From Podarcis liolepis (lineage: Eukaryota): 64,000 bases of DNA. Within the stretch, counting starts at the first letter, position 1; each line of letters starts with the position of its first letter. Of this stretch, positions 1 to 64,000 are shown piece after piece. The stretch lies in the NCBI GenBank assembly GCA_965112155.1, contig OZ218106.1. One strand, given 5' to 3'. The notes under the pieces were generated by a model that searched no databases, was not told where the DNA came from, and saw nothing but the letters and a program-made list of their open reading frames with translations. The position numbers and the translations under genes were made by a program.

Positions 1-215
1 CCACTGATCAGCTGATTGGCACTGACAGCAAACCTTATTTGTTAAGGAACAATCAGGAGTTCCCTTTAAAGCTCCCCATTGTTCCTTTATAGCTGCAAGT
101 CTCCCTGCTCCACACCTGATCTCACATATGATGTGTGGAGTAGGTGGGCGTAGTTTGGGGAGACAGCCTAATGCGGGGCCTGATTTGGTCCATGGGCCAG
201 AAGTTCCCACCACTG
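1..215. mobile_element. End of a non-autonomous hAT-like DNA transposon, cut by the window edge
   Basis: Ends ...GGGCCAGAAGTTCCCACCACTG, a hAT-MITE-like terminus; similar sequence near 20905 and 51170. Confidence 0.45.
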
Positions 216-2299
216 TTTTAAAGCATCTTCCACACTTCTAGGTTGAGACATTTTTCCCTAGCCTGTGCATTACTTTTAGTTTGCTAGAAAGCTCGTCCTT
301 AATTGAAATAGCATGATACATGAGCAATTAATGCTCTTAACCCCCAACAACCCCCGAAAGGTCAATACAACATGACAACATAACTCCTGGTTTTAAAAAC
401 CAACATTAACCTTGACCCTGTGTGTGTTACTGCCTGCTGCTTAAAATTTATGGCAGCGAAATGAGGAGCAGTTCTTCTGCTGAATCAGCAAGATGTACTT
501 GCAGTGTGGGCAGAAGAGTGCCTTGGCTATTTCTGAAGGAAGAGCATGTCATCTAAATTAATATAGTCGAATTGCCTCATAAGTCATCTCTACAGCTTCG
601 TTGTGCAGTACTAGAGGGAAGACCAGAGTTCAATACAGTGCTCATTTTGCAGATGTAGTACCTATTCATCTAGCTTGGAGCTTCATATCATTTCATGCAG
701 TCGAGCTATAATGAGAGTCAGATTAAGAGCCCTGCTTGAAGAGCACCCGAGGTAGGCCATTAAACCAGCCATAAAACTTGTGCAAACCCTTCCAGGAGCC
801 TGCTTAATGCAGGTAGCGCCTTGGGCTGTAGAGAACCATGACAAACAAGCCCCAACCAGCCTTCCTAGGGAGAACGTCCAGAGTCCTGAACCTTTTACTA
901 AAAGAAACATATTGGGCAATAAAATGAGTCATCTCCTCAGTAAACATTGCTGAGCTCCTAATTGGCATGGAAATCATTGTTCCAACCTTTATGCTTCAAC
1001 TCTACCAAAAAAAGGGGGGAGAAAGAAAGGCAGCATTCGCCCCCCAAAAGATGCTATCCAAGCATCTTGTCCACATTCTTGTCTGCAACAAAAGAAACTA
1101 ATCCCGTACATTTGGACCAGATGGTCCCAGGGACATCTCTTTTCATCCTGTCTCCACAGTGACATCCATCTCACAGCAAATGCTAGCAACTTTGCCTTTG
1201 AAGTACGTTCTAAAACCAACACAGCCAGCCTTGGAAAGCTCAGCTGAACCTGAGTTGGACTGGACCACACCAGCCCCTTCTCTATCTTTAAAGGCTCAGC
1301 AAGACAGCTAGACTAATGGCTTAGAAATCACTCTGGGAACAAGAAGCAAAGAATACATTGGCTGTATGCTCATTTCAATTGAGAGACAATGGCTTGGATC
1401 CTAAAATGTTAACTTAAGGAAGTTCACAGAAGAGAAGTTTCCTGTCCCCTCCTCTCCCTCTGCAGCTACCTGTGCCTCACCTCCTAAATCCTATTTAAGG
1501 TCTACAGTTGTCCTGAACAGTGGCATACAGGGGATGGATGAATGTGTCACATTTGGTTTCTCCCTGTTTCTCATTTCCCCAGCCTTAGGTTCATTTCTCC
1601 ACATTTCTGCTTCATTGTGAATGGGACTCTTGTAGTTTCAAAGGCTGAAAAATTGTCAGCCGTTTAGTGCAAATGTCTCTTGATACAGTATAAACATTTT
1701 TCAATGCAATTTAGTTTGATGTACACACATTTTAATCCACACTTTCCCAAAACATGTTGGTAAAAATTATTTGGCTGGGAAACCATGCCACAAAATCTGG
1801 AGACAAGCGGATTTTGAAGGTTAGCTTTTTCTGGTTTTCATATTGTATTGCAAAGTGCAAATCAGGTCAGTTCACATGAACATCAGACTTGCTCTCCTAT
1901 CCCTAACTGAGAGAGTGCAGAATCACCCAAAATCAGGTGGAGGAATACCATCTGCAGCACGGAACCCCAGACAATTTCTCTGCACATCCAGAGTACCAGG
2001 AGAGAGTGGTCCATTAGGGTGAAAGGCATGCTACCCCACCCATCTCGGTCTCCTCTCAGCCAGCCCCCACCTGCTTGCCTTCTTACTTATAACTAGTCCA
2101 GCATTGGCTGTCAGCTTCCTTCTCCTCAGTCCAGTGTGGCCCTTGCAGAACTCGGCTGGGAGGGCAGTGGGGACAAAATTAGAATTAGTTGGCTCTGCCT
2201 GTCATTGGCTATGGTTGCATAAGTTATTAGCTCTGGCTCCGCCTACTTTGGTCTTTCTGCCTTATACCCCGCCAGCCTTTACTGCAGAACAGGAAGGTG

Positions 2300-2457
2300 C
2301 CCTACACTGACCCATCTAGCTTAGTGCTGTCTACACTGACTGGCAGTGGCAGCTCTCGAGAGCTCTTTCCCAGCCTTCCTGGAGGCACCAGGGATTGAAC
2401 CTGGCCCCTTCTGTGTGCAAAGCAGTTGCTCTAACCACTGAGCGGCGGCCCTTCCCC
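2300..2457 (-). mobile_element. tRNA-headed SINE with CR1-like tail (Squam2-like)
   Basis: Minus strand GGGGAAGGGCC..GCTCAGTGGTTAGAGC (A box)..GGTTCAATCCC (B box); related copies at 42906 and 46351. Confidence 0.75.
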
Positions 2458-3701
2458 AGCAAAACTTATTTATTTGGTGACACCCAGAGTGGCCTGATAA
2501 TTTCATAATGTGTGACTTACTATTTATTTGGAAGAAAAATGGTTAAGTTTCATTAGTCTGTCTATATGAAATCTAGAAATAAGGAGCCTAAGGTGCTATT
2601 CTTTGTGAATGAATATTTCTTCCACTGTAAGCTAAAAGTGGAAGCTGTAAGCTAAAGGGCTTATGGCAGAGAACAGGAAAAGAAGCTATTTAACAAGCAA
2701 ATTAAAATGATACTGAGATTATCTGACATAAAGGACAAAAAACAACAACAAACCCCTGGAACCCATTCTCAAGATTTTTAAACATTATCAGCTAGTAAAC
2801 ATGGATATTTTGAAGCCTAAGAGGGAAATGAAGAAATATTACTAGGTTTCCTGACCCATATCAGGTGAACATGAATTGTTTGGAAAACCTATTAAATGTG
2901 GCACATAGTTATTTATAGCAAAACCAGCTCAAACAGAGTTGCAGTAATCAATTCTTACAATAACAGACTCATAAATCAAAAGAGCAGCAATGCCATGAAA
3001 CAAATCAGGACTATGTTTTGTTAATGAAGAGAACGGGGTTTCTACAAAATAGGATGTTAATGCAAAATCCATAATCGGGCTTTCCTCACACACCACTGCT
3101 ACTGGAATGGGATCTGTATGTCTCCTTAAAATGCAGCTCTCAAATGTGAAGCAATTAAAATCGTCTCCACACTGAGATTTATTATTTTGAAAGTGTTGTC
3201 CATTGCTGCAGTGTGTTGGTGCTTGCATTCCCAAAGAGATTGTGTGGGGTGTGGACACAACCGTCACTGCATGGATTTTGGTAAAATAAGCAAACATGGA
3301 ATCTATCCTGATTGCTTTTGTAACCTGGGTGATTAGATTTGTGTTAGTTTTCAGGATCAGACTTCCAAGCAAGCAAATACATTTAAATCACCCATAAAAG
3401 CAAGCTACACAAATGAGCCAGCTCTGTCCCCAGATAAGAAATCAGACCAAATCTATGCATGATGGAGTGTGTGGATAATAAAGGCTGGTAACCTTTTTGG
3501 TCTTAACAATTGCAATTAACAATCATAATTAACAATTTCTGGGGAAGATTTTGCTCAGGAATCAGAAAGCCTCTGCCAACTATCTTTTTAAATCAATAAT
3601 CTAGCAAGAAAAGGTTTTTAGGGCAGTTTTAGAATTAAGTGCATTTTGAATTCATTTAGGTTGAAACATTTTCCATCTCTGCATGGCATTTTCATCTACA
3701 C

Positions 3702-3908
3702 CAGGGATCAGCAACCCACGGCTCCGGAGCCGCATGTGGCTCTTTTACACCTTTGCCGTGGCTCCGGGGCGGATACTAGCGAGGGGAGGAGGCGCATTGT
3801 GTGCCATGACACTCCCCACTGTTTTAAATGTCGCAATGGTTTTGCTGCTCCCGTTTTTTTTTCTTCGGTCCAAGTGGCTCTTTTTGTCTTAAAGGTTGCA
3901 GACCCCTG
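3702..3908. mobile_element. hAT (Charlie/Buster-type) MITE
   Basis: TIRs CAGGGATCAGCAACC / GGTTGCAGACCCCTG; perfect 8-bp TSD ATCTACAC (3694-3701, 3909-3916). Confidence 0.9.
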
Positions 3909-5724
3909 ATCTACACCCTTCTCCATAGTGAAAAATGGACAAGAAGCATGCAAAAAAAAAAGTTACATGTCAAGCCGACTTCATATGAGCATACAGATGA
4001 TGTGACCAGTATACAAGGGATGCCATTGCAAGGTGCATAAAGGAATCCAAAATGGGCATTATTATTGGCAGTGGATGAGAACACAGATAAAATTCAACCT
4101 CACCTACTTAAGAAAATACAAGTATGCTCCATGGCAAATTTTACATGTGGAAAACAATGTAAACTTCCTTAGTCATTGGAAACAGTTAGTGGTTTCTGTG
4201 TAGCATAAGCATGTGTGGTAAACTGGGATAATAAGTAGTCTACAAGATTTCACATAGTGATGCTGGCCCATTAGAAGTAGGATAACATTGACCAGAACCA
4301 ACTAGGTCTGCGTAAAACCTCCACCATTCTGTCTTAAAAAGCATTTCAACCTGAAAAGCATTTCTCCATCTTGCTCTAAAACAATCTTTTCCCGCTCCTT
4401 TCCTTTCTTTTTATGTGTATCATCTGCTCCGGCGAAGAGTTTTGATGAACTCAAAATCTTGCTAACTTCTTTGTGACCTTTTCCTTGGTGCTGCAGGTCT
4501 AGTTTCACCCCAAGAGTTCAAGAACTCAAGTTCTACTAATTTTACCATTGGGTAGAATATCAGGCTACAGCCGCGGCATCTCAGAAACCACAGAAGGCGC
4601 TTAGGAGCAAATTCATTGATATTGGAGCTTTCACGTGAAAGTTAGATGGTGCTGTTAGATGGCTGCCCTGCCATTATTCATTCCCTGCAGAGAGCAGCCT
4701 TCAGCCCAGAATTAGTGTACACAATGTTGTTTGTTGTACATTTACTTCACCAGAAAACCATTTTCTCTCTTCTACATAGTCTGCTCTCCTGGAGAAAGAA
4801 GTTTTATAGTACGTTGGAGGATTTTGTTTTATTTTTGAACGTGGGCAGTCCTGTTTCCAAAATATCCATATAATCTAGGAAAAGAGACACTTTAATGCAA
4901 AAACATATTTCAGCTTCCCTAATAACATTTCTCCTTTCCCTGCAGAAATTGTTTTTATTGATTCTGAATCTTTGTGAGCTTAGCATTCATAAAAGAGGCC
5001 AAACAGGTAGTCGGCAGGTACACAACTTAGGTACATAACATATTTAGTGCAGGTTGTACAAGGTAATAATAATTCCCAGGGTTGTCCCCCCACGGTGTGC
5101 CATAAGCCCTTTCTCAGTCAATAGGTATTGATCCAGTGATAGAGAATCTAAAATCATCCAAAGGCTGTTATGACAATGGCTCCCAGGCTGTCCTGAAGGC
5201 CCCTTCCCCCTTCCCCAAATGAAATAATGGCTGGGGGGAAACCATTCATAATTAAAAAGGCCTCTATTTTGTTTTATTAAATTTATATCCTTCCCTTCCT
5301 CACAAAGGAGCCCAAGGCAGCAAACACATCAGTAATAAAGCAATAATTAAAAACAACAATATCCAGAACAAAATAAAAACATACTAAAACCCCTTCAAAA
5401 CAATTAAAAACAGATAAAACAATTTTAAAACATCTTCATGAAGGCACTGTGTGTGATATGATATGTAAGCCCCATTCAGGTCTTCAGATGCAATTCACAT
5501 ACATAGGCAGAAAAACAGCAGAGTCCATAAACAATACTTATATTGGTTGAACATCTGAACAGAGCCACCACACATACAGTTACTTGCATGTAGGGTTCTG
5601 CGCATGAAACACATGACCTATTTTGAGCATGGCTCTGTCCAACCCATCAACATGTCTATCAGCAACTGAGATGGGCAAGAGAAGCTTGACAATGGAACCT
5701 AAAGGGGTGATGAGCTCCCCCTCC

Positions 5725-5819
5725 TTAGATAGCCATCTGTTGGTGATGCTCTAGCTCTGGATTTTCTGCATCAAGCAGGGGAGGGGACTAGGCAGCCTGT
5801 CCAAATTTATGATTCTATG
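5725..5819 (+). mobile_element. CR1 LINE 3' end fragment
   Basis: GCAGGGG..GGACTAG..TATGATTCTATG tail typical of CR1. Confidence 0.55.
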
Positions 5820-6545
5820 GCAGTGACAATCACTAAAAAGGTGGTGCCAGAATGCACAGTGCAGTCCTGAGAACCAGATAAAGGTAGCACTGAGCACAAT
5901 TTCCCCCTGTGAAAAAGGAAAGGAGTCCCTCTATTTCATATGTAGGGTGGGCAAATTTTTGATAACCTCCTTCTCAAGGCAAAGAGCAGCTCTGGAGGAG
6001 TGATTTCCAACAGTGGAGGAAAGCGTGAAACTCCTACTCCAGCAGTCTCCGTAATTGTTGGCTTTCCCCAGCAGCTGTCATCTGCATTTTTAAAATATGG
6101 ATATGGAATACAAATGTGCATTTAACATCACATCTACCTGGGCTCACAGACGACAGGAAAGAGGGCAATTTTTTGCTCTCGGGCAATTACCCTTGCAGGG
6201 GGTTAGACCTGCCAAATTTCCAACAGAAGGTTCCTGTTTTGTAGGCAACTTATAAAGCCATACAGCTAGACTCACAAATAAATGGTGGCTCTATTGGACA
6301 AGTCAGGGTGTTGTCGAATGAAGTAGTTCCATTAGCACAGGGATTGCCATTTGCACAACAGAACTTCCTTTGCTCCTCTCTCTGTGTACCCCTGCACCTT
6401 CCCCACATCTTCTCCAGAGGGTTGGAGAAACCCTCAGAACAGATTTAGAGGGTGCATGGGGACAGGAAAAGTTCCAGCCCGAAGTCCTTGCAGAATGTTG
6501 GATATTTTTGCTAAAATATATTTGAGTTGAAGGTTGTGCAGTTTG

Positions 6546-7683
6546 GGGGGCCACTAGGGGCGCATTGGAAGATGGCCGACAATAACATCTCTCTGACCCA
6601 CACGAGGTAATTAAGAGGCTGTGATGGGAGTAAGCAGCCTCCCGGCCCCCCCAAGCGGGTGGGGGGAACTGCCCTTGCCTGCTGTGCCCTATACCACCCC
6701 CGAATTTGAGGGGGTGGGGGCACTAGGCAGAAAGCCCTTGTGTGGACTTCGGCGCTCCTGGACGCTGTCTCTGATTCGCGCCTCTAGCTGTAGCAACTTC
6801 AAAAGAAACAATTAGGAGGAAGCTAATGCACATATTTCAAGGAAGAATGGGGAGTAAAGACTGCTAATTGAGGAGATCTCTGAGAAAGAAGACGGGTCGG
6901 ATAAACAGCAATTTATCATGAGAAGACACACCAAGGCTCGGTATGTCGGCAACGGGACTGGATGGGGGGGGGACTTTCCTTTCTTTTCTCTATGTGATTA
7001 ACCAAGAATCCCCCCCCCCACACGAGTCAGAAATGCCGCTTAAATGACCTAAGCTGATGATTTAAGCCTGTGTGGAGATAATTTTCTAACCAAAAGCATG
7101 TTTTAAGGAGATCATGGAGAGTATAAGAGCTTTGGGATGACGCAGTAAAAAATAGCGTCGCCATTTTGGCAAGTTCTGTCGAAAGACTTATGTCTGGGAG
7201 GAGGAGTGGATCTGTTTTCATATGTGGGCGAGCCTCCTCAGAGGGACTAAAGAAGGCGACAGATTTGCGAAGATTAATGATGGAAAGTGTGCTTTTATTT
7301 ATGGAAGTGATGATGTATGGAAACCATCTCGATATGGTGATTGGACGAACGGAAAAATCCACACAGGATTATAACTGGTGTTTACTTGCTTAAGGAGATT
7401 ATCAGAAGAGATCATAAAGAAAAAAGAAAAATATATGAATAAGATGAGATGTGGGAACAGCAAGATAAGACTGGATAGAATTATGAATATTATTTGGACA
7501 GATTTGTAGATATTGTGGATATTAACGCAGCAGCAAGATGATGATTGGAATCCCCTTCGGAACTTGAAATATGGGTCCCCCCAACAAAAAATTTAAAATT
7601 CGGCTTTGTAATTCGGAATTTATGTGATGTGATTTGATTTGATTGGTCGGTTAATAAAAATTATTTAAAAAAAAAAAGAAGAA
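6546..7683 (+). mobile_element. L1-mobilised non-autonomous retroposon, 1138 bp, apparently 5'-complete
   Basis: Perfect 17-bp TSD GAAGGTTGTGCAGTTTG (6529-6545, 7684-7700); starts GGGGG; YY1 motif AAGATGGCCG 6569-6578; AATAAA 7653-7658; A11(GAA)2 tail; no long ORF. Confidence 0.88.
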
Positions 7684-8185
7684 GAAGGTTGTGCAGTTTG
7701 TAATTTCACTCCCCCTTTCCCTCCTCCATTCATTGGAACCACCATCTGAACTCTGAATGAGTATGAATGAGGAACAAATGGATATGTGACATTCAGAATG
7801 CTGGGCTCCTCCAGATGCCCTATTTGCTAACCATTCATCTTGATTTGCTTGCACAATGTTTATGGGGAGGTTAGATGATATCCAGTCTTTATTGAATAGC
7901 CTGTCATATTTGTTTGGTGAGGAGCTACACCACAATGAGTGCTCATCCTTATTTTCTTGCGTGTCAAGACCCTGAGCCCTCCCCCATTTTGTTGAATAAT
8001 GAAACACATGGACACTAGTATTTTAGGTTAATGGGCTAAAAAGGCCACAACTTTATTGGTTACAGAATGTGAGTGGCATTGGCTTAGGCACTGGAATTGA
8101 ACCAACTATATCTGATTCCTTCTGTGCCCTGCAGGTAGTCTAGTAAGGGTCAACCACCAGTAGGGGGAGCCCTGTTGATGTACAT

Positions 8186-8450
8186 CGGGGGTCGGCAACC
8201 TGCGGCCCGTGGGCTGAAAGTGGCCCATGGGGGCAGTTTAGCCAGCCCACGAGACACCCCCGGACCGAGCCACCTGCTTGGTGAGTCCCCCCATGCTGTG
8301 CTAAACCGGCGTGGCACGGGAACTTGCTTCCACGGTGCCAGAAATCGTGTATGCGCAGACACTGAAAATCACGCACGTGCACGCAATCCGGCCCACTGAG
8401 AAATCTGCATGGGACGATGGGTCCAGGCAGGTAAAACCTTGCCAACTCCA
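8186..8450. mobile_element. hAT (Charlie/Buster-type) MITE
   Basis: Left end CGGGGGTCGGCAACC, degenerate right TIR, perfect TSD ATGTACAT (8178-8185, 8451-8458); CpG-rich. Confidence 0.88.
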
Positions 8451-8980
8451 ATGTACATCAACTGAGAGCCCTAGCCCATACCCAGGCTTCAGAAGAGATC
8501 CACACCCCTGGATCCCTTTAATTGAATACCCTTAAAGAGGAGGGGCAGGTGATGGCTGCAACCTCCCATCACTTTCCCAACTTCAAAAAGTCTGCTTTTT
8601 TAAAGTGGATTCGTTATGCTTGGGAAACAGAACATTTTGATTGCAAAAACTTAAATTTCCCAATATGCGTTAGAAACCCTTCTGCAAAATATTGACAAAG
8701 CGCCCTTATTCATAAATCTGGCATTCATTCTGTACAAGAAATGAATGAAATAAATTGCCTCCATTTGTTCAGTTTTTAAAAATTTCTTATGAAATGAAAC
8801 CCTGATTTTCAGTTGAATACCCGCTGCCAAATTTAGGCTTCCTTGTAGAAAGACTTATAGGATTCTACATAACTTCCTGGCAGACCTGTAGCAGATTTCT
8901 CTAAGGCCAAGGGAAAAAAGGAAGAGAAGAGTTTGTGTTGTGCTTATGGGGACAGTGCTCAGTAATTCACTATGCCTAAA

Positions 8981-9049
8981 TACCACATAACAGTTCCTGG
9001 TGGCAACTGAATTTTAAAATATGAAGACTTTTTAATAGGCATTTTTATT
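8981..9049 (-). terminator. Candidate distal polyadenylation site of SLC7A11
   Basis: Minus strand: AATAAA (9044-9049) then ATTAAA (9031-9036), upstream TGTA motifs, downstream GU-rich tract TGTTATGTGGTATTT. Confidence 0.45.
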
Positions 9050-12000
9050 TTTAGCAAAAATGCATTTCTGTATAACTTGTTTTAACTGTATACACGTATA
9101 TACATATTTAACACATCAACAGTACAAGAGGAGCTCAATTAAAAGCTTTACAATGAGAAGATAAATATATTTCAATTTATTTTACATAATGTAAGTAGTG
9201 TACAACCAGAAACTGCTTTAGATGCATATATAGGTTCTCATCCATCCTTGTCATACTTTTAGGGCTTTCCCACACTTTTTGGAGGTATGTAGAGCTTTTG
9301 TTCAGGAATCTGGAATTGGCCTATCATGTTATTCTCTTCTGTACAATTAGAAGTAACAGCATCCCCTTCAGCACTATCTCCAAATTCATACAAAAATCAA
9401 ACAAATCACCCAAAAAAGACCAATTTCTGCTCCTATAACTCTTATTCCAGCCACTTTGTCAGGTGTGTGGGTGTTTGAATAGCTGCTGGATGTTTTGAGC
9501 AGGCATCACTGCTAGCCATCAAACAGCAATGCAGTAAAACTTAATTGCATATTTATTAAAGTTATATGTCCAGGAAATGGGTCTAATAAGGGTCAAAAAG
9601 AGTGCTTCATCCATCTGTTGATTGAGGGAATGATGCTATTCTACACTTAGTTCAGGACAATTCCATGGCTATTTCATTACACTATTATATATTTACTTTT
9701 GATTGAAATTCATTTTGTTCCTGGTTTCCTACACCGCATCAGAGCTGTCCCTGAGGGATCCAGTCTTGCTTGCTTTTAAAAAGAGATGCCTGTACATGGT
9801 CCTATTTAAATTAAGATTCAAAGGGGGAAGGGAATGGACTGACATGGATTTCTCCAAAACTACAGGTGTATATCACCCGTTTCCAATAGCAAACAGATCC
9901 AGGAGCACATTAAAGGAACTGCAGAGCATCATGTTTGTAGGCCCTGTATGTGTCGCACACATTAGCCATGCACTCTTCTTTGACAACGATTGCAGACCAA
10001 CATGTTTCTGCTTGGAATGCAAAGTCCTTAATATCAAGACTACAACAGTTTGAAGATCTCCAAGTTACTCTCATTTAGCAGAGACCACTCAAAAACAGCC
10101 TTCTTGTGACAATTTAACCCATTGCTGTTAGCATACAGCATCTGCCTCCACCTTCCAGTTCCTTACGATATGCATCTTCTCCAACCCAGAACTGCTACAC
10201 CAGCGATGTGGCTAATCTGCTTGGCGATTCTCTACATCATGAGAAAATAGGAACAGGAACCCCACAGGATGTATCCAGTAATGAAAAGGCTTGTCAAGAT
10301 TTCAAAGGAGAAATTGAAAAAGTGCAAACAAGGACAAGCCATCCGAATAGCAGCTCTCTGCTGTTAGAAAACATCTCTAGTGCTTGAAGTACTATAGTGC
10401 CATTTTAAATTAGTGGGTTAATCCTAGTTTGCTTTATTTCTCATAGGCACCAGCCCTATTCATATATTACTCGAGAGGGCACTCATGCTTTGAAGCAAGA
10501 ACTAGAATATGTTTCCAGGCACATCCTTGATGTTGCATCCCTGGGCAACTTCACCCCTCCAGTGTCTTCACACTGAATGTGGTTCACTCCAAAGATTGTC
10601 TGGGTGTTGAGTATGGCTGCATAAGTCTTTTGTTCATGTGAAGCTTCTGTGCATTAACAGCTGCTTTTCATGACAAATGTGATGTGTGGAAATCAAAGGA
10701 TGGTTAATGCAGGAACCTTACATTGTGGGTAGCAGCACCACTCCTGCTTCAAGCTGTAAATGCTATGAGTAACATGCGAATAGGGGCAATATGTCTGCAA
10801 AACTTACATTCTCCTTACAGCATGTTTTCCAGCTACAGGACCAACCGGGAAATTTAGTCACTACACTTCATTTTAGAAACACCGTATTTCATTGCGTTCA
10901 GTTTACAACATTTATAAGCAGTTCTATTTTCACTACAGACTTTTTAGATTTGTTTGCTTGGTATATTGAAAAGAGAATGTTGAGTACTTTTCACTTATCT
11001 GCCTTTGCATGAGAAGTTACCAATCAATAAGCATCCACTGCTTTGATTTGAAATCATAATTAAGCTAGGCAAAATGTGCTGTTGCCAATAATCCACAGCG
11101 TATTTTGGATCTCATTATATAATATAAAGGAATGACAGCAGATAGTTTATTACCTGCTAAAATTTCATCTCTTTCCCCACTCCCTTCCAACATCTTTCAC
11201 TGGCTAAGCCAGTGACAGTGGGAAATTAAAGGTGTTTTTAAACAACAACCTAAACATCCCACTCCCAATGTAATAATTTTAAACTCAGAAATGAAAATAT
11301 GAAACTCATGCAAACATTTAATAGAGAACATTAACCGACTGCCAAGGAAATTCTTGACCACTGCCCAACTACTTCTTTAAAACTGAGGAGCCTATCTCAG
11401 ATTCTCAATATTAAACAAAACAGTCTCCAGCAATATGTCTGTTTTTCTTCAGATGCATTGAATATAAATGTAAAAGGCAAGAACTTGATTAATTAAGATG
11501 TTTAAGTTCCTCTTTAGAGATCAAGCATAATTTCTTCAAAGAAAATTAGTTCCAAACTGGCTATTGTTTGCAAAACTGGTCAGCTTTGCCCATTGGACAG
11601 TGAATAAGTCTTGTTGAATTCAGTAGGCTTTGCTTTTGAGTGCAGGTGCCTAGAATTGCACTACAAATGCCTATTAATAATGGAATGCATATGTAGTAAT
11701 TAATTATTCTGGCCAAAGTTTATCATTTCCTTCTTAGGTTTATGTGATCTTAATCAGCCTTTTTATATTAGCAGCAAGGCTTTACACAGCTTTTGTAAAT
11801 AAAAGAAGATTCAGTTGCTGAATTCTTACCAATTCCCATTGGATTACACCTGTATAAACAAAGTCAGAGTATATTCTATTACTCACTGTTGGTGAAACAC
11901 AAATGGAGTAATAGCAGATATTTCTAGCTTTGCTCCTGACCAACACCTGCTCACTGTATCAGGCAGCTTAAAATCAATAGGCAGATGGTAAATGGAGATG

Positions 12001-13281
12001 GATAGAACTTTACAGCATTCGTCCTTCCCGCACTTATTCATGTAAGCAGGTCTACCAGATTGAGCTCTAAGGTATTGTTATGAATCCCTCTTGCTGTAGT
12101 GCTGCATGCTGGCATTTAATTAGGTCTGTACACATACTTGGGCTTTAACTAGATGTGGCTCTGCCACAAGGTTGTAAAGCAGGGAGTGATGTAAAGCAGA
12201 GGAGTAGCAAGTGGGTGAGGGGTCCCGAATCCTTGCCCTGCCTGCCACTTTAATCCCAACAACCCCACCAGCTAGCCACATTTCTCCTGGCAAGGCCCTT
12301 GAGGTTGATGGTAAGCTCAGCTGAAAGAAACAGGCAGAGGAGACTGGAGTTAAATCTAGCAGTGTGTGGAGGAACTTCTCCCACCCACAGTGCTTCCCCT
12401 TTAGATCACCTCTTCCACACCCTGTGTTATGGCTGTGGCACATCCCATGTTGTAAGGTAGCCTTTGCCAACCCTCCAGGTGTTTCCGACTGCCAAATCCC
12501 ATCAGCCCCATCCTTCATGGCTATGCCAGATGGTGCTGATGAGAATTTCAGTAAGCCATCTGAATGGCACTGGGTTGTAAGACGTGTGTGTGTTACCAAT
12601 CTCCAGGACCCCCAATGTGAGGATTTGTTTTATGTGCAACGTTGTTTACTCTCTTGGTTTTGTACAGCTATACATTTCTTTGCAACCCACTCCTCTTGTT
12701 TTATCACACAGAGGGTACCTCATTAATATAGCTCCGTATTGTTATGATTGTAAATATTCATGCAATGGAATTATTAATTAGAATAATAAGTCTCCTGTGT
12801 GCCTTTCTAAAAGTCACACTATTACTTTACAAATTATTCACTCTGTACAGAATGTGCACTTGCACAATTAATGAAGAAGGCAATTTCTCTAAGGACACAG
12901 AGCTTGTGAGGGTGCCACTAATCCTATTAAAAAGTGATGTCTATAACAGTTTTTCTTAATGTTATGCTTCCAAATGCAAAAAACAAAACAAAAAACCAAG
13001 AAACTTTGGAATAGAAGAACTCAACTGAATACTGTCAGCATAAGTAACATCAGTTTGTATAACTATTGCTTTCAAGTTAACCCTTGAGATTACTTATATG
13101 TGAAATAAATTGGAGAGGGAGGTTATTTTCTTCAAAACTAATCGCAAAGGAAGCATATTCTGTACTAGCTGGTCATTATAGGAACAACTGCTTAGAAATT
13201 GGTGCCTGTTTTTCTGATTTTCCTATTTCCTTTCTTTCATTTCCCCTGTATGTCAAAATTTTTGCCCAGGCAGGAACATTA

Positions 13282-13555
13282 TGTGACCCATGAGAGCAGC
13301 AAAATACAATGGTGATGGGATAAAATCAGACCAAGTCTTTATTGATAGCAGCAGGCAGGGCAAGGGTTGACATGGCATTGGGTACCAGGATCAGTTCAGC
13401 ATTGCCCAGTGAAGGCTCTGACCTGAGGGTGGGTAGGTGGGAAGCTCTCAAAGCAAACTGTTCCAGAGCTCCAGGGGAAGCAGCCTTATACAGGCTTTCC
13501 CCTCCCCTTTTCAGCAAGGGCTCATGGGGCAAGTTTTTCCCATGAGTCCATCACA
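13282..13555 (-). mobile_element. Possible short solo LTR in the 3' UTR
   Basis: TGTGA...TCACA ends; minus-strand TATA-like TGTATAA (~13486-13492) and AATAAA (13338-13343) in LTR order; flanks only partly match (CATTA/CATAG). Confidence 0.4.
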
Positions 13556-13794
13556 CATAGAGGATACTGGGCAAAACCTTCCCCAGTAAGAGCAGAACAC
13601 AGACACTCTAAATAAATAATATTTAAATAAGAAAAACTACTATGATACAAATAAACTGGAATGATTTCCTAACTATAGGGGCTTGAGGAGCAGCAGAAGT
13701 TTGAGAAATGGTGTCCTTTAAATATACACACAAGCCAACTATTTAACTATAGTTCAAGTTAGGAATTTATGTTAACAAAAGACTGTTTTTAATA

Positions 13795-14075
13795 TCAGCA
13801 CAGTGGCTAACCGGATGCCAGTGGGAAGCCTACAGGCAGTGGATGATCACAACAGCACTCTCAATTTGTGTTTCACAGCAACTGGTATTAAGAAATACAT
13901 TGTCTCCAATACTGAAGGTAATATACAGACATATTGACTAACACTTATTGACAGCCTGATATTCCATGACTTTGTATAATGCCATTTTAAAGCCATCCAT
14001 GTCAGTCACCATCACATCGCTACAACTTTGGATTCCATATATGCTGTGTGAATAACTACTTCCTTCTTTCTCCTG
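13795..14075 (-). mobile_element. CR1 LINE 3' fragment (old)
   Basis: CAGTGGCTAACCGGATGCC..GGGAAGCC..CAGCAACTGGTATT..TTTTAAAGCCATCC matches the antisense squamate CR1 3' region. Confidence 0.65.
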
Positions 14076-15778
14076 TTGCCAGAAACCTATGACTATAAGC
14101 AAGATTACCAATGCAGAATAGCAACTTACTTTGCAACAGAGGTTTTAGTGAGAGGTTAACCTCTACTTCAAACCAAAGGCAAACAACATATGATGTTCAA
14201 GATGAATATTTAAATATTAATACTTTTGCAATAGGAAGTTAGGAAATGTTTGAGTTTGGAGGAAGAATTTTCTTTGATTTCAGTTGATAACTTGGGACTA
14301 AAGTTTACAAGATATAGGGTGGGACAAAAGTTACACAAGAAAACACCAAGACTTGTGTGTGCAAAGTGAGTAGTGGGTTTGTCTGTGTGCTTCTTGTTCA
14401 AAGAAAAGTAAAACCATACAACATGTCACCAGCTACTCCTTAATTCTGTGCTGAGTTTCAAAAACAGTTGGCCATTTGGCTTTTGTCCATAGCAAACAGA
14501 ATTCCAAAGCTGTCTGAGGCATACACCATTCATTACTTGGTTCTTAAGCTTCTGGGCATAATTCCCAAATTTCCAGACTGGAAATAACCAAAGTTTTGGT
14601 AGCTGTCATTTTTAAAAGAAACTGTTAAAACTGGGAAATAATCCATATGCCTAATGAAAGCATTTGTTCTTAAGATGCTTTATCACAAACACAGGGAAGA
14701 TGCTAACCTCCCTTATGGTCCAACCCTATAAGCTTCTGTGCTTTTAAGTATTAGGCAGAAGGACAGCTGCATTGAAGCAACACAGGTTTTGCTACTGGGC
14801 TAGTGGGATGAGATAGGGCATGGTAGGACTGAGGCTAGGATTGGAGACAATAGGCTCTATCTTCTTAAAGGCTTTCCAGTCATCAATAAAGTGTTGCCAA
14901 TAATTCAGCTGAATCAGCACAATCCAGTGTATCCAATATAATGTGTTTGTGCTGATTTGCAGCTGAGAAACAGTACAGCACCCTGCCCAAGTGACCTCGT
15001 GCAGGATGCTGCTGTGGCTGTGTCGGCACCGTTCATTCAGAGAGTGTTTTTCTGTAAATACATTGCTAGGTTCATCTAAAGTAGGAGTAAGGAAAGTGGT
15101 GCCCTTCCAACAGGGTTGAACTCCAGATCCCACCCACCAAAGCAAACATGGTCAATGGTCAGGGATTATGAGAGTTGTAGTTCAACAACATATGGAAGGC
15201 ATCACATTAGCTACTCCTGGTATAAAAGAACAGGATGCCCATCCATATCAGCAAGAACTAAAAAGGTAAATAGAGTGTACATAGTTTTGAACTTGGTAGT
15301 GTTCTCAATGAAACAAAAACAGATATTAACAAGGGATGGAGTAATTTTGCACTCACATTTTTTTACTCCTTTCTTTCTTTAGGCCCAAAACACACAATAC
15401 AGACATTATCACTCTTGTTTTTTTTAGCTATCTTGAACATTTTTAAACAAATGTTCATTTACACTACAGTACAAATCATCATGTTAAAAACTGATCCCTT
15501 CCCTTGTATGATAAAGGGAATTTCAGATTACATTGACTCTATTCTCATAGGAGAGCATACACTTTGTTCCACAAAGGTTCCATAGCTTCTCCTTTCAAGA
15601 ATGTGGCCTGAGTCCACAGTACCAGATAACCACACATAAAAATACTGACACTATAAAACAGTTCCCTCCACAGTTCATTATTTCTCCATGTTGCCTAGGA
15701 AGGTGAACACATACACATTTCCTTGACTGATGAAGAAGCTGGTTGCTTGGCCTCTCTGCTGCTTTCAGTTGCAGAAGA

Positions 15779-15846
15779 TCATGATGTGGCACTCCCCTCT
15801 GATGGAACAACTTCCAAGATGATTTGCAATGTTAACGTTGTCTTGT
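15779..15846 (-). CDS. SLC7A11: SLC7A11 terminal exon 12, coding part to TGA
   Basis: 68 nt after ctttatag acceptor; KTTLTLQIILEVVPSEGSATS*, matching the xCT C-terminal TLQIILEVVP. Confidence 0.96.
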
Positions 15847-16257
15847 CTATAAAGGACAAAAATAGAGGAGATTTTTTGAAAGGTTCTATGAAAGGCCATT
15901 TGTAAGATTAATCTTGCATGCAACAGAGGGTTGGATCTCTGGACTAACAGTGCAATCTTAACCATGTCTACTCAGAAGTTGAATCCTACTAAATTCAATG
16001 GGGTTTATTTCCAAAGAAATTGAGGTTAGGATTGCAGCCTAAATTAGATGAATTTAGGCTCCCATTGATTTCAGTGGCACATTTGAATTTACTTGCTCCA
16101 TTGATTTCAATGGGACTTAAAGTAAACTAACTTAAGTCCAGTTCTCACAGAATGCTAAGCCAAACCTTAGTTTAGCATGAACATAAAAAATTGTAGGCTC
16201 CTGGAGAGCAGACTTAGGTCACTTTATTTGTCCTCCAGTACTACTGCAGCTGCACTA

Positions 16258-16571
16258 GTAAAGGTAAAGGGTAAAGGGACCCCGACCATTAGGTCCACTC
16301 TGGGTTGCGGCGCTCATCTCGTTTTACTGGCTGGGTCATGTGGCCAGCATAACTAAGCTGCTTCTGACAAACCAGAGCAGCACACGGAACCACCGTTTAC
16401 CTTCCCTCCAGAGCAGTACCTATTTATCTACTTGCACTTCGTTCTTTTGAACTGCTAGGTTGGCAGGAGCAGGGACCGAGCAACGGGAGCTCGCTCCATC
16501 ACGGGGATTCGAACTGCCAACCTTCTGATCGGCAAGCCCAAGAGGCTCAGTAGTTTAACCCACAGCACCAC
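16258..16571 (-). mobile_element. Sauria SINE (near full length), intron 11
   Basis: (ACCTTT)n tail reads GTAAAGGTAAAGG on plus; body GGGTCATGTGGCCAGCAT..GTTTACCTTCCC..; tRNA B box GGGGATTCGAAC. Confidence 0.92.
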
Positions 16572-17439
16572 TACTATGAGCTAAACTATAGCTCACATGT
16601 TATCCAAACCCAGGTTCACCCAGGTCTTTGGATGCAACTCAGTGTAACATTATATTGTAACATTATATTAGCTTGCTAGAACATGGTCAACGTGCAGTCA
16701 ATCTTCTAGTCACTGAGATAGAAAAGCATACAATTCATCTAGTACCAAACTACATTTAACAAAGCATTGCATATTTAAGTAAACAATAACCATTATATTT
16801 CAATTAAAAATGATTACATAGTTTAACAAATTACAGTTCTCCAGGCATTAATCATATACGGCGAAATACACTAATATCTGTAAATATTATCTTAGCCAGG
16901 TTTGCAATGCATGTCTGTATCACTTACAGGTATTTGTATTTTCTCGTGCCAGAGAAAACAATAGGCTTCTTTTTAAGAGCTCAAAGAATCAGCTGCATTG
17001 CCACAGCAAGCAGAAATCAAGTCTCTCCAGTAACTGCCTAGAAGGGAATGTTTTCTTTTTGCTCGCATAAAATGGTTCAATACTGGCATCCTGTGGCCAC
17101 ACTGATTCATAAAAATATGATCCAAAAGCTTTGGAAATGTTGACTATCGAGTGAAAGATATTGCTTCCATTGCCTTATTCTCAGACAGAGAAAAATAAAC
17201 TGCTATAGGCATCAGTTTTAATAGCAGGAAAGATTCCTACAGAATGTCATGTGCATTTTTATTTTATATTCCTTTTACTCATGGCACTGTTTTTAAGTGA
17301 TCTAATTTTATCATGGTTAAGAAGACAGATCATTATTCTCAAATCTGCACTGTAGAGTCAAATTATTTCACAAATTCTAATGCTGATTTCACTGATAACT
17401 ATTTTGCTGTGTTCTGCTGCTAAGCTACAAGTGGAATTA

Positions 17440-17646
17440 CAGTGGTACCTCAGGTTAAATATGCTTCAGGTTACATATGCTTCAGGTTACAGACTCCACT
17501 AACCCAGAAATATTACCTCGGGTTAAGAACTTTTGCGGCAGCAGCGGGAGGCCCCATTAGTTAAAGTGGTGCTTCAGGTTAAGAACAGTTTCAGGTTAAG
17601 AACGGACCTCCAGAACGAATTAAGTACGTAACCAGAGGTACCACTG
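17440..17646. mobile_element. Tc1/mariner (Tigger/pogo-like) MITE, copy 1
   Basis: TIR CAGTGGTACCTC / GAGGTACCACTG with TA TSD. Confidence 0.9.
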
Positions 17647-17954
17647 TATCTACCTTATAAGATTCTTGTCCTGCTTTTATGTAATTAGATAATTGAAAAA
17701 ATCCAGTACACCTTGAAGTAGTGCAGTAAATTGAAAGTAGAAAAGTTCATTTTTTCAAGTCAAGTCGTGAGAAGGCTGCCAACTTCAGAAGAAACTCTGT
17801 TATACTAGCACATACACTTAAAACAAAAGCAAACTTTGTGTTTTCAGTATAGGGATGGCTAATTTGATTCTGGGTGAGAAAGAAAAACAGGCTGAGTGTG
17901 GATTTTTTACAGGTGAAAAGTGCCTTTGAGAAATGGTGGCTGACACTTGCCTTT

Positions 17955-18103
17955 TGCCTTGCTGGGAATCACAAGCAGGGAAAGTGCTACTGCATTCAGG
18001 TCTTTCTTGTGGGTTTCCCATAGGCATCAGGCTGACCACTGTGAGAACAGGGTGCTCCACTATGGGCCATTGGACTAATTCAGCAGGTTCTTCTTATGCT
18101 TAA
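17955..18103 (+). mobile_element. CR1 LINE 3' fragment
   Basis: ..CCACTGTGAGAACAGG..GGGCCATTGG..CAGCAGG..TTCTTATG tail. Confidence 0.65.
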
Positions 18104-18808
18104 GTAAAATTAATACTTATTTTTTGTGGTGCTATCTTTAGCACCTAGGTTTGGGTCATAAATCAGCCCTGAATTTGCACAAATTACTTGTGGTATTTAG
18201 TACTAATCATGGAAATATTGGCTGCTGTTGACATCTCCTAGTAGTTGATCAATACTGATCAGAGATTAATTGCATTTGCTTTACAGCTGAACAGCTCTCT
18301 TTAACATGGATCAAACACAACCAAAATTCTGATGTCAATACACGGGACAATGACAGAAACAAACTGGGTCAAAGTAGGCTATTGGGGATGGGGGGATATG
18401 GTTCTCTCACTATATGTTCTTTTCCAAGCAGATAGAGATAGTCCATGATAAGTGCCAGTAAGGTAAAATAAAAGTTCAATATCATTTACTGCTTGACCAG
18501 AGAGCATGGCCCCATGGCTTTTGTTAGATATATCCTTACTTAGGGAATTTGAGGGGAGATTCAGTAATTTGAAACAGCTTTTGTTCAAAGAGTAATACTT
18601 CAAGTATTGAGTTCTACTGGTACAGAATAACTGCTTAATAAATTGACATTTACATAAAAAATAATGAGGTAGATGCCTTACTGTGGCGATGAAACTAGTG
18701 GATACAAAGCCTCCCAAAAAAATTAAAACTTGCAGTTTTCAGAGTTACTGTATGGTCTAAAGCTGAATGTACAACAAAGAGAATGATTTCCTATTGGCGT
18801 TTACTCAC

Positions 18809-18986
18809 CTAACAGCCGTCTAAACCACGTTGGCTTCTTGTCCCATATGATAAAGAGGTAGTAGGCAGGGACGCCAGTCAGTGTAATTGCAAAGCCAATG
18901 CCAGTATTGACAGGGTCAGCATAAAGTGATAGTGCAACCATGAAGAGGCAGGTGAAAGAAAACAGAGCAGGAATAAAGAGCGGCAC
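18809..18986 (-). CDS. SLC7A11: SLC7A11 coding exon 11
   Basis: 178 nt, ttccag|...|gtgagt; [59 protein letters not shown](D). Confidence 0.98.
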
Positions 18987-20648
18987 CTGGAACACACACC
19001 AAAAGACGTTATTGCAATACCCTGACCTTGGCTATTGAATGACGCTGGTATTTAATGTTCCATGAAATATAAATCGGATAAAACACAGGGGCACACTGCA
19101 AGTCTCATAGAAATACAGGTGTTCAGGACAGGCACTGCAAATACAAGTAGCTAAAGAGAGCAAATTAAATGCACTTTTATGTAATAGGCATCCCAACAGC
19201 TGCTTAATTACCCACTCAGACAAACACTACATTGCTATGCACAGTCTTTAAATTGGAAGTCTTGTAAATGCATTTTCTAGTACCGACTCCCTTTCTCAAG
19301 CTTCTATTGGAGTAGAAGGCAGGAGCAACTGCAGCAAAGATGGCGCCTTTTGTAATTGCTCATTAGAATCAATTTTACAATGAAGGAAGGTGCCTAGGTT
19401 ACGGGCTGCCTTTTAAAACCATTAAGTACATATTGATTTTCTTTCCCAAGTACAATAAATAACCTGGCAAGAGACTGCCAAATTAAATATCATTTTGGAC
19501 ATGGGCATTGATGGCTGATAGCATTATGCAGCCATCATAAACTTGGGAAAATATGTGCTTCTGTCATCACAACTGATAACATAATCTGAGATGATTTTAA
19601 AATCAAGAAAATGCTACAATATGAGTAACAGCTTCGGTTTCCAACAGCGATGCCTGTCACAACCACAAAAACCAATTAACAATAAAATCCAAGTAAACCG
19701 TCAAAAAATCCAAGCCAAAATTTAATTGGGGCGGAGGGGGATAGCAACAGCGAGGAACAACATAAAACTATCATCCATCAAATGCTCAGAGCAGTAAGGC
19801 AGTTTTAAGTTGGTGTTGGACTACAGGAGCTACCATTTGGCAAACTGAGGCAACTGCCTCAGGCAACGGATGTGGAGGGGTGGCAGACTGCAACTCCCAG
19901 TGGCTTGTTTTTTGCCTCTGCTGGCCTGGATGATGCAGCAACTGCCCAGCAAGGCTCTCTGACTCCACCTCCTTCCTCTCTGACTCTCATAGGAAGGACC
20001 AAGGCGATCTTTCCACAAAGCAAAGCATTCTGGGTAGGGTGGCTGTGATATTACTAGTGCTGCCCCTGCAGTTTGCTGCAGCAGGGACAAATGATGTCTA
20101 GAATTAGAGGAGCAGTGGCAAAGCCAGTCTCACAGCCATGCTTCCCAGAATGCTCCACTTTGAGGAAGCACCCTTTTAGACCTTCCTAGCGCAAGGCTGG
20201 GAGAGAGGAGGTGGGGCGCTTCGCTAGCGCTAGCAGTGATGCTAGAGCAACAGGGAAATTAACGTTGCTGAGGAAATAAATGAGAGTGGGAGCAGTGCTG
20301 CTATTGCCATGAAAAGGAGGGGGAGCGAGGAACACAGCAGTAGTGATGGCTAAGGTGTTGGAATCTCTTGCACCCGCCCTGGTTAGTGCCAAATAAATAT
20401 TTTTGTGAAGGCATTGCTCAACAACGGTACCACAGCTGACCTAGCCTTATTCCTGGTCGCCACCCACTGAACCTCTGAAAAGACCCAGAAAAAGACCTTA
20501 GAAGTCGATCTCATAGAATGCACAAGTTTGTATAGAAGTAAGTGTGTGACTACAAAATATATTTTCCATTAAAATGCCTATGGGGGAGAGGAGGCACACA
20601 TGGTATAAACATGGCATTTATGTAAAACAGTGGTATTCCTGAGGTTAC

Positions 20649-20798
20649 CTTGAAAGGACGAGGCATCTCAGGGCGCTTATATCGGAGGTAAATCATCCCA
20701 GCAACTGCCACGCCTATAAAAAGCCACCGGGCAAAACTGAGGAAGTTCAAGAGGCTGTAGAGATCACTGGAGAAGAGCATGATCATTGTCAGAGGGTG
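20649..20798 (-). CDS. SLC7A11: SLC7A11 coding exon 10
   Basis: 150 nt, ttgcag|...|gtaacc; [50 protein letters not shown]. Confidence 0.98.
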
Positions 20799-21087
20799 CT
20801 GCAAAATAGATTAAAAGGAGAAGTGTGCTTTATTGCCCAAACTGTTATTGCCGTATTTCCTTATATTAACATTGTGGTGCCCCCATAGTTCTTAGCACAC
20901 TACATCAGGTGTGGGGAACTTCCAGCCCTTCTTCGCCTACTAGTGGTCCAATTTGACCCACAAAGCCTTTTTCCCAAAATCATGCCCACCTGCCCATCAG
21001 CAAACCCAACTCATTATGCCAGCTGATGGGTGGGAGGACAAAGTTAAATCCTGTGTTGGGTAGGTTACCAAAAAATTTGATTCAGTA

Positions 21088-21328
21088 CAGTGGAAGCTTG
21101 GTTCTCAAATGCCTTGGTACCTGAACATTTCAGCTCCCAAACACTGAAAGCCCAGAAGTAAATGTTCCAGTTTTTGAACGTTTTTCAGAAGCCAAACGTC
21201 CAATGTGGCTGTCAGCTATTGTTTCCAGGGCGCCTTTGCCAATCAGAACCTGTGCCTTGATTTTTGAACGTTTTGGAAGTCAAACGGACTTCCAGAATGG
21301 ATTACATTTGATAACCAAGGTACCATTA
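21088..21328. mobile_element. Tc1/mariner (Tigger-like) MITE, second family
   Basis: TA-CAGTGGAAGCTTGGTT ... AACCAAGGTACCATTA-TA imperfect TIRs with TA TSD. Confidence 0.7.
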
Positions 21329-22299
21329 TATTTAAAAACAGTTAAAACAATTTACCTTAACAGGAATTGGGCGGGTACTGAAAAAAACATATCTCATATG
21401 TCAATGGCTAAGGTAAAGAAGTGTGCCTTTAGCATTCGCTGAAAGCTATATAGTGATTTGTGGAGAGGGAATTCAACAATCTTGGGGCTGCCCCCGAGAA
21501 TGCCCTCTCCTAGGCTACAAATTATGTGATTTAGAAAGCAGCATTGTTTCTATTGTTCCTGCTGTGAGGATGTTTCTGTGATAAAGATGACACAGATAAT
21601 GGAAAATTCAGAATCACAACCATATGAATTCCACATGAATTGCATTGTAAAAATCCACATGTCATCTTACTTCAACAGGACCAGAGGAGATAAATATGTT
21701 TATTTGGGAATCGGCGTTATTGTTTCTAAAGAACTTGTATCCAAGCCAGTACACCAAGGAGTATAGCTTTGGATTCTCCAAAACAAAAATATGAAAAAAT
21801 CATAGAAATCCGAAAACAAACATTATTTTATAACCTGGAACCACTGCCCTGAAGGCAGGTGGCAATACCAATCTATCTATTACTGTTGTTTGCATTTTCT
21901 CTGCAAGATACCTGTAATGTGACTTCAGGGTCTTACCAGAGAGTACACTAGTGTGTAGCTTTTATGTAGAATTTTATTACTCTGCATCCCTATCTAGGAA
22001 GATTCATTCCATTGAGAGGAGCTTAGCTAATCACTCTCTTTCAACCTTTCAAATAAAACATAATGAGGTGTGATTTAGGCACCAGCCAGCGAGAGTTAAA
22101 TGCAACTAACAGAGAGTCAAAAGGAGGAGTCTCTAGAATAGATCACCTCTGCAATTACTTTCCACCCCTCACATGCGTATAATGTATGAGATAGAAATAA
22201 ATAACTGAGATTCAAGAAGTATTTAAATGGCATTTGAATCCTCCAGTGCAGATTCATGCCATGCAGCCTTGTACAGGGACATTTGTTTATAGGAATTAC

Positions 22300-22396
22300 C
22301 AAAACAATGACAGCTGGTAAAGGAGTGTGCTTGCGAACATGAATCATGGACAGAATCTCAGGAAGGTGACCCTCGCGGGATGCGACGTAGAACATC
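22300..22396 (-). CDS. SLC7A11: SLC7A11 coding exon 9
   Basis: 97 nt, caccag|...|gtaatt; [32 protein letters not shown]. Confidence 0.98.
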
Positions 22397-22944
22397 CTGG
22401 TGGGAAAATAAATTTGGACAGCTTTTAAAGACACTCATTACCAAGATGAATGGAAGCAACTCACTAGAGGTGTAGAACACATTCAAAGTTATCCTCAGCA
22501 GTGCTGGTTTTTTTACTATGCAAGACAAGCATCAGAAGTTCTGATGTAAAAGAAATTTAGAAGCCCGGGAAATCAGCATGAACATTTCTACCTTCAGCCA
22601 CTCTTAGTCAGTCTTCAAAAACAAGGGCCAGTTAACATTGCTTCAGTTTTCTTTTCTCTCCTTTTGTGCTAAGCCACTATCACTGCAATATTACAGCAAA
22701 CAGAAATTGCTGTTTAAATTCCATTGAAATGAATGGGAAGTGTGCAAGATTATAGCTGTATTCTTGCCCTGCCTCTATACATTTCACTGAATTGTATTCA
22801 GTGGTATTGAAGCAAAGGAGAGGAAAATTCACTGCAAACTAATGCCATTATTTAATGTTGATTTTCCCCCTTTGAAGTAATATTCCCAGTTTGCATGCTA
22901 AATCCAAATTTTATGGCTTTACCCTCACCCCACATTTGACTCAC

Positions 22945-23048
22945 CTGGAGACAGCAAAGATCCCACCATTCATAGATCCGAAGCAAGAGAGTGCAACAAA
23001 AATTGGGACAGCCAAGGAAAAACTTCCCAGTAAACGTTCAGCAAAAGT
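22945..23048 (-). CDS. SLC7A11: SLC7A11 coding exon 8
   Basis: 104 nt, tggcag|...|gtgagt; [34 protein letters not shown](R). Confidence 0.98.
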
Positions 23049-23223
23049 CTGCCAAAAGAGAGGGAAAGATGTATCAACTTAATTGGTAGAATTCCTCAAT
23101 ATCTTCTCCCATTCTTCAGTTTTAAGGACTTCATTCATTCAGTAAACTCTGTTTTCCATCATGATCAAGAAACTTATTCTGAAAACTTTACTCATTTGCA
23201 TGATACATTCTACTATGACTTAC

Positions 23224-23347
23224 CACTGCCACTGCTTGGGAAGCTAGCAGATCCTCAGGACTAATAGTTGTAAAATAGGCCACGTTGGTTAACACATAGC
23301 CAACTGTGACAATAACCATTGATGTGCAAATGGCAAGCGGTACATTT
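23224..23347 (-). CDS. SLC7A11: SLC7A11 coding exon 7
   Basis: 124 nt, tttcag|...|gtaagt; [41 protein letters not shown]. Confidence 0.98.
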
Positions 23348-23839
23348 CTGAAAGACAGAAAGAAATTTACTGTTATCCATCTGCAATCCAAAACTGAAGC
23401 AATCTGGTTGGCAAATATATGTTGACATATATATGTATATGACATATATATGTATGTCACTGCACTTCCATTGTGACGGATGCTTTTATATACTGGAAAA
23501 ATATTAAATACTGCAGCTCAAAGAACATATTTCAAATACCGTAATATGAATAATCAGGACTGCATAAATTGCAAACAGGACACAAATTGCGCCTTGGCTT
23601 TATTCGTAAATACTATTATCTGCCTGCTGTTGCTTACTCTGTAGAAAAGACCATACTGTAAGGAATTCTAACTGGCCTAATTAGCCATGCCATTTTGTTA
23701 ATATGCAAAGATACGGAAGTCAAAGTTTTTCCTCAATACCTTTTTCTCTACAGGTAGCATAAGATTTGTTTCTGAGTCAGTGGGACACAGACACTCGAAA
23801 GAATAATCCTCAAGCTGTAGCTTCACGTTTATTTATGAG

Positions 23840-24045
23840 ATCAAAGGGACTGGACCTGGGAAGCCAGGAATCATATCTGAGCTCAGCTATGGGCCATTGG
23901 GTTGCCTTAGGCAAATCATTAGCAGCTTCAGTTCACCTTCTGAAAAATGTTAATACTTATCTCAAAGAGTTGCCTCGATGATGAATGAGAGGATGGCTCT
24001 AAAGCACTTGACACATTTAAAGTGCTTTATATAGATTATTAATAA
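23840..24045 (+). mobile_element. Old MIR/CORE-type SINE
   Basis: CORE-like TGGGTTGCCTTAGGCAAATCA..CTTCAGTT..TCTGAAAAATG and tail AAAGCACTT..AAAGTGCTTTAT. Confidence 0.55.
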
Positions 24046-24846
24046 CACGACTCTCTCCTGGCAACTCAGTTGTGAATATTACTGGTTGGATGTAAAGTAC
24101 AGCTCCAGTAAATTTCCAGCAAAAGATATGATTGGAAAAATCAGGCCCATGAGAAGTGTGTGTATAAGTGAGTAAGTGAGATCAATGTATTCTAGAAATT
24201 CCAAAATTGACAGTCACCACAGAATTAAATATAAACTATATAAGGGGAAAATCAAAGATTTGTTTGTAGTATTCAGCACAATCTCACAGGTGGACCTCAT
24301 AAGATACCATGGAATTGCACTGAACAGAAGTAGGAAGACACACAAACAAGATGGCTATAATATTTCACACCCGACAAGCAGGATGATCCTGAATGAAGAC
24401 AATATAAGCTAATTTTTTTTGAGGAGGCACAACAGTTCACTAGAACTCCAAAAGACAGAATTCAAAATGTCCTATGTTAATGGCTTTGTAAAGTCACGTT
24501 GCCATTTTGAGGACAGCACAAAGGAATTACAATACAAAAATCATGCAATAAAAGCTAATGATCTGTGCCCTCAACAACCAGTCTGCAAAATCTACTTGAT
24601 CCATCCAGACTGGCGCTTCTCCCATCACCTCTCGAACCCATGAAACAAAGTTGCACCAGGTGTGTGAGTGCTGTTTCTGCTCATCATTCACCCCTGCATC
24701 CCGCCTCAACTGAGGTGAGGCCTAGACATTCTGTGGGAGTGGAAGATGGCATCCACAGCAGCCTCGTGGCATGGCACTTCTTCCCTCAGCCTGTGCTTAC
24801 GCCATGATAAAACCGATCTGCACACACTAGAATTGTCAGATTACAC

Positions 24847-24982
24847 CAAGCATAGGCAAACTCGGCCCTCCAGATGTTTTGAGACTACAGCTTCCATCAT
24901 CCCTAGCTAACAGGACCAGTGGTCAGGGATGATGGGAATTGTAGCCTCAAAGCATCTGGAGGGCCAAGTTTGCCTATGCCTG
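24847..24982. mobile_element. Palindromic ~135-bp hAT MITE
   Basis: Near-perfect inverted repeat over about 55 bp per arm; TSD GATTACAC/GATTATAC. Confidence 0.88.
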
Positions 24983-26290
24983 GATTATACCCTAGAAATT
25001 CTTCCTATCCTTATAAAGCAGGGATGGGAAACATTTTTTGGTCAACCTTCCAGGGGCCACATACCAGTGCTGGTCAGGGCCACATGTAAGCTATCTTGGG
25101 TTCCAAGATGGTGGGCCCTTGAGCAGCCTCCAAAGCAGTCCTTCAAATAACCAGGTCCCAAAGACATTTAAGGTAGGCATTATTACCCTGTCGGCAATCT
25201 CAAGCTCAGCCAGGCCACCTTTTCAGCTCCATATCTTTGACTCTCTGCTCACATTTACAGCACTTATCAACCTTTAGAGAAAAGGCTTGGCGAGACACCT
25301 CTAGTACACATCTTAACGCCATCTTCTCTAAAAGTAAAAGTGGATTTACAAAGCAACTGGGGAGAAAGCACTCTCAGACCCACGTGTATTTGGCAGGCAG
25401 AGTCCAGGCTCATTATGCTGAGTAGCACTAACCCCTGCTGACAGGCAGGTGGGGGTGGAAAGATAACGAGTCAGCAAGTGCCATTCATTACTCTCTGCTA
25501 AAAGACTGAGACTCTCTATGTCCCCAGAAGCCTTGAGCAGAATAAGAGGTTTCATGACCTCTGAGCTATGCATGCTTTAATGTAAAAGTGGTACCTTGCC
25601 TGCCTTCTTTCACTCTCTCAATACGACCAAGTCTCTAAGGGGATGCAGTCCATTAGCATGTAACACCAGCCAGTGTTACTTGTTAGATGGTGGCATACAG
25701 CAAAACAAAACAAAAAAAAACCTTTGACAAAAAGCAACTACTAATACTAATATGAAAGACCTGGTTTCCTGATTTCAGCAATGAGACGTTTTTATTTTCA
25801 CCTTAAAAGTTATACTTCCCTTTCAATCACTGGGCAGTGCATTAGCCAACATCACAGCTCTGGTGCTAAAATACCATCTAGCACCTTTAAAAGACACCCT
25901 TTCTCTCACCTAGGTATTAAATTGGCGAAGGTGTGCTTTGTGTACTGACACAGTCATTTTAAACTAAAATTCCCAGCACCAATTACTGATTCATCAGTTA
26001 ATTATTTGCTGTTAAATTCCTTTCCGTGTCTCCAACAGCATTCATTGCAAGCAAGTAGCTGTGGCTGTGATCTTCCACACACCCTGAACAGGTACATGGG
26101 CATACAACAGAACATTTTCTTGGGGTACAAACTAAAGTCCCCAAAAGGAAACACTGAAATAGAAAGCATTTAAAAGAAAATTTACAAATGCAAAATGTCT
26201 GGAGATGATGATGGAGGGAGGGAGAGGTATATACATATACATAAACATCATAGGATTAATAGGAATTCAGCCAATCTCACCATAGTGGGG

Positions 26291-26414
26291 GAATCAGAAT
26301 TGTAGAATAGGAAGGGACAATGAGGATCATCTAGTCCAAACCCCTGAAATGCCCAACATGGGGCTTGAACCCATGACCCTGAATTTAAGAGTCTCATGCA
26401 CTACCGACTGAGAT
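26291..26414 (-). mobile_element. tRNA-Lys(CTT)-derived SINE with CR1-like tail
   Basis: Minus strand CTCAGTCGGTAGTGCATGAGACTCTTAAATTCAGGGTCATGGGTTCAAGCCCCATGTTGGGC closely matches tRNA-Lys-CTT, followed by TTGGACTAGATGATCC..GTCCCTTCC..ATTCTACAATTCTG. Confidence 0.8.
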
Positions 26415-26534
26415 CTCATTTAGGAAGACTGCAACCAGGTGTATGGACTGTCTGCTTAGTTTGACAGTTAGGTAGTGCTGGTGGGCAATTGATGCTTCTT
26501 ACAGGCCTTCAAACAGAACACTGCTGCAAAGCAG

Positions 26535-26793
26535 GAAGAAGAAGAAGAAAAAGAGTTTGGATTGAATATCCTGCTTTATCACTACCCGAAGGAGTCTCAA
26601 AGTGGCTAACATTCTCCTTTCCCTTCCTCCCCCCACAACAAACACTCTGTGAGGTGAGTGGGGCTGAGAGACTTCAAAGAAGTGTGACTGGCCCAAGGTC
26701 ACCCAGCAGCTGCATGTGGAGGAGCAGAGACGCGAACCCGGTTCACCAGATTACAAGACTACCACTCTTAACTACTACACCACACTGGCTCTC
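26535..26793 (-). mobile_element. Young CORE-containing SINE (Squam3/Ther1-derived-like)
   Basis: tRNA head (GGTGTAGTAGTTAAGAG..GGTTCGCG), CORE CTGGGTGACCTTGGGCCAGTCAC, (CTT)n tail. Confidence 0.8.
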
Positions 26794-27420
26794 TGTGACA
26801 TGTGGCCACCCTATTGCTACCTTTCCGACAGCATTTAGCATACCCCAAGGGAAAGTCTTGCATTTCCTTGTTAACATAAAGCAATGCCCCATAGCCATTA
26901 AGCAATGGGATTGTAGTTCCTGTTTTTAAATTAAGCAGGATTGGGATGATTACCCAGTAAAAATTACTGAATCAATCTACCATGTCAAAATAAAAGAAAT
27001 CCAAAATAAATTGGGACAGTATCAACTGAGCTTTGCAGTAATGGCCAGAAGTTAACGTCACAGCTGAGTAAACCTTAATCAGCAAGCGTCTTGTGCTCTT
27101 TCACATAGCTACAATGACAGCAAATGAAGTCAGAGCCATTATTCTGTACTTCCAGACCATTTACAACTTTAGTATGTCAAATGAATTACCACCAGAGGCA
27201 TTTCAAGATGTTTCTGTATAATATTTTCCTACAGGAACTTACATAAAGGATCTCAAGTATCTTTATTTTAAAGAATGAGGCAAGCATTCCTATGCACTGT
27301 GTATGTATGTGTATGGAAAAAGCAAACAAAGCCTTCTCCTTCCCCCCAACCTTACTCCCCATCATTCTAGCCAGCACAATGTGGTTTATGAAAGGAAAAC
27401 TGTGCCACTCCTTTCTTGGG

Positions 27421-27421
27421 A

Positions 27422-27481
<60 letters not shown>

Positions 27482-27484
27482 AAA
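27421..27484 (+). repeat. (GAAA)n microsatellite
   Basis: About 15-16 perfect AAAG units. Confidence 0.97.
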
Positions 27485-28738
27485 GCTATCCCAGGTTATG
27501 GGCAAAGGTGGCGGGGTCTGTAGAGTTGCGAGCGGGATTTTGGGAAGAGCTGGTGGCAAAAAAAAAAAAAAAGTTCTTTGCCAAGCCAATAAGTATGATA
27601 TAATCCCTTGCATAATATAATCCCCTTTCAATTTCCCTTGCAGAGATTTCAGGAAGCTTCATATGTGACACGCAGGACACTGGCACCTACCAGTGTCATG
27701 TGTCCATACAAAAATAAATTATGATGGGTAGACATAAATTATTATGGATAGTTGGTCACATTCTTTATATTCTCTTGAGCACTTCTGGGTAGTATTCAAA
27801 ACCACCCTCAATCTAGTTTATACATGGCCTGTATGTATAAACTCGGAGCAGGGTCTTCTGTGTAGCTGCCCCTTTACTGGGGAATAGCATGCCAGTTGCG
27901 GTGTAGCAGGTGCCCACTAACTGCATTTGCAGAACCAATTGAGAATGTATGGAGATCTGGATGACAACAGAGCATACACTGGCTCTCTTCAAAGCCTGCT
28001 GCTCTGCCCTCACACATAATTTCAATCCATCATTCTACACTGCTTATTTACAGAAAAAGTGAGATTGCTCTCTGTTAACCTAAACTCTTTCCTCCTGCAT
28101 TCTTCAACTCAGAGCATGCATTATTACGAAAGAAACGATTTCAGTAGCTTCCCACCCGTCTTCTTAAGTAGTGTCCTTCCCCTTCACCTTTTGCAACAGT
28201 GAATTAAATAGAATATGATCACAAAGGACACAAGTGCCACCCTCCAGAATAATCTCGCACAAACAAGGTAGTTGGGAAGGCAAGGACTGTGCTTTTTATT
28301 TTAAAGATATGTATTTACCAGTACTCCTGACCCTTATTGATGCATATTTGAAATGCTAATGCATGTATTTCCTGTAATTTTTATTACAGTGGCCTTAGGC
28401 TATAAGTGATGGTTACGTTGGTTATTATGAAAGTGTGAAAGGAAAAACATTTTGCTTTCCCTTCAGTGACTGTCAATACATTTCATTCTTAGCGTCAATG
28501 GGTTTTGAACGACAATGGATGTTTATGGCCTTGCAGCAGCTCATCCACTCTAAATTGAGGAGGCTGTGCAAAAAGCCGCTTCTCGCCCAACATGAACAAT
28601 ACAGGGGAGAGGGAACAGGATTGCAGATTCTGTGCCAACTTCCAAGAGTTCATTTGAAAGCTCAGGAGCAGGAAATGCCATCCTGCTCTCCATAGGCTCG
28701 CTGAATGTGAACATGTCATATGAACAGATAGCAACACT

Positions 28739-28923
28739 CACAGGAGCCAAACTCTAAAGGGCTGTGGGGGCTTTGCCCCCCGATAAAATATTTGAGGAGG
28801 CCCAAAGTTGATGGGCATTGCCATTCAAATGGTGTGCATGCACTGTATCATGTGATCGATTATGTGGGATGGGACCTACCTCCCCCCCCCCAAAAAAAAA
28901 AAATATTCAAGTTGGTACCCCTG
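28739..28923. mobile_element. hAT MITE
   Basis: Perfect TSD GCAACACT (28731-28738, 28924-28931); right end AGTTGGTACCCCTG, left end degenerate. Confidence 0.75.
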
Positions 28924-29194
28924 GCAACACTAGGACAGAAGAGGTGCAAATAAAACTTTGACCCCAAACCTCTATGGCAGGGCTGGGGGAACCAGTACCC
29001 CTTCAGATATAGCTGGACTACATCTGTCATCACCCCTCAATGTTGGGCCAAACTGGTTGGGGTTGGTGGGGAGTTAGAGTCCAATAACATCTGGGAGGCC
29101 ACAGGTTTCCCATCTCTATGGAGCAGTGGAGTAAGAAGTACATCACAGCAATCGTAGCAATTTGCATCTTGATAGTAAGATAGATCTTTTTCTC

Positions 29195-29585
29195 CATTAT
29201 GTTCCTGGTTATACCTGGTCAGATCTGAGGAGGAGGCATTCCTGATCATATTGCAGACTGGCAGGATGCCTTCTTATTGCATCTTGAATGTGGCCTCAGT
29301 AGTGGTACCCACTATCTGGAATAGCCTTCCACGTGCTGTTTGTGAGGCATAAACAGTCTCAGGTTTCAAATGCCTCTTCGTTCAGGCTTTCCCTGGCTCA
29401 TAAGGTTCATCTTTCCTCTCCATTCTCATTTGTTTCCAGGGATATCCCTGGACTATGTATTTGTAAAACCAATAAAAATGATTTCATAAAAAAAACCCAT
29501 CAACATGACCTTATTGTGTTTTATGTAAACCTCTTAGGGATTTTGCATATTGAGTGGTATACAAATATTATTAGTAAATAAATAA
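29195..29585 (+). mobile_element. L2-type LINE 3' fragment
   Basis: ..GTGGTACCCACTATCTGGAATAGCCTTCC.. then TGTAAACCTCTTAGG..TGGTATACAAAT..AAATAAATAA tail. Confidence 0.6.
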
Positions 29586-31802
29586 GGCAAAGCAATTGAA
29601 GAATAAGAGGTGGAAATGGGACTAGAAATGCAATATTTTGTCTTTTCAACGTACCAGAGGGCATTCCCATTGAAACACCATGACTAGGGACACAAGTATT
29701 TCTTTCAAATTATCCATACCCCATGGGCACAGACTTAAGTGCACTCAGTGATATTTTGCCTTCAGTGGCTTATGGTATGCACTGTGATGGAAAGCTGAAA
29801 TAAATTCACATATAAAGAGGGGGCAATCTATATATAAAGGAGTAAGGGAATTTATTGTGGCAACTTTCCAAAATATTTTATTAAGGATGCATTAGAAATC
29901 CGTAACATTCAGACCATTAATCCAAACAGGATCAAGTGGTTCTAGCTTTTCTACACTGAACAGCCCCAAGACACATCTTCGAGCACAGATTTCCCAAGTC
30001 TTAAAAACAAATAAAAGTATGGTGGCACAATTACAAAAAAGGATGAAGGAAAGAGTGAGAAATATTTTATTGCACTAGATTCTCATGTGAATTTAGAATG
30101 ATTAAATCTCTGAGCACCTGATTTATGAGCAAGAATTACAGTGCCCCCAGCCAAAATAATTTTAGTAGGGAGAGTGTTGGGGGTGAGAGAGAAAGAGAAG
30201 CTTACCGAAGTTTAATATCAAACTTACCGGCAGCATTATATGAACAGCGCTAGGCAATGAACTGGCATTCACTCTTGTGGACCTTAGAGGTAGAAATAAG
30301 GGCATTTTGAACCAGGGAAAGAACAGATTGGGTCTCACAGCACTGGGAAGCTGAGCCAAGAGAGACTGTATGCCACATATCAATAACATCACAGCCAGGG
30401 GAAAGGGATGGGAAGCATAGCAAAGGGAGGATGATGGTATTTAGAAATAAACTAGCCTGTCAGATTTCAATTTCCTGCCACTGTAATTATTGCAGCCTTT
30501 TGCCTGCAGATGAGCTTGTGACATAGACTGCTTTGCGGGTTGTGTTTATCGTGAAAATCTGCTTCAAATGTTTGTAAAAGACAAAACCCCAAACCTTTTC
30601 ATTGCAATAGAAGAGGCTGGCTAGGCTGCTCAACCTGACAGTTACTCTGATGGAGCTTTTGAAACTAGTAATGGGCATACAAAACATTTTGTTCAGATGT
30701 AGTACAGTGAGGAAAATGTTCCTAACAGTTCTCTCTCCCTTTAAAGCAGCCCTGTATTTTAACAATAGATTTTGATGGCTCCAAAATACAATTCCTTGAG
30801 TTCATATAGGCAAAAACAAAATAGAATCACCATTTTCCAGTTTGCTACATTATACTCCATCATCGCTAGCAGAGCTGCCAACAAAGATCACAAGGTGATT
30901 TTCTGCTGTATCCTGCCATGTGCATTGCAATCCTATACATGTCTACTCAGTTAGAAGCCTCATTCATTTCAGTGAAACTCACAGTCCAGTGTACATAGGA
31001 TTGCAGCCTAATAGACCAGCATGCACTAAAATAGTATCATTCAAGAATTAATGGAACATAACACAGGGATGCAAAACCTGTGACCTTCCCCATGTTGCTA
31101 GAATACAACTCCTACTACTGATCACTAGCCTGGCTAGCCAAGGCTAATGGGAGATGAAGTACGGCAGCATCTGCAGAGACACAGGTTTGCCATTATTAAC
31201 TAATGAGGCTCATGGCCAAACTACATGTTGCATTTAGCATGTTTTTTTAAAAAAATTGTGCATAAGCTAATCCTTTTTATTTTGAATAAAAGGCAGCTAA
31301 AGATGATCTAGCTTATCTGTATGAAGAGAACAATGGAAGAGTTTTAAGAAGCAAGATGGAGAGGAAGATGGGGGCAGAGTCTGTGAACTGAAAATATAGG
31401 GGGCTCAGGCATTTCTCTTTGCAGAACTGATGTGGAACAGTGAGTTTACAGATGAGCAGGATGGAGAAGAGGAGGACAACAATTGAGAGATTGGGGAGAC
31501 AGCAATTTTTATTTGTAACATGAATATAGGGAAGAGGAAGACAGGGCTCCTATACCTTTAACAGGTGCATAGGAAAGGGCAATTTGATTCAGCAGGTGCA
31601 GACTTTCTCACTTGTGTGCCAAGCTACATCTGCCAAAAGGTTCATTTTCTATGCATCTGTAGTTTAAAGTTCAAAGCACAAGTATAAGTGCTTAAATAAA
31701 TAGGAAGGTCATCCTTTGCCCCTGAGCAGCCTACACTGGGACAGCTGTTTCAAGATCTACCAAATTAACACATTCATGAGAGCTATCAAATGTGCCCATG
31801 AT

Positions 31803-31978
31803 CAGTGCTTTTTTTTCTTTAAAAAATTGTTTAGGGGTACTCTCATTTTGACTCAAGAAAATCACCATTTCATAGTTGAAATTGGGAAAAATAAATACAG
31901 TAAATGGACAAAAGTACAAAGAGTCACAAAATGTTTAGGGGTATGTGTCCCCCTGCGTCCCCCCAGAAAAAAGCACTG
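31803..31978. mobile_element. hAT MITE
   Basis: TIR CAGTGCTTTTTT / AAAAAAGCACTG; perfect TSD CCCATGAT (31795-31802, 31979-31986). Confidence 0.9.
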
Positions 31979-32793
31979 CCCATGATTATCAAATATAAAG
32001 AATAGACTTTTACCACTGAATTCAATTCTATTTAAAAGCAATTTTTTAAAAGGCTACAAAATGTCAATAGTATTTATTCCATGTATCTGGAAGGATGCAT
32101 CATCTCTGCAGAAAGCAACATAATAATAAATAATAGTCTCCCAGAAAAGCCTTTATATCTATGACTCCTTCATTCCAAAGTAGGATTCTTCAGCGATCAG
32201 TCCTCCTCCCCCCCCCCAATTCTTAATTCATATTCCTACCCAACATAACTGTCCCAAAAGACCTAACATGATCATAAGCTTTCATCTAAAAGTGCTCTTA
32301 ATTCAATTTAACAATTTATTCCAGAATTTCTGAACTTCCTTCATCTTTCTATCAGGGAATTCAGTGTTCTAAGTCTAGATCAATTCCCAACTAGAGATTC
32401 ACAAACGATTGCACAGCTGAGTTCTCAGAATTACTAGGATTTAAAAAAAAAAAATCTTCCAGGAGAGTTTCATAACAGCCAAGGTAAGAGCAATTTGTCT
32501 GCAATCGGCTCAGTATAGCTGACAGAGGAATTTAGCCTTCGCTGTTTCTGTGAGAGAGATCAGCCTGGCCATGGGCTCTCAAGAGATAAAATATGAAGCC
32601 ACCTGTCTTGCAATAGTTCAGTGCTGCTATATGAAACTCAACAAGCAACAAGTTCCCTTTTTAAAATGGGTATTCTAAAAATCCATACTATCCCCCCCTT
32701 CAGTGCAAAATTTATAGCAGCAAGTCATCAGGCATTTCTGCTAGGGAAAATGAGGGATATGAAACACAAGAGCTTGTGATGCATTTGACTGTT

Positions 32794-32833
32794 TGTTGTT
32801 TAGTCGTTTAGTCGTGTCCGACTCTTCGTGACC
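32794..32833 (-). mobile_element. 40-bp 5'-truncated RTE-BovB-type 3' tail insertion
   Basis: Minus strand GGTCACGAAGAGTCGGACACGACTAAACGACTAAACAACA; 12-bp TSD CATTTGACTGTT (32782-32793, 32834-32845). Confidence 0.85.
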
Positions 32834-34033
32834 CATTTGACTGTTAGCGTGTGCATTTGACTGGTTCTTTGTTCAGTAATCATGCACTGGGAGTCAAGGA
32901 AGCAACCAGTTAGCTTAGGGGATGTTACTGGACTTCTGCAGCCTTAGCCAATATGGCCAACAGTCAAAGATGGTGGCAACTGTAGTTTGGCAACATCTGT
33001 AAAGCCACAGGTTCCTGGCCCCAGATTGCTGGCCACCTCAAAGCAACGGAAAGGAGGTAAAACCAATCCCTGTCCTTGGGTAATATCCAATGTTAATCCA
33101 TTGATTGCAACAAGTTCTCCATGATATTTCTGGGCAGCAATACTGCAGAACAGGATTTGCCGAAAAATCAGAAAATTTGGCTATGAAAAAGTTCTGTTAG
33201 CTAAATGTTGAACAAAGCTCTATTTTTAGGAGTCCTGTGTTGAATTTGAAGATTATCAAAGGGAAAATAAGCTATTCATTGTTAGTTTTTAAAATTAGTA
33301 ATGATGCTTTTTGAAAGAATGGCTTCAAAGAAAGAAAACCACCTAGTGTACATATCTCAGGCACTTGATAAGAGAGCCTCTGTGGTTTCCTGTTCTTCAG
33401 TTAAGCCCTTGAAGTGGAGAGCTAAGTTTTCTCATTGGTCTTTTTCAGATCAGGTAGCATGGGCCACCAGGGTGACTGCTGAGCACTGGAGAAATGTTTA
33501 ATGAAATGTTTAATGCTCTCTTGGGCATTTCACAACAGCAGGCCAATATCAACTCTACACCCACTGAAATTTTTGGGGCAACAATACAGTAACTCCACAC
33601 CTGCTGATATTCTCCAGCTGGGCCAGAAACACAGAAAACCTCTTTTGCAGGGGACTAAAACGCTCAAGAAACTGGAGAGCATTCAAGTCATTTCACACAT
33701 TTAAGCAGAAGCAAGACTAGCTCCAAAGTTTGCAATCACCAGGGAGGTGCAGCCAATCACAACTTGAGGAATTGGTATGTATTGGGACAGGTCAAATCCA
33801 CCGCTGCTGCAAAACAGGAATTCAGAATTTGGACCAATAAGTGAATACAAAGAGCCACTGGCTTCAGTGAGTGGTCCTGTCAGCGTTCTAGGATCTCATG
33901 ATGTAGCCTGCTGACATTGGCCTTGAATGTGAGGATACAATTCTTTCCTGGGTTGCTGAAAGTCACAAGTATTGGTCAGACTCACCAAAAAGCGTGAGGA
34001 GGGGTGTTTGCTTGCAAACAATAACTTGCCCAT

Positions 34034-34251
34034 CAGGGGCAGAGGAAGGGGGTGTGGTAGGTGCTGGCTGCCCCGGGTGTACCCACTGAGGTGGTGGTGA
34101 CAAAATGCTAGGCGGCACTCACCGTGGGGCCTGCAGCGCAGCCGAGCCACAGTCCGCCCGCTGCCTCCTCCCCAGCTGTAGGGTGGCTGAGTGGGAGGAG
34201 GCAGGCAGACTCCATAGTGGGCAGGCACCTGAGCGGCTTCCTCCGCCGCTG
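34034..34251. mobile_element. GC-rich hAT MITE
   Basis: TIR CAGGGGCAGAGGAAG / CTTCCTCCGCCGCTG (13/15); TSD TTGCCCAT/TTGCCTAT. Confidence 0.85.
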
Positions 34252-37200
34252 TTGCCTATCCAGAGAGGGGCCGTTTTTTCAATGTAAAACTTTGTGGATG
34301 TCCATGTGTTTGACTGTTACTTGGATTAAAGAATGCTGTGTAACATGATCTTGTATAACATGATCTTGCAGCCCTACTGTATACTATTAGCCTTTTTCCA
34401 AAACATTTTAATCTTGTACGTACTTGTTATGACCAAAACAAATAGATCTTGACTGAAATGAATATTCATGCAGCCCAGAATTTTCACTGATCACAGACCA
34501 AAGATTGGCATGGTGACATCTGGACCCTTGGCAGGCATATCAACGCACCCTTTGTCACAGATAAAGTGTAGAAAGGCAAACTATTTGCTAAAGAGAACCT
34601 GCACACCTGTAATTTTTGCATTAAAATACAGAGACAATTGCCGTTGAAGCTGGAAACAGGAGGTTAGAAAGTCATCTGATCTTAAAGTGCTTTGGGCTCT
34701 TTTCTCAGAAAAGCAATTCAAAAAAAAATCAGATAGGTTTTTCAGAAAGTACCCTCCAGTGACTGAGATTACTAAAGCCTTAAAGCTGCGGCTGGAGATA
34801 ATCTCCATTTCCCATGATATGATATTACAGCAAATGACTCTCTTCACAGACAACAAAATCCAGAAATGGAAAGCTGAAATCAGGACAAGAGAACAGGAAA
34901 ACAACAGAAAGTGAGGGGGGAAACCTCTCTCTGTCCCAAATATTATAGTCCCAACTAATTATTGGCATACGTCAGGTCTTCTCAAATTGTGATCCAATTT
35001 GAAACAGCCTGCCAGCCCATGCTGCATCAACCACCCAGGTGCCCACAAAATTGCCTTCTTTTGCAGTCTCAGTCAGGTAGCAACAACTGATGGTTTCTCA
35101 AGCTTTTCTGGACTACACTGTACGGTGAGGGGGCCATGCTCAACTCAGTGTGGCACAAGTTGTACAGTGCTCTTCAATAGCGCCCTTCACAAATGTATTG
35201 CCAAGACCCAGGGCAAAACCAGCAGGAGACAAGGTCACTAGTTCATGCAGACTGCAAGGATCAACTGTGCTTTGGACCCATATCTAATCCCCCTTCGGAA
35301 CTGCCAAACAGATGTGCCCTAAAGATACACATTCTGGTCAAGCGGGCAAAGCAAAAACATTTGACACCCCCTCCCACTATGCACACATACACACTACTAC
35401 ACCCCCACCCTAATTTTCCAGTTTCCTTGTTTTGTAATGCTAATTGTCCCCATCTAGCTTGCCCATCTGGTTTACGCAATCTGCTGTAATTACTGTTACT
35501 GCCATTGGCAGGAAGTTGTTGCCACTTCCATCTGTGCTTTATGTAGCATTAACTACCACTGGCTCCTTCTACTGCTGTTGCCCAAGTAGGACCCAAGGAT
35601 TAAAACAAACAAACAAGTTCTTGATTTTAAAAAATCAATAGTACAATGATCTTCTTTCTGTACATTTTGGTTAAAGCAACAGGGTTACATAGCAAAATGA
35701 AACACCTTCCTCATAGTTTCTCCATATTGTAAATGGAAATGAACGTAAGTACACAAATGTTAAATACTATACCAGTCCTCCACAGCTCATGTCGTGCTAA
35801 GGCTGTGATCTTACACTGGTATGGGTAAGCCCCACTAAATTTACTTCTGAATAAAGATGTCTAGGATTGTGCTGTAAATAAAACTGTTTCGTAAGTTAAA
35901 TTCAACTCAACAGTCCCATCACATGTTAGTCCCTATTTGTTTCACGCAGCCCCACCAAAACAACAATCCTTCAGATAAGTTCTGTGGGTGCCAGCATAAG
36001 AACATGCATAGAATCTATGTATAGTATTGACAATGGGAATGGTATATAATCATGCAGGCAGAAATAATGGGTTAAAAATAAAAGACACTGCACTTTTGTT
36101 GAACCATCTAAAAATATTTATGGAGTGTTTAATCCAAAGGTGCCTGTATTTTGGATCAGTTGGTCTACTCTAGATGTGTACATTAAATTGTGTTAAAGAA
36201 TGTGAAATTCTGAAAAGTATTTTAAATTAACATTACTATAGTCACTTTTCAAACAAATTATCTCATCTCCTGTGGCCTTTTCAAAGGCCAGTTAAAGCTC
36301 AAATGCCAGCTTGCAAAAAGAGTTTATTGGTAAATTATAGAATTCTAAAGATAAAGGACTGTAATGGAAATGCAAACAGATCATTAACATTGCTGGTGTT
36401 GGGCCACCAGCCAGATTTGCTGGGCAACAACATTCACTATGCTCCTTTTGGAAATAAATGTTTTTTGTTTTTTTTATTTCAGGAAATTAGTTTTATAAGA
36501 CACACATTTGCTGAATTTCTATTTGCACAATTATACATGACCGTACTGTGATTAATAATGACCAGGTTATATAGGCAGAAAATGTACTTGCCAAGTTAAT
36601 CTGCTTTGTTTATCATACTGGGCAGGTTCTCTTTCTGGGTTAATATATTACAAGTGCATGAAGAGCTGGCTGCTTCTGAAACTTCAGTCAAAGCCTCAAT
36701 TTCTTATGGCTTAAAGAATATTAATATCTAATAAAAAGCAGAATTGTATTAAAACTATAGTCCTGTTTAGGCATTAGGAAGAGGGCAATATAAACACAGG
36801 AGAGGGTCAGCAGGGGCAGGCACATTAGCCCCAATTATGCAGGGTTCAAAAATACACAAGGAGCCTCCATGGATATAGAAGGTTTCCCATTTCAGAAGGT
36901 GAAGCCAACGAGAACAGTGACAGGGGTAAAGCTCATATTCACTGCATTAAAAAGTTTGATTTGCCCTCTTCCTTATGCTTCAGGAGGATCTGTGTTTGTG
37001 TGCATTGAATCCAGACTAAGTTAATCATATTTATGACACATTAAAATGAATGTGAAAATTTAGTTATACTGACTTAAGTCCCATCAATTTCAATCAGTGG
37101 AAATTACGTGCTACTAGCTTAATAACCTATGCATATCCAGTCCTATGCATTCCATTTTACCAGAGTTGGATTAGTCATCATGCTTGGTCTGATGTAGGTA

Positions 37201-37664
37201 AGATCCTCCATTTAAACAGAATGCTCATCCCAACCCAGTCTTGGAAGTCTACCACAGCTTATCCTGAACATGCAATGGACCCCACACTCCATATAGATGG
37301 ACAGGGAGAAGAAAAGCTAAGATTTCATGCATCATGACTGCAACAGAGGCAAAACGGATGAATATTTTGTCCCTACAGGATTCCACGTGACTACAGGCTA
37401 GGTTTGTGTGTGTATTCCAGCTTCCATTTGTTATGGGATGGTCCCTGATAAAAGAGATCTATTTTTCACCCAAAATTCTAGCAATTAAATTTTAATGATA
37501 GGACAGCTTCCTCCACTACACCTGAGGGTAGCAGTCTAGCTTTGGAGGCACATGGCAGTCTATAAGTGACACACAGCTCTCTTGTTCAACATCTCACTGC
37601 CATTACTCCCCCAGAATTTGACACCTGAGGCAGCTGCCTCACTCTGCCTAGTGGTATAGCCAGC

Positions 37665-37920
37665 TCTGTATGGGATAGGACCTTTTCAGTGGTGGCACCT
37701 TGCCTGAGGAGCATCCTACAAATGGAGATTCAAGTGGCCCTATCCTGGATAGCTAAGACATATTTGTTCCATCAGTCTTTTATGGCCTTGTTAACTGTTT
37801 TATATTGGTTTCAATGTTCTTCAGTATTTTTTCGATGTTTTATTGTTCTAAGTTGTTTGGGGGGGCTCTTTTTGGCGCAAAAGGGTACTACAGAAATGTT
37901 TATAAAATAAATGCAATAAA
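37665..37920 (+). mobile_element. L2-type LINE 3' fragment
   Basis: AGGACCTTTTCAGTGGTGGCACC..GCTAAGACATATTTGTTC..AAATGTTTATAAAATAAA. Confidence 0.55.
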
Positions 37921-39051
37921 ATCTACACACATACAACAATATTGCACTTTCCAGTACAGTGCAAAAGAAAGGGTGGTCTGGTTTGCACATAACACTAATC
38001 TATGGTTTATTAAGTCATGGCTTGGCGTTATAAGTGAACCCAGCCAAAAGGTTTAGCTATGGGGCATGCTTACTGCTAACAAATCACAATCTGGAAACCA
38101 GGGAGTTGTATCCAGTGTAGTGCTAAGTTAAAGTAACTTAGCAGTATACTTGTTCCAGTGGTGGAACATTGCTGTGCAAGGGAAACAAAAGTACCAGTGC
38201 ACCAGATTGTGCAGTATAAGAGTATACACAAGCACATGGCCAAAGATGGTGGCACAGCAGATTTCACAATCTGTTGTTGTACAACAAGCTTCCACTAGCA
38301 CAACTGTTGCGCTGGATTCCTTTGATGCATAGCTTTTAAACTGCGCCATCTGCTTGCACTAATGGACAGAACACACTGGATACGGCTCAGTGTTTGTTGT
38401 TTGAATACAAACCTTTGATCACAAACCTTATTTTATTTTATTTTATCTTTGGCTTGGTTGTTAACATGTGAACCCAGTCAAACCCCACCCAGTATGTTCA
38501 CCAAATTACAATGGCGCAAAGCAAGCGCGGCTGGAAAACATAACCATATATTAGGACAACTTCTGGTTTGTTAATCAAGCCATAGCTTAGTGGGAACCAG
38601 GCTATTTTTTGTACAGTCTAGACCTCTGACCTAAGGATTTGGGATAGTTCTATGTGTGCTGCATAGGTAATAGTCAAAATCTAGTTAAGATTTATGTGTG
38701 AAAGAGTTACTTTAAAAAAAACAACCCAGCTAGTTACACTGACCCAGATATAAAAGCCTAAAAGTATTTCTAGACCATAAACCATACTGAATAAAAGTGA
38801 AAGGAAATACTGACAGCCTTGCCCTTCAATTTTATTTTAAGGTACCTGGACACCTTTTAAATTTACATGAGCAAATGAGCTATAGAATAGCATTTGAGGG
38901 ATTAATGTATGTCACTTTTGATTACCTCAAGATAAAATATTACAATATAATCCTACCATTTTTACACCATTTACTTGGCATAGTGGCCTTAGAGGAATGA
39001 ACAAATTGACTTTGAGCCAAATGGATTTTTTATGCATATGTGAAGCAGAAC

Positions 39052-39052
<1 letters not shown>

Positions 39053-39105
<53 letters not shown>
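39053..39105 (+). repeat. (CA)n microsatellite
   Basis: About 26 perfect AC units. Confidence 0.97.
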
Positions 39106-39107
<2 letters not shown>

Positions 39108-40552
39108 TAAGCACAGGGTAATTGTTTAATTCCTTCAAACAGGGCTCTTTAATCTCAATAAGAAGTTAAAAAAGACAAAAATATTTTTTGATGATAGCTC
39201 ATGGGCAGCATGAATATTTAGCACATTGTGCATGGACATGCCCCTTACATTAAAGACACTAAGAGAAAAATATAGCTTGTTCCTTTCGTCTAACATTTAC
39301 ATATGTGTTTTGAAAAGAAAAAATAATTTTGCTTATTAAGGAACAGCTTATAATTCATGTTAAATCCAGCTAAAGTTTCCTTCATATGCTCAATAGATAA
39401 GAGCAATATTTCCTTTTTGAAAAATGATATGCCAAATGTTTGAATATATGGTTTCATCTATACCTGCTTAACTCCCTATTCAAATAATCAGGGCTCACAG
39501 TGTAATCCTATACATGTCTACTAAGAATTAAGTACCCTCAGGTTCAATGGAACTTTGATAGAGCTTGACACTATAGAGAGGTACTTAACTTTGACGAAAA
39601 TCTGAAAGGGGGATCCTGGTGCCCTCCAGCTGCTGCTGAACTTCCAGTGCCCACAAGCCCCAGCCAACATGGCTAAAGGTCAGTGATTCCGGGACTTGCA
39701 GTCCAGCAACATCTGGGATTCCACACTCCTAGACTAGATCATTATGTCACTTCTTAGTTTGTGCATTCAGTGAAAAACAAAGAAAGTGAAAGGGTAGTAC
39801 GGAAATGCACTCCTTGAAAGATTCAATGAATGAGTTTTACTCATGTGCAAAGTCTGAGCAATCAACATTATCTGACGCTGATAAGGACTTTTCCTCAAGT
39901 TGGTGACTGAGACTTTCCAGAAGTAATGTCTAGTTTTGTCTTGTCTCATCTGGACTCTTTAGCATGTGACTTGCATCACTTGTTTGAGCCATCTAGGCTG
40001 ATTTGCGCTACAGGCACTTGTATGTAATGCATTTGCTTTCTTCTTGTGCCTTCCTGTGATCTTGCCTGTGGCGAGGGGAATGTTTAGTATTTAAAGTTAT
40101 GTGGTTTTGCTGCCAGCACTACCTCCCACTATAGGTGGGTTGCCATCTCACTTGTGACTCATCAGCTATAACTAAGTGAGGATACACACAGACCTTCATG
40201 TGGGAACCAATGTCTGAAGATGTAGTGAAACTACCTAACAAATTCCTCAGAAGCAGTCTCAGGAAATTGCAGAGAGGTGAAAACTTGAAGACAAGGAAAA
40301 CTCACTTAAAGTTTGACCTGCATGCCATTAATTATGGTCCCCCTAATGTTCACAGTATCTATAAATATCCCCAAGCTACCAACAGTAGATCAACAGCTCT
40401 AAGCTGGATCCAAACCAGAATATCCATTCTGCATTTCAAGGTTATCATTTATACAAGTATGCCCCCAAATATGCAATCCTACAGGAGGAGGGCTAGCAAT
40501 GTGTCATATCCTCTGAAGAGGTGACCTGCAGAAGAAGCTCATATCCACATTA

Positions 40553-40781
40553 CAGTGGTACCTCGGGTTACATGCGCTTCAGGTTACAGACTCCGCTAAC
40601 CCAGAAATAGTGCTTCAGGTTAAGAAGTTTGCTTCAGGATGAGAACAGAAATCGTGCTCTGGCAGCAGGAGGCCCCATTAGCTAAAGTGGTGCTTCAGGT
40701 TAAGAACAGTTTCAGGCTAAGAACAGACCTCTGGAACGAATGAAGTACTTAGAATTAAATACTTAACCCGAGGTACCACTG
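40553..40781. mobile_element. Tc1/mariner (Tigger/pogo-like) MITE, copy 2
   Basis: TIR CAGTGGTACCTCGGGTTA / TAACCCGAGGTACCACTG, TA TSD; same internal orientation as copy 1. Confidence 0.92.
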
Positions 40782-42905
40782 TACTTTTAAAGCATGTTTA
40801 TACCACCCCACTTTAACGGTCATGGCCTTCCCTACAAAGAATTGTGCAAGATGCAGTTTACTCCCTCACAGAGTAACAATTCGCACCCGTAACGAACCAC
40901 AATTTCCAGGATTATTTGGGAGGAACCCGTGTACTTTAAATGGGAGAAAAGGCAACATGTTAAATAAAGGAGTGCACAAAGGCAGCATATTGCTTCTCTC
41001 TTCTAGACCAGCCGGTCATGCATCACCCAAAGAGAGGATAAGAATTTGCACAAATTTCCCATATGGTCATCTATAAATATAGACACATATTTTAAGGGGA
41101 ATACAATACACCTCACCATAGCGTGGCAGACACTGGGTGATTTGTGTACCTGCTTGGACCGCAGGCCACAAGCTGCTAACTGTTGATGAGCTCCTGTTGT
41201 TATGGTTCTTCATCTTTAAACTAGACTTGGACTGGACAGCCTTCAAAATAGAGAGTGCTGTCCTCCACAGTGCATGGCCACCCTACTGTCTTCTGCCAAC
41301 CCCATTTTACTCCTTGGTACTTGAGAATGTCCCATGGCCGAGTGTGCATGTGTGTCTAGAAATTAGGCACTATGGCAGAGATTCAAGGGCTCTAGATTTT
41401 GGCAAGTCAAAACATCCTGTGATGCTCTACCCCCCACTCAATGAAGTGATAACAAAGGGATCTCAGTATGAAATCATGCGAGATCATAGCACCCAAAATG
41501 GCTGCTGTGCTCTTGTGAGAGAAAACAGGATGGGACAACACTTTTTTTTCTGGGACACTTGTGGGGTATGCTATCAGCCCTATATTCAAAAGACTTCAAA
41601 ACTTCACATCTCAAAATATGAATACACTTTCCAAAGGTGAACTGTTACCAGTTAGGCTCCAAAGTAAATGATGTTTCTAAAATATTGAGCATCCAACAGT
41701 TCCCATTCTGTCACTGTCCACCTTTCAAAAGAGCTCAGGGCATGTGAGCGAAGTTAGACCTATCAGGCTTGATATTTAAAGTATCGTGTGAGTTATTGAT
41801 TTAACTAAGAATGATAGTACATCAGATTGCAGCATGCCAAAAAATTTAAAGGGCTGGAATTCACCAACATGTTGGAAGCACTGTGACATTTGGGAAGCTG
41901 CTCACCTCTCATTTATCTATGTCGCCATCACCTTCCTCAAGTCTGGAAATATCCTCAGTATTATGCTTCGTCTTTTCATTTCTCATTGACTCAAGATGTG
42001 TTGACTTTCAGCCATTAATTAATATAAATAGGAAGCAGACAGTGCATTAATTAAATATGACACTCAGATTATTTAAATCTGATATTAAAAACCCACAAAG
42101 ATCATTCAGGCCATTCTGATATTCTGCTTTCCCAAAATGAGTGATTATATCAAGCCCTGGCAACTTGCTCCAAGTCTGCTGCATCTTGGCTCCAAAGGAC
42201 AGAAGGAATAAATGAAGTGAGAAGAACACTGGAAAAGCCTAATAGACAAACTGACTAATCTCACACCCCAAGGTCATAGCAAAGCAATTCATTCTCTGTA
42301 TTCCAACAGGCACTAGACATGATTTATCAATCTGAGAGTAGGCTTACAAACACTATACATCTCAATAATACATTCTTTGCACAGTGTAACTTTTTAAACA
42401 ATGATTGATTACCTGGATGGCCTCAAACTTATTTAACAAATGGAAACAGAACATTTGCAAACTTTCATGTTTAAACAAGGAATTGCTCTATGTACATTTT
42501 GCCACAAATTCTAGCAAGGATTTATGACAAAGGAATTTTTGAGAAACTGTTTCCAGCTTTAGCTTTGATAGATATTGAAGAATTTTTGCCCTTGGGTCTC
42601 TCCATTTTATTTATGTTTAGGCCCTTACTCTTTTATAGTGACAACACTGGAATTTTCACCTAAACGCTAAATAATTACAGCACTTTCCTGAAATTTCATT
42701 TTTAAGGTTTCATGTCTCCCCTTAATGTTGCCTATTGTTTTAATTTTAAAATGCCCTAAAATGTGTACAAATAGATGTTTTTAAGCAGGTAGTTCATGTA
42801 CTTCATTATGTGAATCAACAGCTTGCACCATTCATTACTGGGTCATTGTTCTTCATTCACTTCATTCAATTATTTCGTTATTGTATTCTTCATTAATTTA
42901 TAATT

Positions 42906-43103
42906 GAAAGGCTGTAACTCAGTGGCAGAGCACATGCTTTGCATGAAAAAGGTCCCAGGTTCAGGCATCTCCAGGTAGGCTGAGAAAAACTCCTATCTAA
43001 AAATCCAGCAGAGCCGCACTGTCAGTCGGTGTTGAAAATACTGAACTAGACGAACCAATAGTCTCACTCTGTGTGTTCTGTATGCAGCATCCTATGTTCC
43101 TAT
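42906..43103 (+). mobile_element. tRNA-headed SINE with CR1-like tail (Squam2-like)
   Basis: TAACTCAGTGGCAGAGCACATGCTTTGCATG..GGTTCAGG.. ending CCTATGTTCCTAT. Confidence 0.75.
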
Positions 43104-45475
43104 CCTGTGTAATTATCCTTTTTAGGGGTCATGGATTAGCCCAAGTCACATGAGAAACCAGGAAATAACAAACACCAATACACCCAAGTGGTATATTCCT
43201 TATGCAGCTTTCACAAATATCCTAAATCAAAGTGTAGTGATGTATTAAACCTCAAATACACCTGGATTTAATTTGTGAATTCCAAACTAGCCTATGTTTT
43301 CTACTCTTGTACAGCAAAATGTTTTGAAGAAATGAATGCCTAAAAGTTTACATTCCAGTTTATCCCATGCTTACTTTGGAGAGTTGACTGTAACAGACAA
43401 AATGACACAACAATCTACTACAAAGACAAATGTGATGAGTTATGCTATACTTTCCCCCCATTAATGTCCCAGGAAATATATTTGCACCAATGTTTCCAGT
43501 TATGAACAGTGACTTCTAAGCTACAACGTTGAGATCAGTTCCTAGAAATTTCCCTTAATAAGCAACAAAGTTGGTATATAGTGCAATAGAGAAATCTCGT
43601 GATGGTTTCCACATCCCAATACTCCATATAACAAACTCAAAGGAACTGGTCCTTCCAATATGCTTGTTGCAGCATAGGTAGGATGAAGGTCTAAAACATA
43701 CATGAGGGAGGGGAATACAATATAATGCCATTGTCAATTAGGACAGCCTTGACAAGGTTAAGGTTTCCCAAAACACTAGTATTCTGATAAATGCAACACT
43801 GGTTATGGACAGCTGCCCAGTCATGAATTCCAAAGATGGACTTTTGCAACTCAGTATCTGCCACCCTCATCTCTTTTCATTGGATAAACAGAAAACACAA
43901 CCTGTTTGTACGGGATTGTTTCAAGTGAAGCAAGCAAGGAAAAATTGAATATGGCAAGCTAAAGCAGTCGCAGATATAATTCTGCAAATGATTCCACATA
44001 TCCCTGTACCAAATTACTGATTCAACATCTCCCCATGCCATGGAGATTTACTATTTTGAGGTGCAAATATCTGTGTTTGCCACATAGTTCTTTTCAGGCA
44101 CTCTGTCACCCTAAATGTTGCAGAAGGTTAATTATCACTGTTTGAGCATGAACTGATTATAGGAATACCAGCTGCCAGTTATTCTACATGGTGAAGTGCA
44201 CCTGGAAACATACAACTGTGACTGATTTTGAGGCAAACATTTACTTTGGCACGGCACGAGACAGAAGGATTCATTATACACTTCCTTGTTCCAGGCAGTA
44301 ATTTGCATCTACAGCTCTTCACAAAATATTACAAATTACACATCTGGAAGAATTATAATCCTTTTTTATTGCAATAGCAACAGTTCCACAATGATGTTCT
44401 ACAGAGAAGTCCTGTTTACAGTGTGAACTTCTGTGGGAGATTTAAATAAAACACCTACAGCAAAGCAAACAAGATAGTGATACAAAACTGCCTGTGGCTA
44501 TGAGCTTCAAAACCTGCCTGTTCAAATAATTAAGCTCTGCATCTCCAGTTGTTCAGCATTAGAGGCCTCATCCAAAGATGAATGAAGCCAATAAAAAGAC
44601 TAGCTATGATTTTTATTGGGTGTTGGTGCTGAGCTGTTGAATCATCAAGCACCTTTCCTCCACTTGAGTCAGAGAAGCACTTCACTCCTCTGTGTTGCTG
44701 GAAAAATTTCTCAACTATTTGGGATGCAGATGTGCTGATAGAATCTTATGCTGCATCTTCCCATTAGTGCATATAGAAACTAAATTTAAAGTACTAACCA
44801 CTGCTTGATTTAATTGGTTCTGTGTCAGGACTCTAACGAAGCCAACACTTCTGATTTACTACAAAGGCTTCTGTTTGTATCACAAGTAGTAACTGGAGGG
44901 AGTCTGCTTATGGTTACTTCAATAATCCTGAAAAAAAATTTCTACATTCTAACTTCATATGGAGAATACTTCCCCGAATGCAGAATTAAACACATTGTCT
45001 TCCACTTTATTTTCCATTAATAGCATTCATCTGAATATTTTACAGTACCCCAATGGCTTTCTAACAAGAGAGAAGCAACAATGCATATGTGCAGCAACAC
45101 TCTGTCAAATTCTAGCTAGTCTACATTTTTTCTAGGTATTATCCATTTTGGCTGAAATAGCCAGATAAATGTGATAGCATGGGGCTCACATAGCAATGCA
45201 CCTAATGCGGGTTGAGCACACTGACAGCACAATGATATAGCCTGCCTACACAGAATGAAGGGCGACAGCATCACCCTTGCATCAAAGAGCTGCCAGCATA
45301 TCAGGACAGCAGATAACTGTATATTCAGAAGCATAACAAGGCCATGTAGGGGGGAAATATGCAACCCTACACATCAGAGTTGGAGAACTTTTATTACCCT
45401 GAGACCCACATTTCCTCAAGGGTAACCTTCTGGGGCCAGAGTCACATTCACATAACATCCACACAAATCCATTTA

Positions 45476-45530
45476 GTAAAGGTAAAGGTAAAAGGCCCCT
45501 AGACAGTTAAGTCCAGTCAAAGGCAACTAT
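45476..45530 (-). mobile_element. Sauria SINE 3' tail fragment
   Basis: GTAAAGGTAAAGGTAAAAGGCCCCTAGACAGTTAAGTCCAGTC. Confidence 0.7.
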
Positions 45531-45641
45531 ACATCCATTCAGTATAACCTCCATCCACAAACAGCAGTTACATGGAACACTTCCATGGATGTATTCCACG
45601 GGACAAATTTAAATTGGGCCTTAGTGTGCTGAGATCACATT

Positions 45642-45652
45642 ATGACTGAGCA
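45642..45652 (+). promoter_or_regulatory. Candidate NRF2/sMAF antioxidant response element, intron 6
   Basis: ATGACTGAGCA fits RTGACnnnGCA; motif match only. Confidence 0.35.
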
Positions 45653-46027
45653 ACCTTATACACAGCAAATCAACATTTAAATATGCCATGAAATCTGCAT
45701 TCAAAGCTTTATCCTTTCCCAGTGACATGTCAGAGGCATCCATTCAATGTTTCCCATAGAAAATTGCTGACATGCTGTAAATGGGGAGAACTACTTTCTT
45801 TTTGTCTTCAGTACACAAGAAAAGATATACACCTACGCAGGTCAGGTCGAACTAATAATTAGCAAAATTTCAAACAAAAGTGTATTCAAACTGATATCAT
45901 CATTGCAAGGAGAAAGCAACCTGACTGGCATGCAAGATTAGCTGAAAGAGCATAATTTATTTTCTAGAGCAGTGGGACTTTTAAGATCAGTTTTTTTTAA
46001 GAAAAGGAAGTGAGGGGAAGAACATAC

Positions 46028-46072
46028 CTTTCTGGATTCTCTACTTCTTCAGTAACAAAATTGAGGTAAAAC
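46028..46072 (-). CDS. SLC7A11: SLC7A11 coding exon 6
   Basis: 45 nt, ttatag|...|gtatgt; FYLNFVTEEVENPE(R). Confidence 0.97.
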
Positions 46073-46350
46073 CTATAAAAGCAAAGATTAAATCAATTTT
46101 ATTTACCAATATAGAATTTTTCACATGCAATATAATTGTTACTTAATACTCATAATAACTCTGTACAGCAGATTAGGCTTTTGAGTACACCTCAGAGTGC
46201 CCAAAAATCTCCCATAAAATTGTAAGTGGGCCCCACCGCAGGAAAAGTCAGTTAGGCTACAATCCTATATTCACTCATCCTGAAATAAGTCCCATTGAAC
46301 TTAGTGGGAGGCCTATGTCAGGGAAGACACATACAAGAGTGCACTGTCAA

Positions 46351-46515
46351 GCTGCCTCATACAAAGTGCAACCACCGGTTCATTTAGATAGCCATTGTCT
46401 TCTGCATTGACCTGAGTATCTCTCTAGGATTTCAGACAGGAGTCTCTTGCAGTCCTACCTTGAGATGCCAGGGATTGAATTTGGGACCCTCTGCATACAA
46501 AGCATACGCCAGAGC
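46351..46515 (-). mobile_element. tRNA-headed SINE with CR1-like tail (Squam2-like), intron 5
   Basis: GAGATGCCAGGGATTGAA..GGGACCCTCTGCATACAAAGCA, similar to the copy at 2300. Confidence 0.65.
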
Positions 46516-46671
46516 ACTTACATCTATCTCATAAGCTTAACATCTATATCATAGACTCCTGCCATGCTCCAAGTTTACAGAGGGCATCGGTTTGGCTGAG
46601 ATTTACCTAATAGCATATTGAGCATACAATGGTCAGGCATTCAATGTAATCTAACCTGTCATACCACTTAC

Positions 46672-46771
46672 CAGCCTGAGTAGGCATACATTCCTGAATA
46701 AAAAGCAAGAGGCAATCCTTTGACACTGGCTGCATTCCCCACAAATGCATCTTTAAAGTGCTGAGTTTCTC
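46672..46771 (-). CDS. SLC7A11: SLC7A11 coding exon 5
   Basis: 100 nt, tttcag|...|gtaagt; ETQHFKDAFVGNAASVKGLPLAFYSGMYAYSG(W). Confidence 0.97.
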
Positions 46772-46917
46772 CTGAAAAGCAGATTAAAATATATATCAAC
46801 AATTTACAAAGAGTGCAAATCACCAGCATAATCACCCATGAGAAAGATCCATTTATTGTTTTTCTTTAAAAAATCATTCTAATTCCTGTTTAGTAATCAG
46901 CCCCTCATACTTTAGAC

Positions 46918-47272
46918 CAGAGGTTGTCAACCTGATCCCTACCGCCCACTAGTGGGAGTTTCAGGATTCTAGGTGGGCAGTAGGGGGTTCCACGGCACAA
47001 GCTGAATCCTCCTTCCATTGAGCACCAGTGGGCGGTAAGGAAATTCTACCATCAAGAAAGATGCATTAGTGGGCAGTAGGTATAAAAAGGTTGACTACCT
47101 CCGTGCGCTGCTCTGGTTCACCAGAAGCGGCTCAGTCATGCTGGCCACATGACCCGGAAGCTGTACGCCGGCTCCCTCGGCCAATAAAGCGAGATGAGCG
47201 CCGTAACCCCTGAGTCGGTCACGACTGGACTTAATGGTCAGGGGTCCTTTTACCTTTACCTTTTTACCCCTG
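46918..47272. mobile_element. hAT MITE with right TIR interrupted by a Sauria SINE
   Basis: Left TIR CAGAGGTTGTCAACCT; right TIR split AGGTTGACTACC[SINE]TACCCCTG; left flank CTTTAGAC, right flank CTTTA(AGTTTA)GAC. Confidence 0.8.
47100..47264 (+). mobile_element. 5'-truncated young Sauria SINE
   Basis: CCGTGCGCTGCTCTGGTT..CATGACCCGGAAGCTGTACGCCGGCTCCCTCGGCC..(ACCTTT)n; CpG-rich. Confidence 0.92.
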
Positions 47273-48544
47273 CTTTAAGTTTAGACAAATGGGACATCAG
47301 AAGCATGTGAAGAGAGGCATCCTTCTGTTGGCTGGCTACAAATGAGCACCTTCTGGCTACAAATGAACACCATCCAGGGACTTCAACAAAGCTCTTGCAA
47401 CTTTGCAATAAATGTCACAGATCAGGTAAGAGATAACATATACAAGAAGTAACAACTACTGAAACACTGGATACAAAAGTAGTGCCTTTGATTAACAAGG
47501 GCATAATCATTCAATCTAATGGCTATACTCTTGCAGGTGTTTCACATACTACATGACACACAATAATTAGCAAAAGCTACATTATATTTAAGCAAACACC
47601 AGTACCATCAGAACCAACACCTAAGGGTAAACATATTAGAAATAGGCCCCAGGAGGTGGCTACAAACATATAACAGGCTGTATGTCCCACAGCTGTTTGG
47701 AATATTTACCCTTTCACCCTAATTCCCAGTGAAGACTGTTTTGAAAGCAGTTCTGCTAATTTTTAAGAACAGCTAACAAGAAAACCTACTGACAAAACAA
47801 TTCCTTCCTCGTGAGCACACGCAGTTATACTTACAGAACGCAGTTCCCCAACTTTCTACTTCAGAAGGGGGGGGGGGTGGAGTGGCAGAATTCCAAAAAC
47901 ATATGTTTGCTTAAAGCTATATCTACCACAACGTATAACAGAAAATTGTCAGAAAATTTGCTACGGGCATTATTTGGACATTGCGAACACATCCTGTAAT
48001 ATTTTAGCAATTTTCTTCCAGCACAGTTAATTTGTTTTCCCTACTATTAATCTACAGTAGAACTGAGGGAGGCCTATTGCTCAATCAAGGCTCAGCTAGG
48101 AAAGGAATATATTGACAGTCCCTTCAGTCTAGGAAGATCCGGTGGTGAGCCTGGGTGGGTGGGGTCAGTTTGGCAGGCTCTTCACTAAGAAGGCTGTCAT
48201 GTGAAGTTCAGTGGTTCAGCACAGGGAGTAGCCATGCCCCAATTCCAGCAGCTCCTGGGGCTTTTCAGCTTCCCTTTTCCTCCTTCATATGCAAAGTAGG
48301 CAAATATGAAACTTCCATTTACATTTTGGAACAAACTGCAGTTTTCAATGATGTCCAAATATGGAAAATTGTGAGAAGTTTGTCATAACATAGTTTCAAA
48401 TCATGGTTTGTTAATTTACTGCAGCCTATACAAACCATGGTTCTTGTATTTGGATGTAACAGGAAATTGCAGTTTGTTCCAATACAATAACAGTTATTCA
48501 CATTATATCCATAAACATGTGGTATTAAAAACAGCTGGCACATT

Positions 48545-48609
48545 GTGCTTGGCAGGGGGTTGGACTCGATGGCCCTTGTGGTCTCTTCCAACTCTATGAT
48601 TCTATGATT
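48545..48609 (+). mobile_element. CR1 3' terminus
   Basis: GGCAGGGGGTTGGACTCGATGGCCCTTGTGGTCTCTTCCAACTCTATGATTCTATGATT. Confidence 0.8.
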
Positions 48610-49874
48610 ATCTTATTAGATTCAAAGTAACTCTTAATTAAAAGAATTAGCCATCTGTTTAAACAGCATAGAGGAATAAGCTGAGAAAAGTTTTGAAAGT
48701 GAAAGCCAATCAGTGGGAATATAAACCTGAAGGAAGAAGCTGGAAAATTTTAAATCAAGAGTTTGGCTGTGTTTGGATGTAACTCATAACCACAGTTTAG
48801 CATTATGAAAATAACTCTACATGTGCCTTGGTTCACACAATCCTCCTCCTTTCCTCCTTTCTCATGGTCAAATGAAGGAAAGTGGAAACTTCTACCCTTC
48901 TTTTAGATTAACCACAGGTTAGCCTGTTGTGCAGTTAGTTGAAACAAGTCAGATTTAAAAGCTATTGTTTGAACTTGGCTTGTTTCATCTATCCATAGGC
49001 CACTAATCACCATTTGTCTGGGTTTGGATTGCACAAGAAGATGTATTTAAAACCTTTTAAAAGTCAGAGGTTTACACAGACACATCTCTCTATTCAGAGA
49101 AACAACAGGAATGATGGCAGTTCAAGAAACACAGTCCAGAGAGGTAGAAGCATTTGAGGAAGACCTCAAGGGCTGAATTTGCCCCATGGGTTTGAAGTCC
49201 CCTCCAGCCCTGTTCTAAATTATACAGCAAGAAGCATTCAATGGTGCACGCGCCCCCTCCAAGCCGCCTGGTTGGGCGCTTATCCGTGGGCATGGTGCAC
49301 CAGCCAGGTGAGTGGGGGGCAGGGGGCTAACGCCCCCTGCATGAGGCAGGCATCGGATCCCGCCCACAACCCCTCCCCTCTTGCAGGAGGAAAGGCTTTT
49401 TGCAATGGAATTTGATAAATGAAGAACATTGTGGAAGAGTTTTGCTCACAGATTATGTATTGTCTTCTAAGTGTGTGTGTGTGTGTCCGCGCATGCGTGT
49501 GTGCGTGTGCGCATACACACAGAGAGCTAAATGGAAAACAGTATAAATAGTTGTTTGAATGTCCTATCGGAAGTTCCGTTCCAATGCATTTACCCTCCTA
49601 ATATTTTTTTTCTTGAGAGGAGCAACTCATTGGCCCTTCATTTAAAACATTATGGATCCAGCCTCAATACGCTCTCATCAGCATGCTGCTGTAAATATAA
49701 GTTCTTCTCAGCATAGTTCCACTTCCAGTTATTTACATGACAGTATGGAGCTTAAGTTGAACAAGCAGAGACTAATTAAGAGATTTTGCCGGCCTCAGCA
49801 CTATATGGGTAGGGACAAGGGTGGGAAGGGGGAGATAAAAGCACTTAAAATAGCATTTACTTTTCACTTCATAC

Positions 49875-50000
49875 CTTTAATTAGCTGCATAACTCCAGGG
49901 ACTATAATTATCAAAATTGCTACGAGCTTGCAAAAGGTTAGGAAAATCTGGATGCGGGCACTCCAGCTGACACTCATGCTATTCAGGACCATTACAATTG
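49875..50000 (-). CDS. SLC7A11: SLC7A11 coding exon 4
   Basis: 126 nt, ttccag|...|gtatga; [41 protein letters not shown](G). Confidence 0.98.
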
Positions 50001-50829
50001 CTGGAAGGGGGAAAAGAAGAGAAAATAGTTAAAAGAAAGTGCTACTCATCCCTCCAAAAGCACCATAAGCTTCATCAAGGGAAAGCTTTCCCCAGCATGC
50101 ATTCTAGGCATTTGCAGAAGAAGTGGAGTTACCCTTATAAACGTTTCCTTCATTAGTCTTCTTGCCACACACTTTTTTTCATCATCCCACTCTCCTCAAC
50201 ATGCCTTTGCTAAAGCACTCCTTTCCCCCCACCACCACTGCCGTTCTACCAGCCATAAATCTCTTTGCAAGCTTTCAACAGCAGATATTAAAGTTTCTTC
50301 CTTCCTGGCAGAACCATTCAGTGTTGATAATTGATGAACTGGTATAACTCAGCCTTTAAACTGAAAATTAATGTCACTTTCCCATTTAAGTTGTAATCTT
50401 TGGTTTGATTTAACTGCAGATTTGTATGGCATTGAAAACATTGAACAATGGAATAAAACAATCAGAGTGCCAAATCCTCGCAATTATGGGCCCTGCAAAA
50501 CATTGCCCTTTGGGCTCAATGTTCGCATTCATTTCTTCTCCTAAAGGTTCTGTGTGGTTTCCTCTAGAGAGATGCCTTGGGGAATGTGCATTCAGCAAGG
50601 TGGTTATAAGGAACCTTTCAGCTCTCTTGGGGAGCCTGAATTACTTCCATATTCTTAAGTATGAATAAGTACATGAGCAAAAGACTATTACCTACTAAGT
50701 TACATCAGTTTTGTATCAGTTCAACTGTAATGACATTTTCCAAAGAACACTGGGAAATCTGGAAGGAATTCCCCAGAGTTTCTTGGGCAGAGGGAATGAC
50801 TTAAAAAAAAATATGTTTCCATCTGATGA

Positions 50830-50990
50830 ATTAATTTGTTTGTTTTCTTGCATCTGTATCCTGCCTTTCTTCCCTCTAGAACCTAAGGCAGAATTCCCTG
50901 TGGTTACCAGGTCGTCTCCCATCCAGGTACTGACCAGGTCCAGACATGCTTAGCTTTAGCAAGCAGGTGACTTCAAGTGCCTTCACATGT
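50830..50990 (-). mobile_element. 5S rRNA-derived SINE (SINE3-type) or 5S pseudogene with LINE-like tail
   Basis: Minus strand AAGCTAAGCATGTCTGGACCTGGTCAGTACCTGGATGGGAGACGACCTGG aligns to the 5S internal control region; followed by GAAAGGCAGGATACAGATGC..AAACAAACAAAT. Confidence 0.7.
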
Positions 50991-51059
50991 CTGAGACACA
51001 CGCACTTCTCCCTACCCTATGTGCATGGTGATACAATTACTTGTAGTTGTTATTTAATA

Positions 51060-51087
51060 ATCATCATCATCATCATCATCATCATCA
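51060..51087 (+). repeat. (ATC)n microsatellite
   Basis: About 9 ATC units. Confidence 0.9.
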
Positions 51088-51771
51088 CTTCACAGACCAG
51101 GACTCAAGGCATCTAAAACATTTTTTTTAAAAAAAAAACATATAATTTTTTTTAACCTAAAACACACTGATTTCACCCACCAGGACATTTTGTCAAGCAA
51201 CCTGCCCTATGCCTGATGCTATTATATATGACGTCAGGGATGTCATATATGATGACTGAGCTGAAAAGTTGTTTGCAAACAGTGGCGATTTCTGCCCCCA
51301 TTTCTGCTTCAGTCAGAATTCTCTAACATCCCTAGTAATTACACTCCTCCTCTGCCATAATGAGGATACCTGGTTGCACAGTAGCTACATTTTTACTTTC
51401 TCACAGTCTTCCAAAGTGATGCTAGGCTGAGGGTATTTGGGGAAATTAAAAGGGCAGCTAGATGCCTAGAGTGACCAATCAGGGGAAAAAAGAATTCAGG
51501 GAGGCAGGGTAGATACCAGCATGGTCACTGCTAGGATGCTGGGGCCCTGGGAGCTGCCCAAGGATTCCAGGTGCAGATGTAGGACAAGCAGGAATGAGCA
51601 GTGGCATCTGGCTAGCCACAAGAGAGCAAGAAAACACATTGAGCATGGACATCTGCATAGGGAAAGTCTATGCAAGCAGCCTGTCCTTGCTCAGAGCATG
51701 AATGGCAGGGCTGAGGAAACCATGCAATGTAGGAATAGGGCAAGTGGTGCAGTCCACCGTGTATTAAACTA

Positions 51772-51900
51772 GCCAAACTTGGCCCTCCAGCTATTTTTGG
51801 ACTACAACTCCCATCATCCCTAGCTAACAGGACCAGTGGTCAGGGATGATGGGAATTGTAGTCCCAAAAACATCTGGAGGGCCAGGTTTGCCCATCACTG
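51772..51900. mobile_element. Palindromic hAT MITE (same family as 24847)
   Basis: Shared core CCATCATCCCTAGCTAACAGGACCAGTGGTCAGGGATGATGGG; left TIR eroded. Confidence 0.8.
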
Positions 51901-54900
51901 AACTAGAGTAATGTGTGAAGGGGCCTAGACGAATCTGTTCTTCATGTATAAATATAAATATATTATATACATTACAATGCTGCCATGACCAGCTATAAAT
52001 ATAAAGTAGGCAATCAGATTAAGGAGCTTAAACCAAAGAAACAACAGATACAAAATCTTAAAAAGACACCGGCCAATCTCCAATTTTTCCAAAACAGAAA
52101 AAGGATTACAGGGGGAGAATAACATGTTTAGAAGTTTGTACTGGGCCCAGAGAAGTGATTGTTTGGTTGTTACAAATGTGCATATAATTAAATGACTTAA
52201 TCCTTATGTTTAAAGAAAAGGGCAATTAATGGTCAATCAGTAGCCAAAGAAAGAAAATATTGTTTATTTTCTTCCGTCCAGCTACTCATTCAGGATTAAC
52301 TGGAAGGCTGGGTTAACTGGAAAACCACCATCACATTTACTGCGCAGACAGATTCATGCAGAGTCATGGAGATTAGCAGACACAACAGAAGCCTTGTGTA
52401 TCTGCCCTGGTTAGATCTATAAATCCAGACTACCCAAGATGGAGGCTGTGAACTTGCATACTAAAAATACTGAACTAGTGTAATGCTTCATATTGCCAGA
52501 ATATTGATTCACAATTATCGTCACACGTACAGGAATTTTTTATAGGTGTACAGCATGTGGTGTTTCTTTACACAACTTGGCCACCAACTTCCTCAACATG
52601 AAACAACAGAGTTCACAACCTCAAGATTAATTTAACCTTGTGTTTGTTATGTTGAACTATTCTTTAGATTCACAACTGAATACATCCTTGGTTACAATGC
52701 CACAAACTAAGGGCCTGTCCACACTTGTCCCAAGTCAAGAAACCTTGTGTCCAAGTGGTTTGCAGCTTGTCCAATGGCTTTCCCCTGTAAAACCTTCTCT
52801 TTAGCATGAAATTGGAGTGAACGTCAATCTGGAGAAAACCCAATGAACATTTGCTCCAATTCAATAGTAAGCAGTGGGTTTTCCCGGGGGAAAGCGGGGG
52901 GGGGGGGTGTTTACAGAAATATAGATGAACCCTGAAAGAGGTGTGGGAATCCAATGCTGATTTGGTGGGACAGAAGCAGCAACTCAGTAATATGCTGAGG
53001 GGAAAAGACATTAAACTGTAATATTTGTTAGCAACACAGTTCTTTCAGGCTAATTGCACAATGATATATAGGCTGACAAGAAGCCATGGTGAAGTGTATG
53101 AAAGGACTTTAATCACCGACTTGGTCTTTTAAAGGAAAGATCAGAATAAAAAGAGTTCAGCTTCTCTGCCTTGAAAACAGTTATACAACTCAGGGATGAA
53201 TGAGTAATCCAAGCATCTTTGCTCCTATGAGCACTTAGTAGCAACATTTCAATACAGCGACCTGCCTTGCAGAAATATGTGCTTGATTTTCCGTTAGTTA
53301 ATAGCCAGCAAGAACCTGAGTTATGTGGATGACAAAAGTTCACACAGCATCTTGTGGCCTCCTTTCTGAGCAGTCCAAGGAATGAATCATAAATCACTCT
53401 TCTTAAGTGAGTCATGCTTATTGCAATGAAAAAGCCAGCATCTGTTTGAGAACAGTTTATCAGTATTTATAGCAAGGCTTTATTGTAAGTTCTGCCATGT
53501 TCAAACTGGTCGTGAGGCTGCCAGCCTGTTTTGTGGCTGCTCTGTTGTGGCTTTGTAGTTAGTCATAAAGAGAGAGCAAAGGTGTCATTTAATATTACAG
53601 CACATGGGGTTTGCTTTTATAACTACATTGGTGTGTTCATCCACCTGCAAAGTTTGCACAATCTTCCTAAGTTTAATGTGGAGTGTGGGTGTGTATGTTA
53701 AACTAAAAAACCAAGGTAGGGGTACAAAGAATTACACAGAATATATTTATGGAAGTATGAAAAGTATGGAATGGATATGGAATCTCATATGTGTCAGTTT
53801 TGTATTTAAAGATATGTATGGGGCACTGCAAAAAAAAATAATAGAGCTACTTAACATTTATAAATATAGTGATTTTAATCTATTATAACAACATTTTCTA
53901 TCACAAATATACAAATAAAAAAATGTAAACACATTTTCATATTTTTGTGAGCCAAAAACTGTATTGCATGATTCACAGAACTGCAAAATTGTAAAAAAAA
54001 ATATGTACTGATCTGCACATGAGTCAAGGAAGTGAAGATCAGGACAGAACAGTACAAATTGGAATTTACAAAAATTGAATTCATCAGGCATCCAAACAGA
54101 AGTACTGCTTGTGGAAGTTTGTCTGACTATGGAGGTGGTATTCAGACTATTCTAGACAGAATCTGACTTGTCCTAAAGGATCAGGATTGATGTCTTGTTG
54201 TGGGGGAAGGGTAGAGTCTGACTGATCCACCCCAAGCTGTTTCTGTGGCACATTCACCAATGGAAGATCATGCACCAATTGCAACTGCCTCTGGATAATG
54301 ACATTCTAGACACAGTAATTCATGTGCTGACAAATCTGAACTACAACTCCCATCAACCTTGACTATTGGCCACAAGAGCTGAGGCTTATGGGAATTGTAG
54401 TCTGACAACATCTGGAGAGCAGCAGCTTGGAAATCCCTAGTTTATCTTAGTGGGTCTCCTGTTTATTCTAATTCTCAAACCATTATCTTAGCTCAGCAAG
54501 TGATCCATAGCAAATTCACCTCCGCAGTTCATTAGAGGTAACAGTGCTGTTACCTCAAGGGACCCAGGTAGTGCTTCTTCTTGCCTGTGTGCTCAAAGCA
54601 GGGCTGACATTCTACTGTATTTGGTGATCAGTATTTTATTCTCCAATGGCAAATAGGCTTGCCCTGCAGGGTTTAGCATGCCTCATCCTGGAGTCATTCC
54701 AGTTCACCTTACTATAATCGCTTCTTCATGCACATCTTTCAGTGTCTCTCCTGACAGCGGCCTGCCTTGTTCTCAAAGCGCTTCCTAAAAGAGACTCCAT
54801 TCTGAAGCAGCAACTCCTCCAGCTCACTCCCAGGCTCTCATTTGGTCTCCATGCCAACCACTTGCTGTGAACTCCTATCTCCCTCCTCAGGTGACATTAT

Positions 54901-56003
54901 TTTAGGAGGACTCCACCTTTCTGCCATACTGATTCTTTCTTTTTAATTAAGGCGCATACGGTAATCCTGGTTTATCTCAAAGATTGCCCCATTAAATTAA
55001 TCGTGATGAAATCCCATTCCAAATTATACACACATTGTGGTCAAATTAAAGACACTAGGCAAATGTTTACAATGGAATCCTTTCCTGCATCCAGCCACCA
55101 ACGCTGTCCCAGGGGCAAATGCAGGATCAAACATCTGTTTTACTATTATCTTTCCATGAAATATTTTGCACATTAACCTCTAAAGCTCATAGCTTTAATT
55201 CAATTACTTAGATAGAGCCTTTAGGTTTTAACATAATTAAGAGAGGAATAAGGTGGTCAGGTATTGATTCTCTCTCCACGTTTTGGGTTGGTGGAAAAGC
55301 ACACTCACAAATAACTTTGGGACCTGGAAGTTCAAGGACAATCCAACTGAAGAAAATGCAAAATGAGTGCATTTCCTTGTGTAACTAGAATTGTCTTGCA
55401 TGACTTCACTCCTTCTTGATGCCTTTAATTTCCTTTCTAATGTGGGGTCTGGCTGCCTGTTTGTAATACCTGTTAATATAAGGGCCCAGCTTACTATTTC
55501 GGCATATTCTTAGTACAAGGAGTTCTGTAATAGATAGATAAACTATATGTGCAGCAGCTGGAAAACAGAAATTGAAGATTTGCCCTTTTGCTCACTTGTT
55601 AGGCAATGTCGCTTGCACAGGACGTAATTATATAATTTCCAAAAGATGTAATCTAGGGATCCAGATTTATTCACACTTAGTGTAGGTCAATTGACATCAA
55701 TGGAACATATATCAAGCCCTAACCTAAGTTCCATTGATTTTAATGGATCTGTTCAAAGTATAGCTTCCAGTTCTTTTCATTTCTCCTACAGATGTTGTTA
55801 ATAAAATGTGGCCCTAGTTCATCCAATCTTGGGTCCAGTTGCCATTATATTAAGTCAATGCAATATTGCAGTCTCGTGGCAAAGGGATATGTGGAACAAG
55901 GGGATTTCTGAGATATATCCAGACTCACGGTTTGACTTTCTATGTCAAACCCAAGAAGATTTAATTCTGCTCAACAGAGGATGGCCAGAGGTTGACTTTA
56001 AAG

Positions 56004-56139
56004 CAGTGTTGGCCAGCCTTAGGTCTCCAGCTGTTTTTGGACTACTACTCCCATCATCCCCAGCTAGAAGGACCAGTGCTCAGGGATGATGGGAATTGTA
56101 ATCTAAAAACAGCTGGAGACCTAAGGTTGGGAAACACTG
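56004..56139. mobile_element. Palindromic hAT MITE (related family)
   Basis: CAGTGTT..CCTTAGGTCTCCAGCTGTTTT / AAAACAGCTGGAGACCTAAGG..AACACTG; TSD CTTTAAAG/CTTTAGAG. Confidence 0.88.
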
Positions 56140-57518
56140 CTTTAGAGCACATGTGGAATCTATGTTGCGTAGTGGCCTCCGTAAAAAGACCAAAATCATC
56201 TTTATGCCAAGTAGCCATGCTCTCTTCATAACCTGAATACATTAATATTTCAGTCCTTACTGGATTCAGTTACAGTCACCTTTTTCATATTCAGTCTCAC
56301 CCCTATATCAAGTCTCTGCATAATTGCTGGGGCTTGGGAAGAAGATAAATGTGTAAAAACTGGAGCAAATATTGAAGCACCTGTCAGCTGCCACATTGGT
56401 CAAGAAACAACTGATATTCAATAATATCAAAGGTCACAGACAGGACTTAGTATCCATAGCCCATAATTTGCACTGCTGACCTCCAAATACTGAACACTGA
56501 CTAGGCTCATAATCAGAAGTTTAATACTCTACTGACAAAGGAAACTTCACCACCATGGGGCCTGGAATACTGTGTCCCCCAGATACACCTGTGACTACAA
56601 GGTGACCTACTCATTTCACTTTACACTAAAAGGGAAGGTTAAGTGTGAGAGTGGAAAAATATCACAAGTTTGTGTGACTGGCCCTTGAAAGTGTGTAAGC
56701 AAGTACTGCCCAGCATAGGCCTAGCTTTTCTCAATGAGTCTTCATCAGTCTGGACACACCAATCCATCTCAACTAGTTAAATAGTTGGTTCCTCCCAGTC
56801 TACAATAGTAGGCCATAAACTCTGCAGTGCTAAACAAGCCACAAAATTTCAGACTCTGCAGCTGAGCTAATGTTTGCCAACCACTAACGTGTTTTGTTTT
56901 TCCAGGCAATCTAAAACAATCCAGGTGCCATGTGCCAAGTGTCTCACATCTTGGATCATAAAGAGTAGACATCATTTCCCTGTTGCCTGTACCATCATGA
57001 CAGTGGGCCAGAAAGACAGAGCTATTCTATTTCAGCAAGAAGCTGTCTTAGGAGATTTAGGGATGAAAGCTCTGAGTCTGACAGATTCAGTCATTCCAGT
57101 TACAGATTTCACCTATCTAATAAGTATCATTGCCATATCTGGTCAGTTCTCTAGTCTGAATAAAAGATATCAGCCAGCTGCTGCTTTCTGCATTTATACC
57201 TTACCTTGCCTACCCTGCTGGGTTATTTTTCACCCTTTACCATACCTCAGAAGAAAAGCCTTACCCAGCCACTGCAACTCCAACTCCTAGCAAGAGTGTT
57301 TGATTTCATATTGTCTCCCACTCTCAAATATAAACCCCTTGGTCATCATGAAGTATCTCTGAGAACAGTCTGTTTTAAGACTAACAAAACAATTCAGTCA
57401 CAAATTCACATTTTTAATTTGTCTCGTATGAGTTGTATTAATTGAGTGCAGAATTTATTCTTGCTTTCTTCTGCCTTTCACCTGCTTCAGCCCATTTCTC
57501 CTAAAAACTGATACTTAC

Positions 57519-57634
57519 TGATTCCCATAGCTGTAATCAGTTTAATAGCAAGGTCTGGGATTTCACACTGGATAAAAAATGGTTCCAACATGTAACGTCC
57601 AAATGCCAGGGAAATCACTGCTGTGGCAGCAGGG
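57519..57634 (-). CDS. SLC7A11: SLC7A11 coding exon 3
   Basis: 116 nt, ttgcag|...|gtaagt; [38 protein letters not shown](T), including the Cys equivalent to human C158 (disulfide to 4F2hc). Confidence 0.98.
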
Positions 57635-58744
57635 CTGCAATAAAGAAAGAAAGGGGGGAAAGGTTGGTCAGTTTACAGGTAGATATGGAGATTATTTACA
57701 GTATACATGCCTACATGACATGTCAGGCTGTGTCAAATATACTACACATGCCAAATTGCTGGTGAATTTTCATGAATGCAAACTGATGTGGAAATGTAGA
57801 GAACTGAACAACATTTAAAATATGTGAAGCTGAGAAAAACAGAAATTAATAGATTTGCCCATCCCTACTTCCAGAGTTTTAGGACATTGTCATTGTCATC
57901 CTATGAAGGCTGGATAACATTTGCAATTATGAATTGCTTGTGTGAACAGTCTAGTCACTTGAACACTGTAACATCAGAAAATATAACTCACACAACTATT
58001 GTGACTACCCTTCTGCCAAGCAGAAAAACGTTTTTTGCACTCTTTTTAAAAATGATTTTATATATATATATATATGAAATTCATTTAAACAGGAACAAGT
58101 TCTTTTGTTCTCCCTTTTGTGCTCTTGGTAGCTGTGATTCCTGTGCTTTTGGGACTTTTTCTTGCCTCATAATCTTGAGGTTTTCATAAGTGTCATGTCT
58201 ACATTTTGTGATGGTCACAGTCACCAGGCCTTATTAAAATGAGGAACTATCCCTAAAGAAACTTACTTTGCACAAAAATCTACAAGCAGAAGAAACCGAT
58301 TGCTATAAACAATTGCTGGAATTCAAATACGTAGAATTCAAATACATAGAACATATGCCAACACTATAGGGCATGGTGTTTCATAACTGTGGCTTGGTGT
58401 GATGTTAGAATTGGTTCCTGCTCTAAACCAATTCTGGTTTAGACCCTTTTCTTAAACAAAGCAAGAACAGATGTTGTGGAATCCAGCTCCCAAAATCCCT
58501 AGTCAACATCCCTAGCCAATGATCAAGATAGCAGTTGTAGTCCAACATCTGTAGGGCGGCATATTGACTAACCCAGCTACATTCGGTGGAGGAAGTGTGT
58601 TGAGTGTCTTGAGAAACTGGAAACCATAGCTAGAAGTGTCTTTGCAAACTGATTTGGCTAGGTGGAAGCTGAGACAGGCAAGTGAGAGGTAATATTACAG
58701 TCCAAGGACAAATTCCAGCCAGGCAAAGGTACTCAATAACTGTA

Positions 58745-58920
58745 TGAAGAACAGGAGAATCAAGTCAATGGCCCATCTAGTCCAGCGTTGTGTTGTCACA
58801 GTGGACACTCAGATGCTCATGGTAAACCTTCAGGCAGGGCTCATGCACATGCATGGCTCCCAGGACCTTGAAGGCAGAGGATAGGAATTGTGGCTAGTAG
58901 CCACTGGTGGCCTTATTGTC
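58745..58920 (-). mobile_element. CR1 LINE 3' fragment
   Basis: GGCCCATCTAGTCCAGC..TCACAGTGG..CAGATGC..CTAGTAGCCA, antisense CR1 end. Confidence 0.65.
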
Positions 58921-58939
58921 CAATTAGGGAACTGGGCAG

Positions 58940-59461
58940 CGGGGCTGTCTTAAGTATATCTGGTGCCATGGTGCAAAGATCCCTCTGGTGCCCCCCCCAG
59001 CAACTCCAAAACAAGGGAGGGAGTGGTAGAAAATGTCCTCTGCCTCCCCCACCGCCCCGATCCCCAGCGTGGTGGCGGCGATCATGCAGGAAAATGTGCT
59101 GGCGGACATGCTCTCTGGCATTGGGGCGCCTGGGAAGGCAGCCCAGGAAGGCTGTGCACTGCCTTTCACCAGGAAGCAGGAGGAGGACAACGACCGGGAG
59201 CAGGGTCGCCTTTAGCAGACGCAGAGGCTTGGGAGGGAAGCTGCACACAGCCTCTGCAGGCATCACTCTCCTCCTGTGGGGGCTTGGGAAGGAAGCTGCT
59301 CGTCCGCCAGCCATATAGTTGGTGGGGCGCAGCTGGTGGGCATGCAGGTAAAGGGGAGGCTGCCGGCAAAGCTGTGCAGCTCCCCCACTTGCTAGGACAC
59401 CCCTGAGAGGCCCACGCCCTAGCACAACGAACCACTAACACCAATGGGAAAGACGGCACTG
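58940..59461. mobile_element. 522-bp GC-rich non-autonomous hAT element
   Basis: TIR CGGGGCTGTCTT / AAGACGGCACTG (9/12); perfect TSD CTGGGCAG (58932-58939, 59462-59469). Confidence 0.85.
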
Positions 59462-59960
59462 CTGGGCAGGGTCCTCAGGGTCAAAATGACACCTGGAGAG
59501 TTGCATCCAGGCTGAAAATGATTCCCCATTAAGGCTATTTTGAATGTAGAAGCGGAGAAAGAGTTAAGCACCTCAGTCCCTGCCCACTTCTTTGCTCCAA
59601 ATTCCAGGCTCACAAAACTGCTTTTCTTTATAAAAACAAAGCCAGGATTGGGGCTCTCTTATATACATTGCATACTATGCTAAAGTACTTGACTCATCCT
59701 TTAAAAAAATAAATAGATGCCAAATTTATTGACACAACGCCAATCAATTTATAGCAGAAACTTAAAGCATTATTTTGGCAGGGGAGGCACTCTTGATAAC
59801 TGCAGATCTGGACAAGCATGTATCCCAGGATGCATGCCATATTGTGGCTTGAAAGGATCTTGCCTTTATTTGTTTTGTGTTGGGTGTGGATTAACACTTG
59901 CTAATCAATTCAGTGTGTTCCCAGGAGAGTGACGCACCTCAAATATATATCCCATTCAGA

Positions 59961-59971
59961 GTGACTGAGCA
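59961..59971 (+). promoter_or_regulatory. Candidate NRF2/sMAF antioxidant response element, intron 2
   Basis: GTGACTGAGCA followed by AT-rich CAATT; motif match only. Confidence 0.4.
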
Positions 59972-61137
59972 CAATTGTTGTTAACCAAATCCTTTATTGC
60001 TACAGCTTGTTACGTGGGCGTATGAAGCAATAAGAACAACTAAAATAAGCTACGTAAATACATGGGACATGGGGTGGGAGAGGGAGAGGAAATGAGAACG
60101 CATATTTGTTTCACTTGTATGGATTATCTTTAGTAACACAAGCTCCTCAGATGCAGAATTAGAGTAACTACATCCACAAGCTAAACTGCCTACAGATAAA
60201 CCTGTTAGCTCCCACAGGTGCTCAAACTGTATTTGTTGTGATATGAGAGCTATTTTAAACAGCATAGTAAACACTGAGCAATTCACATAACATAATGAGG
60301 CATTGTGCTTATTTACTAAGCCAACTGGCAGTGTAAATTGTAGGTTAACAATGTTGTAAATGGGCCACTAAGACTATAAAAATGGAATCTCTTGGGCTAG
60401 GGGGCGGGAGAACTTGTAGGTTGAAACCAGTTTAGCCAGCTCTACTTCTTTTTCACACAGGGAATAAAGTGTTAGAGGAAGTGCAATATTCTCAGATCAC
60501 CCTGGGGCAACAGAACACAATTTCAGTCTAACATAGATTTTCACATTTTACTAAAAGACACCTACAAGTGAAGCTTTAAATTTGTTCAGGACCACTTCAG
60601 ATCTTGCTCCTGAACACCCATCAGTCGCCCTCTTCCTTGTCACTGTTTGGTGTATATTGTGGTCTAAAACACTGTGCCCACCCACAGAGTTCCCACAACC
60701 TGCCATGCCCAACCCACTGGAATTTCCAGTGGGGCTCCCTTTTATAAGAGAAAGCAGGGCATTGATTTACAGCTTCTTTTCTACCAAAGACTCCAAGGCA
60801 GGGTTTAGAAATATTACTACATAGTCAATACTATATTGAAGTAGAATGGAGGCACGAAGCATATTGAAATGTTAGCCCTAGCCATATTTGTCACAATGCT
60901 AGACTCTGCATGCATACAATTCCATGTGCAATAGACACATGGGAGGGTTCTTTCATATTGTATAGCCCCATCTGACCAAATCTGAATCAAGCACAGGTGT
61001 GCATGTCTCATGGATGCACCAGGGGAGTTGCCGGAAAATGATGATTACTACCTGCAAGTAAGTTTCATAAAAGCCAGCAGACACTGTGATTTATTGGGGG
61101 GAAATTACAAGGCTTGGATAGTTTTAAACCAACATTA

Positions 61138-61146
61138 TGATGCAAC
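61138..61146 (+). promoter_or_regulatory. Candidate ATF4-C/EBP amino-acid response element, intron 2
   Basis: TGATGCAAC; motif match only. Confidence 0.3.
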
Positions 61147-61447
61147 ATGAGGTCTGGGTATTATTAATGTTCTGCTTCAGCTTTTTAGAGCAAACAAAAT
61201 TAAGCATTTTTTTATTTTTAAAAATATTGCTTTTTAGAGCTTCTTAATTTTTACAAATTAACAATTAGCGGTCCAACTATGTCACAAAGGAAATTCTTGG
61301 GAAGCAAGAACAGGAAGCACAAACTAAGGGACAAAACACAGCTGGGCTATGTCCACGCACACCATATTTTTAATTGATTTTTGACTTTCAAAAGCATACT
61401 GGGAGTACAAGACAACAAAACAAAAGATGCAGACAGAATTGACTTAC

Positions 61448-61574
61448 CGTATAATGAGCAGTTCCACCCACACTCTCACAAAAGCAGGTAGAGGGCCAAA
61501 GGCTTCCAGAATGTATGTATAATGCCCACCAGATTTCTTTATGCTTGTGCCCAGTTCAGCATAACAGAGCGCAC
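61448..61574 (-). CDS. SLC7A11: SLC7A11 (xCT) coding exon 2 (exon 1 outside window)
   Basis: 127 nt, tttgtag|GT...CG|gtaagt; translates (G)[41 protein letters not shown](R), matching xCT residues 93-135. Confidence 0.98.
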
Positions 61575-61944
61575 CTACAAAATTATAATTAATATTAAGG
61601 CATCATTTATGAAAGATAGCCATGCTTATCTATAATGAATAGTCAGCCTCATACATTTTATTAGCATACATGTAGCCCAATTTGCTTACATTCAAGCTCC
61701 ACGCCCCATGAAAACTACACAAGACCTATTCATGCAAATGCTTCAGGAGATTTTTTAAAAAAACAACAACAACAACAACTTATTTATTGACTTACCGGTA
61801 TCTTCTGACAATAGGTGGCATCCAACTAAGGCACACTGAGATTCATGGACTTAAGTCCATTGCTTGGACTAGATGATCCACGGATCCCCTTCCAATTCTA
61901 TGAATTTTTTTCATTTCAATGGGACTTCTCTGGGTATGACTAAA

Positions 61945-62035
61945 CAGCACAATTCTAACAAAGTCTACTCTGAAATAAGACCTGTTGAATTCAACAGGGC
62001 TTACTTCCAGATAAGTGGGGTTAGGATTGCTCAGT
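61945..62035. repeat. Short ~90-bp palindromic dispersed repeat (representative copy)
   Basis: CAATTCTA..TCTACTCTGAAATAAG..GAATTCAA..CTTACTTCCAG..TAGGATTG; related copies near 15950, 30925, 35800, 39500, 46255, 63760. Confidence 0.65.
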
Positions 62036-62228
62036 TTATTTTGAATCACAATCAGCAACTATGTGCAAACATCCCTTTCCAACCAGGACTACTAGTCCTG
62101 CAGTTGATTGTGTTACTTCATACAATTAATTGTGGGTGCCCTGAGCCTCTGCAGACAGTTGGCCATTATTCAAATTGTCTTGAAAAAGGGAAGACTTGTG
62201 ATTAGGCAACAAAATACAGTCAACAATA

Positions 62229-62459
62229 CAGTGGTACCTCGGGTTAAGTACTTAATTTGTTCCGGAGGTCCATTCTTAACCTGAAACTGTTCTTACCCTG
62301 AAGCACCACTTTAGCTAATGAGGCCTCCCGCTGCCGCCGCATGATTTCTGTTCTCATCCTGAAGCAAAGTTCTTAACCCAAGGTACTATTTCTGGATTAG
62401 CGGAGTCTATAACCTGAAGCATATGTAACCTGAAGCGTATGTAACCCGAGGTACCACTG
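62229..62459. mobile_element. Tc1/mariner (Tigger/pogo-like) MITE, copy 3, intron 1
   Basis: TIR CAGTGGTACCTCGGGTTA / TAACCCGAGGTACCACTG, TA TSD; internal orientation opposite to copies 1 and 2. Confidence 0.92.
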
Positions 62460-64000
62460 TATTATATTAATTTGGGTGTTATTTTTTTTTGAATAGAGTT
62501 CCATTCATAACCCATGCAATCCATAATCAATATAAATCAGTTGAAAAATTGTCACAGGGAATCATCTTTCCTTTTACTGGAGATTTTTATCAGTGGGTTG
62601 CATTAACATTATTTCATAATTTCACTGAATATTCTGATGGCTACTTTTGAGCATTTCAGTCTCTCTCTTTTTACATTTAAATGTATTTATTAAAGCATCA
62701 CATCTAAGGGCCACCAGAGCATTTCAATAGACCTGATAAAGTCACTTGCATCTCAAATTTTACTTCTTTTCACTTCAATCTACATAACGGTTAGCAGACC
62801 AATTTTGTATATACAGATAGTGGAATTATTTAACATATGCCAATCAACTTAAGCTCCTTTTCTGAGGAAAAAGTCAGTGCTATCTGAAAGTTTTCCTCTA
62901 AAATTAACTTCAAAGAATTGCATTTAAGGGTTACACAGCTACCTGTGCTTTGTTTTTTTTATTTAAGAATTCTGTAACTGGATCTCTTATTGCATAATCC
63001 ATGAGGAAGAAGAGTGGAAGATGAAACAGTGTGAAGGCAGTGTCTATCAAATTGTTGTCAAAGCTGTGCAGAGAACACTAAGAGGACCTTTACTGGCCAA
63101 ATACTTTTAAGAGAATTTAGCACAAAAATGTAAATTTATGCATTACAAACGCAAGAAGAATGCATTTGATTTCATCTGTACCAATCACATCACTCCTGGA
63201 CACTGATGCTCAATTAGAACGTAGCATAAATAGAAACAAAATCCATCTCCTGTACTGATTAAAATGAAATTATTTTGAGGTTGGCCCTTATGCTGGCCCT
63301 GTAGATTATTGCTGGCCCAACAGCTATAAATTCTGATTCTGATCAAAATGTTTTGCAAGGGTGGATAAAGCCTTGTCTCTGATCTTTCAAGTGCACAGTA
63401 AGTTGACACAGGGCAACATTCACTTATTCCACTTCTTGAGCAGAGATTTTTTTACTCCCCTCTCATTTGCCCACTGCTCCTAATACCAGAAAATAAGTCG
63501 TCTAGGCTAATAGTAATACCTAAGGTCATGCGGGACTGCAGCTTCTTTGAGATTAACTTATTAAGGCAATCAAGAGGCCCATTCTTTGATAGATTTAGAG
63601 GTTCTGGTTATGACCAGGCTATTTCTTCATCTATATAGATGATAAATGTTATAAAGTCTTTTTAAAAATTGGAATATCATTTTTTTAAAAAAGTTTTAAA
63701 AACCTGGTATATACATTGGCCATTTAGTCTTAAACGGAGAGCTCCAGAATATATTTTCACTCTGCAATCCTATATATGTCTACTTCAAAGTAAGCTCCAG
63801 CAAGATCCCTGGTAAATAAGTATAGAATTTCAATTTTAATATCCATGCTCAAACTACAGATGCCATTATCAAGATAATAGCTTTTCTAAACATTAGCAGA
63901 ATGTCTGGCTTTAAGATTAAGGGTTAGAAGTGAGGGGTTCCAAGTCATCATTCAAACGAGATTTTGATTTAATATTTTTTAAAGAAAAAAACAAATTAGT

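What the first reader, a model, noticed from the sequence alone, without database searches (positions are those of the whole stretch)
6529..7700. Candidate new family: a complete 1.14-kb non-coding L1-dependent retroposon (mini-L1 / HAL1-like)
Seen: a 1138-bp insert between perfect 17-bp direct repeats. It begins GGGGG with AAGATGGCCG at about +24 and a CpG/G-rich first ~250 bp, then an A/G-rich body. It ends AATAAA-AATTATTT-A11-(GAA)2. The longest sense ORF is only 75 aa, with no RT or endonuclease motifs and no recognisable tRNA/5S/7SL head. Known: long TSDs with poly(A) are the signature of L1 target-primed reverse transcription, and mammalian L1 5' UTRs begin GGGGG..AAGATGGCCG, where YY1 positions an internal Pol II promoter. 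Inference: this is not an ordinary 5'-truncated L1 but a unit with both L1-like ends and the coding region deleted or decayed, i.e. a Pol II-driven non-autonomous parasite of lizard L1. A frameshifted MF-KEIMESIRAL stretch near 7098-7140 may be an ORF1 coiled-coil remnant (weak). The perfect TSD and retained CpGs suggest a recent, possibly polymorphic insertion.
Basis: partly seen in the sequence, partly recalled or inferred. Interest (0 to 1): 0.85.

Follow-up and report, generated by a model that had tools for sequence, protein, structure and literature searches.

The report
Non-coding L1-type retroposon family copy
This 1.14-kb insert is one copy of a gene-less jumping element present in hundreds to thousands of copies in this lizard and its relatives; it most likely spreads by borrowing the copying machinery of L1 elements, which is a known way of life, so it is a good catalogue entry but not a surprise.

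Summary
A 1138-bp insert (6546-7683) lies between perfect 17-bp direct repeats. It starts with a G-run and AAGATGGCCG at +24, and ends AATAAA, 8 nt, A11, GAAGAA. It has no protein-family, Rfam or tRNA match.

Reads from two DNA runs show a high-copy family, not a one-off retrocopy:
- 1,200-2,500 contigs lie on the insert.
- Depth is roughly 40-6,500 times that of the unique flanks.
- Many contigs end at exactly 6545/6546 and continue into unrelated, A-rich flanks.
- Subfamily indels are present.

RNA reads cover the whole element with about a 10:1 strand bias, probably sense.

Not supported:
- The ORF1 relic.
- "Recent, possibly polymorphic": the copy differs about 2-3% from the family majority, and a run labelled as another organism carries it at the same site.

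Not testable here: homology of its ends to this lizard's own L1s, and absence from Dfam/Repbase.

Two other first readers noted what look like ~1.12-kb copies of the same element elsewhere in this genome (unchecked).

It is a new member of a known kind, of moderate interest.

The parts
6529..6545 (+). Left target-site duplication, GAAGGTTGTGCAGTTTG
   Evidence: 17/17 identical to 7684-7700. Chance expectation is about 7e-5. The preceding bases are TT, so the inferred bottom-strand nick is CCTTC/AACTC, which is loosely TTTT/AA-like.
6546..7683 (+). The whole retroposon copy, 1138 bp: non-coding, with a purine-rich sense strand
   Evidence: Read depth rises 100- to 1000-fold exactly inside these bounds (table 2).
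6546..6550 (+). 5' G-run: 5 G, or 6 if the last G of the TSD is counted
   Evidence: Other copies begin with 5-7 G followed by CCAC[C/T]AGG (loose-end consensi at 6557/6559, table 7). 22 (X1), 13 (X8) and 4 (X15) contigs break at 6545 into unrelated flanks (agreement 0.41-0.61).
6551..6564 (+). CTCF-like motif, defective in this copy (one G short)
   Evidence: There is no match within 3 mismatches to CCASYAGRKGGCRSY as the sequence stands. With the extra G that 4-11% of the family depth carries behind 6556, the match is 14/15 (table 4).
6569..6578 (+). YY1-type box AAGATGGCCG at +24
   Evidence: The core AAGATGGC is the YY1 site of mammalian L1 5' ends (consensus G2-6(A/C)G2AGNCAAGATGGCGGA, PMC5381506). 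Its function here is inferred.
6572..6610 (+). 12-codon mini-ORF (MADNNISLTHTR*) starting at the ATG of the YY1 box, in a good Kozak context
   Evidence: Translation is not shown.
6546..6800 (+). G+C- and CpG-rich head, the candidate internal promoter. It is the most abundant part of the family.
   Evidence: GC 57-66% with 11 CpG. Depth is 850-6,500 times unique in X1 and 190-1,600 times in X8. The RNA fold has z = -3.56.
6894..7271 (+). Central body, the least abundant or most divergent part of the family
   Evidence: Depth is 67-294 times unique in X1 and 37-127 times in X8. It has no protein-family match.
7653..7658 (+). Polyadenylation signal AATAAA
   Evidence: It is the only AATAAA/ATTAAA in the insert and lies 8 nt before the A-run.
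7667..7683 (+). A11 tail followed by GAAGAA
   Evidence: The 3' 127 nt have no stable stem-loop (z = +2.1).
7684..7700 (+). Right target-site duplication

Best explanation
6546-7683 is a full-length copy of a multi-copy, ORF-less, non-autonomous retroposon family of this lizard lineage.

Proposed mechanism, all of it inferred:
1. RNA polymerase II starts in the G-run, directed by an internal promoter in the G+C-rich head. The YY1-type box at +24 would work as the YY1 box does in mammalian L1.
2. The transcript is cleaved and polyadenylated at the element's own AATAAA.
3. The poly(A) RNA is captured in trans by the ORF2p (and probably ORF1p) of an autonomous L1.
4. It is inserted by target-primed reverse transcription at a staggered nick, which produces the A-tail and the 17-bp target-site duplication.

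The family most likely arose from an L1 by loss of the coding region. I put this at about 55:45 against a host Pol II transcript that happened to carry a downstream promoter. The head and tail are about 10 times more abundant than the middle, which suggests they are shared with sister elements.

What is shown: the anatomy, the lack of coding capacity, the high copy number, a common 5' terminus, subfamily structure and strand-biased RNA.
What is inferred: the Pol II/YY1 promoter, L1 as the driver, and the L1 ancestry.
For: - Perfect 17-bp TSD, AATAAA and A11 tail.
- Family status: 2,485 contigs (X1) and 1,212 contigs (X8) lie on the stretch, in every identity class (483/783/1020/199 in X1).
- Depth: summed depth is 5.6e3-5.5e5 inside the insert, against about 80-90 for the unique flank contigs in X1. 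In X8 it is 5e2-2.4e4 against 12-17. The median ratios are about 570 and 160.
- Common 5' end: 22, 13 and 4 contigs break at exactly 6545 into non-agreeing, A-rich flanks.
- Colinearity: only three internal joints were seen, each in a single contig, so the copies are mostly colinear.
- Spread: runs under ten organism labels and 14 studies hold 13-44% of the 31-mers.
- No coding capacity or small-RNA head.
- Six T4 runs on the sense strand argue against Pol III.
- No 3' stem-loop, which fits poly(A)-dependent recognition.
- RNA raw reads cover 6516-7649 with first mates 13-72 on the minus strand against 0.07-12 on the plus strand (table 2). This means sense RNA if the library is of the usual dUTP type.
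- All vertebrate L1s end with AATAAA plus poly(A), and mammalian L1s start with a G-run plus a YY1 box (PMC5381506).
- Pol II transcripts can be retrotransposed in trans when ORF1p and ORF2p are supplied (PMC2666806).
Against: - No autonomous L1 of this genome could be compared, so neither L1 ancestry nor L1 partnership is demonstrated.
- Published Anolis L1 5' termini (GACTTCCGGTG..., GGGNGCTGCGCATGC; PMC5381506) do not resemble this head.
- The target site TT/GAAGG is only loosely TTTT/AA-like.
- Table 6 lists no place where RNA reads pile up at their starts, 6546 included.
- 17 RNA reads run across the 5' junction of another copy into its A-rich flank. Some of the RNA signal is therefore read-through rather than element-initiated.
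- Most RNA reads are only 88-95% identical to this copy.
- The strandedness convention of the RNA library is assumed.
- Summed contig depth is only a rough proxy for copy number.
Confidence: 0.78

Rival explanations
1. The family is mobilised by L1 but is not derived from L1. It descends from a host Pol II transcript (a lncRNA or mRNA) whose promoter elements lie downstream of the start site, so that its retrocopies remained transcribable and founded a family.
For: - There is no detectable L1 ORF1 or ORF2 remnant anywhere in the body.
- The head differs from published lizard L1 termini (PMC5381506).
- YY1 boxes just downstream of the start site also occur in host genes (my own knowledge).
- The mini-ORF sits in a Kozak context.
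Against: - The G-run plus AAGATGGC start is the L1 hallmark in mammals (PMC5381506).
- The purine- and A-rich sense strand is L1-like.
- Head and tail are about 10 times more abundant than the middle, as expected if they are shared with sister L1 derivatives.
- Other first readers report RT-less L1 derivatives with YY1-type starts in this genome (unchecked).
Confidence: 0.3
2. It is a one-off event: either a processed pseudogene of a single-copy host transcript, or an individual L1 copy that suffered an internal deletion during or after insertion.
For: - The anatomy of a single copy (TSD, AATAAA, A-tail) would look the same in either case.
- There is no second copy in the 64-kb window.
Against: - Thousands of contigs at 88-100% identity lie on the insert, and depth is 40-6,500 times that of the unique flanks.
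- Many independent flanks begin at the same 5' end.
- Subfamily indels are present at 6643/6659.
- Ten organism labels hold the sequence.
Confidence: 0.03
3. It is the non-autonomous partner of a LINE clade other than L1 (CR1, L2, RTE/Bov-B, Vingi, R4), recognised through its 3' end, or it is a long Pol III SINE.
For: - Lizard genomes carry many active LINE clades with SINE partners (table in PMC3747384).
- LINE deletion derivatives that keep a LINE 5' end exist, for example RTE1-N1_LA (PMC3747384).
- The tail ends in GAAGAA rather than pure A.
Against: - A canonical AATAAA 8 nt before an A11 tail and a 17-bp TSD are L1-type features.
- The 3' 127 nt are less structured than shuffled sequence (z = +2.1).
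- There is no microsatellite tail.
- There is no tRNA, 5S or 7SL head and no A/B boxes, and six T4 terminators lie in the body.
Confidence: 0.07

Closest known systems
HAL1 ('half-L1') of mammals
   Same: A non-autonomous family that has L1-type ends, lacks ORF2 and is mobilised by L1. HAL1 arose repeatedly (PMC5753468).
   Different: HAL1 is defined by encoding ORF1p. This element has no ORF1 and no detectable remnant of one. It is in a lizard, not a mammal.
SVA / LAVA composite retroposons of hominoids
   Same: A non-coding, kilobase-sized, Pol II-transcribed, polyadenylated element with long TSDs that is mobilised in trans by L1 (PMC5753468).
   Different: There is no composite architecture: no hexamer repeat, VNTR, Alu-like or ERV-derived modules. 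The start is L1-like (G-run plus YY1 box), which SVA lacks.
LINE deletion derivatives that keep the LINE ends (RTE1-N1_LA of the elephant; trypanosome RIME/NARTc, the latter from my own knowledge)
   Same: An ORF-less element whose 5' and 3' ends would come from the autonomous partner. This is the architecture proposed here.
   Different: Those elements belong to the RTE or ingi/L1Tc clades. Homology of this element's ends to an autonomous L1 has not been shown.
Processed pseudogenes (L1-made retrocopies of mRNAs)
   Same: The same insertion hallmarks: a full-length Pol II transcript, AATAAA, an A-tail and a 17-bp TSD.
   Different: Those are single events from an intron-containing parent gene. 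This is a family of hundreds to thousands of copies with subfamilies.
Mammalian L1 5' terminus (G2-6(A/C)G2AGNCAAGATGGCGGA, YY1-positioned initiation)
   Same: A G-run at +1 and an AAGATGGC core shortly downstream (PMC5381506).
   Different: The box lies at +24 rather than about +12. The intervening sequence is a CTCF-like motif. The Anolis L1 termini described so far are different sequences.

Membership tests
Poly(A)-type, L1-dependent non-autonomous retroposon | Flanked by a target-site duplication of about 7-20 bp | tested here: met
   Perfect 17-bp TSD. Chance expectation is 7e-5.
Poly(A)-type, L1-dependent non-autonomous retroposon | 3' poly(A) tail, preceded here by a polyadenylation signal | tested here: met
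   AATAAA at 7653 and A11 at 7667-7677.
Poly(A)-type, L1-dependent non-autonomous retroposon | No reverse transcriptase or endonuclease of its own | tested here: met
   No ORF longer than 75 aa on the sense strand (88 aa stop-to-stop). Pfam found nothing at E up to 10 beyond noise.
Poly(A)-type, L1-dependent non-autonomous retroposon | Repeated: many copies with their own flanks | tested here: met
   1,212-2,485 contigs lie on the stretch, depth is 40-6,500 times the unique flank, and 13-22 contigs per DNA run break at 6545 into unrelated flanks.
Poly(A)-type, L1-dependent non-autonomous retroposon | Insertion at an L1 endonuclease-type site (TTTT/AA on the nicked strand) | tested here: inconclusive
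   This copy has CCTTC/AACTC. The upstream-flank consensi of other copies are A-rich but agree poorly (table 7).
Poly(A)-type, L1-dependent non-autonomous retroposon | Mobilised in trans by L1 ORF2p (and ORF1p) | not testable with these tools
   This needs a retrotransposition assay or co-variation with L1 activity.
HAL1 | Encodes ORF1p (Transposase_22) only | tested here: not met
   No ORF1-like piece in any sense frame. The 75-aa ORF has no relative among 1.84 billion representatives.
HAL1 | Ends homologous to a contemporary L1 family | not testable with these tools
   No L1 of this genome is available: none in the window and none in the searchable collections.
SINE (Pol III) | Head derived from tRNA, 7SL, 5S or snRNA with internal A/B boxes, and short length | tested here: not met
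   No tRNA gene, no Rfam hit, no B box, six T4 terminators, and a length of 1138 bp.
SVA-like composite | Modular structure with VNTR or hexamer repeats and SINE- or ERV-derived parts | tested here: not met
   Only trivial tandem repeats of 24 bp or less. No internal repeats.
Autonomous L1 | ORF1 and ORF2 (endonuclease plus reverse transcriptase) | tested here: not met
Processed pseudogene | Single retrocopy of an intron-containing parent gene | tested here: not met
   High copy number with a shared terminus and subfamilies.

The most novel reading that the evidence does not exclude
An ORF-less, Pol II/YY1-driven 'mini-L1' is the main parasite of L1 in this lizard clade. It would be a functional analogue of SVA that has reached 10^2-10^3 or more copies although it encodes nothing. 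That would imply weak cis-preference of lizard L1 proteins. A subset of copies carries an intact CTCF-type motif at the very 5' end and could seed insulator sites. The family may not be described in any repeat library.
Probability: 0.3. Interest if true: 0.55.

Novelty: new member of a known kind. Interest (0 to 1): 0.4.

Why it matters
Non-mammalian L1s are usually pictured as many low-copy, mostly full-length families. Successful non-coding Pol II parasites of L1 (SVA-like) are known mainly from primates.

A kilobase-sized, gene-less element with an L1-style start that outnumbers typical lizard L1 families would give a handle on two questions. How strict is L1 cis-preference outside mammals? 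How do promoters with a YY1-type start travel with a retroposon?

Practically, it is a repeat family that should be in the species' repeat library. This includes its subfamilies and its sister elements of 1.8-2.5 kb that other first readers of this scan noted (unchecked). It also offers insertion markers shared between closely related lizards.

Tried and rejected
- Second copy or L1 relative in the window: BLASTN with word size 9 found only A-rich chance hits. The hits at 29471 and 51123 were read and are unrelated.
- Fetching other copies through predicted proteins: the 111-aa antisense ORF and the 64-aa ORF of the head gave nothing in the search for homologous proteins. The 75-aa ORF gave nothing among 1.84 billion representatives.
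- Fetching copies from public contig collections with exact patterns from the conserved head: 0 hits in metagenome contigs and 0 in viral contigs. These collections hardly contain lizard DNA, so the blanks say nothing.
- ORF1 or ORF2 relic: Pfam at E up to 10 on 15 sense-strand pieces and the antisense ORF gave only noise.
- CTCF site in this copy: rejected, because the motif is one G short.
- 3' stem-loop for a stringent-type LINE partner: none.
- SVA-like VNTR: none.
- Long ORFs elsewhere in the window, to place the gene context: no Pfam domains.
- Literature: four full-text searches found no description of such a lizard family. Bao and Jurka 2010 on HAL1 is not held.
- The search of earlier findings by sequence was blank.

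Full report
**1. The observation**

- GAAGGTTGTGCAGTTTG occurs at 6529-6545 and again at 7684-7700 without a mismatch. About 7e-5 such 17-mers are expected by chance in the 1.6 kb examined.
- The 1138 bp between the repeats (6546-7683) begin GGGGGCCACTAGGGGCGCATTGGAAGATGGCCG.
- They end with the only AATAAA of the insert (7653), then 8 nt, A11 and GAAGAA.
- The first 250 bp are 61% G+C with 11 CpG. The insert as a whole has CpG observed/expected 0.63, against 0.20 for the window.
- The sense strand is purine-rich (31% A, 26% G).

**2. It does not code for anything recognisable**

- The longest sense ORF is 75 aa (88 aa stop-to-stop). The longest antisense ORF is 111 aa.
- I scanned every sense-frame piece of 30 aa or more, plus the antisense ORF, against Pfam at E up to 10. 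Nothing appeared beyond noise, and in particular no L1 ORF1p, endonuclease or reverse-transcriptase family.
- The 111-aa and 64-aa ORFs have no relatives in the 5.8-billion-protein word search. The 75-aa ORF has none among 1.84 billion representatives read by HMMER.
- The proposed 'ORF1 coiled-coil remnant' at 7098-7140 is therefore unsupported.
- There is no tRNA gene, no Rfam family (best E = 0.5) and no B box. Six T4 runs lie on the sense strand from +439 onward. A Pol III SINE is excluded.
- There is no VNTR or internal repeat, so it is not an SVA-like composite.

**3. It is a family, not a one-off**

No other copy lies in the window. The public read data settle the question.

- Runs under ten organism labels and 14 studies hold 13-44% of the insert's 31-mers (about 40% in the 14 best). 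None holds half or more. This is what a repeat about 3% away from its relatives would give.
- I laid two DNA contig sets, one putative RNA contig set and one raw RNA-seq run on 6300-7900. 2,485 contigs (X1) and 1,212 contigs (X8) lie on the stretch, spread over all identity classes from 99% or more to under 90%.
- Summed depth rises from about 80-90 (X1) or 12-17 (X8) on the unique flank contigs to 5.6e3-5.5e5 (X1) or 5e2-2.4e4 (X8). The rise falls exactly between 6546 and about 7650.
- Relative to the flanks, that is a median of about 570-fold (X1) and 160-fold (X8). The tool warns that this is not a copy number, so I take it only as 'hundreds to thousands'.
- 22 (X1), 13 (X8) and 4 (X15) contigs break at exactly 6545 into flanks that do not agree with each other (agreement 0.41-0.61) and are A-rich. 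Many copies therefore begin at the same nucleotide in different places.
- Other loose ends show the canonical start as 5-7 G followed by CCAC[C/T]AGG.
- Only three internal joints were seen, each in a single contig, so the copies are largely colinear.
- High-agreement loose ends at 6643 and 6659 show a subfamily that differs by an indel in the head.
- Two other first readers of this scan described ORF-less retroposons of 1124 and 1129 bp with a YY1-type start on other pieces of the same genome. I could not read those sequences, so they are leads and not evidence.

**4. Uneven abundance along the element**

- The head (6546-6893) is 850-6,500 times unique depth in X1.
- The middle (6894-7271) is 67-294 times.
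- The 3' third is 185-1,577 times.
- Simple 5' truncation would give the opposite gradient.
- Two explanations are possible. Head and tail may be shared with sister elements; first readers report RT-less L1-type elements of 1.8-2.5 kb in this genome (unchecked). Or the middle may simply diverge faster, so that fewer contigs pass the 88% filter. Several 'loose ends' in the RNA reads (6885, 7271) are in fact diverged homologues. I cannot separate the two.

**5. Age of this copy**

- In both DNA runs, more than 80% of the laid depth differs from this copy at 19 or more sites (1.7%). This is a lower bound, because 199 further rows were not shown.
- The 31-mer share implies about 2.6-2.9% divergence.
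- A perfect 34 bp of TSD is not unlikely at that divergence.
- A 1,294-nt contig of X8, labelled as a different organism from X1, runs from the unique flank 47 nt into the element with three differences.
- X1 matches the flanks with 0-2 differences.
- No contig in either run joins 6545 to 7701, which would be the empty site.
- 'Recent, possibly polymorphic' is therefore not supported. The retained CpGs may reflect the subfamily or methylation state rather than youth.

**6. Transcription**

- The raw RNA-seq run covers 6516-7649. First mates lie at 13-72 on the minus strand against 0.07-12 on the plus strand. The immediate flanks have almost no reads (table 2).
- In the usual dUTP libraries this pattern means sense-strand RNA. 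A 10:1 bias is much more than the orientation bias of intronic insertions would give.
- Caveats:
  - Only 66 of 429 reads are 95% or more identical to this copy.
  - Table 6 lists no place where reads pile up at their starts.
  - 17 reads cross the 5' junction of some other copy into an A-rich flank, so part of the signal is read-through.
  - The library convention is assumed.

**7. Mechanism**

- The long TSD, the A-tail and the canonical poly(A) signal make this an L1-type target-primed reverse transcription product. So does the 3' end, which is less structured than shuffled sequence (z = +2.1).
- All vertebrate L1s, including lizard L1s, end in AATAAA plus poly(A) (PMC5381506).
- The inferred nick, CCTTC/AACTC, is only loosely TTTT/AA-like.
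- To propagate, a retrocopy must carry its promoter downstream of +1. The G-run, the AAGATGGC core at +24 and the G+C-rich head are the obvious candidates. They mirror the mammalian L1 terminus G2-6(A/C)G2AGNCAAGATGGCGGA, where YY1 positions initiation (PMC5381506).
- The head's RNA is unusually structured (z = -3.56).
- Pol II transcripts need both ORF1p and ORF2p in trans in cell assays (PMC2666806). I infer the same here.
- The ATG of the box opens a 12-codon ORF in a good context. This might bring the RNA to ribosomes, where ORF2p is made. That idea is speculation.

**8. Origin**

- The L1-like start, the A/G-rich sense strand and the abundant head and tail favour an L1 that lost its coding region.
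- However, the Anolis L1 termini in print (GACTTCCGGTG...; GGGNGCTGCGCATGC; PMC5381506) are different, and no coding relic remains.
- A host transcript with a downstream promoter is a live alternative, at about 45%.
- No L1 of this genome was available. There is none in the window, and the searchable contig collections gave no hits.

**9. Comparison with known families and novelty**

- It works like SVA (non-coding, Pol II, L1-mobilised) but is not composite.
- It looks like HAL1 but fails HAL1's defining feature, which is ORF1p (PMC5753468).
- It has the architecture of LINE deletion derivatives such as RTE1-N1_LA (PMC3747384), but in the L1/poly(A) mode.
- Four literature searches found no description of such a lizard family.
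- Dfam and Repbase could not be queried. For a repeat this abundant in sequenced genomes, an automatic library entry is likely.
- I therefore rate it a new member of a known kind and moderately interesting.

Noticed in passing
window 6551-6564: The head carries GGCCACTAGGGGCGC, a CTCF-type motif that is one G short in this copy. 4-11% of the family depth has an extra G behind 6556, which gives a 14/15 match to CCASYAGRKGGCRSY. Many copies read CCACCAGG. A subset of the family could therefore carry functional CTCF sites at its very 5' end.
   Followed up: partly
window 6546-7683 (sites): There are 19 sites where more than 80% of the family depth differs from this copy. At 6 of them the copy has G where the family has A, and at 5 it has T where the family has C. 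This could be subfamily-diagnostic, mutational drift or pre-insertion RNA editing. It is unexplained.
   Followed up: no
window 6300-6461 and 7812-7900: The flanks contain other moderately repeated sequence: depth is about 10-40 times unique at 6354-6461 and about 60 times at 7812-7865. The RNA reads at 6300-6363 all differ at 6340, 6342 and 6346 and diverge at 6363, so they come from another copy of that repeat. The immediate target site (6462-6545, 7684-7811) is unique.
   Followed up: no
window 6546-6800: The first 255 nt fold far better as RNA than shuffled controls (-119.6 kcal/mol, z = -3.56). Complementary G-runs and C-runs drive this. Its meaning for promoter function or RNP formation is unknown.
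   Followed up: no
another copy of the family (RNA run X23; loose end at window 6557): 17 RNA reads continue upstream of an element start into AAAAAAAAAAGAAGGAT. At least one expressed copy is therefore transcribed through its 5' junction, from an A-rich, typically L1-like target site.
   Followed up: no
window 1-64000: None of the eight ORFs of 130 aa or more in the window has a Pfam domain, so the window seems to be intronic or intergenic. A (CAT)n microsatellite lies at 51061-51088.
   Followed up: partly
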